From assembly GCA_021613535.1 (NCBI GenBank), contig CP075497.1:4092001-4156000 (forward strand): 64,000 nucleotides of DNA, given 5' to 3'. Below the pieces are notes generated by a model. The model saw only the letters and a program-made list of their open reading frames with translations, was not told where the DNA came from and ran no database searches. The DNA is from Adineta vaga. Lineage: Eukaryota; Animalia; Rotifera. A program made the position numbers and the translations under genes. Below, in pieces: positions 1-64,000 of the stretch. How positions within the stretch are numbered: the stretch's first letter is position 1; every line of letters begins with the position of its first letter.

Positions 1-92
1 AGTTTGGTTTAATTACAAAACAATTAGAAACAGATAAGTAAGTTTATGAAACGAAAAGATTATTTCTTTGAACGTTATTTGCTCTATTTTTA

Positions 93-1084
93 GAGAATTA
101 TTTGATACATTTTTGAATACTATGGAAATGACTGGTGCTGATTTTACGAATTCATTTCGAGCCTTGTCATTAATACATCTACCTAATACGAAAGATTTCG
201 ATCAATCCATTCGATTATTTATCTCAATGATATTAGATCAATGTTGTGATGCGGAAGAATGGAAGTTCGTTAATAAATCATCTATGGACGAAAGGTAATT
301 GTAAAATTAACGAAAAGAAAATTGAAACAATATCTTTTCTTTTATAATTAGAACATATGAATTACTTAAATCACTTGCTGGAACAAATCGAGCATTATTG
401 AGTCAATATGGATTTAGTCCTGAATTACTCGAAACTGAAAATATAAAAAGAGAAAAGGCCAAAGAATTAGATGTAGGTATTATAAACAGAGAGAAAACTG
501 TGCTATGATTTTATCTTTTTTATAGAAAATGACGAATGAATCAAAACGAAAAGATGATGAAAAAGCATGGCGTGAATTTTTAGAAATCTACATTGATCGA
601 TTAAAGAAAGAAGGGAATGATGATGTGGAAAAATTAAATACGGAAAGAATCAAAATTATGAAACAAAATAGTCCCCGGTATGTAATTAAAGCATAATTTT
701 GTTCCTTCTAATTGATAAATGCGTTATCTTCGAAGGATGGTCTTAAGAAATTATCTTGCTCAACGTGCAATTGAGCAAGCAGAAGACGATGATTATTCTG
801 AAGTAAATAATCTTTTTGAAGAACTGAAACATCCGTACGGAGGTGGTGATCGAGATACAATCCAACTATCAAAACCAGACGAAACAACAACTGGTGCAGA
901 AGCATTACCACCAACTGCTGACACAACAGAGAAACGTAAATATCTGTTCTTTTACACTCTCAATTAAAACTAGAAGAATTCTTCTATTTTTGCAGATGCA
1001 ACAGGTGCTTGTCTAAAACCGACAATCTATGAATCAAAAGCACCATCAAATGCTTGTCGTCTTCGTGTTACCTGCTCTTCATAA
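93..1084 (+). CDS. SELENOO: Selenoprotein O / protein adenylyltransferase SelO, 3' exons (5' part outside window); Cys-containing form
   Basis: Spliced translation has MEMTGADFTNSFRAL, NSPR|MVLRNYLAQRAIEQAE and C-terminus ESKAPSNACRLRVTCSS* (TAA 1082-1084), matching the SelO C-terminal ...VT(U/C)SS. Confidence 0.9.
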
Positions 1085-1641
1085 ATCCCAATGATAAACC
1101 AATCATTGGCAAATTTTATCTGAATATTCACAATATATATTGATTGTTAATGATAATTGAAATGTCCAGAATCCTATATCGATTACTGTTTCAATTTGAA
1201 TGTATCAATGTAAATGTGTTTGTTCATTGTAGATATTTATTCTCGCAGAAATTTTCCATTCTAATTTCTTTCAACCTATCCCAACAGACATAAACAAGCG
1301 AATTGAAAAATTTATGTAGTCATTGGAATTTGTTTCGTTTTATTTTTTGCTGATTTATATTTTATAAAGCAAAGGTTGTTTTTCATAAAATAAACTCATT
1401 TTGTACAATAAAAAAAATCGGCGATCAACATGCAATGAATAATAAAAAATATGTGCTAAGAAAAACCAAGAAAAGAAAAACAAAATTTGGAAATGGAATG
1501 AACGGATTTAAGTCGCACGAAAATAGTCTCAACAAGAGCAAGAAAATGATGAGAAACGATCAAAAATTGAACTATACAATTTCAAATACGAGAAACAAGA
1601 GAGAAAAATAAACACCATCACCGGTACAATGAACCGAGATT

Positions 1642-3784
1642 TTATGATGAAATCTTTATTGTTGGATTTGAATTTAGTTCTTGATTCGATACAATTTTAT
1701 CATCATCAGTTTCAGCAAGAAAATCAGCAAATGAAACAACATGGCCACTGTTACCAGCTATTCGACTTGGTGTTTTAGGTGAACTTGATAAAGCTTCAAA
1801 GCCATTGGCGACTTTTGGTATTGTTCGAATAACTTCACCTGTTACTGAACTCGTTCTTCTTGGTGCTATTTGTGATGTTTGAGTTGTATATGAACTACTA
1901 CGAGCACGTGAATATTGAGATGAGACTTGTTCATTACATGTATTGGATTTATTTGGACATAAATATCGACACAACCAACATCGTAAACCACAACAACAAA
2001 AACGTCGAAAGATAATTTGACGATATGCTCGTCGAATAGCACGATTTGAAAATGCATATACAAATGGATTTAACTAAAAGACAAAAAGAAATATATGAAA
2101 ATCATTTGTTTTCTTTTGAATCTATTTAACTTACAGCAGAATTACAATAACCAAGCCAGAATGTGATTTTAAACCATGTATTTCCTGTATTTTCATCTTT
2201 GATTATATGATGACTTTTCAGTATGGACATAACTGGTAATGTAACAAAGAATGGTAACCAACATATCAGTAATGCACTTAATATAAGACCAAGTGTACGA
2301 AATGCTTTTTTTTCACGTCTGAGATTATGTAATTTACGTCTAATGATTATTAATTCATCATTAGGTGACATTTGACCACTATGATGAGTATGAAAATGTG
2401 GAAGATGAGGTAAATGTGGTTGAGAATTACGATTGATTGTGGAAGAAATACGTTTACCAAGTGAACGACGAGCATTAACTATATGTTGAGCAGAGATGAA
2501 CCTGAATGAACGGTATCATCATCAAGAATATTATTCTAAAGAAAATCAAAGAAAATTCTTTAAAAGAAATCATGGTCAGAATGACATATTATTTTCTATA
2601 TTTTAGATATCACGAGTATCAATAATTAGAAAAGAAAACATGAAATTTAATCATACCTTAAGCTCTAAATAATCTTTTTTTGATTGTGTTTCATCTGATA
2701 AAATTAACGTTTGATCAAGACTACCATCTTCATCTGGAACAGTTCCATTATTTAAAAGTGTTGTTGTTGCTTCATGTCTATTCACATCTGGTATACTTGA
2801 ATAAGCTCGTTTAGTTCTTGGTGTTTGACTAGGTGAACGTTGATCAATATTTATATTTTCAGTTGTTAAACTATTTGTATTCGCTCGTTTTCGACGTACA
2901 TGTTCCGAGGCAATTTGATAATCAATTTGATAGAGACGACGTTTTTCTTTTTCTAATTTTTCACCTTGTTTTTTTGCTTCTTGATAAACACGAGAATAAA
3001 GTATGAGAAGAATAATAACCGGAATATAGAATGATATCATCGATGAAAAGATTGTATAAAATGTATTTTTATTCACTTTACATGTTTGATAATCTTGTTT
3101 TTCTGTCGAAGATTCACTCGATTGTTTTCCTCGATCAGTTAAACCAAATAAAGGTACAACAGATGTTAGAATTGATACAGCCCATACAACAATAATTAAA
3201 TAAATTGTTCGTCGAATATTCATTATACTACTATAATTTAATGGTCGTGTTACACCTAAATATCGATCAATTGAAACGGCCATTAAAGCCATAATTGATG
3301 CTGTACAACAAAGAACATCGAATGCTAACCATGCAGCACATAGACCTGCTCCAAATATCCAACGTTCGTTGAGTAATTCAAGAACAGATGAAAGTGGTAA
3401 GACAAATAGACCTAACGAGAAAGAAAACGAAGTTATATGATAAAATAGAAATAAGAATTGAACTTTACCAAGTAAAAGATCAGCAACAGCCATATTTGCA
3501 ATTAAATAGAAGGACGGTGAATGAAGACGTTTGTCAAGATAAAGCGCTAATAGTACCAATGTATTACCACCAACTGTAGCTAATATAAGTATAACAAATC
3601 CAAAACATGCTAATGGTGAGATTTCTGTAGTTTTCAAAGGAATACTATTAGTCGTAGCAAGAATTGTTTGTTCAACGTATGAAAATGAATTTGCTGTCGT
3701 TATCGATTCATTGTGCATTCGTGAAATATTATAAGTAACAATAATTTGAGGTAAGTTAGGTAAAATATCGTTCGGCATCGTCAC
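1642..3784 (-). CDS. Biogenic-amine class A GPCR (alpha-adrenergic/octopamine-receptor-like); one apparent 1-nt frameshift near 2512
   Basis: GNTLV, MAVADLL, TM3 WLAFDVLCCTASI, SIDRY, TM5 SSMISFYIP, REKKAFRTLG, CWLPFF, WLGYCNSA|LNPFVY and a Cys-rich tail; multi-exon. Confidence 0.9.
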
Positions 3785-6700
3785 ATCATTTGTATAATTA
3801 CGAAAGAAGAAAATCTCATTGTATCATGTTTATTGTATAGAAATGAAATATCATCTAGAAAGTAATCATTTCTATTTATTCAGGTAGAAAATAATCTAAA
3901 TACAAAAAAGGAGTTTATCACTTATTCTTTTACTTTCAGCAAAATTAATTTTCTTGAGTTCTTCGAATGCCAAAGAAAAAAAAAACATCACTCAGTTCTG
4001 GTGGTATAGACAACAATGATTAACATAACGAAAGCTTATGTTTCTATTTTAATTCATCTTCGTCTTGTGTTCTGTTTGTCATCAGTTTGATCGATGGATA
4101 AAAACAAATAGATGTTTCTCTACAACTGAATTAACTTCTTTTTCTCTTCTTACTTATCAAATGAATTTATATTTAGGAAAAAAAAATAAAAATTCTCCCG
4201 ACTATTCGAGTCTGTATTAGAAGAGATGAATTCTTTTTTTTCTTGTAGAAATCAAATAGGCACATCTTTAATGAGAGAAACCTCTCTTGAGACGTGACGA
4301 AGCGAATCGAAAGGAAGCCGGGAAAATAATCAAATGACACTTCTGTCACCCTCGTTGATGGCAATTTAGGGAGGTCTACTATCGTTGTTTAAACAATTTT
4401 TCTTTTTTCTCTTTTCTCCTCACTCACTTTTAGATCTCTTTGTCGGCAATCATTTGCTTGAATAACTGATTACAGTTAAAAAGAAAAGAAACTATAAACA
4501 TATTTTTCTTATTTCACAGCTAATAAATCGAAATAACCCAAAGGTTTTAAATAAAAATCCTTTTTTTCTTCATCATATTTCATTAAGATGGAATATCTAC
4601 CGAGAATGAGTCTAACTCAACAATAACATACTATTCAAACCGAATTAACAATGTTTGTTTTCATTTCTTTTTCCGATGAATGATGATGTATCCCTCGAAT
4701 TCTTTCACAAGGATCAGACGAGAAACAAAATGATCTTTTACTAATTCTATCTAAGGACTCAAGGTGAATTATACATTCTCTGGAGAACATGGGCAATCGA
4801 AGACGAAGAAATAAAATGGAAATAGGAATCGTAATAGTTGAGGTGAAACAAAAAAAAAGAAAAAGATAAGTTATATGATTGACATTAACAACAAGTAAAA
4901 GAAAAGTGAGTGTGAAAAAAAAGAACATACAATGCAAAAAGAAAACAAATGTCGTATGGGCAAAAGAAGAAGAAGAAGAAGAGAAAGAGAGTAAGAATCA
5001 ATTGAATCAATCGATGGTGATAGACATAAATGTATCAGATCATAAAACGATAAAACTATGCATGGCAACAACGAGCCCTTTACTAGTATTCGTTTACCTT
5101 TCATGAGCAACGAGACTATTCTTTTCCAAAATGAAGAAGAAAAACAACAGAGATGAAAATTGTCGATCGACAATCTTGTAGTACATTGCTTTATAAACAT
5201 ATGTGTGCCGACATATGAGAAAAGTGATACTATGTAATAGTGCCCTTCATCCATCTGTTGGTTTCTTTTTTTCTAAATCGTCACATCATTTAAATTAGTC
5301 TCGAATAGTCAGCTCAAATTCCATGAAATTCACTTGTATTTATTACCAAAATGAAAATAAATATTGATATTAGTTTTTTTTATCATTATGAAATAAAAAA
5401 GATATTTTTAGTTTATTTCATACAATGACAAAATGATTTAATCAATTACTTCTACAATGGAATAGCACGAAGGAAAAAAAACAATTACTTGATTCTATTA
5501 TCAACTTATACTATTACACAAGACAAGAAAACAATAAATTTCCCTTTTTCGTCTTATCACATCCATTGACAAGTTGAAAATTCTCTTTCTCATAATCAAA
5601 TAGACAGATATTCATTAAATTTACCTGTACTTATCCATATCATTGCCGATTTCTTCCTTAACAAAAATAAATGAACTCACCGATCTAAACATTTGAGCAT
5701 ATTACACATACACATGTGACTATTTTCATCGATATAAAGAAAACAATAAAGAAAAGAATCACTTACGGCCATATTAGTAGATCAGTCATACGAAGCTTAG
5801 ATATATAATGATATTGTCGTTCTTTTTGTTTGCGTAGTAGACGCGTGGTGGACAAGCTCGTTCGTTGTTTTCCAGATGATACAATAGAATTTACAGACAA
5901 ATGATATACATATGCATATCTCATTAAAGCTATTAATATAGAATAATCATCCGAAGAACATTACTTTTACTAATCAAAATGATTTTCCACTTTCGATGAG
6001 AAAATAAAATAATCTTTACTAAGTTTATATATGTATATATACATATATGTAAATAAGATAAAGAAATAACGTTATAAATTTGTATTTTTAATGGGTAATA
6101 AGACTATCGAGATATTGTCTTTCGATTCTTTTCTCCATCCACCCACAAAACAACAAACAATCAACAAACTGACCTTTCACCATTTCATTCTCATGTTATA
6201 TATATATATGGTAATAATATATTTATGTACTTATCAAAAAGAGAAGCAAAGAATATATTCTACTTTAGTACTTCGTTATTAAAATAACTATATATAGAAG
6301 ACTAGATTACCTTGATCCAAGATTTGTACGTAATCGAGAAAATATTACATAAAATTACCAATTAAATAACGATTGTTTTATTGTTCGAACGTGTTCGAAT
6401 TTAGTTAACTATCAAATCAATGGTATGTGTATTGATTGAAAAAGAAACCGTAAAATCAAGCGCTAAGATATAATATGTATAATAAGTCTCCTAAGAGCAA
6501 TAGAAATAACGATCGAAGACATACTGACACATTTTTCTTCTTATCACATATAATGATAAAGAGAGAAAATGTTTCATGCATGTACATGCTTTAAATAAGT
6601 ACGTCCTTTTGTATAGAACTAAAAATAACTGTTCTTTTCTATACTCGAATGTTGATTGAAATAAATCGAAACGTGTTATATCTTCACATGAAGAAGAGAA

Positions 6701-7550
6701 GAAAACAGATTTGTTTTTTTTTCTTCTATGTGTAAAATTAAAACTAATTGTTTAAGGTTGAGTAACGACATGTATATTAGTTTTTCTTATTTATAAAATA
6801 CAAGAATGCAAACGATGACTGAGATGATTATATTACCATTTCCATAAAATTCATTTATTTACAAACTCATCAAAATTCTCGAATGACAAAGAAAAGAATC
6901 TATTTCCTATTGAAAACATAACTTTTGTTCAGCTGATCTCAATTATTAACTAGAATTCCTATTAATTATAGTCGATGTCAAGTGTATGTCTATGCCTTGA
7001 TGATAAGTGCGATAAGAAACATCTGACATAATGGATATTGAATAGAGATGGAAAAGATTCTTAAATGGTTTCTTCCCTGATATTAATGAATCTTCCTTTG
7101 AGATTATTTTGAAAAGTAAACGATGTATTCCAGTGCAAAATAAGTTATTATTAACTATGAAATTATTCACATTCCTAAATCGATCATGTTATGTATGAAG
7201 AAAAAATGTTATTTTTTAGTATTTTATGAAACAGTAATGTGCAATTTGACTTGGTAGAAAAATATGTTCGTCAATCGAATTCATGGTTTTCAAGTAAAAG
7301 ATTAATATACTTTCTAACCTTTGAAGAAAGCATATTGTAAAATCAAATGTTATTACTGAAGTTTATTTTGCGTATAAATGATTGATAATTGCTTTTGATC
7401 GTTTGTTTGTAAATACAATAAGACTTAACAAACCAATATAAACACATATGTCTTTTCTCAAGTTCTTTGCAAAATTTCGAATAGATATTCATCATTATCA
7501 TCGTAGTTTTGATAAGTACTTATCCAAAATAAGTCATGTCCATATATCCG

Positions 7551-8720
7551 TTATTGTCGTGCAAATAATTCCATACTATTACTTATTTGTATAGGATGAA
7601 TTTGAGGTCGTTTAAAAATCTTTTGAATAAGAATTAATAATTCTTTTCTGTAGAGATCAGCCGTTAACATATACACATAGCAATCAATCTAAGACGAAAA
7701 CAAATAAGATGATTAATTGAATGATGTCAACATATTTTTCTCTTGACAAAGGAAAGAAAAATCTAGTCACAAGAATTATTTTCTGCTAAACTATAATTGA
7801 TAAGAATACTTGTGAATAGAACTAATTACAGAGAAATCTTTTCTTACCGCTTGACTGATGTTCAATGTTATAACAGTCACATCTTGAATAAAAAGAAAGT
7901 TTGAATTAATTGAAAACTTTGGTTGAATAGCAGCAATTATCGATAGAATATGAAACGGCATTGCAAGACAAGCATAAAAAGTCACATGTACCAGTAATAT
8001 TAATAACAATTGTCCATCACTTCGTTGACGTTTTCGATCGATTCGATTTGCTCCAACTGTCATCGGTTGAATTCTTTTTCTTTGAACTCGAACATTATAA
8101 GTCGTACCTAATCCAGAGATAAGAATTAAAATAAGTGCAATGAAATAATAGACTGCAACAAATAAAGAATAAAATTGTAAATAGAATCCGGCCAATGGTC
8201 GACACGAAGAATCAATGATCGTATAATTCAATGGTGTATGAATAAAAACAAGACATGTCGTTAAAACGATAATAAATATGACTAAATATGCAAGTCGAGG
8301 ACGTGCACTTAGACGACGTACTTTTGCATTTAATGAACTTGAACAATATCGATCGATAGAAACACACGCTATGAAATACGGAGCTAACTCATAGATAATA
8401 TTGATCATGTAAGCTCGAAAACGACAGAAAAACGGAGAAAATTGTGTGGCATCTAAATTTTGAAAACTACGAGCTAACCATCGACTTGTAGTGCCAAATA
8501 ATAATAGTAGAAGACCATTAATAGCTCCAGCAATAAAATAGATTGAACAAGAACGATACAATGATGGTCGTGTAAATATATAAAGATTTGCAATGTTACC
8601 AATGACACCAAAGACAATAACCACAGGTAATAGGCATACATGCAGAAAATAAACAACAGTTTTCAATGTTGGATCACCGATTAATATAGACGAACTATTA
8701 AATAAATCATTTTCCGACAT
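7551..8720 (-). CDS. Rhodopsin-like orphan/chemoreceptor-type GPCR (2 exons; intron ~7689-7847)
   Basis: 7 hydrophobic segments, GVIGNIAN, CRFRAY, SIDRYCSSS; exon 2 IDCYVYMLTADLYRKEL ends at TAA 7553-7551. Confidence 0.8.
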
Positions 8721-9626
8721 GGTGTATCTTTAAATGATAGTAGAAGATGATATTACTTTAACGTCATATATGGAAATGTTTTATCTGGAAAAATAAGGAT
8801 GAATGACGTTTGTTAATTGAATATTATGATGAAATTTTCTGATCTTCTGCTTCGTTAGTGATTCTCAAAAGAGAAAATGTTTTCAAAGAATAGCTTCTAT
8901 TAAACACGACTGATTCATTGATATCAGTAGTAAAATCTCTTGTCTATAGAAGATGTTTTAATAACGATGCTATTCTTCTTTCTTAATTTAATAAACTAAC
9001 TATATATTTCGTATGACATTGAATTTTTGTATTGAACGTTATAGATAAAGAAAAATAGATTGAATGAGACGTTCTTTGTATGTCATGCAAATATTATAAT
9101 ACTTGAATAAAATTATTTATTTCTATGAATTATAGTGTAGATATTATTATTAATGAAATTCAATTAAGAGATCATAGAGTAAACGTAAAGTAGATATTTT
9201 CTTGGTGAACTGTAAAGAAAATCTGGAACAATGTGATCTTTTAATTTTGAAATATGACTACCGCGATCATCAAAATCACTTGATATTAATTAACAGGATA
9301 CAGATAGTTTTTATTACTTAAAATATCATGTAAACTTTCTTTGTATGAGTTAATCGCATAATTGGAATAGGAAACACATCTGTGTGATTCTTTAACTTTC
9401 TCTCTGCATAACTTATCATTTCATATGTCATGAATATGAAGAAAAGCTTTGAACAAAGTTCCTTTTTATGATCTCAATATTCTTCAGAACTCTAAGTAGG
9501 AAGTAAGAAGGTTCAATCTAACATTTTTCGATCATTATACTTTGTAAATGCCAAAAGAAAAAGACTTTTTAATTCATTGATAAAATTCGTTTTTATTTCA
9601 AAATACATTATAAAATCTAATTAAAT

Positions 9627-12600
9627 TCATGTTGATGAAGTCGTTTCATTGATAAAACTTCTCGATGCTGTAAAATCTTTACTATCATCAGATAATGAAA
9701 CATTAGTTGTTCTATAAAAAACATGAAACAATCGATGAATAATCAATAAAAATGTGTGAATAACGTACTCATAAAGAATAGTTCCCAAGGATTTTATTTG
9801 AGAATATTTAAATAATTTCATTTGTTCATCAATTACTTGTTTTCTTGTTCGATTTTCTAAAAAGGATAAAAAAATCGTTTTGCATTTGAAACATTTGTCA
9901 TTATCTTACTATATTCTTCTTCACTTTTTTTATTTAAATTGATTTCTTTTTGAATCTTTTCATCGAAAGACTCTTTTTGTTCTTCGAGAAATTGTAAAAA
10001 ATACAAAAATGATGATATATCTATCAATAATCAATACATAGCAATCAATAAGAAAGAACATACACTTCTTACGTGCTAATTTTGTCATTAAAACGGAATT
10101 TTTGATATTATTCCAATGTGAATGACGTTCAGCTCGATTAAAAATTCTCGACACAAGACGTTCATCAGTTGTATATGCAATGTTTTCAATTGCTGTTTGA
10201 AATTCTACTATATTCATCCGATCAAAGCTTTCAGAAATTTGTACTGAAAGTTTATATTGCATCTAGAAAATACTTATCCAACTTCTAAAACATCACAGAT
10301 TCCATTGCATGTTATTTACTTCTAGAAATAATGGTTCATTTCCTTTTAATAACATGGATATGATATATTCAATAATAAGAAATCGACTGATTGTATTTTC
10401 TGTAAATGATATAAAATCAATGACAACGGTATCTAAACCATCTTCCTAAGAAAAATATTCTGAATTGATAGAAAAGCAAAACCGGTTGTTTGAGAAGAAC
10501 TTACATCAAGAAATGGATAAATATTTGTAAAGAATATTCGCACATCATCAGTTTCATTCCAATCGAGTTTTTCAAGAATATCACCAAGAAGAGCAATATA
10601 ATAAATACAAGTAACATCAATATTTCCAATAAGAATATGCACAAATAATTCCAAAATCTAAAACAACAATAAAAATTGAATTGACGTGAAATTAAATGAC
10701 AAACTTTAAAATTATATTGACATGTGACTAATGAAGTAAAAAAATCATGTACAGCAGCGTAAGGTATTTGATCAATATCGGTGTATCGTTTGGTAAAAAC
10801 TTCATAGATATCATCCTAAACAAGTATCAGCAATGAAACAAAAAGATGAATCAAATAATTGGACATACCACAATAGTTCCTGTTACATTTATCAAAAGTG
10901 TATCACAATAGCATTCATAAGCAAGAATTTCTTTAATCATGGTGAATAAACGTTCCTGTGGAAAAAAGAAGAAATGAAAAGAAAACAAAAGCTAGAATTG
11001 ATCACTTACGATTGAATATGGTCGGGGAATAGGACGTATGATATTAGTACGTTTTTTGTAATCATCCCAAACTTGATCAAAGGTATGAATCTAAAATGAA
11101 TAAAAATGTCGCCTTTCTTTTGTTCAGAGAAATATGGAATTCAACGTACGAGAAGTTCAGTTTTTGATTTACTATCAGGTACAATTTCTTGTTGGCGAGA
11201 TGTCCCATCCGCATTGAAACGTCCAGGATAATTAGTTCGTAAAATACTGGCGTTATTTTGTTGATAAATTGGTGGAAGCATTTGAGTAATTAATTTTTGA
11301 TTCTCATTCATCACTTTACTGAAATAGAAGTTAGAACAGATCTCAAAGTGATTCCATTCGTGAAATATATGCTTACCGAATGAGTGATTCTTTGTATTTA
11401 AGTGGTGGTCGAGAAATTCGAATATATTTCGTATTATTCGGTACTCGAATAGTTGTGTGATCTTCGGGAAATTTATGTGGACATATATATGTCTAGAAGA
11501 AACAAAATAGAACATTGGAACAGATTTTAAAAAGTCATTTGGTAATAGATACATTTTCAGCACAACTATCACAATAAGATACTTCATTGAAATCTGTCCA
11601 TGCTAATCCATTGGTTGATGAAGCAATAACACAAGAAAAACGCGAAAGAACACGTTCTTGTGGACCATATTCAATGTGATCAGTTTTACGACCAGCAGCT
11701 TCAAAGGCTCGTTCAAGACCACGCAATGGATTTGATGATTTTTCTAAATATAATGAAATTGTGAGAATATTGAAAGATACATATTCAAACATTTCACCTT
11801 TCTTTTGTGATGTTTCATTTGCTGCAAATCAGCAATTGCTCTACGATTTCTACGAAAAAAAAATATCATTACTGAATTCGATATTTAAGATATTTTCATT
11901 AAACCATAATTTACCTAACTTCTTCATTGCTTTTAACGACAACCATTTCTAATTTTTCTTCTAAAGTACGTCTATGATGTTGCATCATATTTAATTCTTC
12001 TCGAATTTCTTTAATTGCTCCTATATATCGAATTTGTTCTGTATCAATCTAAATAAATTAAAATATAAATCTCACTATTCCTTTAATAGAATGAAATTTT
12101 TCTGTTACATTATCTTTAATAAATTGAGCTTCAGATAAATCATCTTCGGTTTTCAGTAATTTCTTATGTTCATTATCAACTATTTGATCATATTCTAGTA
12201 GAAAAATATTCTTATAGAATTCAAACATCAAATTCAATGTTTTCTTTTTACCTTCAGTTGATATATTCAATAATGTTAACATTTGTTCTTCTAATCGAAT
12301 AGCAACTTGAATGTCTAACATTAATTGATTCTATAAGAAATCACATTCGATTCTAAAGCAATTCTATCTCTTTAAATAATTCTTAATAGATACCTTCACT
12401 TGAATATAAGGTTCTTCTTGATTTTCTGAATCTTTGCTTTTAGCTGGTCGTTGATTTGGACCATCCATAAATGCTAGGTGAGATAAAAAAAAATATATTA
12501 ATACAAAAATAAACGAGATAATTATCATACCTTCTTGCATATCATCATAACCTTGTTTATATTTTGATAATTCTGCTATTAATGCTTCTGTAGCTGCTTG

Positions 12601-13470
12601 ATTATCCTAGAATATACAAAAACAAATTATTTTCAATTAAAAGAAACTAATTTACTTACAATAATATCTTTGATATTCAAACGTGCATTAAAAATTTCTT
12701 GTTCACAATTATAACGTATTCGATCAGAATCTTCTTTTAAACTAAACAAATTCCTCTATCTTTTCTTCTCATTGATTTAGTTTTTTTTTCTATACATACT
12801 TTTCAATGGTTTGATCTCTTTCATTCAATGTAGCTTTCGTTGCCGATAATTCATTCAATAATTTCTGTCGAGAACTTTCCATTTGTTCCATTTTTTCAAA
12901 TGTTTGATTTAAATCACGATTTTTTGCTGCTAAACTAGAAAATTAAATCGAAATATTTTACTCTTCTAACTTTTCTTTTTCGACTTACTTTGCTTCCATA
13001 TCAGATAATCGACTATCATACATATTCGCTTGATCTTGATTTTCATCGAGAAGTCGTTGACAAAGAACTTTATAGGATAACCGTTCTACACAAGCAATAC
13101 GTTTACGTTTTTTTGTTAATTTATGAATTTGTTCAACAGTATATTGATTACTATAGGTGAAATCTATTCAATAAATCAATGAGTTAATTTCAAAAGAAAG
13201 AAAATAATTTCATTCATACCAAAAAACTCATTACGAAGTTTCGTTGCAAGAGGAGTGAAAACACCTAATTGTGGAATGATTTGATCAAATGCATTGAATA
13301 CAAGTACCATACGTTCATCATCATGTCCATTTTGATCAATTTCATTCATGGCAACATCCAAAGCCAGTGCTAAAAATGAACATATACTTCTTTTTTATGC
13401 ATAAAAAAACATCAAATATACTTGGTGATACTTGATCAAATTGCTCAGTCAAAGAATTTGTTGTTGTCAT
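9627..13470 (-). CDS. Multi-exon coiled-coil protein, TSNAXIP1-like (probable ciliary protein)
   Basis: N-terminal DERMVLVFNAFDQIIPQLGVFTPLATKLRNEFF, long coiled coil and EF-hand-like C-terminal region; many short GT-AG introns. Family recalled from memory, boundaries approximate. Confidence 0.55.
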
Positions 13471-13835
13471 TATCCTTAATTTAAATTAGACGAAAAAAAG
13501 TAATAAGATTTGTATTCTAGCAATTCAATTGCTTATAATCGCCATTTTTAGTAACGATGCCATAGGTCGACCTCTATAAAGGTTATAATGACATCGATAT
13601 AGAAAGAAAAACAACAAAAGTAAATTTATTTCAATCTTAATTTGTTTTTTCTTGTTTATTAGAAATATTTTTTTCTAGTTTTTTATTTAATAGTAGAAAC
13701 TCGATATATATATATCGATTCATTGATATGGTGGGAGTGGCCATGTTGATCAGACTTCTTACATGTTGTTCGATTATTTATTTTTCTCGTCATAACACAC
13801 GTTAACAAACTTTTCTTCTATATATTCAGATAGAA

Positions 13836-14739
13836 ATGTCTGCTAATATTGCTCGTCGATTAGTTATTTTGGGTGCTCCTGGTTCTGGCAAAGGTACAAT
13901 TGCTAGTCGAATTGTCAAAACCTATGGCATGCCACATATTGTCGTTGGAGATTTACTCCGTTCACATATTCAACGAAAGACCGGTAAGATGTTTTTTCTA
14001 GGACTTATTTTTCATAATAATCGTTTCTGTTTTGTTTATTTTTTAATATAGAGGAAAGCAAAACCATCAAAGAACATATTGATAAAGGTCTTCTTTTACC
14101 AGATGATCTTGTCCTAAAATTTGTTGCTGGTGAATTGAAAAAAATTCGCGAGAAAGGATTTTTACTTGATGGTAATAGAAATCATTCAATGTCTCATTCT
14201 ATTTTTGATTCGATTGATTTTCTCTAGGTTATCCTCGAACATTAAATCAAGCAAAATTATTAGACAAAGAAATGAAAGTTGATCATGTTGTTGCACTTAA
14301 TGTACCAGCTGATGAAATCGTCAATCGTTTAAAAGATCGATGGGTTCATGCATCAAGTGGTCGTGTTTATAATCTTCTTTGGAATCCACCTAAAGTTGCT
14401 GTACGTTAAAAAATAGAAAAAGGAATTCATTAAATACAATTTTCTCTTTCAGGGTAAAGATGATGAAACAGGCGAAGCGTTATCACAACGGGATGATGAT
14501 AAACCTGAAGTTATCCGTAGTCGATTAGATACTTATGACAAAAATACTAACCCAATTGCTGAATTTTATAAGTAAAGTTTCAAAATAGAACTTTTGATTT
14601 AATGGATTATTTTTCTATTTGTAGGAAGAAGGGTATTCTTCAAGAATTTCATGGACGTGAAAGTGATAAAATTTGGCCAGAAGTTAAAAAATATCTCGAT
14701 CGTGTGCTTAAAGAACCAGTACGAAAACAAGCTGCCTAA
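13836..14739 (+). CDS. AK3: GTP:AMP phosphotransferase, mitochondrial adenylate kinase 3
   Basis: P-loop GAPGSGKGT, GFLLDG|YPRT, LID RWVHASSGRVYNLLWNPPK, QRDDDKPE; 5 exons; stop at 14737-14739. Confidence 0.92.
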
Positions 14740-15235
14740 GATAATTTATTAGACGAACTTATGCCCGCCACATATCTCTTTTCGTAGTGACTTTAAACAT
14801 TATTGCGAACTCTATGAACCTATTTTGTTCGCATAGTCTTAGTCGTTATATTTTAAAGTTGAAACGCGTGTTTTTCTTCTTTTTCCTTTTATAAAAAAAA
14901 ATACATATCCTCACAATGGTTCTACATTAAAACAGCAGAAACTAGTTTGTTGAAATAAGAAAAAAAGAAGTATTGAAGAACAAATTTTATCAGTGGTATT
15001 CAGTTCTTCTGTCAAGGACAAATATTCAAATGAATATTATAAATTATCTATCTTTACATTCTTTCTTTTGTGTTTTGAGAACAAGGGAATCAAATATCTA
15101 TCAAGATAACATATTGTTCATCTCTTTACCACATAACTACACGTATATGTATATATATATATATGATAATGGTAATCGTTTGCTTTTATAATTTACAAAA
15201 CAAGTACTAATAGAATACATTGTATACGATTTCAA

Positions 15236-17118
15236 ATGGAGGATGACCATTCTCATATTCTTTCAACAACATTTAATATGACATCGAATGAAGCACAAGA
15301 ACGATTGCATGCAATAATGACAAGTGATATGGCTGAAGCTATTGAACAAATTAGTCAAACATTAGAAGCATGTAGTGTGAAAAAAACTCGTTTACTTAGT
15401 CGACTTGATGATGTTGCTCGAGCAGTGGATGCCGTTCGAAATGAATGTAGTTGTATCGATACGACAATTGCGTAAGTTTAACATAATTGTCGAAGTTCTT
15501 TTCTTTTGTAATATATTTACTATTTATTTTAGAAGCAAAGTGTTGAATTTAAATAAAATAGCTACACAAATAGTTCAGCAAATGGCGCTTGTAAAAATTC
15601 CTGAACCACCACCGCCACCTGAACCAATTATGTTACCTCCAGTTGAAATTGATCTGTCAACTTTTCATGAACGATTCAATGGTCTTGATCATATGGTTAA
15701 TGATTTAAATAAACTTTTACGAGAAAAAGAAGAAACTGTTCTCTATGTTATTAATAAACGACCAGGTAATGGAGATATTTCTACAAGTGTTCATTCTCCT
15801 GTACGCTTAAAAAGTAAGGATGATTCAATTCTATTGATATTACAAATCATATTCTTTCATATAGATAAACGACATGATCGTCATGCAAATATTGATGATA
15901 GAATTTTAAAACTTCAAACATTAGTACGAAGTATTCAAACTGAAAATCAACATCGTTCAAAAGAAATTCATCTTCGACAACAACGATCAACAAAATTCTC
16001 ACGTGAACTTTCTCCACTCGATGATGAAGACGATAGTAGTCAAACTAATGGTCAAATCAATGGTCATCAAATACATGAAGATGAAGAAGATGAATCATCT
16101 CGTGGTTCAGATCAAACAACTGTTGGACCAAGTACATTGTATCTACAAGAAAGAACTGAAGATTTAACTACAAAACGGTCGAGTGTTCGTCGTTCGATTA
16201 CGAATAGTAATTATACGGATCGATCTCATAGTTTAACAACAACATCACCCACCCGAGATACAAGGGATAGTCGTGGCTTCGGTGAAGCACTAGCTTCAAA
16301 TGGAACTGATGTTATTTATTATGATTATGAACGAGAAATGATTTCTATAGTTGGTGCAGATGAATCTTCAGTGAAATTTCATCATGGCTTTGTTGTTGAT
16401 TTATGTTGGTGGGAACATAATAAAGAATGGTTAATTTTAAGTGAACAAGGTTTATATCGATGGAAAACTGGTGATTCAGATTATCGTGAAGGTTATGAAT
16501 TTTCTAATGGTGAAATTGGTTTTCGACGTATAGCTGTAACAAGTACAAGTATATTTTGTTTGTTTCGATATAGTCTTATGATACTTGAATTATCAAATTC
16601 AATGCAAATGAAACGTCTTCATGCACTTGCACCACCCGAAACTATCTATCGAAAATTAGCAGATATTTCTGTTAGAAAAGCAGTACAACCCGATGGAAGT
16701 GAAGAAGAAATATTAGGTATAGATTACAATTCGTTTTAGACAAAAATAAAATATGTTTTATTTTCTAATAGGCTTAATTTGGTTTGGTAGTGAATCTGGT
16801 ATACTTCTCGAAGAACGATTTGTCACTCCTCAAGTAAATAATACACATGAACGATTATTTCGGCATGTTGCTGTGCGACAAGGACGTTATGCACGTTTAG
16901 CTCCCTATAATAATGCTCGAGCTTGGCTAATTAGTAATACTGGGGCAGATGTTTTTTGGATTATTCACAATACAAATGTAACGGGCGGTCATTTAGAAAC
17001 TACAGCAACATGGGTTAAAGTTGACAACGGTATACCAGTTAATGCTGTTGATTCTACAAGTTCAACAGTATGCATTCGTCTTCAAAATGGCAAATTGGAA
17101 TTTCTCGATCCTGAATAA
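15236..17118 (+). CDS. Uncharacterised protein: N-terminal coiled coil, Pro-rich and acidic linkers, beta-rich (propeller-like) C-terminal domain
   Basis: ORFs 15236, 15405 and 16753 join in frame across three ~50-60 nt GT-AG introns. Confidence 0.75.
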
Positions 17119-17427
17119 TGCAATATTTTTTCTTCAATATTTGTTTTCTTCTATCTTATTATCTATGATTTTGTCTTTTTTGCGCGTTCTATCTCAAACA
17201 AAATTCAATGAGGTCAAAATAGATAACTTCAATTGTATTGATTTTTCTTCTTTCCTTTGCCAAATGAATTGTTTGTGTTCGCTATACTTGGCGGGTGTCA
17301 ATTCGGACGAATGAATGTGTGGATAATTCGAAAGAAAAAGGAAGAAAAATCTTCACGCACGCAATAGCGCAGGAGTAGTATGAATGAAAAAAGGAAAACG
17401 AAAATTCTGCATTTTCGTTGGTTAATT

Positions 17428-17464
17428 CGAACACAATGCTCGTCCGTCATTACCGAACACAATG
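17428..17464 (+). promoter_or_regulatory. Direct repeat CGAACACAATG x2 containing Sox core ACAATG, upstream of SoxC
   Basis: Identical 11-mers at 17428-17438 and 17454-17464, ~115-150 bp before the ATG at 17580. Confidence 0.4.
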
Positions 17465-17579
17465 ACCGCTGTCGTCCACAATTCGATATTCACATTAATG
17501 AATGAAAAGCTTTATCTAGAGTGAACAATAATTTTGTTCGATTTTTTTTCCTTTTTTTATTTTTCCATTCATAACAAAG

Positions 17580-19167
17580 ATGGATTTATCATCATCACGA
17601 ATTTTGACTGCATCATCAATTACGAATACTTCATCAGGTGCTATTATTATTCCTGCTGTAAAGAATTCTTCAACTTTAAACAGAAATTCTTTGAATCCAG
17701 TACGTATTGGTGATGCTGCATTACAGAAAATGCGATCGATAACAACAACACCACCTGTTACATCAAATATGAATGATTCTTCGGATCAACAACCAGCTGT
17801 TTTTATTATGAATAATCTGAAAACTGAACCTCAACAAGCTCAACTACCACAACGAACAATAACGGTAAATCGTCTTCTATTTTCCAATAACAATCAAAAC
17901 AATACAACAACAACGACAACTGTTCCAACATCAGCAACAATTATTAATGGACAAAATGCAATTAATTTAGCGACATTAGTAAATAGTTTAAATACATTAA
18001 ATCAAATGGCATTATTACAATCAACAAATAATTCAACACAAAACAGCATTGCAAAACTTCTAGAAACGCCAATGCTATCAACAAATAATGTCGTCCAACA
18101 ACCACATGCTAATTAGTACCAGCTGTTACTCATCATGGTATTTACTTCTATAGTAAAAATAAAACGATTGATAATCTGATTTTTCTTTAGTTTCATCATC
18201 AGCAAATAAAGAAAATGAAAATACTCCTCCTCCATCACGAATTTCAACTATTCGTTCAACAAATGGTTTACCCACATCAGTTCAATCACCAGCAACAACA
18301 ACAACAAACGGCGCTCCTCAAAATGAAGCTTTCTTTGCTAAAACAAAAGTTCTCGTTGAATTATTAACATCACCAAGTACAGAACCGCCTTCTTGTTTTG
18401 GTTCATCATTAATCGAACCACAAACGCAAACACCATATTCTGATGCAACACGAACACGATCAAAGAAACGTATCAATCGTGTAAAACGACCTATGAATGC
18501 ATTTATGGTTTTTTCACAATTGGAACGTCGAAAAATCGTTCAATTAGCACCTGATATGCACAATGCTGAAATATCGAAATATTTAGGTGCACGTTGGAAA
18601 CGTTTGTCAGAAATTGAACGACGTCCATTTATTGATGAAGCTGAACGATTGAAAATGCTTCATTTACGTGAATATCCTGATTATAAATACAAACCACGAA
18701 AACGTGCTAAGAAAGGTTCATCACCTCCATCAAATACATCCCTTCCACATGGATCATCATCCATGGATACCACTGATACATCATCAGATGATTGTCCATT
18801 GAAAACGTCTCTTTTACCTGGAATGAATCAATTAGATGAAAATCTTTCAACATCAATTGACAATGATTTTGATGAAAATTCTTCATCAGCATTACTTTCC
18901 AGTACACTTGCATCATTAATCGATCCGAAATTAGGTCTATTTGGAAATAATACAAATTTTGATGATCCATCACTTTTTTCTTCATCCCAAAACGCTGCTA
19001 CAGGTGCATCATCAGCATCATCTCAACAAATCGATCCACTCCTTCTCGATGCACTTGCTTCAGCTGATCCACAAACTCAAGAAGCGTTTTTTAATCAATT
19101 ACAAATGCTTGGTGATTTTAAATTATGGGCTGACTTGGATTTATCAAATAGTGATCCAACTCTGTAA
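17580..19167 (+). CDS. SoxC: SoxC-group (Sox4/11/12, insect Sox14-like) HMG-box transcription factor; apparent 1-nt frameshift near 18113
   Basis: TPYSDAT followed by [39 protein letters not shown]...[11 protein letters not shown]; intron 18138-18190. Confidence 0.88.
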
Positions 19168-19546
19168 AGAAAACTCTTAACAAATGATAAACATTGAAAA
19201 AAAAATATATTACAGGACTTTGTAAATAAGTTTTTCTTTTCTTTCTATTTTGTTCAAATTCAAATAATTTGTTGGACGACTTCGGATGGGCTTGTTTTTC
19301 ACTCTAGAGTATTTTTTTCTCTCCTAGTTCGTTTTGACGAAAAATTAATTCAAAAATTCAACGTATTTTTTGTCTGTGTTTGTTTGACTCTAATAAAAAT
19401 TGATCTTGTCTTTTATCTAAATTTCTTATAATGAGAGAAAACGTCTTTGTTTCATGTTTAATAAAAAATCTTTAGAATAAAAAAAAGAGAGGCAACGGTC
19501 AATAAAAACGATTTATCTGACATAAGTTGAAGCAAAACTAGTCCGA

Positions 19547-21712
<2,166 letters not shown>

Positions 21713-21796
21713 CGTTTATATTTAATCTGAAAAAAAAATAGATTTCTTCGAAATATCCCATGACACAGAAAAGAAAAACAACAATAAATAAGACAT

Positions 21797-22564
21797 TTAG
21801 AAGAAAAGAATTAAAATAATGATCAAGAAAAAGAGACCAACAGCAATGGAAAATAGACATGTATGTCCACCGACACCACCAGCAGATGTTCGAAACAAAT
21901 CTTTTGTTCGTTTAGTTAAATTTTCTACACGATTTTGACTACTGATCATATCATTATCGAGATTGTCTAACACACGAATATGATCTTCAAGTTCAAAATT
22001 AATATTTTTTGTTAGATTTTTCAACGAAATGATCGAATGATGCATATCATCAAGTTGTTCATCTTGTTTTCGAATAAGTTGATCTTCATTAAAATTTTCA
22101 TCATCTTGATGTTGATCAAGACGAATCGTTTCCATTTGTGATTCTTTCTTAATCGAAGGAATTTTATTTTTATAATAAGAATAATCTGCTTTCATTTGAC
22201 GAATAAAATCTTCACGTTCTTCAAATGATAAAGAAGAATTCGAATTGGAAGACAAGAAAACTTCTTCATTTTCTTTTGTATAATTAACTGTTAAACGTTT
22301 TTGTCCATCACTGAAATCATTCTCATTTTCCGATAAATTAAATAGAGGATTATTTACAGATTGATTTTCTGATGTCGTTGACGAAGTAGAACGAAGTAAT
22401 TGATTAACTTTTTGTAAATCATCAAGTGTACATGATATATGATTTAACAATTGATCAAGTTCATGTTGATCATAATGTGATAATTGAGAGATGGTTTGAA
22501 CACGCTGAAAAGATTGTTCAATATCTCGTTGGAGATAAATGAACGTATCGATTGTGGTGCTCAT
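21797..22564 (-). CDS. Syntaxin-6/8-like Qc t-SNARE
   Basis: Single coding exon, SNARE motif QLIRKQDEQLDDMHHSI...ELEDHIRVLDNLDNDM, C-terminal TM anchor. Confidence 0.8.
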   Translation of the reverse strand: MSTTIDTFIYLQRDIEQSFQRVQTISQLSHYDQHELDQLLNHISCTLDDLQKVNQLLRSTSSTTSENQSVNNPLFNLSENENDFSDGQKRLTVNYTKENEEVFLSSNSNSSLSFEEREDFIRQMKADYSYYKNKIPSIKKESQMETIRLDQHQDDENFNEDQLIRKQDEQLDDMHHSIISLKNLTKNINFELEDHIRVLDNLDNDMISSQNRVENLTKRTKDLFRTSAGGVGGHTCLFSIAVGLFFLIIILILFF

Positions 22565-22708
22565 GCCATGTAAATCTAGAGAAAAAAAGAGAAAGACAAT
22601 TGTTAGAATTAAGTCTATTCATAAATTCTAGTTCTTGATTGATGCGCTATGTTAATATAAAAGATAAAAGTAATATAAAAAAAAGAAGAGAAGTGTTATG
22701 TCAGTTAT

Positions 22709-24723
22709 TTATTTCGTTGTTGATGTTTCCATTGAACTAGTTAATGAAAGTATTACACGCATTGATGATGCACGAGCTGGATCACCGACAAGTAATTCTG
22801 CGTTATTATTTAATCCGAGTTCTATAAGAAAAACGCAAATGTTATTAAGAAATTGTTGATTGATTGATTTATTTTACCTTGTAATGTCATTTTAAGATGT
22901 GGTTTGGTTGCTTCACGCATTTGTTCTGTACTTGTCATGTATAAAGTTTTCGCATTTCCATTGATTTCTGTATAGATTAGTGGTGCAATCAATTGACTAA
23001 ATAGAATTGGTTTTTCTTTTGGTTGTAGAACGAAACAAAAAAGAATTAAAAGAAAATTTGTCTTACTATCTTTCTATAAGTACATCGATAAGTTCTTGAA
23101 ATTTTGCTGTTTCACTCATTTGAACTCGTACGGGAGTATTTGAACATATTGGACAATCATCTCTCTTTTCTGGTGGATAAGTTAACATATATATTCCTTC
23201 AATATCATTAAACATTGTATAATTATTCATTAACATAACAGAACTATTGTAAACAAACCAGATTGCAATTTAGATTAGAAACTTGAATATATTGACAACA
23301 TACCTTGTAGCTAGTTTAAAAACTTCCGTTGCACAAATTGATGCAATAACTGCATTCGTTGATGCAACAGCTGGAATGACACGTTTCACAACTCCTTGTG
23401 TAAATCGAAAATTAATACCAGTGATATTATGATCATTAGCTCGTTTAGTCGCATGTTCTACTATCCATTGAATATGTTCAATACTATCACCATCAATTTT
23501 AACATCTTTTTAAAGAAAATAAAAAAAGAAAAACAATTTAATTTTAATTAATTGTTATTTTATGATTGAATACCTTGACCAAATGGTTGTTCCTTTGGCC
23601 AAAGAATACTTGTAACCCATTCTACACAATGTTCTGGTAAACGTGGATTATTTGCAATTGTACATTGAGGAAAGTTAACCTAATTAGAAATTCAATTTCT
23701 TATCAAATGATCGATTTAAATTCAATAAACAAATTACTTGAGGAGGAAATAAATCCAATGTACATTCAATACAACTAGTAAATCCATGCATAATCACTCG
23801 TGCATTGCCTTTAAATCCTTCTGTTCCTCCATCAATCAAAGGTGTAATTGAACTTGGAATGATTTGATTGTCTTCATCATATTCAAGCATACTAACCTAT
23901 CATAAGCAACAAAACTTTATTTTTCGACTTTCACGATTTGTTTTCTTTTTTGAAACTTACCAGCATACTATTAATCCATCGACGAGCGACAACAGAATCT
24001 AATCCGCATACGATAATTCGAAATTCTGTAAACATAAAATACAATCGAAAAGGATTATATGAATTAGTATGATAAATGAAATATTACGAGAATAGAATGA
24101 TGCATCGAAATCTTGAATTTTATTCATATGTCTATGGATAAGGGAAGGAAGGACTGGATTGCATACTTATGATTAGAAACTATTCACATACGGTGTGACA
24201 TTACAATTTGGAATACGATTCATGATAAATTTTGCAGCCACTTCCGCTTTTGATTTACCAATATCAGCTTTTCTGCAAACGTAGATATAAAATAGTTTTT
24301 ATTTTTAGATTGTTTTTCATTCTTCTATTTACGTAAATAAAAATTGACGATTTAAATTCGCTAGATCAATTGTATCCATATCAATAATATCAATCTGATT
24401 AAAACCCATTAAAGCCTAATGAAAATCAACAAATCTAAGTTTGATTCGGAAGGAAAAAAACCAAAATTCTTATTTCATACTAAATCTTTTAATAGTTCAC
24501 AACCAAGACCACCGGCACCGATAATTAGAATTCTAGCAGATTCAATTGCTGCTAAAAGCTAAGAATATTCAATTATTACATATGATTGAGTAAGAATTTT
24601 AATCAGTCATACTTCAGAAGATGGTTCGAAGTTTGGATCTTTAAAAGGTCCAGATCGTTCAAGAATACGACGGAGATGAAGCCATCGTTGTTTTGTTGTC
24701 GAATCATCAGTTGGAACCGTCAT
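22709..24723 (-). CDS. UBA3: NEDD8-activating enzyme E1 catalytic subunit
   Basis: [79 protein letters not shown]; start may extend upstream. Confidence 0.95.
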
Positions 24724-25366
24724 CTGATAGAAAAATAAAAATGAAATAGTTTCTCTTTTCTTATCGAGATATTTTTCAGTCTACGATGCTTTGTTTTCTC
24801 TACGACCGATTTCAAACTAGACATGGGTAAAATATGGAAGGAAGAAATTTCTTTTCAACCAATTGAAATATAGATATCAGCAGTGTATGCATGCATGCAT
24901 GCAAGTTAAAGTGTCGATTGATCGATCAGATGTATTATATTAATAATTCAGTCACATTTGGATATAACTTCTCTTTTTTATAAGTGTTTATCAATAGCAA
25001 TCAAATGACAGACAGTCTGACAAAATAACGATTGATAAAACCGAGATTTTTCAAGGAAAACATATTTTGTGACTCAAATGATTGTACAACGGATATACAT
25101 TCTTATGCGAATATCGAATCATTTCGTACTTTTTGCAAAGTTCATGAGTATTCTATTTTCAAAACACAATGTGTCGACATATTCAAGACGGTTATCTTTG
25201 AAATGAATTGTTCTATAGCATACATACATAAGAATTCAACAACAGAGTGCAGACTGATATCATATCTGATAAGAAACGAATAAAAAAACTTTGTTTTCTC
25301 GTTGAATTATATCTGTAAGCATTCTTTTCTCTTGTTACTTTTTTTCAAAAACAATTAAAAACATCC

Positions 25367-26760
25367 ATGGATAGAATGAATCAAAATTTTCAAACATTTC
25401 TACAAAGTAATTTTCGATTATCTTTAGTTTAATGATTTATTCAGTTTTTTCAATATAGAAATCCATAATTGGCCTTCATCAACCATCGAAAAGACTACTC
25501 TCCTTCATATGCTTGAAGAATTCTGTCATAAGAATCCTGAATTACAAAACGTTTATGATGATGCATCTTTTACTAATGCAACTCATCATGTCGATGATGA
25601 TGATTATTCATTTGACAATGGATCCGGTACTGTTTTAAGTTCGTCAGTTGCTCCAAATACTAAAATAAATCCGAATAATCAACCTATAACAAATGAAATT
25701 CTTCATACGAAAAAAGAACGAAGTTTATCATCTTCAAATAATATTTTAGTGAAACTAGGAGATTTAACTGTCCGAAAAGGTAAATCAATATCCATGAAAA
25801 AATAACTTCAAGATAGAATTTACTATTTTATAGGTTCAGCAATTTTATCACTTTTATTAAAAAGTAAACATCAGATCGTCGTGATTCTATTCAGATTTAT
25901 TTATTTTAGAACATGGATATAAAACAAATGTTTATGGTGAATTATCGTATTCTTATCATTCGAATGAAAAACTCGTTTATTTAACAATTTATCAAAATCG
26001 AAAGAATCGTAAAACAATCCATACATTCATTTTAGATAATAGTAAGTCGACATCTCTTTTCCAAATATGAAAATCACTTATTGATTGAATACTTAGCTTG
26101 TTCATTTCTACGTGAAAATAAAAGAGAATTCCGATTTGAACATAGTTCAGCAATTGAATATGTAAGAATATCATAAATTATGAAAATCATGTTTCAAAGA
26201 TCTTATCTATTATTTAGTTTACAACAGAAACTGGTACTGCTGATTCATGGATTGAAGCATTTAGTAAAACGGTTAATGGAGACCATAGTGATAGTAAACA
26301 ATCAATTTAACACATGTTTTATTAGGATTATGTTCGATTTCGTATAATTTTAGTTGAAGAAGTCTATGAAATTCTTGATGAATCTATTTCAACTTCGGTA
26401 ATATTTCTTTATTTCATCAATGAATATCTTATATAAATCATTGATTAATTTTAGACATCATCAACATCAAATTATGATGACGAAACTTCTCCTGTTCGTC
26501 CACCACCTCGACCCACACGAACACCAAATCCTATTCTACCTGAAAATATCTACGTATGTCTCTATGATCATTATTCCACAACCAGTGATTCTCGTGAACT
26601 TGGATTTAATCGAGGTGATCTTTTGTATATCATCAATACAGATGGACCTAATTTTTATATTGCACGTCAATTAACACTTCCTATACATGATCATTATCAA
26701 AATCCGATAGGTCTTGTATATAAAGATTATATTCGACCAGCATATGAGAAAATTTCGTAA
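25367..26760 (+). CDS. SKAP-like adaptor (PH domain + Tyr motif + C-terminal SH3)
   Basis: Exons splice in frame; PH-like region ending DSWIEAF, EEVYEIL, SH3 YVCLYDH...RELGFNRGDLLYII...GLVYKDYIRPAY. Confidence 0.7.
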
Positions 26761-26837
26761 ATAAAAAGAATATGTGAATGTTTTTTTTTTCAAATTTCTG
26801 TGTCAAATAAAAATCTTTCAATCAAATAAATAGAAAA

Positions 26838-28608
26838 TTAGGCACGTTCACTCAATACTTCTCGATTTACAGCTGGTTGAATACGAAGACGTGGTTCAAC
26901 TTGTTTCCAATACGAATATTTATCAAGATTATTTATTGATTCAGCCAAATAAGTTCGAGCATCGACACGATATGGTGATATATCAATATTATCAGGTTCA
27001 AAACGACGAATTTTCAATAGATTTTCAAGAGCCTAATTAATAAAATATCATTAGGAGGTTTTTTCAAAAATAGTTTAACTTACTAAACATGCTCGTTCTT
27101 CATTAACATTTCCCCATACAAATAATTCCATTAAAGCTGAATTAAATTTAACGGCATCAGCAAGACTACATAATCCATCACCTTTGATATTATTCCAACG
27201 GATATCAAGACTAAAATTTAGCTATTTAATTTGAAATATTAGTCAGAACACGAAAACATTACCTTCGAAGTCTTGAATTTGAATGAAGTAATGCTGTTGC
27301 AATATGACCAGCACCTTCATCTTCTAATCGATTAAAAGCTAAATTAAGTCGTAGAAGACTACATTTTTCAAGCATAGGTGCTATATAAACAGCTCCATCA
27401 CGTGTAATTCGATTGCTAAAAATACAAATACATTTTTCTTCTTCTTCTTTTGATTCATCAATACTTTTAACATACCAACTAAGATCAAGAAAATATAATG
27501 TTTGATTATGTTGCATCTTTTGACATATCCACATAAATCCAATATCACGAATTTCATATTTTTGTATATGTAATTCTTGTAAAACGGTGTTTTTCTAAAA
27601 AGAAAAAAACAAATAGATTTCATTCATCGTTTATTTCCTTGAATAGATTATAAACTTCAAGCATTTGTGCAATATGAATCGCAATATCATCAACCCAATT
27701 TGTATGTTGATATTGTGGTACTGGACGACTTAAATCAACTGTTTTTAAACTTGGATTATAACGTAGAACAGTCAATAATGCAACTAAACTATTCATTTCC
27801 TAGTAAAAGTTTATATTGCATTAAATATTATCAATATGGATTAGAAAAACATACTAAATCACAATTTGCTAAATTTAAATGTTCAAGATTAATATTAATT
27901 TGAAGTGTTTCAGCCATTGCCATTCCACCTTCTTTACCAATATTATTATCAGCGAGTGAAAGAGATGATAGTGCTGTATTTGTCTATTTTATTAAATGAA
28001 AATAGGATGAAGATTTTCGATTTGAATTTCAAGTTTTACTTTGAGACTATTCGCTATACTCTGTGTACCTTTTCGATGAATATCATTTCCTTGTAAATTA
28101 AGAATGGATATATATTGATCATTCTAGATACGAAAAAGTTCAAAGATCATTCAATTAGCAAAGAAAATAATTGAATTTACGATAAGGAAATTTGCAAGTA
28201 GTCCAGCACCTTCATCTGAAATACGATTGTATCTAATAATAACATTTAAGAATATAAATATGTATTTCTTATTCGATATTTACCGAAGATCAAGATGAGT
28301 GATCATTGTAGCCGTTCTTAAAGCTTCAAAAATATGTGGAAGATCATTATCATGTATACGAAACTTGTTTAATGTTGGTTGATTTCCATTTAAAGGTAAA
28401 ATACGATCATAATTTCTTAGAAGAAAATCAAAAATGAATTAATCGCAATTCGAAATCAACATTTCTATATTTACTGATATGTTGATTCATCGATATAACG
28501 TAGTGATCGTTCACGAAGAGTGCTCAATGTTTCGACAATACCTTGATTAGGACGTTGTTTTGTTTTCGTTGATGCTTGTTCATAACTATGTTTCAATTCT
28601 TTGAGCAT
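26838..28608 (-). CDS. LRRC34: Leucine-rich repeat protein 34-like (RI-type LRR)
   Basis: Repeated LxLxxNxIxxxG motifs; C-terminal DISPYRVDARTYLAE...YSYW; ATG at 28608 after a splice acceptor. Confidence 0.75.
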
Positions 28609-28898
28609 GATTTGTCTGTAAGAGTTTGTTAATGAGTTTTTTTTCAAATGCTAAATGACTACCATTAACATTACGAATAGACATGACGATAAACCTCTTT
28701 GAATGGTGTTCTATGAAAAGAAAGATGTCGGTATAGAAGAAAATTTTGATTTGAGTATCAAAATTATACAATGAGCAGTTACAGTATATCATATTTCATT
28801 TTTGTATCGTGTTCGAGCACGAAATTCTTATCTTAAGATCTTTACTGTATCATTTGCTTTTCATTTAGAAAGTCTTTTAGATTCGTGATAAACGTACA

Positions 28899-29167
28899 AT
28901 GAGTACACAGAAAGTATTTAGTGTTACTGGTATGACATGTCAATCATGTATTAAGAACATAGAACGCAATGTAGGTAAAATTGATGGTGTGAAATCTGTT
29001 CAGGTAAGACGGATAATGAGTTGAATAAAAGAATGATTCATATTTTGTTCATGTAGGTTTCATTGGATGAAAAAGAAGCACGTGTTGAATTCGATAGTGG
29101 AAAAACAAGTGAACAAGCTGTTATTGAAAAGATCAATGGTTTAGGATTTCAAGCACAAGAAAAATAA
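28899..29167 (+). CDS. Stand-alone HMA-domain copper chaperone, 71 aa (CopZ/ATP7-MBD-like; functional ATOX1 analogue)
   Basis: Two exons (28899-29003, 29057-29167): MSTQKVFSVTGMTCQSCIKNIERNVGKIDGVKSVQ|VSLDEKEARVEFDSGKTSEQAVIEKINGLGFQAQEK*; missed by the ORF track. Confidence 0.9.
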
Positions 29168-30244
29168 TTTTGTGAATTTTATTCGATTGACTTCAATGCT
29201 TTTCTTTTTCGTGATATTGACATTTACTTTTCTTTTTCTTCTGTCTATTTATTATCATAAACAAGTTTGCATATTTGAAAATATCATACATTGATACTTG
29301 ATCGAAATGTTAGAAAACTACGGCGATTGTGTTTTGATGATTCAATATTTAATCATCTTGATTCATTTCAAATATTTGCGATCGATTTAATCGTGTATGT
29401 CATTTGATGGATGTGTTTCGTATCAAGCAGATCGACTACTTCCTTTTTATTTCTCACGTTTAGATTTTGGTAATAAATATTTATAGATTCAGTATGAATG
29501 AATCGAATTTATCCATACAATATTCTTCTATCATATCCAATCTGTTACTTCCAAAGAAGAATATGGGATGCACATCTGATATTCTGACAACGATGACAAA
29601 ATTTACTAATCATATCTGCACATGTGAGAATGTCTATTCTTTGAAGAAAACCAACATTAAATCTACAAAATCTGTTCAATTCTCGTATGATAACATGGGA
29701 TATGGATAAATTATGCAATTGAATTCAAATATGAACACATTTAAAATAACACGTTTTATATACGTAATTTTCAATTTTAGACATCAATGATAAGAATCAA
29801 ATGCTTCGAAAGTTTTTTCATGTATATTGATGATGCTAATCTTAAACTACGATCATTATTGAATGTCAATATCGATTATATGAAGATAAAATGACATGAA
29901 GTTATTCGTAATCATAAGTATTTAGATGAACATTCATATACTATCTTTTTTATCAATGAAAAAGTCAAATTTATCGTTTGTTTACAAAGATAGATGTTCA
30001 TGGAAATTCTAAGCTGAAAAATGTCGTTTTAAACATTTAGATTATTAAAGTAAAGTGACAAAATGTAATTTTATTATTCTAAAACTACAACTATTTTATT
30101 TTTCATCAATATTGTTCAGTAAATAAGATAATCTCGATGTTTCTCTTGTACTGTTCGAGTTTAAATACAACTTAATATGTATACTTGCTACTGAATGACC
30201 ATGTATAATTGCAAAGATACATTATAAACAAAAAATGTGTACTT

Positions 30245-31040
30245 CTATGAACGACGATTTCTTTGAGTAGGTGGATTTACACGACTCCATGTAAATAACA
30301 AATGTCCAACACCAGTACCGAATATAATAGCAAAAAATAGATAAACATTAAATGTCATTGCGATGAGCATTAGACTATAACCAAGTGCTAAATTAATAAT
30401 ATAAAAAATACTTGATATTATTCGTTCGGAATAGGGCGAAGAAGTTCTTTGAAAAAGAAGAATAAGAATAAGCAATTTTTAATTAAATTGTCTGAAAGAT
30501 GATTTAGTTTACTTGTTTCTATTGGGAATTGTTGATGGAAGAGATTCAATATTCATACGTGCTAATTCATTTTCAATAGCATCATCTGAAAATCTAAAAT
30601 CAATAATTGAAAATATGATGAAGGGGTTAATTCATTTTAAACTGACATCGGTTGTTTTGTAAGTCGTTCTTCTTCGGCAAAACGATGAAATTCTTTAATG
30701 CCTTCATATAAAATACCCATTATGAATATAAATATCCATGAGATAACAAAAACTATTTAGAAAAACAAAAAATTAAAATATATGTAATAAATACACTATA
30801 AACAACTCTACTTGGAATAGAAATGGTCTCCCATGGTTCAAATAGAATTGTTTCAACAAAGCCTCCATGAAAAAACATCTAAATAGCACAGATATGTGTT
30901 CTCAGATGGAAAGATACTATGTATTGTAACTTTACCTTTGACATTGAATGATGATCATGTGTTGATGCCATTGCTTTTATTGATGATGTATTAAAATGAC
31001 CATGCATATGATTTGAACTATGAACGTGATGATTATTCAT
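30245..31040 (-). CDS. SLC31A1: Ctr-family copper importer
   Basis: His/Met-rich N-terminus MNNHHVHSSNHMHGH, MFFHGG..ETILFEPW, ILYEGIK, GYSLMLIAMTFN (MxxxM) and GTGVG (GxxxG); 5 exons in frame. Confidence 0.9.
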
Positions 31041-31568
31041 ATTTCTTTTCTTCTCAGTTATAAGTAGGTATGAAAAACGTGTATGTATTCGTCAATATTT
31101 TAAGTTTGCGGTGAAGAGATAGAGAATGAAGCACTTCAAAAATATGCATTTTACACTACATACACGGTCAGTATAAAGGAAAGAAAGAAAGAAAGAAAGA
31201 ATGGATTGTGTATATTTGCATAAGAACTAACGTCTACTTATCACAATAGAATATGGTCGACTTTTATACCACTTTATGATTCTTTATTTTATCGGTCCCA
31301 TTTAGTATTGTTGTATATGCCACTTGAAATAACGAAAATAAAAATGAAAAAGATCGATACTGTTTGTGTTGATTATACATGAAACACTCGCACCCACACC
31401 CCACACCCTAATGAAAAGCGAAGTGAATCAAACTGGGAAATATTATTTATGTAATAAAGTTATATATAAATTAAAATAAAAACAAATAGTTGATTGTATT
31501 TTATTTGGTATCCTTACAAAAATATCACGCTTAAAAATATATGAATCGTTCAATATTTATTTGAACAT

Positions 31569-34500
31569 TTACAATGCAGTTATTTGCAATTCCATTTCTT
31601 CTTCTTTATGTTGATTGAGTGATCGTTCATCACTAAAGAATACAGTCGCTTTTCGTTTTTCATCCATAACAGCATTTTTTATTGCTGATATTGATTCCGT
31701 TACAATTTGTGATAATAGACTATTTTTAATACTTGAAATAATACTTGTTGCTTTAGATCGATGAATTGGTAAATTATCAATACCACGATGAACAACAATC
31801 CCAACTGATTTATTCAATGACCATTGACGATATCGACTGTCTCGTTCAAATTTCTCCATAGTTGGCTTTTTGAAATAACGTAAAAGTAGTGAAGAAACAA
31901 CGACACTAACAGATGACAATGCCATAGCAGCGGATGCCATCCAGGGCATAAGTTGAACACCAGCAGGTAGAAGAACACCTGAAAAAAGTGAAGTATAAAG
32001 GACTTTTTTTTTCAAACAAAATGATTTATCAAATTGACATACCAGCAGCAATGGGTATGCCGACTAAATTATATACAGTAGCAAATATAAAATTAATTCG
32101 TATACGCCATACAGTCTTTTTTGAAAGCATTATTGCAGCTAGAACATCAAATAATTCATCACGAATCAATACAATAGATGCTGCTTCGACAGCTACATCT
32201 GCACCCGTACCAACAGCAATTCCAACATCAGCACGTGCTAATGCTGGAGAATCATTAATTCCATCTCCGACCATGGCTATTTTCCCACGAGATTTTCCAT
32301 CTTGTTTTAAATTAGCAATAAAACGTTCTTTGTGTGTTGGTAAAACTTCTGCAAAAACTGTTTTAATACCAACTTGACTAGCAATTGCACGTGCTGTTTT
32401 AACATTATCACCTGTTAATAAAATTGTACGTAAACCAAGTGATTGTAATGCATAGATTGTTAACGAAGCAGTTGGTTTAACTTCATCAGCAATAGCTAAC
32501 ATACCTACGATTTTACCTATAAATAAAACATTCTTATAGATCTGTTAACTATCATATAATTGAAATTTTTACCATCAATAGCTACTAAAACTGCCGTATG
32601 ACCATCATGTTCATGAACAGACATTGTTTTATCAATTCCATCATCTACCATTAAATGATTACATTTCATCCATTCTCGATTACCAATAAGAACTGAATAT
32701 GTACGAGATGATTCTTCCGTAGTACTCGCTACTAAACAATTAATATGACTAACACGTGCTTGAAGACCATAGCCCCATAGTGCTTTAAAATCACGACAAA
32801 GACCCAATTGATCAGTACCAAAATGTTCTTTACAATGATTACGTACAGCTAAAGCTAATGGATGTTCCGAACCACTTTCCGCTGTTCCTACAAAAGTAAT
32901 CAAAGCGATCAATCGATGATTATATTCGTAATTCTTATTTACCCGCAATGGCTAACATTCGATCAAGAGTCATATGTGAATTTTGAACAAAGATTCTTTT
33001 ATCAACAACAGATGGTTTGCCTTTTGTTATTGTACCGGTTTTATCAAATACAATTGTATCAATTTTATGAGCAGATTCTAAAGGTTCTCCGCCTTTAATA
33101 AGAATACCATTCGATGCGCCGCACCTAAAAGATCAATTATGTAATTATATTTCTATTTTATTCTATTTTTCTCTCAGAAACCTGTGCCAACCATAACAGC
33201 AGTTGGTGTTGCTAAACCTAATGCGCATGGACAAGCAATTGATAGAACAGTAATTGCATAACGAAAAGCAAGCTCAAGAACAATTTCAGCTTTGGAAGCA
33301 TCGTATGTATTCGTTGAATGTCCATCACCATGTGAACTCTCATCCATTGTATGATAATACTAAATAAGAATTCCATTAGAGAACAACTCAATTTGAAACT
33401 TACTGATGAATATTTTTTAAGTGTATCAAAGATTGTAAAACCCAAAATGATATAGATAATCAATGTCAACAATGAAATTGAAACAACGAATGGTACAAAA
33501 TAACCAGCAACTTTATCAGCTAATTGTTGAATTGGTGCTTTCGATGTTTGAGCATCTTCTACTAAACGAATGATTTGTTTTAATGCTGTGTCTTGTCCAA
33601 CATGTGTTGCACGCATGATAATTAAACCATCGAGATTTTTTGTACCACCAACAATTTGTGCACCAATAGTTTTATCGATAGGCATAGATTCTCCTGTAAT
33701 CAAAGATTCATCACACGTTGTTGTACCATCAATAATTCGACCATCTGTTGGAATGGTTTCACCAGGTTGAACTTTTAGTAGATCGTCACGTTGAATTAAT
33801 TGAGCAAGAACAACTTTTTCTTCGATAATTTTTCCTGTTTCATCTAATTTAACCAATGTACCTTGCGGTGGTTGAAGTGACAATAATTTTTTTAATGCAT
33901 CTGACGTTTTTGCCTTAATTAAAATACATGATTTATTTTCAATATCTTCGATAGTTTATTATTACTTTAGCAGAATGTTCAAGCCATCGTCCCAAAGCAA
34001 CAAACATGAAAAGCACTGAAAAATGAAGATTAAATATATAAAAAGATTAGATTAGATATGTAAGTTTACTTGGTGATACATCAAAAAATGCCATTGGACT
34101 TGGTATTCTCATGATCATATTTATAATAACTACTACAATAGAATAAACATAAGCTACAGTTGTTGCTAATACAATAAGAACTTCCATATTTGCTGATTTA
34201 TGTTTTAATGATTTGTAAGCTTGAACATAAAAATATCGACCACTGATGATCTATGAAATAGAAATATCAATGATCAAATAGATTCTCCAACAATATTTGT
34301 ACGTACTTGAACAGGTGTAGCTAATAGGAACATGATTAAATTTTCAACTGATAAACCAGTAGTAACATGAGGTGCTTTTCGATGATCTTTGTATTTAAAC
34401 ATAAAAACAAGCATAATAATCATTGCTGGTATACCAAAAATAGCAGCAGTAATAAATGAATTTCGCCATCTATGAAGATTAACAAAAAATAATTCGATAA

Positions 34501-35947
34501 TATTTTCTGTTGATACACTTACTGTGTTGTGATACGTCGATGTGAACGAGCTAAATCTTCCGATTTTAAATTTTCCGTTATTACTGTTGCTCGATAACCG
34601 AGATCTTCCTATAGAAAGAAAAGAAAACAATATGATATCTGAATGTATTTAATGAGAGAAATAGATTACTGATATATGTTTAAGAATATCTCGAGGTCCA
34701 ATAATACTCGAATCATATTGAATTCGTCCACGATTAGTTAATAATACTACGTTCACTGATGTAATGCCCGGAATTTTACTCATATGATTTTGAATTTTAT
34801 CTACACATGATGAACATGTCATATTTTCAATCTACAAAGAGAAAAGTTCAAATTTTTTCCTTTTTTACTTCGTAAATCATTGATCTTACATTCACATCGA
34901 TGATTTCCATTCCACGTGCAACAGTGTCAAGTACTTCCGCTTGAAAACCAAGATTATTGATTAAAGTAGCAATTTGTGTTGGTAAAAGATGAGCTGAATC
35001 ATATTTAACTTCTGCACGTTGTGCTAAGAGAGCAACTAACACGGAATGAATACCTATTTCAACAAATATACGTATTTTGTTGTAAATTTACACATGTTAT
35101 CCAAAACAATTAATTACCTTCAACTTTGCCTAAATTTCTTTGTATACTATCAACACATGATGCACATGTCATTCCAAGAACAGTAAAATAACATGTTTCT
35201 AAATCGGTTTCATTATCTGGTTTAGACACTGGAGCTTGTCTACTTGATCTTTGAGTTATTTTTGTTTGTTGAAATTTAATTTCATCGTTAATAGCTAGAA
35301 GAAGGAAAAAAACAATATTCATAAGTCAGTTATCAATATAATCATAAGACTTACATCTAATACTTGTCCTACGGATTGAATTTTCTGTATTTGACGTTAC
35401 TAGAATATAAATGTTCCTCTTATGAAAGAATCTCTCTGTCGAAAAACATACCTTGAATATCCTCATTTGTTGCAATAACTTGTTCAGTATTTGAAATAGC
35501 AACTTGAAAACTAAGTTTTTCAATTTCATCAATAATATCATTCAATTGAAGAATTGAAGGATCATATGTGATCGTTGCAAGTTTATCCAAGAATGTCAAT
35601 TGAATATCAATAACACCGGGTAAATCAAGTACTGAACCACAAATATTTGAAACACATGAATTACAATGCATTCCTTCAATACGTAATTGACATTGAACTG
35701 ATTGAGAATTGGTTAATTGTACAGGATGACCTAAACGTTGAATTGCCGTTAGAAGTCCATATTGATCGAGTATAGTTTTATCATAAGAAAGTTCAACTTG
35801 ATTATTATCATCAATAAATTTACAGGATAGAAGACCATCAATCCGTTCACAAAGTCTTTCACATATATAGTCATGATTTGATTCATGAACTCCTCCTAGA
35901 AATATTTGAATTTGTAAAGGTTCTGTTGTCGTTATCGGTGCATGCAT
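31569..35947 (-). CDS. ATP7: Copper-transporting P1B-ATPase; apparent 1-nt frameshift at 33121-33122
   Basis: MBDs GMHCNSC, GMTCASC, NMTCSSC; [45 protein letters not shown]. Confidence 0.95.
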
Positions 35948-36605
35948 TGAAAATTATATCTGAAAAGAGAACTAGGTGATCATTTTCAAAAGTTTCTCAT
36001 CAGAATTCTAAACATGTGCTATTTAAACATTTGTATACAAACTATTATAGGTATTTAATAATCATTTCAATCTGAATCTATACATTTAACTCGTTTTGTA
36101 TGAAACATCATCATAAAATAATTCAGTTGATGCATTTTGCTTGTCATAAAAAAACAATCTTCATTCAAGGTGAAATAAGGTTGATTATTTATTCTTTCTT
36201 TCTCTTTTTTGAGAAAAAAATACTTTGTATCTTTGTAACTAATCTAATATTGTATATCTTATCATGACGATGATAATAAAATACGAACAAATTATAACAT
36301 CTCGCATGATATTTCATAAGTGAAAAGGTTACATTTGCTTGCTACAATAGCCACTTGTTCTATATACCTGTAATGGAATAACGAATCCATTTTTAAATAT
36401 TCCATAACACTGTTTTGCATAAAACTAGTCTTTTTTTAAAAGTATTATTTATAGAAGTAAAAAAGTTCACCTTGATCAACAAGTAAACAAAAAGAATTTC
36501 TATTAGAAATGTGTTTTTAGATCACGCGGCATTGAAAAATAAGAAAATAAAAAAGCTTTGGGATGAAAAAATTATTCAAAAATATTAACAAATAAATAAA
36601 ATATC

Positions 36606-37721
36606 TTAACAATCAATTGTCATCATTGCTGTTATGTTATGACGTAACTGAATAACTTTCCATGCTTTTCGATATTCATTATATTTCTGTTCGAGTGTAC
36701 GACTGAAACCAATATGAAATGTTGTTGAACATACAGTTAAAACAGGATTACTTGCCATTAAACATGAACAATTACCGAAAGGTGATTGTTCATACAGAAG
36801 TGGAATAGTTGTACATCTGACTTTAGCTGCTTTTGCTAAGAATCCCGATGCAAATACATCACCAATCCATACAACTTTATGTAATGGATAAGTATTCGCT
36901 GCATGAACAAGTTTATCACGAACATAATTCGACATAAACCAACCAAAACCTGAACAATACGGCGGAAGAAATGTATGCGGCCAAATCGTTTCATTAACAC
37001 CAAATTTTCCATTTCCACGTCCTGTTATTTGATATTCAATAGCCCATCCTCCACGAAAAAATGTTGTTCGATCCGACGATAAAAGACTTGACATAAGTAG
37101 AGGATCATATTTTAAAATATAAGACTCAGTTTTTGTAGTATTACTCACAAGTAATCTAGCCATGAACGATATTAACATTGTATCAACAATAAGATCATCA
37201 TCTGTTTTAAATAAATATGAAATATTTGGATAAAATCGATGTGACCATTGTAAAGCAGCTACTTCTTTATAAACAACATTTGCATATGTTTCAATATGAT
37301 TTATTTCAATGATATCACGATATTGTCTTCGTTCATTATTTACTTTCATTTGAAGTTCACCAGCATCGACTGTTGTACCGGATATTTCACCAATAATAAA
37401 TACAAAACAAGTTCCATTCTGTTTCGATGCCCATGTTGAACGAATTATTTCACGTCGTTGAAAATTATTTATCGATGATAAAATATAAACAAGTAGAATA
37501 TCATTCGATTGACATATCGCTTGATTTGATGTTAAATCGATATTTACACGAAAATATACTACAGGAGAATTATCAAAACTTGTTGCAATATCCAATAAGT
37601 TCGATGGTAAATTTTCAGTCAATTGACTACTATCAAACGTGATATATAAAGCAATTAGCAGTAAAACTATTAATGTGATACAGTATAAATTTAATGAACG
37701 ATACTTTCGAAATAACCACAT
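36606..37721 (-). CDS. GT31 beta-1,3-galactosyltransferase-like glycosyltransferase
   Basis: Type II TM anchor, RREIIRSTWA, ETYANVVYK, LFKTDDD, PPYCSGFG, WIGDVFASG. Confidence 0.88.
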   Translation of the reverse strand: MWLFRKYRSLNLYCITLIVLLLIALYITFDSSQLTENLPSNLLDIATSFDNSPVVYFRVNIDLTSNQAICQSNDILLVYILSSINNFQRREIIRSTWASKQNGTCFVFIIGEISGTTVDAGELQMKVNNERRQYRDIIEINHIETYANVVYKEVAALQWSHRFYPNISYLFKTDDDLIVDTMLISFMARLLVSNTTKTESYILKYDPLLMSSLLSSDRTTFFRGGWAIEYQITGRGNGKFGVNETIWPHTFLPPYCSGFGWFMSNYVRDKLVHAANTYPLHKVVWIGDVFASGFLAKAAKVRCTTIPLLYEQSPFGNCSCLMASNPVLTVCSTTFHIGFSRTLEQKYNEYRKAWKVIQLRHNITAMMTIDC

Positions 37722-38235
37722 ACTAAATGTGTGATTAATTTCGAAGAAAAATTCTGAAAATCGAGAAAGAATTCTTCAAAATGTGACTCAATTGCAATGA
37801 ATGAATCAATAAATGATTACAATGTTCACTTTCTTTCCTAATATTTTGAATTATATATGAAACAAATGTCTTCTATTCGAATCACTCACGTGTTCATTTA
37901 TTTGAAGAAGAAAAAAAAGTGTGGTTCCTTAGAGCAGACAAGTAATCGAACTGATTTCTTCTCCACTTTTCTTCTGTAAACAAACGTTAATACAAAACGA
38001 TTTTATTTTTCTTCTATATAGTTTGAATTTTATGTTTCGTGATGCAAAATGTCAGTAGTTTGAACTTCATCGGAATGAAAAGATTGATTTTATTAAAGAG
38101 AGAACGAAACGATTACATTTTGAAAGATTCAAACAAAGAAAACATTATGTACTTCATTCGTATGTCGATCATACTGTGAAAATATATATTTTTTCAACAA
38201 CGAAATGAACAAAAATTAGATTAAACCTAATTTTT

Positions 38236-38847
38236 TTATGTATTTTGAAAGTTTTTCAATATTTCCGCAACAATATTTTCCACTGATGCCATTGCACCAA
38301 TACCAGTTTGTCCACACATAAGTGTTTTTTCAATCGAAGGAATTTCTATATATCCGAATGTTTTCGTAATTAAATCTAATTGTTGTCGCGTTAATGGATG
38401 TTCATACATCGCAGTATTCATTGCAGGTGCAACAATTAATGGTTTTTTGTTTTTTAAATCCCATGCACGAACAATATTTGTTAAAAGATTGTCACATATT
38501 CCAACTGATATTTTTGCTAATGTATTAGCATCTAATGGTGCAATGAGAAGAATATCAGCCCAATCACGAAGTAGAATATGTAAAACTGGATCACCACGAA
38601 CTTTCCATGATGACCATTCATCATGATCTTCAAAATAACATGGACCTTGAATTTCTTTAACAGATCCATGAGGACACCATGAATCATCCAAATGGATAAA
38701 ATGTTTAGCTATTTCAGTTGGAATAACAACTGTTTCGATATTATGCAAATGAAAATGATGAACAAGTTCATTTACTTTTATAGCTGCTACACTTCCTGTT
38801 ACACCAAGAAGAAGATGTCGTGGACGATGTTGTTCATCGTTACTCAT
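38236..38847 (-). CDS. PPCDC: Phosphopantothenoylcysteine decarboxylase (HAL3/CoaC flavoprotein)
   Basis: LLGVTGSVAAIK, PVLHILLRDWAD, APLDANTLAK, PAMNTAMYEHP, LMCGQTGIGAM. Confidence 0.95.
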   Translation of the reverse strand: MSNDEQHRPRHLLLGVTGSVAAIKVNELVHHFHLHNIETVVIPTEIAKHFIHLDDSWCPHGSVKEIQGPCYFEDHDEWSSWKVRGDPVLHILLRDWADILLIAPLDANTLAKISVGICDNLLTNIVRAWDLKNKKPLIVAPAMNTAMYEHPLTRQQLDLITKTFGYIEIPSIEKTLMCGQTGIGAMASVENIVAEILKNFQNT

Positions 38848-39157
38848 CTATGTAATAAACTCACTTAGATACTCGAAGTAAGAAGAGTCTAAAATAGAAT
38901 CGATAATGAATATAAATCAATTGACTTTTCGTTTCTCTTAGCATTTTCTTAATCTTTGTCGAATTTCAGTTCATGAATACATTGTATGAAGTCTATCTTT
39001 CATTTATATGTTTTATTCAATAACAAATTGTTTTTATATATGAAATTTTTTTTATTTTCTATCGAAACAAAAACAACAACGGCAGTACTAGTGATCGAAG
39101 ACAAACAGAGATCGTTCACATTTGTTGATGATAAGCCGTTGAGCTAATGCTGAGCGT

Positions 39158-39694
39158 TTATGCTAGAAGAAAAACGAAATTAAATACAATCATATAATTC
39201 ATCATTGAAAAAATACTTTTGGAAACAGGAATATTAGCTGGTTGCAAAGCTTCTTTATTGCCACCACGATGACCACCACCAGCAGCAGCGTTACCTTGGC
39301 CACCAGCTGCACCTGGTTGACGGTTTTGTTGAGGACGTCTAGAGAGAAAGTAACACAACTTTTTCTTTTCTTTTCTCTTATTTCAATCATTAACTTACAA
39401 AAGTGGTTGACGAATACGACGTGCTTCTCTCGAACGATTACGTACAACCTTGCTGTGAATAGCGCATGAAACACAATAATGTAATTTATAGTAAAGTTTT
39501 GGTAAAACATATTTAGTATAAACGCTAGCTTCACTTAAATCCTTAACAGCAGCCTGTTCAACAATGTTTCGAATAATTAATTTCTTGATAGCCTTGTCTT
39601 TTGGTACTAAACGACGACAGTTGGTACAGTTGACGTTGGTGACACGACCACGTCCGTGTTTGCTTCGACCATTATTACGGCGTTTTTTTGTCAT
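39158..39694 (-). CDS. RPS26: 40S ribosomal protein S26 (eS26) with Gly-rich C-terminal tail
   Basis: [48 protein letters not shown]; two 3' introns. Confidence 0.95.
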
Positions 39695-39920
39695 CCTTTA
39701 TGAATTTATTTCTCCGGTGATGGTAGAGAGAATAATAGAGAGAGCAAAATCTGAAATTATTATATTATTTATATATTTTGTAGATAAAATATAAATAAGA
39801 ATCACAGAAGTAGATAAATATCAAGCACCGAGAAAGATTGTTCGATACATTGCACGTAATATTACGAAAATAATTACAAAATAAAGCGATTATTCGGAAA
39901 GAAGAGCGACTTTAATGAAC

Positions 39921-41883
39921 TTATTTAAAATAGGAATATGGACCATGTTTAGATTTAATTAACCACATACTATCAACTACTTTTCCACCCTGAAAGAGAA
40001 ATGGAAGTTTTCGATTGTCTACGAAAGAAATACGATTCAACAGACTTTATCATCGGATACTTGTTCTAAGTAGAGATGAGATGCATTGTAAATATTCATG
40101 CGTGAATAACCATAATCGTTATTACGATATGCTGTCCATGAACGTGGAATACCAAATGGATCATGACGTTCAGGACAACCCTATATAGAGACTTTCTCCT
40201 ATATCTCAAGTCAACCTAGTCCACTTACTGCTGATCCTGTTACTATATGTACGGGAGCATCAGGATCAATATAAGCACCTTTGGTACCATTATGAACCTA
40301 TGAAAAATATGATCGATGTAGTTTCAAAAATATTCGCCTTAGTATTATTCAATAGAATTATAACAAATGATCCAATCAAATGCCTAAAAATGAATAATTC
40401 ATCAATATATAAACATACTGTTGAATTATAAACAGGCCATAAACGTTCATAACTATGTTCATGAGCCCAAAATTCTAGATCAACACCATATTGTGCAAAT
40501 AATTTCTCAAGACCATATGCTTGAACAAATGGTAAACCATTACGTACCTATAGAATGTTATTTAAATGGAATACATAGAACCAGAAAGGTTCCTTACATA
40601 ACTGTAACCTTCTGTAGTTAAACATTCATCATCGTCACTATTACTACAATACATTGGTTTATGTCCCATTGTAATGATCCATGGATGACGAGCTCGATTC
40701 GCAGGTTTATTTGCTTTCTTCATAAGAAAGAATAAATAATTCTAATTATCGTTTATTTTCCTAATCTTCTTACTTTTAAATCTTCTTCAAGCCATTGATA
40801 TTGATTGATAATCTGATCAAAACCATATTCAGTATAATAATAGAATTCGGTTGAAAAACCAATTACATGTGCTGAACCAACATTAAAACTAATTTAGAAA
40901 ATAATCTTAATCATTTTCAAATAGTAAACATCACAACTAACCTATAGAAATGATTTGCATCACCACCATACGTATTCATCGATGATGGCATACTAAACTT
41001 CGCAAAATATTGAGAGAAATTACTAAAAAAAGACACAAATTCATATGTACAATAATCAATAATATTCATTCTTACTAAGCACTTTCATGATTTCCTGGAC
41101 AAGTCATGTATGGTATATAACCAGCAATAGATTCAATAGCATTCATATATTCATCACCAAAACGTGCATTATCTGAATTCATATCATAAGCCATATCACC
41201 TATAGATTTCAATGATAAATAAATCTATTATATCTTCGAAGAGAACACTTACCAACATGTAAAATAAGATCAAAATGACCTAATTGTGTTTCTTCCTGTA
41301 GTCGTGGCATTGAATAAGCAATATCTTTGCCCATATCACCATAAACAGCTGCCCGTACAACAAAATTCGAATCATTACGCATTGCTGTGAACCAGAATAT
41401 AGGTGACCAACCATATACTTCACTACCACAATGATAAACTAGATAAAATCAAACATAGTCAAATCAATTGAAATTCTATGTTCTATTTTCATACAATATC
41501 GACGTCCAGGTAAAAGATTTCGTAGAACAACTCGATGAATATATTCACGTCGCTTTTCTGATCCACTATCTTGAAATATACTAACAGTGCCATTTACTCG
41601 TTGATTCAATATATCCGTTTCACCATATTCGACCATTGAATCATTGATTGGATTCATAGTCACCCATGTTACTATCATAAGGGATGGATTAACTAAAATG
41701 ATGATAAGAAGAAGAAGAAGAACAATATAGTTTCTTTTTTAATTTCTACAAAAAATTTAACATACGGCCATAGGATAAATGAATTTGTTCTGGTTGACCA
41801 AATATTGGATCATAGTATGATATTGATTTTGATGAAACGATCGTTAAAAAGACTGATAGTAGGACAACAGTCAGAGAAGCCAT
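39921..41883 (-). CDS. ACP7: Acid phosphatase type 7 (purple acid phosphatase), secreted
   Basis: Signal peptide, [49 protein letters not shown]. Confidence 0.92.
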
Positions 41884-44320
41884 GGTTTATTCAAATCTTT
41901 CGTTTTCCAGAGTATATAGAAGCAAAGCAAAACAACAAATAGTTGGATAATGTAAAAGGTAAAAGTGTGACTCTACTAGATTTATAGTATAAAATAAGAA
42001 TAAAACTTTATTGACTTTTACTATGAACAAAATGACTTTCTGATTATTTCGTTCATTAAAAAATTGTTAAAATAAGAATTTTTCCGATTAAAGTTTCAAG
42101 CATATATTGCCACCTAGCGCCATCTATTCAATATCTTTGATTCACACTCTCTGTACATCGAAGTTTTTTCTATCCGTTGAATTATGTTTTGAACCTTCAA
42201 TTCCACCCTCAAAATAAATGTTTACACATTTCCTTAAGTAAGAAGTCTACGATAATCATTCATAATATGGAATTTTGATATAAATAATTTTAGTGAAATA
42301 GTTTTATTCATATGTTTGAAGATATCTATTTAGAATCTCTTTTGATTCTGAACGATTTTTTTAAAATAAACTGATCTGTTTCATCATCATTAGTATTATA
42401 GTTTTATCTTTAGTTAAATGAAGAACATCAGTAGCTGTTCTCATTCTAAATCTATCTATTGTTAATGAAAGTCTATTGTAGTTGTGATAATAACAGCTTA
42501 CTTCAGAAAATGATTGATATAAAGGATGTTTCATGATGAATAAAATTAAATTCGATTATAAAGTAAAAGAAACTAGCAGTATGATTTGTTTATATGAAAT
42601 AATATAAAGAAATAGTAAGAATACAGTTAGATATCTTCATTTCAATCGTATACCTAGGACAACGATTCCAATCTCCGGAGACAACTGGAACCGACCGTTT
42701 CCGCACCGGTTTCTTCGATTTGTGGAAATGCTCGTCTATTTTTATTTGTTCTATATTGTACACCGCACCCCCAGTTACGCTAGAGACAAGAATTCCTCGT
42801 CGAAATCTTGAATCACGTTTAATTCATGAATTTCTTCTTCTTCTTCTTCTTCTTCAATATCTTTATAACAAGATGATAAGAGTAACCAATTATCAAACAA
42901 AATTCTCTCTTTCAATGGTTAAGATTTATTTGCTAAAGTTTATATTTTTCTTGTTTTTTCAATATTTTTGATCATAGTACAAGTTTTTTTATCATTTGAT
43001 CATAAATAATTCAATATTAATTGATTTATTTTCACAGCTACTTTTGTAAGAAAATATATCTCTCGTTTTAATGTTTGATATCGATTCAAAGTTTACATAA
43101 TCTGAAAAGTCCAGACAGATATGATTTACTAATGAAAGTCATAAACTTATCCTCTGAATATTCAACGTATAGAAGAACAGTAAATGATGTTTTTTATTTT
43201 CTGTTTTTCATGAATAATATTGGTTTATTTCACTTGATTTGTTTCTCAAGAAGGTCTGATTCTTTTCCACTTTTTATGTACAGAAAGTTTCAACAAATAT
43301 TCAAACATTATTTGTGATTTGAGTCGATCTATATTTTTCAACTGAAAATTTGATTTTGCTATTAACTTATGTGGAGAATCGATTTACACAGCGTAAAGTA
43401 AATGTCACATGTATGTAGGAGATACTTGTCAACAAAGTCGTACCGTACACTTTATCTTTATTATGTGCAGACTATATTCAATACAATAAAAGTTTATTCA
43501 TAATCTTCATTTGTGTTTGTTACGCATATTCAGCGATTCTGTAATTTCACAAGAGCAACTGGAATAATTTTTCTATTTTAAAATTGATGTCTATCATTCT
43601 AATTAGAATAAAATATTTAATTTACTGTAAAGTATCATTATAGAATAACTTAAACAGAGATAAAAGAATATTGTGCCACACGATAATCATTTATGATTGA
43701 TTTGTAGATATGACGAGGTACAAATCACCAAAACATACAACTCATGTTTACATTTAGTTCTCTCTTCTTAAATCAACACTTGAAAGTACTTATAAGCAAA
43801 TCATTGAAATCATCATTCATTCAAGCTGATTTTCAATATTTATGTTTTGTGCTATAAATGATTTACAGATGTCACTGAATGGCAATACAATGAACTGTTC
43901 ATAGTGTGTTATGAAATTAATTGTTAATTAAAAGAACAGATCAATTTTTTAAAATAATTCGTATTTATTTTGAATTCTTTTCGATGAAAATAAATGTGCA
44001 TTGATATTTTGATTTTAAGGTTAAAATGAAATTTTACGCTTGATATAAATTTTAGTAGAATATATTATAAAAATTGTTGTTTTATTTCATTAAGAAAATC
44101 TATTTTTTTATTGAACTTTATGACTCATCGTTCAATTACTTCCGTGGAATATCAGTTTTGGATCTGTCAATATGTATCAATCATACGCCCTTCTCTCTCT
44201 CTGTATTACTCATTTTGCTACTTATATCAGTCATTGTTTTTTCAGAGACATTCATAACCATAAATCCTTTTTTGAAGCTAAGCAACAGGAACACATATAG
44301 AGAGTTTGAGGTCATAGAAC

Positions 44321-45119
44321 ATGATTACTAATCGTAGAACGAAGGCTAGACGTGTTCATACAAGGTTTGTTCATCTTTCTTTCCATATATGAGCGACTCA
44401 CTATTTTTATTGGACGAAAAGAGAATGATCGATCGTACCGGTCACTGATCCCTCGTCGTCATCTTCGTGAAGATGAAATAGACAAAATAAACAAAAGTTA
44501 TTTTTTGTTTTCTTATTCAGATTTTTCTCGAAGAATAAATCATGACAGATTTTTCTAAAGTATTTAATATTTATTCTTCGGAACCTACACCCGAACAAAA
44601 AGTAGATAATGAAACATTCGAAGAAGTGAAAAGAGTCAATGCTAGTAAGTTTATTTTTTCGATTTCAAATGATCTATTTACGTAACTGTGTTTATATTAA
44701 GGTATTAATCAAGATTTCTCAAAAGATTTCGTCAGAATAACAATGAAAATTCCAACAATGAAAACCGGTATTAATTGGCGTAAATTCACACGTGAAGCAA
44801 AAAATGGTATAACAACAGAGGCTACCTATCATGGAAAGTATGTTATAAAATTGTTCTTTTTCTCTTCATTATAGAAATTGACTATTATTCTTTTTAGTCA
44901 ACTTAAATTTGAATTTATTCTTAATCGTGGAAAATCGAATGAAACAAAATATCAGTTTTCAACTCGCGAACCTCTTCATGGACCTATCGAATACAATAAA
45001 AGTTACTTAAAAGTAAATTTAACTCTTCATATTGCAATTCACTTATCTATCAAGATTTTCTCTTTTAGTACAAAGATGAATATGTCCTTTGGTTCGTTCA
45101 CAAATCTCAATCTTGGTAA
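44321..45119 (+). CDS. Small multi-exon protein with CS/p23-like (HSP20-fold) domain; 5' end uncertain
   Basis: Exons splice to INQDFSKDFVRITMKIP...QLKFEFILN...KYQFSTREPLHGPIEYNKSYLK|YKDEYVLWFVHKSQSW*; beta-strand pattern resembles CS domains. Confidence 0.5.
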
Positions 45120-45369
45120 ATCAATCATTTTATCATGTGTGTGTGTGTGTGTATGAATGGTCTCTTCTCTTATATTATACTTATACATATGTAGAAGTTT
45201 TTTTATCTTCTTGAAACTTGTTTTTTTTATATGTTGTATTTGTTGGTCAAATTTATAATAATAAAAAGAAAAGAATGCTTTTTTTTCTTAGGAAAAAAAG
45301 ATTGACAAAAACTGACACGCAGAAATAAATGTGCTAGGTGTTTTTATACTATATACAAATTTCTCTTGA

Positions 45370-46867
45370 TTAATTTGCTGTCGCGACTAGTTCACGAAGA
45401 ACCGTGACTGGTGCGGATGGTGCTGGGAGATCTTTCATACTATTCTTACGTGAGTCTTGTGTTTGTTGTTGTTGTTGTTGTTGTTGTTGGTATTGCATTG
45501 GGCGAGGATATGTTTCTGGTGTTGGTAATGGTTTAGCATGTAATTCTACTTTTTGTGAAATACCAAAACGAGCTTTACATTCTCCACGAGTGATTCGATA
45601 AATTCCACGATTATCTTTTCGAAAACCTTTTTCTCGTGGAAATAAATCTTCTAAATCACCAAAATCCAAACTAAGAATTTCTTGTGAATCTTTGTATAAT
45701 TTAACACGTATTTCACCATAGAAATATGATTTGATTTCGAATGTACCATGATATTCATCTTCCTGTACAACAAGTTCAGCCGTTGTTTGAGACATACCAG
45801 GAATCTATATATGATGAAAGAAAGAAGAAGAAGAAAAATGAATCGTTTATTTATATTACTCATTCAATCACTTAAAGGCGAAAAGAAACGAATGTGAAAG
45901 AAGTACTGACAAATAATCGAGTATTTATATGTTTGGTTAGAAAACTTGAAAGTAATGATTCATTGACTATGATCTGTAGAGGTGTTGAATATATTGAAAT
46001 ACATATGAGTAATTACATTCTTTGCTAGACTTCACTTCTCTCAACGAATATTTGATTCCAATCTCGTTTATTGACAAACTATTTGAAGATGAATGTTAAA
46101 ATTCTTACTCGAATATTTGATTCCACAGACCATGATAATTCTTCTTCCACCTGTTTATCACGTGATTGTTCTAAAGTATATTCTCGACGAAAACCAGTGC
46201 TTGCTTCGATAACACATTTTGGTAAAGGAACTTCCAGTTCCAGCGATGCACACTGTTCGGTTGTATAACCTTCGAAAATTGAAAATGAACATGTTGATAC
46301 AGTTCGTCGTTCAGCTCTTAGATTGTATTCTTGTTCTCGATTTGTATCGTTCAAAAATGTTGAACGAAATAAGATATGATTTTTTGGTGCACCGGGCATG
46401 TCAAGATCTGTATAGATGACAGGATCATGACGTACTCTAAATTTTGAAAGGAGAAGAAAAGAAATCAGTAAAAAAAAGACATTATGTTCAACAAACTTTA
46501 ATGATCTCCAATCAATTTCTTTTACAAGTTCTTTCCAATTATAAGTCCTTCCCCATTTGGCTTTAGTCGAATCTTTTTCATTATCTTTATACCATTTATG
46601 TGCAGCTGATTCAACTAAATCTTTTAAATTAATCAAACCCATTTTGTTGGGTATTGTCGGTGTATTCTAAATAGAACAAAATTCATTAAGATATGAATGT
46701 GAAAAACAAATAAAGAAAAGGAAAAGGTTGATTTGAAGCGTATAATTAGCAAATTATAATTGGATTTTCTCTCTAGATCGTTATTTCAAAATCAATACCT
46801 GTTCCGGAATGATCATTTCTATTGTTTGTCTCTCTGCATGAAACTTTCGAGATTGTTTCGAACCCAT
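45370..46867 (-). CDS. Aerolysin/ETX-MTX2-like beta-pore-forming protein with polyQ tail
   Basis: ILFRSTFLNDTNREQEYNLRAERRTVSTCSF, alternating hairpin SLELEVPLP..IEASTGF, LSWSVESNIR|IPGMSQTTAELVVQEDEY; upstream in-frame exon 46867-46799 begins MGSKQSR. Confidence 0.75.
45463..45489 (-). repeat. (CAA)n coding microsatellite (polyQ)
   Basis: TTG run on the + strand encodes QQQQQQQQQ in the aerolysin-like tail. Confidence 0.9.
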
Positions 46868-49800
46868 TCCTTTTTTGTATATAAAACTCACGAAAATAAA
46901 TGACAACTGATATGATAATTTGTCCCGATCATTTTATATTCTAGCCAATCCGCAAGAGAGAATAATTTTGTAAATACCAGCATACGTTACTCATTCGATA
47001 CGATTTATTACTTTTATGCCTACTCTTCCCTTGGGTCTGTACCGTATCTCCATATACTACTCATCGAATCAGAATTCAACTTGATCTATTCTCAAATAGA
47101 AGAGACGAAATATATCAATGAATCAGATTTGTATAATGATTGATGGTAAAATAACTCGACAATATATATTTACATCAAACAAATCATTTCTATTATATAA
47201 AAAAAAGCGAATATGAACTTTCTTATCAATGAAGAATATGGAAAAAGAAAAGAACAGTATGATACAAATAAATTGATTTCTTTAGCTTGAATGAACAATA
47301 TGATTGCTACTAGTCATAACACGCCTTCTTTATATCCCTCCTAGGAGCTTTCAAATGATATCGATCGAACTAATTTGACGGGCAGCTGCGCATTCATCGC
47401 GATGCACAATAAGAAAAGAACATCCAAGAAAAACAGACATGCATACATACGTCGACCAGAATACGAGACTAATTTGATCGATCGATTGGCGTCAGTGCCA
47501 TCCTATTTTCTTCTTCTTTTCTCATCATCGATCCATCAAAATAGACATTCAAACTATGCACATTTTATGCAAATCTCGATCGAAGACAAAATTACAAAGT
47601 TCAAGTTGACGTGAAAATAGAATATCATACATGTGTGTGTTCAAATGAGCGTAGAGGCGCTTTTCTCTCTCTCTCTCTCTCTCTTCCTCTCTTATTTTAA
47701 TCATCAATGGAATTCATAAATATGTCGATACATTGTGTTTCATCATTGACCGCTCTTCCGATAAAACACCAAACACAACACTCATATGCTTTACATGTCT
47801 TATCTCAATGTTTGTCTCGTTATCCGAAGTTCAGAAGTCTATATGTCTTCATCATGATTATGATCAATTGTTATCTCTATTGAAGTGGAAAAAATAAAGA
47901 AACGAACGATATTACTTAAAAGAAGAAAATTTTTCAAACAAAAGAAAAGCAGCTGTCACTTTTGAAAACATGTATGATACTTCAACATGGATACAATCAG
48001 CAGTTGCTTTCTCTCTTTTCAATAATTAGATGTTGACACTCAATCGATCACATTCATTTTTTTTCCTGTTCATATGTCTATTTGACAACGGAAATCAAGC
48101 TCGCCTGATATCGAATACAGTTGACACGTGCTGGACATTGAATAAATCTAATTCGATTGATATATTTACAAGTAGTGAAAAGAAGACAGAGTACTCGGAC
48201 ATTGTCCTCAATCAACAACAATCTTAATTGAGTATGGCATAGATCTATTTTAACATGCATGTGTGCTCAGCAAATTCAAAATAAAATCATTCAACGAAAA
48301 AGACGAAGAAGTAAAAGGAGCAGCTGGTTAACGCTAATAAAATAGAAAAAATCAAAATGCTTTCATATTCCTACCCGTCGACTTGATGTCGAATGCTATG
48401 TGATAAATTTAATTAAAGATTGATGTAAACAAAAATTCGATTCATTTTCTTCTTACCTCGTCACCTTTACCATTGAAATGAACAAGATTATCGATGAGGC
48501 GTGGCATTATACACTTTAAATCTAAAATAATAATTAAAAGATCAAATTCTGTTCTCATTAAAACTGATCATAACGATCTTTTCATCATTGGCATGCGATG
48601 TAAATTAAAGAAGAAAAACAAAACACATAGCGATAGATTTCAAAGAGCAATGCGCGCAAGCATGATTATTAGAAATCAAACGAAAAACTATACACGTTGC
48701 AATAACGAGACGAAATGAAAGTTTTTTTTCTCTACTCCTTCTCCTGCTTCATTACTTACGATTTCATTTATAAGTTGTTCTAACAGGTGTAAACTGAATT
48801 CTTTTTTCTTCTTCTTATCGAATTTGAACATTTGCTCTATAAGAGACAATACTATAGTATAGACTTCTTTTGTCTTCATCGTTTACTTAAACATATCTTG
48901 ATTATTCAATGATTACTGTTGATGTTCAGAACATTACATCACTCACTTTTCTGTTCATACTTATCTCGAAAATATTATTGGCGTTTCGAAACCTTAAAAC
49001 TGTTCGTTAATATGTCATAACGATGGCAAAAATTGTCACAATCATTTTTCTTTCTTCGCATGTATATATACGTACGTACACCTACATTTCATGAATTGTT
49101 CATTGAGTGCAACAATAACAAGATGATTCATCATGTTTTTCTTACTTCTTACTCTTAAAATATGTCTGACCCTCTTCAGTCAAAGATTCACATAGATGGA
49201 CTTACCATAGTATTCATTCAGATAAACAAAGTAAAATAAAGACATTTCTTCGAAAAACAAATGTATATATGCACATTGCACTTCAATGATTACTTTTTGA
49301 TGAGAGAAAATGAAAGAAAAGAAAGACGTGCTGTTGCCATCCAGGAGTTCATCTCATCAATAGCTCATTTGTCACACAGACGATTCAATAACAACAATAT
49401 TTCTTTACGAACAAAAGATGTCTGTTAGTATACATAGCAAAAAAAAGAAGAGAGAAAGAGAAATTTACATTGTATTCTATCAAAAGAATACTTATTTGAA
49501 TATAAATATTCCAAATCGAAAAGAAGAGAAATTAAAACGAAACGAAATGAAATGTAATCTTAACGCCTGTATTTAGTTAAGCTTAAGTTTACGAATAGTA
49601 ATGATCAGATGAACTGAATTAGTTGAGATTAAACAATCAAATAGAGAGAGATATATATACATATAGATGAACTTACTTGAATGACTTATGCCAAAAGAAA
49701 CGATGAATGAATGAGCTTTTCTTTTCTCCTCTTTTTTCTGCTCTGTGCAACTAACAGTGACGTGAAACTAACCTCTCATTCTAGTATTTCTCTCGTTCAT

Positions 49801-50801
49801 GATTGGTGCATGATGAATAGCAAAAGAAAGAAGGAAAAAAACGAGAGAAAAAGTTAGTTGTCTAACAAGTTTTTCTTCTTATGTTCAATAACATCAAGAT
49901 AATAGGAAAAAAGAAGCATGGCATACTTGAAGAAACAGCATTGATGTGACAAAAATGATTCATTAAATTCCTCTCTTTGAACTTGGAAATAGAGCATCGA
50001 TAAAAGAATGGATTAATCTATTACAAAGAATAATACTTTCTTTCTTGAAGTAAAACGGCAAACGATTGAAATTAACTGCTACTCAAGATCGTTTGTCATA
50101 CCCCTACGGACATTGACTCAACTCTCTGTCTCGATTAGTCATTCGTCCATATTGTCATCTATCCTCGCGGGGATTCAAATTGCTAGAAGAGAAAAAATGA
50201 GAAAGAGAAAGAGAAAGAGAGAGAGAGAGCAAGTAAGGGGACGTATGACATGCAGTCAACAAAACATTCTTCATTTTTTTCTCCTTCTTTTCACTTCCAT
50301 TTCCCACACAAACACACTTGACTTAAGCGGAAATTGAACTCCTACTCATATATAAATGATGAAACAGCAATCAACTATGGACAGATGAGTAAATGGAAAA
50401 AAGAGAGGAACGACCGTTAAACTGTCTCATTTCGATTTTCACCTATGAATGAATAGCAAGATATAATATATGCATGCTCAAAAAACTATTAGCCTATATG
50501 CTTCAAATCACTCAACTCACCTCAACATCATTGATGAATATATCGTAGCGTTATATTCGATCGACAAGAATAACAAATTCGAAGAGTAGAGAGCAATTAA
50601 CATGCAAGTGTGATGCCGATCGTAAAAAAGAATAGATGAATGAGAGACATTCGACCTCTTTTACTTGTTCGATGTCCAAACTTATCATCTATCGTTTTCT
50701 TTTCTGTCTTTATAAAAAAAGAAGGCATACTTATACAAACACACACACACACGCTTCTATATACAAAGACAAGATAAGAATGACGACAAATGAAATGATT
50801 T

Positions 50802-53098
50802 TTATCGAAGTTTAAAAAAATTTGGGGCAGAAAAAAGTGTAACATAACTAAATATTGTTGTCATTAATGTAAACAGAACGAGACAGAGACGATCGATAAC
50901 CATCGCTGAAAATTTCCAATCTTCAGATACATCATCATCTTCTTCTTCTTGTTTAACATGTTCTGTAAGAAATTGAAGTTCAGTTATAATTGTACGCATT
51001 TCTGCACGAAATACACGCATATCACGAGGAAGTAAAACATCATTTGGTTCATGATTATGAGTCGGATTTTTACATTTACTGTGCTGACGTGGTAGAATAT
51101 GATTCATGACAGTACTTGGTAACGTTTGACTCGTATTTGTGAAATTTGGATCATTAAGACATGTTACATTTGCTAATAAAGATTTCGATGATTCAGCTAA
51201 TGATGGTGTTGGGAGACATTTATAATTGTTTATTGTACTATTTTCTCGTTCATGTGTACGAGTATGTCGACGACGAATAGCACGCCAAGTTAAATCATGT
51301 CCTGGACGGCTCATCCATAATAACCAAGCCAGATATTCATTAATATAAACAGAAATCTAATAAAAACACACGGTAAACTTTTCCTCGATCAATACAATTA
51401 TTGTAAAAAATCTTTTACCCATTTTGGCATTGTATGATTTTTGGCATTTCGATGATGAAATCCAAGAACTAAAACAGTTGCAACAACTGACATTGAACAC
51501 ATACACATAACAGTGGCAAAATACATAACAATGGTCGGTAATGCTGTTGAACTTGCTGGTATAATGCCAGAAATTAACAAACTGAACATAACAATTGAAA
51601 GTAGAATTGTTATTTCTAGAAATGAGAAAATTTTTATTATTTACTAAAGAATATTTTCTTCTTACGTAATGTTAATTTTTCACCACTATCAGGCGGAAGA
51701 AGAAAACCAAGTATAGTCATGAAACTAATTAGCACACATGGCACTAAATAAAACAAAGACGATTAAAATTAGTTTTTTTTCTTCTCTCTATCTTATTTAA
51801 AGAACAAATAAATCGTGCACTGAACCAATAACGAAAGATAACTCAACCCTCCGATACGTATATGTTATTCTTTAATCAACAAAGATTATTTCGATAAACA
51901 ACCTTGTTTTAATTGATCATGAAAAGAGAATTAGAGGGAAAAAAAAGCAAATTATCAATCGATTTACCAACAATATTCACCACATAATAAAGTGTACGTC
52001 GACGTATACGAATAGTAAATAGAGCAAATGGATAAACAGTTGGACAACATTCATACACAACTGCTTTTCTTACTGCTAAGAAGCCTAAATAATTACAAAA
52101 ATAGAAAGAAATAGTGTTTGTTTTTTTTCTAAATTCCAAATTTCTCACTCAATAATTCCCATTCTGCATTTTTCACATAAGCATCTAATTGACCTTGATC
52201 ACCATCGATTGTTAAATTGACACCTATTTCGAAGCATATTTCGTATATTTTTAACAATTAATTTTTATCTACGTACCACTATCATCATAAGACCATGGAC
52301 CAAATTTCAATGTGCAATTTTGTTCATCCAAAAAAAGACACACATTGACAAAAATTAATATTCAACATATATTATTTCTCATTAAAAACTTACAAACGGA
52401 AATGAATCAATATTAAATGGACAGATAGATTTTAAAATTCCAGGTGGAACAAATAGTATAGTACCATTATGTTGTACAACTAAATTTGTTTTCATTGTTC
52501 CTTCAAAATTATCATCCGCACTAACAAGAAAATAGATGATTTTAAAAAAATGATATTTTCATTATTTTACCTATTGTAAAGATAAATATCGGGTGTCCAA
52601 ACATGTGTACTAGGTACACGAATCGATTGAATTCCACCATACTCTTCCGGTTTCCAATTTAAACTATAATCATGCCATGTCTAAATATTATGAATGTAAA
52701 AGTAAATTCAAAATTGAAATATATTATTTTTAAATGACATACAAGAACTAACCACCCACTAATGACAATAATTTCATTTTTTTCATCCTAATTCAATAAA
52801 CATAAGTTAAATTAGAGATAATTTAAATTAAAACTTACAAAATCAATGATTTGTTGTAATGCTAAACTCATTGTTACTGTTAAAGTATCCGTATCATTAT
52901 AAACTGGTCTTTCGACAGGATCGTAATTGTTTTCTTTGAATAGATTTTGTAATAAACGTCGTTGATGTGCGCCACCAACTAATCTCATAGAAAGATGATT
53001 TTAGATTTCTCTAATAAATCTCTATTGCAAAACTTACTTATTAATTTGAATAGAACAAATAAGAGAAGAAAATATTTGATTTGATTAGTAGAGAACAT
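50802..53098 (-). CDS. Nicotinic acetylcholine receptor alpha subunit, alpha7/ACR-16-like
   Basis: Signal peptide, [17 protein letters not shown], Cys-loop [10 protein letters not shown]|DEQNC, loop [42 protein letters not shown]. Confidence 0.93.
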
Positions 53099-54574
53099 TG
53101 AATGACTTTTTTCTTTGAATTATTCGTTTGATTACAATAATGTTTATGTGTATGTATAATATGTAAACGACAAACGGAGTGTAACAGCTGTAATGTTCTT
53201 CCAAGTAGAAAGAAAGAAAGATACAGAACAGAATGAGAATATGTGATTTCACTTTTTTTGGTTCGATTCCTGGTTGACAATGACATTTAGAAGGCATGTA
53301 TTGGAACGATGGCAATGTGTTAATTGAAAAATCATTTAGCCAAAGCCAATCTATAAGGAACTCAATGTTGTTCTTTAGTCTACAGAAGAAAAGAATAGCA
53401 TCATTGACAGCTCGAAATACAACAAAAATATGAGAACTGATGGTCTGCTTATTAGCATAAGATAATCGACCGTTTGTAACGTTGTCAACTGTGAATGCCA
53501 TTTGAAATGAGATAGAAAAAAAACAAGGCTAATCGACAGAGAAATTTGTAAATACTAACCGCATAATTTCTCATGATGATAATCAAAAACTATACACATT
53601 TTCAATGAGAAATATATGTTAAGAAAACAAATCAATCGAATACATTTATAAAGATAGATATGAATCAAATGAATAGTTACATTAGGCAAAAAAAACGCGT
53701 ATTTGGTGATAGATATCAGAGTAATAAGACAATTGATCAAACATGCATATTTATTTAGTTAGGAAACAGACGATAAAAGCATAGACGAGAAATTCGTCGT
53801 CTTTCAATTCTCGATTTTTTCCCTCGAAGAAAATAGAATTTCTTTTTTTTTTCTCTGTTCAGTCAAAGGAGAAAAAGAACAAGAACACAACGACTAAGTA
53901 GTTTTATTGTTTAATAACAAAAGAAAATAAACTAGAAATGCAGAAAAAAAAACATCAGTCAATCTTCTTATGCAATGATCTTTTGAAGTATAGTAAACTA
54001 AATAATAAAAACAAGAAATCAATGTCAGAAGAAAAATCATTTAAACATACGAATAGAATGAATAAATTGGCAAAGAATCTGATCAGATGATATTTTCTTG
54101 ACTATGATTTCATTTTCTTTTCTTCAACCTAGAAGATAACAGAACAAAAAAGCATCAACGATTAAGTCCAAATTTTAAGCACATATGCATAATAACAAGT
54201 TGTCAAAAAAGTCAACATATTATTGACAAGTTATTTTATAATGTAAATATTTATCTCATAAATTGTCTAACATTTTGTTCTTTAGATATACTAAACAAAT
54301 CAAGATTTTTTTTTCTTTGATCTTAACAAAGAAAGACTTGATTCTGATCTTATTCATTCGGCACTTACGACGGAAAATTCTATTAACATTGGAATTAAAT
54401 TTTCAGTTATGCACTTAATATTCTCAACTCATTCTTATTTCTAATTATATCGGCACTAAACATTACTCGTCGTTTTCTGTGCTTTATCATTCTCATTGAC
54501 TAGAATATGTAGGATTGCATTAGATCGTGCCTTGTCATCGATCTGTCTGGATATTACATTTGACATTCAGTCTT

Positions 54575-56491
54575 TCAGTAGTCGATTATCATTCCAAAAG
54601 TAAGAGATACATTAACGAATGCGTAAATGAACTGATTCGAGGACGTATTATTCATTACTTGTTGAGATGTTGATGTTTGTGCAGAAGCCATTTGATTATA
54701 TCGTGAACTTTGTTGTTGATAAAACATCTGTGGTGTGATAATTTGTCGTGGAAGATATGATGTTGGAGGTGGTGGTGCTTGTGGCCAATCATCTAAATAA
54801 TTTCATAGAGAGAAGACGAATAGTTTTTTGTTTGTTTGTTTATAATACTTTGTTCAGTTTTATTTGAACGTTGTTCACGATAATGTTGCATTTGAGATAG
54901 TGGTAATGTTTGTTGATGAATAGAACTATTCGGCATATTATTACGCATGTTTGAATATCGTTTAGGACGTTCATTCATTGAAACATCTGGTGAAAGATTT
55001 AAAGATGTTCTCTCTAAATATAAAAAAAAGATATATGTAGATAAGATGAACAGATTTTTGTCTTTCTATGATTAATCTTCTACGTTGATAAGATGGTTTT
55101 TGTATGAGATTTCGATTCGTATTATTCATTTGTAAACGAGGTGGTAAATTTGGTTTATTCTCAGATAATTCATAGGTTTTTCTTGGCTGATTAAAAGAAT
55201 TAATTGATGTTTTGAAGAATTTTGGATCATTTCGAGTAAAATTATTCTTATATTTTGAAGTATTATCTTGTTGCTGAAAATCATTAGTTGGAAGACTTCG
55301 ACGACGATGATATGTTCGTTCATCGATTTGTGTTTGATCATAATCACGTCGTTGTCGATGAGGTGTTACTTGTACTTCTTTTGGAACAGTTGTTTCTCTT
55401 TTCAAATTACTACGATTATATGATGATGATGATGATGATGAATGCTCATAATCTTTCAAATCAAATTGATTCATTCGATTGTTGATCGAAGTAGGATTGG
55501 TTTTATGTGACATTCGTTGCTGTGGAAAATTATTGTATCCTGTATGTGATTGAGACATGTAATCGTTAACATGGAATCGATTCTGATGATAATCACGCCT
55601 AGGAATTGATTTTTTAAAACAAATTAAAGTGTTTGATAGTGAAAAACATACGGAGAATGTTCGTGATCATGTTTTTGTAATGGACGTCGAAATGTTGACT
55701 TCTCTTCATCACGTAAAAACAGATCATGCTGCCATTTACCATCGAAATCCGTAGAAAGTCGATAATTATTTCTTGTTATTTCTCTTTAAAGATAAAAGAA
55801 TTAGAATACACAATAAAAACAAATGATTCTATTTACTTTTTTGATTGATTAGTTTCATCTAAAGTTCTATCATCATGTTCATAGAATCTTCCTTTTCGAG
55901 GAATATAAGCGGGATTTTGAGTATCATTATCATCATCAAATGTTTCTTTTCTATTCTCGGATTTTTTCTTATCATCAACAATTACTGATTCGATAGTTGG
56001 AACACTTTGATTATCATTATCATCATCGCCTTCTGAATGTTCCTTCTCTAAATGGTTTTCATTACTTCGCCGAGGTTTAATATCTATATCCACTTCATCT
56101 TCATCCATAGTTTTCTAGAATTAAAACAAAAAACCATACAAATCAATCGTATGACCAATCTCTTCTTGTTACTTTGAAAAGAGCTTTCTTTAAAACCGAA
56201 CTTAACAATGAACCATCATCATCTTCTTCTTCATCATCATCCAAATCTTCATATTCAGAATCATCTTTGTCATCACATTCATTTCCTATTTCGTTCGAAC
56301 ATTTTTGATCAGTATCAATTTCCAGAGATTCTATTTTTTGATCAGAGATTGAAATCATTCTTGATTCATCTACAAAAAGAACTTCGCTTAATGTTTTGAT
56401 TCTAAAGAAAATTCATACCACCATTCATTGCTATTGTTTCATCTTCTTGTAGATTTGTTAAATTCTCACTTATCTGATTTGGATCTGACAT
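54575..56491 (-). CDS. CASC3: CASC3/MLN51/Barentsz-like exon-junction-complex subunit
   Basis: SELOR/Btz motifs DDDNDTQNPAYIPRKGRFYEHDDR and GKWQHDLF, acidic N-terminus, low-complexity C-terminus; 3' end approximate. Confidence 0.8.
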
Positions 56492-56699
56492 TTTTTAATC
56501 TGAAAACTGCGAAGTGGTGATATCGAACTTGGTAAAAGATTATCGATGAACCAATCATATATCAACTGCTCTAATCTGAAGATAGGTTTTTTTTACACTT
56601 TTTAATGAATTTATTTCTTTTTAACATTTCTTTACATTAAGAATCGATATATATTTTATTAAATCACCGTTTTCTTTTCTTGATTGGTAGAAGAAGGTC

Positions 56700-56712
56700 G
56701 TCTCTTAGCAAC
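56700..56712 (+). promoter_or_regulatory. RFX X-box-like element
   Basis: GTCTCTTAGCAAC ~75-85 bp upstream of the SPATA4 ATG. Confidence 0.55.
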
Positions 56713-56785
56713 AAACATATATATGGAAAGTAGACGGTTGCTTTTTATTATCTGTGATATTCAAAAGAAAACATTTTTCATCGCT

Positions 56786-57974
56786 ATGGTTGCTCGAACA
56801 TCTCGTGAAGTTCTACGTTGGCATGAAAGTCTCTATCTAACATATCCTATCATTGTTCCAAGATGGTATGTAAAACATATGTTTATCTTTTCAAGCACTT
56901 GAAATTCCTTTCTAAAAACAATCAACACATCACTTTAAAACTACTTCATCAAATGCTTGAGGGATTCGTGTGTATACATAATAATCACATTTGATGCATT
57001 CTTGTTTTTATTTCAAGGGATTTAGCTAATGGATTTACCTATGCAGAAATCTTGCATGTTTATTTTCCTAATGAAATCAATATGTTGAATTTTCTTAATG
57101 GTCGTTCATTGAATTGTCGATTATTGAATTGGGCAATGATTAAACAATTTCTCAAAAAGAAAAATCTTCCAATTAATCATGAATATATCGATGCAACATT
57201 ACATCGAAAAGATGGCGGTGCGGAAGGATTACTCGAACAAACTTATGAATTATTAACAAATAAAAAGTAAAATATGAAAATGAAATTGTTCTCTTATTTG
57301 AATTTGTTATTCTTTCAGACCATTTCTTGATACTTCCTATGAACGTAATACTCAGTTTACTGATCATATTTATGAACAAACATTAGACTATTTTCAACGA
57401 TCACATACCTCGAAATCAATAAAAAATAATTTGAAAATTTCCGAATTAATCACTGATCCATCCTATGCGCATCAAGCCAAAAAAGTATGTCTTTCTTTTC
57501 TTTTTTTCTCTCAAAATTTCTTTCGTTCTAAAATAGAATGAATATATTCGTGATCAATTAAAAAATGAACGTCAAAAACTACGTCTTGATAATCCACAAC
57601 GATTTGATATTAAACCATCATTAGCTATACGTTGTTTACGAAAGCCTCTTCAATTAGAAATCAATCCTCAAGATTGGTATACAAAATCTTTTGTTTCACG
57701 CTCACGTTCAGCAACTTCAGTATCGAATAAGATGCCTAGTACGAAACAAGCATCACGACAAATTTCAGCTGATCGTTCAAAACAAAATTCCAAATTACAA
57801 TTTCAACGAGGTAAATTAACAATTCAAAGAAAACTTCAAATTGAATGTTTATTTTTATTTATTTTAGAAAAAGGAACTATTGACGCGAATGAAAATGACA
57901 CATATTATAAAGAAATTATTGTAAAACAAAATACTATACCATTGGATGACCTTACGAATATAAACGAAGCTTAA
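56786..57974 (+). CDS. SPATA4: Spermatogenesis-associated protein 4-like (CH_2 domain, ciliary)
   Basis: SREVLRWHESLYLTYP..RW|DLANGFTYAEIL..YFP..NGRSL..RLLNW..LLEQTYELLTNK. Confidence 0.82.
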
Positions 57975-58436
57975 AAAACTATTTTCCGAATATTTTTTTT
58001 CTTCTATTCATTTATTATTGGTAAATATATAAATATTTTCACGAAAATAGTATTTCATCGCATTTGATTTGACAGTTAGTTGGAAAGAAAGAATGAATGT
58101 ATAAGTAATGCTAATGATTCATCATCCTTCGCCAGTGAAGGAGAAAGAATAAAAGATACACACTAGTTTTCAAGGGCAAACAAATGAGTCACAAGTTGTT
58201 GTGTTGTGTGTCATAGCATCTCGCCGTAATATCTCATGAGCTAAGAAATCACTTGCTCATATGTATATGGTTGGGATTTCTGAGTCACACACTTGTGACG
58301 AGAAGTATATAAGGACTTTTGCTTTGCTTTCGAGAACATGCTTTCTCTCATTGTCTCTTTCGGGTCGGAATAAAGGTCTTTACATTGCACAACGAAGAAA
58401 AAATTCACATGTTCATTTAACAATTCAGATATCACA

Positions 58437-59258
58437 ATGGCATCTTCAGTGCGACATTTAATCTTACTTGGCGACAGTATACTCGATAATGGTTCATATG
58501 TTCGTGGACAACCTGCTGTGATTGATCAATTGAAAACGAAAATAAAAGATCAAGGTTGGAAAGCAACATTACTTGCTGTTGATGGAAATGTTCTATCACA
58601 TATTGCTGATCAGATAAAGCGAGTTCCTGACGATGCAACACATTTATTCATTTCAATCGGTAAAATTTATTTCAATTTTATTCTATCAAAAGATGAGTCA
58701 TATTATACGTAGGTGGAAATAATGCACTTTCATATATGCATCATTTACAACAATCAGTTGGATCCGTTGGTGAAGCTTTGCTAATTCTTCATAAAATTAA
58801 AGCAAACTTCGAAAAAGTAAACAATGTAAAATATTTGATTTGATTCCTTATTTCCTTGCGAGATTGTTTTAGGATTATCGAGAAATGTTAAAACAAGTGA
58901 CTTCGTTAAAACGTCCTGTTACAACTTGTACAATATATAATCCTCGTTTTCCTGGTTCACATGAACAAACAATGTGTGAAACAGGTTTATCTGCTTTAAA
59001 TGATGTCATTGTAACAGAGTCAACGAAAGTATATCGAATTTTTGAAATTTATTTAATAGATTTAGTCATTCTCTATTTTAGCTCGGCATTCCAGTGATCG
59101 ATTTAAAAACAATATTCAATGATCCAAAAGATTATGCCAATGCAATCGAACCTGGTGTTCAAGGTGGAGCAAAGATCGTTGAAAATATTCTCTTTGTTGT
59201 CAATCATCATCGATTTCATGAAAATATCTGTTCGATCTACGCGAAAACAAAACCATAA
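58437..59258 (+). CDS. Bacterial-type SGNH/GDSL hydrolase with 3 introns (HGT candidate)
   Basis: HLILLGDSILDNGSYV, WKATLLAVDG, PDDATHLFISI|GGNNAL, CTIYNPRF, DYANAIEPGVQGGAKIV. Confidence 0.85.
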
Positions 59259-59388
59259 ACAATGATTTTTTTTTGTGTTATATATATATATTTATTTCCG
59301 AATCTTAAATAATAAACAAGCTTAACTTTGTTTTTCTCTTATTGAAATGATAAAAAAGTTTTTTTTATAATTGTTGCTTGACAAATTT

Positions 59389-59736
59389 TCATTGAGGTAC
59401 GGATTTAAGAGCACCATCTTGACCAACTTCGAATTGCCAACCATGTTTTGGTGATGTAACACCTTCAAATGGAGCTGTTAATTCTTTTGTTGAACCATCT
59501 TGTCCTTTAATAGTTAATTTTTGAACGAATTTACGTTGTTCATGTTCACCCGTTTGAACGGTTTTTTCTTCAATTGATTGTGAACCACCTTTTGGAACAT
59601 TGACAGTCACTCTTTCACTATGATTACTGTCTGAACCAGCATATTCAACTTCGACAGTTACATCGTTGTCACTAGAATTTTTCAATGTTGCTGAGTAAAC
59701 ATGGCTTGGAGCCTTGAGTCCACACATTTGTGCCAT
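59389..59736 (-). CDS. Uncharacterised small beta-rich protein, family member 1 (no signal peptide)
   Basis: 115 aa ORF; TATA ~59870 and a 5'UTR intron; shares VYSA-x3-N, EK, APF-x2-V and WxFxV with the next two genes. Confidence 0.85.
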   Translation of the reverse strand: MAQMCGLKAPSHVYSATLKNSSDNDVTVEVEYAGSDSNHSERVTVNVPKGGSQSIEEKTVQTGEHEQRKFVQKLTIKGQDGSTKELTAPFEGVTSPKHGWQFEVGQDGALKSVPQ

Positions 59737-60717
59737 AATTATATTCTACAAAAAAAGATAAACGACTAGGTAAAAACGAGTAGAAGAAAAAAGTAATGTA
59801 AACTAACTTGTAGTTGCAATGAAATAAGAAAGTGAGTAGAAGAAAGAAAATGCTGTATGTATGTGTGTTTATATATACGCTATGATAAGAAAAATGTTTC
59901 TGTTCTCAAGATAAAGAATGCAAATAAACCCCTACAGTCGAGTGCTCGGTAGGTGATTCACACATGGACTTTTTAACGTGGAGAAAATAAATATGAATTT
60001 GAGAGAGATATTCCCATTAAAATTTTGAAAAGAAAAGTATTTCATAGGAACGATGAGTCATACAATAAACATATGGGAATTTAAATAAAAGAAATTATTT
60101 TGAGGGTATTACTCAACTATCTATCGAAGAAGATAAAAAATATATTACAAAAGATGAACAATTGATAACAGAATGTGCGAACAAACAATTATCATTCTTA
60201 TTAAAATCGATGTAATTGAATACAACTGATAAACGCTCGATTCAACCAGTAGAAGAAAATGAAAAAGTCGAAGTATGACTTGATTTTATATAATAGTCGA
60301 TAGCTGATATATATTTTCGATGAAATGTTTGGAAAAACAATCGAACATATACCCAGACATGTTCGTATATGTATATAAAAAGATAAATTTAGAGACCTTG
60401 GAAAGTAGAAAAGAAGAATGAATAAGTTAAGACGTGTGCAAATATATCTTATTCAAATAAGAGAAGAATATCCTAGAATATCTAGCTTATTGAAAAGACG
60501 ATGACAAATTACAGTTTTACAATGACTAACTTCTGCTTTATCATAACGTTTTGTTTCTAGCATCGTTAGTAAGCCCTTCAACCTTTGTACTGTGTTTAGA
60601 TAAAATGATAAATATTTATTTCACGAATATAGATAAGCGTTTTCTTTTTCTTCTTCAATCAGATAAGATGATAATGTTCATTCAAACAAAGAGTTAAATA
60701 ATATGTTCAGTTTCGTC

Positions 60718-61098
60718 TTATTTACATGAACCTGGTCCAACTGAAACAAGTTTATTTGGTTCAACATTAAATTGCCAACATCTTTGCGTTTTAGTTACTT
60801 TTGGAAATGGAGCAATAAGACCTAGATCACCACATGTAATCGATTCAATAAATGCACCTGCTGTCCATGTTCCCATATCAACAATCTTTTCATTGACAAT
60901 TGTTTGTTGATTACTTGGAATTGTAATAATTTCATTGGGAATTGCAGTAACACTAAATGTGCCCCAACCAATACTGCAATCCACAGGTATGTTTCGTATG
61001 TTTCGAACAACAGCAGAAAAAACAATGCCTGGTATAGGTTCTGCAGAAAGTGTCGAAAGTAGACACAAAGTAAAAACAGTTAAAATAATTGTTGCCAT
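60718..61098 (-). CDS. Uncharacterised small secreted protein, family member 2
   Basis: 126 aa, signal peptide, VFSAVVRN, CGDL, APFPKV, WQFNVEP. Confidence 0.85.
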   Translation of the reverse strand: MATIILTVFTLCLLSTLSAEPIPGIVFSAVVRNIRNIPVDCSIGWGTFSVTAIPNEIITIPSNQQTIVNEKIVDMGTWTAGAFIESITCGDLGLIAPFPKVTKTQRCWQFNVEPNKLVSVGPGSCK

Positions 61099-61880
61099 GA
61101 ATGAATAAAGTTAAAACTGTAAATTATTAGAAATCAAACTAGTCAACGTCTTATATAGATCAGTATTCAGATCATATTTCTTTGTTTTGTATATCACGAA
61201 ATATAATCGTTCTCGAACAAACAGAAGAGTCCATTACAAAAATGATATATGTAAAATTTATACAAAATATTTTATATCCTGTTGAGAATAAATTATGAAT
61301 TGTTAGATTTCCAAAGATTTTGAATAAAACTTATAAAGTTATATTTCATCGATCAAGAAATAGACAATAGAAAAAAGATAACTTTAGTTTACAAAACACA
61401 TTTCTCCGATGCGTTGAAGAAATCGATTCAAATTCGATAAAATCTGTGAATATCAATGTTCTCGTCTAAATCTCAAATTCGTACTTAATTTATGCGAACA
61501 AACTTGTTTTTGAAAAAAAACTAGAAACATGATCACGATTCGACAAATAAACATTTATTCATCTTCAATGGATTACTATTTAAAGAAAATTTTATGTATA
61601 TAAAACTACGCAATTGCAATATTAATGCAAAACAAATGTTGTCTTATGATCATCTATTGGTTTTCGTTTCGAAATAACTGACCTTTGCTTTTGCAAGGTT
61701 ATTAGAATCATGCTAGACATATTCTGCTATGGTTTCTTAAAAGTCTTTCATTTGTAGATGATTAAAAATAGTAGATGTTCTGTATTGTCGAAAATAAAAG
61801 TTTACAGAAATAAGTAAATGCAGATATTTACAAAAAAAGAAAATGAAATTGTTCGAGATAAAAATAAGTTTGTTGATATT

Positions 61881-62279
61881 TTAGTTTGTACTTTCAGAAA
61901 CATGAGAACTAGGTCCAACGGAAACAATTTTGCTTGGTTCAACACGAAATTCCCAATTTTCTTGTACGGTCTTAACATTTGGAAATGGTGCTCGAAGTAC
62001 TAAATCTCCACAACGGATTCTTTTAATAATTCCACGTGCTGTCCATGTATCCATATCAAAGAGTTTCTCCTTGACTGTATAGTATTGATTTCCTGCAACT
62101 GAAATTAGATTACTTTGAAGCTTAGTACTCGATGGTGTAAGCCAGCCAATCTTGCATTTAATAGCAGAATTTCGCGAATTATAGATAACAGCTGAATAGA
62201 CATCAGTTGGTGAAGGTAATGTTGAGATTGTTGATGAAAATAATAAGATACAAAGAGAAAAATAGATTATCGTCGACAT
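61881..62279 (-). CDS. Uncharacterised small secreted protein, family member 3
   Basis: 132 aa, signal peptide, VYSAVIYN, CGDL, APFPNV, WEFRVEP. Confidence 0.85.
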   Translation of the reverse strand: MSTIIYFSLCILLFSSTISTLPSPTDVYSAVIYNSRNSAIKCKIGWLTPSSTKLQSNLISVAGNQYYTVKEKLFDMDTWTARGIIKRIRCGDLVLRAPFPNVKTVQENWEFRVEPSKIVSVGPSSHVSESTN

Positions 62280-62436
62280 TATTTCAGATCTAGAACAAAA
62301 CGAAACGGATAATTTTCTAACAGCTTTTTTTTATACATGGTGATGATCGACCATGTTGTTTTGATAATTTATTGTTATTTCATGAACAAAGACTAGAAAC
62401 AAATTAATCTACTGTTCGTATTACTACTATTGCTTC

Positions 62437-63428
62437 ACAAATTTTTGTAATTTTTCAAGTAAACCAATATATTGTCGATGTTCATAAGCAGTAGAGAAAT
62501 CGGTAAGTTGATTGGCAAATTCTAAAAGATGAGATAAAATTCATTTCTAATTGATCAGAAGAATAAAAATATGCTTCTTTTCTTTTTTATCAAATTAATC
62601 TTTTTGCTATAGAATTTCTGAGACAAAAAAAAGACAATCGAAACAAACCTTCACCAATGCCATGTTCTTCAAGTAAATTGAGTAATTTATCATAAAGTTC
62701 ACCATCAATCACTGAACAATCTGAACTATATATCGTTTCATTCCATTCTCCATCATGAATTGTAAATTCATCAATTTGAAAATCTTCTAAGAAATTATCT
62801 GGAGCATCACTTTCTTGTTCGTTATTCATTCCAGGAGTTTGATCACGTGCATTAGGATAATCATTTGGTAAATATGAACAAATAAATGATAATATTTGAT
62901 TATCACGATTTATATCGACAGTAAATGTTGGTCGAGATTTTAATTGTGTTGTCGCATCATCTGATTTTTGTTCGGATTCTGTAGGATTTAAATCGGATTC
63001 TTGATCAGATTCATTTGCATTCACCGTATTTGTTACATTGAATTTCACAGTAACTTTATCTTTACCCGCTTGACGAGTTAAGGTTACTTCTGGACCATCA
63101 GTTTGTACCTGAAAAATAATTAATGGATGAGAAATAAGAATCAGAAGAGAAAAATATTAACTTGAAAATTTGAAATATCTGGTAAATTGCTTGGATGTTT
63201 TTGAGCTGTTTTTTCTAATTTAATTTCTTTTTGAAGAAATGTATCCAGATCACGATAAGCATTATCATTCGTTTGTAACGATGAAAATGTTCGAATTGGA
63301 AGAGAACGTTGAATTATTGCTAATGATCGATGTGAATTTTGAATTGAAGAATATAAACGTTGATTTATATTCGTAGTTGTAAGTTTAGCTAATTGAAATA
63401 AATTTCGTGTAACACAACGAAACGCCAT
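62437..63428 (-). CDS. C1QBP: Mitochondrial glycoprotein p32 / MAM33 family
   Basis: Mitochondrial presequence, FLQKEIKLEK, KSRPTFTVDINR, DGELYDKLLNLLEEHGI, STAYEHRQYIGLLEKLQKFV; 3 exons. Confidence 0.9.
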
Positions 63429-64000
63429 TTGGAAATAATCTTTAGGATAGAATAGAATAGAACTAAACTTGAGTAAGAGTAATATATCAGTTTGCTTTAG
63501 ATTTAGAGCAATCAATTTTTATTATTCAATACGTATGTGTTACATCAGAGAGGTCTGAAATAGATGGCGTTATTAGCTTTTAGATTTTGGTGTCGCTTAT
63601 ATACATTCGTACAATTCAAATGATTTCATCGTTTCATTTCATTGTTTGAATCAAATAATGATTGATTTGCATTAAAAGACTTCGAATCGAATATAAAATT
63701 TTATTTATGTGTTACCACATTTTGTCTACCATCCGATCAGATATTTAAATAGCTAAGAAAATTCTACAATTGATGAAGTGATTTTAAAGAATAGATGTAC
63801 AAAATATATTCTCAAATTAGAAAGAAACCTATGCTAATGTTAGTTAGAGTGCTTTACTCTAGCCTTGATTCAAGTAGTATTCTAATAATTTCGAGGTTAA
63901 AAATCGTCAAAACTTAGTCCATTCATGCATAGATTTTAGTTTCCTTGGAAGAATTCTTTTACTTTTATTGATATCTACAGGTCTTTTATTTTCTCATATG

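Follow-up and report, generated by a model that had tools for sequence, protein, structure and literature searches.

The window analysed here is a stretch of 64,000 nucleotides from the rotifer Adineta vaga (contig CP075497.1). Between positions 28899 and 35947 it holds three spliced and expressed copper genes, namely an HMA protein (+), referred to below as the chaperone, a Ctr importer (-) and an ATP7-type Cu-ATPase (-), as listed in Table 1. A preliminary description of this DNA had assigned the three genes to the same positions and strands, and Pfam matches, the A. vaga protein record and RNA contigs confirm it. The gap between ATP7 and Ctr, given there as about 530 bp, measures 528 bp from the ATP7 stop (31571-31569) to the Ctr ATG (31040). 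The further statement that nothing lies between the genes holds for annotated genes, of which there are none between the members of the trio in the A. ricciae and A. steineri records, but not for positions 29434-29855 behind the chaperone, which are weakly transcribed and partly conserved. Separate RNA contigs of low depth cover this region, and a conserved tblastx block lies at 29608-29742, within the chaperone tail. The Ctr and ATP7 genes were searched exon by exon, and the full-length chaperone is the database record P0158.

Table 1. Features of the copper locus and its flanks, in window coordinates
Feature	Positions	Strand	Evidence
LRR (tropomodulin/leiomodin-type) gene	26823..28617	-	Pfam families on the A. 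ricciae and A. steineri gene tables; synteny
Chaperone exon 1, MSTQKVFSVTGMTCQSCIKNIERNVGKIDGVKSVQ	28899..29003	+	Pfam HMA (PF00403), 35.6 bits on exon 1 alone; splice in 4 RNA runs
Chaperone intron, phase 0, 53 nt, after ..SVQ	29004..29056	+	GT..AG joint in X1, X5, X12, X13
Chaperone exon 2 with stop, VSLDEK...GFQAQEK*	29057..29167	+	sequence and annotated protein
Chaperone 3' UTR or weakly transcribed tail	29168..29951	+	RNA contigs colinear with the genome to 29457 (X1) and 29951 (X5)
Ctr (SLC31-type) importer, 186 codons	30245..31040	-	exons 31040-30936, 30878-30812, 30752-30647, 30593-30513, 30446-30245
ATP7-Ctr spacer	31170..31568	-	(CTTTC)n repeat 31170-31213; AATAAA just past the ATP7 stop
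ATP7-type P1B Cu(I)-ATPase, paralogue 'A'	31569..35947	-	Pfam and NCBIfam exon matches; starts at the degenerate MBD, without MBD1
DKTGT phosphorylation motif	33031..33045	-	read from sequence
One-base frame discrepancy	33121..33124	-	start of the exon following intron 33125-33181
CPC transmembrane copper site	33225..33233	-	read from sequence
GMTCASC MBD (intron splits after ..VEG) and NMTCSSC MBD	34658..35187	-	sequence and domain comparison
Degenerate Cys-less MBD, then GMHCNSC MBD	35504..35890	-	aligns with LDLELGGISDENIP... and GMHCNSC of the C3 paralogue
Galactosyltransferase (GalT) gene, upstream of ATP7	36606..37721	-	flank marker in the synteny comparison

The predicted chaperone is 100% identical to the annotated A. 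vaga protein I4U23_028535 (71 aa), and RNA contigs show that its mRNA is spliced and carries a 3' UTR of its own. Comparison of deeply diverged Adineta lineages gives the free domain a dN/dS of about 0.1 (0.02-0.30) at dS from 0.2 to more than 2, which indicates strong purifying selection.

The last exon of the Ctr gene matches Pfam Ctr (PF04145) at 57.8 bits against a cut-off of 25.3, and all four introns are seen as CT..AC joints in four RNA runs. The family hallmarks, read exon by exon, are a His/Met-rich N-terminus (MNNHHVHSSNHMHGH...), MLIAM (MxxxM, TM2) and GTGVG (GxxxG, TM3). The transcript spans about 30052 to 31169; in a spliced-leader check, the RNA contigs, which break at the repeat 31170-31213, had no loose ends at the 5' end of the gene. 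The A. vaga genome contains about seven Ctr loci.

The ATP7 exons match TIGR01511/TIGR01525, PF00122 (E1-E2_ATPase) and PF00702 (Hydrolase), and the P1B-1 motifs CPC, DKTGT, SEHPL, TGES and GDGINDSP are all readable. The N-terminus of this paralogue, ATP7-A, carries three CxxC MBDs and one degenerate MBD, and no HMA exon lies upstream of it within the window. RNA supports eleven introns between 31976 and 34669, while the exon structure 5' of 34849 was read by eye only; the annotated orthologues are 1214 aa (A. ricciae) and 1208 aa (A. steineri) long. At 33121/33122 the window sequence is one base short and reads ag followed by GTGCGGCGCA. The RNA contigs of X1, X12 and X13 have an extra T there, reading GTGTCGGCGCA, and A. 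ricciae, A. steineri and the bdelloid L029 are in frame at this site (G-V/I-G-A-S-N-G). The slip is due either to an error in the assembly or to a single haplotype in which the gene is broken.

Kinship of the chaperone with the first domain of ATP7

Placed in the canonical route from CTR1 through a chaperone to ATP7, the protein would be expected to be of the ATOX1 type, which neither its motif nor its structural relatives bear out. It is a single HMA domain of about 70 residues with a first-loop GMxCxxC (GMTCQSC), and reads MTCQSC in place of the ATOX1-type MxCxGC. It matches TIGR00003 at 73.4 bits (cut-off 62) and falls short of the CopZ equivalog level, with 65.4 bits against 91 for NF033795 and 65.0 against 95 for NF033794. 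The 46 PDB sequences that match it at E<=0.01 include ATP7A/B and CopA domains, CopZ, MerP and other HMA-domain chains, and no ATOX1/Atx1 is among them. A six-frame HMA scan of the assembly returned only ATP7 genes, the chaperone and a MerTP-like pair, and an MTCxGC pattern scan gave four matches, none of them HMA-like; these ATOX1 searches were limited and used no bona fide ATOX1 query. A literature search on rotifer copper chaperones returned nothing relevant.

A fused form of the domain occurs on chromosome 3 (C3), where the ATP7 paralogue 'B' carries MBD1 in frame with the pump. Exon 1 (MEELTQYIHIDGMTCQSC..SIQ) is followed there by an intron and then by an open exon, VSLENK..GFNAELNQITNSNNLDLELGG.., which runs on into MBD2 and MBD3; ATP7-B has five N-terminal HMA units in all, MBD1 (GMTCQSC), a degenerate MBD2 and three more. 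The intron occupies the identical position in the chaperone and in the C3 MBD1 (..SIQ/VSL..), in the same codon and phase, and the other MBDs have an intron elsewhere or none. The chaperone ends two codons past GFQAQ, the same GFQAQ in the C3 paralogue continues into a linker and MBD2, and the ATP7 of the window begins just past the position equivalent to MBD1. The chaperone is identical to the A. vaga C3 MBD1 at 27/61 residues and to the B-type MBD1 of L056 at 28/66, and the A-versus-B identity of the GMHCNSC MBD, 44%, is close to the former value. As the chaperone is about equally similar to the GMTCASC MBD (42%) and to MBD1 (44%), it is mainly one shared intron, together with position, that assigns it to MBD1.

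Judged from these sequence comparisons, the chaperone is the counterpart of ATP7 MBD1 and is not ATOX1-like. The three genes had been called non-homologous, which is contradicted by the homology of the chaperone to a domain that is fused to ATP7 in the C3 paralogue, with the intron in the same place. The simplest view is therefore that two of the three genes lie together by descent. Further rotifers likewise have MBD1 fused to the pump in their B-type ORFs (P0033, P0090, P0098, P0100, P0101 and L056), A-type N-termini begin at the degenerate MBD (P0005, P0008 and others), and free homologues of the chaperone were found only in Adineta-clade DNA. Outside Adineta, one A-type ATP7 (L034, P0024) still has an extra Cys-less N-terminal domain, joined via an intron; it is faintly HMA-like (E 0.026 in one pairwise comparison), gives no Pfam match and lacks the intron of the chaperone. 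With that single E value and no Pfam match, the P0024 N-terminus was rejected as an HMA domain. The long representatives in the full-length ATP7 search were from fungi and vertebrates, with no rotifers among them.

Transcription and conservation of the gene order

The suggestion that the cluster is operon-like finds no support in the RNA. Four runs from four studies (X1, X5, X12, X13) gave separate contigs for each gene. RNA depth is zero at 31250-31449 in all four and no contig bridges the ATP7-Ctr spacer, though a rare or short-lived precursor could escape contigs. The chaperone, moreover, lies on the opposite strand, head to head with the LRR gene and tail to tail with Ctr. The trio is not an operon; it consists of three separately transcribed genes.

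The adjacency is real, as the preliminary description held, and the genes are expressed. A. vaga, A. ricciae and A. steineri all retain the trio, as does one mislabelled contig (L059). Three other Adineta-like lineages (L039, L036, L042) keep the chaperone and Ctr, and ATP7 is absent there. In L039 both flanks are conserved (LRR, chaperone and Ctr on one side; GalT, flavoprotein and RPS26 on the other) and ATP7 is missing between them. The idea that the genes stay linked in relatives wherever the neighbouring order is kept thus stands for the three named species and fails for ATP7 in L039, with ATP7 unlinked also in L036 and L042. The whole block from TGS1, UBA3 and LRR to GalT and RPS26 is conserved to the same degree as the trio, and linkage independent of the surrounding synteny was not seen, the trio being retained only where the entire block is. 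We propose that the position of Ctr reflects lineage-specific synteny within Adineta.

Elsewhere the ATP7 genes have other surroundings. No Ctr lies near ATP7-B on C3 or near the A-type ATP7 of L029, the ATP7 flanks of L029 and L034 are syntenic with neither the window nor the C3 block, and the neighbours of ATP7-A differ in L029, L034 and L055. Within A. vaga, the window matches C3:11.47-11.51 Mb, and the ATP7-B block at C3:9.13 Mb matches C6:7.0 Mb, on the C6 side by coordinates only; C3:16.22-16.28 Mb, which holds a Ctr, is not syntenic with the window. Copies A and B do not occupy collinear ohnologous blocks, and therefore ATP7-A moved at least once. In the coding tree the ATP7-bearing taxa fall on one side of a branch (96/96). 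Because they look derived under midpoint rooting, ATP7 may have arrived beside the chaperone and Ctr, rather than having been lost elsewhere.

Origin of the neighbourhood

Since MBD1 is fused to the pump on C3, the intron is shared and ATP7-A starts after MBD1, the adjacency of chaperone and ATP7 is best read as the result of a gene fission and not as the recruitment of unrelated genes. We propose, with a probability of about 0.58, that the locus is the relic of such a fission, in which MBD1 was split off ATP7-A, and that it comprises three separately transcribed copper genes whose neighbourhood is mostly historical and not that of an operon. The bdelloid ATP7 would have been duplicated, the C3 copy keeping its five N-terminal HMA units, and in the Adineta lineage copy A would have been broken, in situ, within the short linker that joins MBD1 to MBD2. 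The detached MBD1, its intron included, would then have gained the stop two codons after GFQAQ to give a free CopZ-like protein of 71 aa, and the remaining ATP7-A a new ATG about ten codons before MBD2. A single inversion of the ATP7 body together with Ctr may be the simplest route to the present order of chaperone (+), Ctr (-) and ATP7 (-). On the model of CopZ, ATOX1 and E. coli CopA(Z), the chaperone most likely takes up Cu(I) at its CxxC and would hand it to the remaining MBDs of ATP7 or to the entry platform.

It seems unlikely that the trio is instead a selected copper cluster, formed when an ATP7-A already without MBD1 moved in between Ctr and GalT, in the ancestor of the three named Adineta species, and kept together by shared chromatin or enhancers through which copper uptake, carriage and export would be co-ordinated. 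Retention of the trio in these species and L059, the derived position of the ATP7-bearing taxa under midpoint rooting, which one gain would fit, and the evident mobility of ATP7-A all agree with such a history. So does the prior chance of a Ctr adjoining a copper HMA gene, put roughly at 1e-3 from about 7 Ctr loci and the approximately 30,000 genes that we take the A. vaga genome to contain. However, with the block from TGS1 to RPS26 equally conserved, the trio is kept no better than its neighbours; no promoter is shared or bidirectional, the chaperone facing the LRR gene and lying tail to tail with Ctr, and there is no bridging RNA. A chance landing of ATP7 one gene away from its own former domain is improbable unless it had never departed, gain and loss each need two events once the breakpoint in L036/L042 is counted, and the adjacency was chosen post hoc among many scanned windows. 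We also regard it as quite doubtful that Adineta, and perhaps bdelloids more widely, are without ATOX1 and use a chaperone split from ATP7 MBD1 in a trio that selection assembled or preserved as a co-regulated module; if true, this would make the trio a functional cluster of pathway genes of a kind rare in animals.

The intron of the chaperone is common to B-type MBD1, and the sole A-type extra domain seen (L034) has neither that intron nor the cysteines. This would suit an origin in which a copy of the 5' end of ATP7-B, comprising exon 1 and part of exon 2, came to lie beside Ctr as the chaperone, with MBD1 lost independently from ATP7-A and the adjacency coincidental. We consider this quite improbable, as the chaperone is no nearer to the MBD1 of A. 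vaga ATP7-B than to that of L056; being equally similar to both, it split before these two diverged. Its divergence from the B copy matches the A-versus-B divergence of a neighbouring MBD, and only one gene separates it from ATP7-A, the new start of which coincides with the expected end of MBD1. Very improbable, in our judgement, is a free CopZ-like gene that was older, possibly bacterial in origin, and became fused onto ATP7 in the B lineage. Although the NCBIfam CopZ models match the chaperone at 65 bits, bdelloids carry much foreign DNA and a MerTP-like gene of bacterial type is present in the A. vaga genome, the chaperone contains a spliceosomal intron, stays below the equivalog cut-offs of 91-95 bits and has animal ATP7A/B domains as its best solved relatives. 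Its free homologues are, further, confined to Adineta-clade DNA, against a fused MBD1 in several divergent B-type sequences, and multi-MBD N-termini are the rule in animal ATP7.

Relation to known copper systems

The fission proposed here has a bacterial parallel. In E. coli, the first MBD of CopA is made as a separate chaperone, CopA(Z), by programmed ribosomal frameshifting (Meydan et al. 2017; Drees et al. 2017; both as cited in PMC10187127). In both cases the first MBD of a P1B copper pump exists as a free CopZ-like protein beside the pump. In Adineta, an animal, the split is however genomic and not translational, with two genes on opposite strands and Ctr between them, and the pump no longer holds the domain. 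This raises the question whether a pump lacking MBD1 needs it in trans, as with E. coli CopA(Z). The locus also resembles bacterial copZ-copA operons in having a gene for an HMA protein of about 70 aa with GMxCxxC, at TIGR00003 level, near a CPC-type P1B ATPase. It differs from them in that the genes are not co-transcribed, the chaperone lies below the CopZ equivalog cut-offs, has an intron and would derive from an animal ATP7 domain, and chaperone and pump are separated by an importer, a kind of gene that bacteria are not known to pair with copZA. The three roles of the animal CTR1 -> ATOX1 -> ATP7A/B route are plausibly covered, Ctr and ATP7 being ordinary members of their families, but the carrier has MTCQSC instead of MxCxGC and no ATOX1/Atx1 match in the PDB. 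Adjacency of pathway genes in compact animal genomes is accordingly not to be taken as operon-like.

Metallochaperones and the MBDs of copper pumps share a fold, and conversion of one into the other has until now mostly been argued from distant comparisons. By the 'Rosetta-stone' principle, a domain that is fused in one gene and free in another indicates that the free parts are functionally linked, and MBD1, fused in ATP7-B and free as the chaperone beside ATP7-A, forms such a pair. Unlike the usual pairs, the fused and free states coexist as paralogues in one Adineta genome, which makes this genome a natural experiment.

Three copper genes and their transcripts

The preliminary description had claimed a copper chaperone, a Ctr copper importer and an ATP7 copper pump at this locus, and all three genes were confirmed at the places claimed. 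The chaperone is on the strand opposite to Ctr and ATP7, converging tail to tail on Ctr and facing an LRR gene head to head. The window spans C6:4092001-4156000; GC content is approximately 30% and the introns are approximately 50-65 nt long. The whole chaperone was searched as a database record (P0158), being 100% identical to the Adineta vaga protein I4U23_028535, and Ctr and ATP7 were searched per exon, with the exons not joined. The ATP7 of the window carries one degenerate and three CxxC-containing metal-binding (HMA) domains (MBDs).

Coordinates and diagnostic motifs of the copper genes
Gene	Position	Strand	Motifs
Chaperone	exons 28899-29003, 29057-29167	+	GMTCQSC
Ctr	five exons, 31040 to 30245	-	His/Met-rich start, MLIAM, GTGVG
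ATP7	35947-31569	-	CPC, DKTGT, SEHPL, TGES, GDGINDSP

At the ATP7 exon start at 33121-33124 (-), a base is missing from the assembly at 33121/33122 (GTGCGGC versus GTGTCGGC in the RNA contigs of three runs), and the frame as assembled hits a stop after this deficit. The ATP7 genes of A. ricciae, A. steineri and the metagenome contig L029 are in frame at the matching site. Either the assembly is wrong here or it represents a haplotype with a frameshift.

RNA contigs from four runs, belonging to four studies, were placed on window 28850-34849. They skip all predicted introns, with GT..AG ends, and the runs therefore contain RNA. Spliced chaperone mRNA extends past its own stop into a 3' UTR reaching 29457, and in one run 29951, Ctr cover spans approximately 30052-31169 and an AATAAA directly follows the ATP7 stop. 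An operon-like cluster had been suggested, an idea that the transcripts do not bear out: each gene has separate contigs, no contig in the four runs bridges two of the genes, the spacer at 31250-31449 is without cover in any run, and the chaperone is on the other strand. As far as contigs can tell, blind as they are to transcript ends and rare read-through, the three genes are not an operon. A (CTTTC)n-type repeat, excluded from the RNA comparison, occupies 31170-31213, just upstream of the furthest 5' cover of Ctr. The ATP7 contigs of all four runs terminate exactly at 31594, 23 nt short of the stop codon, with no cover at 31450-31593; an allelic difference may have caused a break in the graph there. 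Low-depth contigs apart from the main chaperone contig lie at 29434-29855, where the block 29608-29742 retains tblastx matches in A. ricciae and metagenome Adineta contigs. Candidate explanations are an isoform with a long 3' UTR, a conserved element in the UTR and a small gene missing from the annotation.

Kinship of the chaperone with the first metal-binding domain of ATP7

The solved relatives of the chaperone are domains of ATP7A/B and CopA, together with CopZ, with no ATOX1 or Atx1 among them at E<=0.01; it scores above the TIGR00003 cut-off and below the CopZ equivalog cut-offs. Two limited searches found no ATOX1 in the chromosome-level A. vaga assembly, and a six-frame scan of its 100.8 Mb (six contigs) yielded four kinds of HMA sites, namely the window ATP7, the chaperone, a second ATP7 (ATP7-B) at C3:9.137 Mb and a MerTP-like pair on contigs C2 and C5. 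The first exon of ATP7-B reads MEELTQYIHIDGMTCQSC..SIQ, and its intron falls at the same codon and in the same phase as that of the chaperone (..SIQ|VSL.. and ..SVQ|VSL.., respectively). The second exon is a single open frame, VSLENK..GFNAELNQITNSNNLDLELGGISDENIP.., continuing into a degenerate MBD (MBD2) and then GMHCNSC. The three genes had been described as non-homologous, a view contradicted by this match to a domain fused in ATP7-B; homology of the chaperone to the first MBD (MBD1) of ATP7 is well supported. Since the chaperone stops two codons past GFQAQ and the window ATP7 starts approximately 10 codons ahead of the degenerate MBD, the two correspond to the halves of one C3 gene, the cut falling in the linker between MBD1 and MBD2.

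When 1.8 billion representatives were searched by HMMER with the ATP7 N-terminus, the rotifer ORFs fell into two series, a B-type with MBD1 fused (P0033, P0090, P0098, P0100, P0101) and an A-type starting at the degenerate MBD (P0002, P0005, P0008, P0018, P0020, P0023). The A-type lineage L034/P0024 has an additional Cys-less N-terminal exon attached via an intron, whose HMA nature is only faintly supported. Vps41 lies head to head with B-type ATP7 in A. vaga and one other taxon. Homologues of the free chaperone were found only in Adineta-clade DNA, i.e. A. ricciae, A. steineri, several metagenome contigs and one 8-kb contig labelled Rotaria sordida (L059; GCA_905250005.1, CAJNOH010005566.1). 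The latter, carrying chaperone, Ctr and ATP7, is nearest to A. steineri (chaperone dS 0.22; ATP7 DNA identity 85%) and is therefore probably Adineta DNA within a Rotaria assembly. The low dN/dS among the homologues (0.02-0.30), over dS from 0.2 to saturation, indicates that the free domain is an old, constrained gene.

Conservation of the locus and a proposed origin

Linkage in relatives was upheld in part. The order LRR, chaperone (+), Ctr (-), ATP7 (-), GalT is common to the window, A. ricciae, A. steineri and L059, but ATP7 is absent from the metagenome contigs L039/L041, where the order is LRR, chaperone, Ctr, two GalT genes, flavoprotein and RPS26. Two further metagenome contigs (L036, L042) run from TGS1 through UBA3 to LRR, chaperone and Ctr, followed by unrelated sequence common to both. 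The adjacency of Ctr and chaperone is kept in 7/7 Adineta-clade sequences; the whole surrounding block is kept equally, so this adjacency carries no extra weight. In the metagenome contigs L029-L033 (another bdelloid; activated sludge and bioreactor), A-type ATP7 has neither Ctr nor chaperone in the 10 kb upstream or the 6.7 kb downstream, and its neighbours are TPR, AIG1-like and ART/TPR genes, from large families that evolve fast. The best A. vaga matches of the genes flanking this region adjoin at C4:9.478-9.483 Mb, and ATP7 looks to have been inserted between them.

The window has an ohnologous block in A. vaga itself, C3:11.465-11.515 Mb, collinear with it over approximately 60 kb; at C3:11.495-11.505 Mb, this block lacks the 17 kb of window 19.2-36.6 kb, with TGS1, a syntaxin-like gene, UBA3, LRR and the copper trio. 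GalT is present in two tandem copies in this C3 block, as in L039. The genes beside ATP7-B, at C3:9.126 and 9.149 Mb, correspond to genes at C6:6.995 and 7.017 Mb. The blocks of the two ATP7 genes thus pair with different regions, which places these genes out of matching positions and means that the A copy moved at least once. There is no Ctr within approximately 20 kb of ATP7-B, and the closest Ctr paralogue is on C4.

We propose, as the most coherent account, that MBD1 was cut from the A copy in place, which would have yielded the free chaperone and left the pump one gene away, and that one inversion of the pump body together with Ctr would have given the present gene order. Alternatively, ATP7-A could have arrived later beside chaperone and Ctr; in an unrooted coding-only tree, the four taxa with ATP7 at this locus fall together on one side of a branch (96/96), and loss and gain of ATP7 at the locus cost two events each when the L036/L042 breakpoint is counted. 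The chaperone, sharing its intron position with ATP7-B, could also be a partial duplicate of that gene. The closest precedent is CopA(Z) of E. coli, as cited in PMC10187127, in which frameshifting produces MBD1 of CopA as a free chaperone. From family knowledge, the A. vaga chaperone would bind Cu(I) at its CxxC and pass it to ATP7.

The MerTP-like pair (C2:9.974 Mb, L013 1174-1701; C5:8.910 Mb) is a 175-aa ORF in which membrane segments with a CC pair occupy the N-terminal part and an HMA domain with GMHCEGC the C-terminal part. The ORF matches bacterial MerTP fusion (53.5 bits) and MerT (31 bits) weakly, both below the cut-offs, and is possibly a metal transporter of foreign origin kept as two ohnologous copies.
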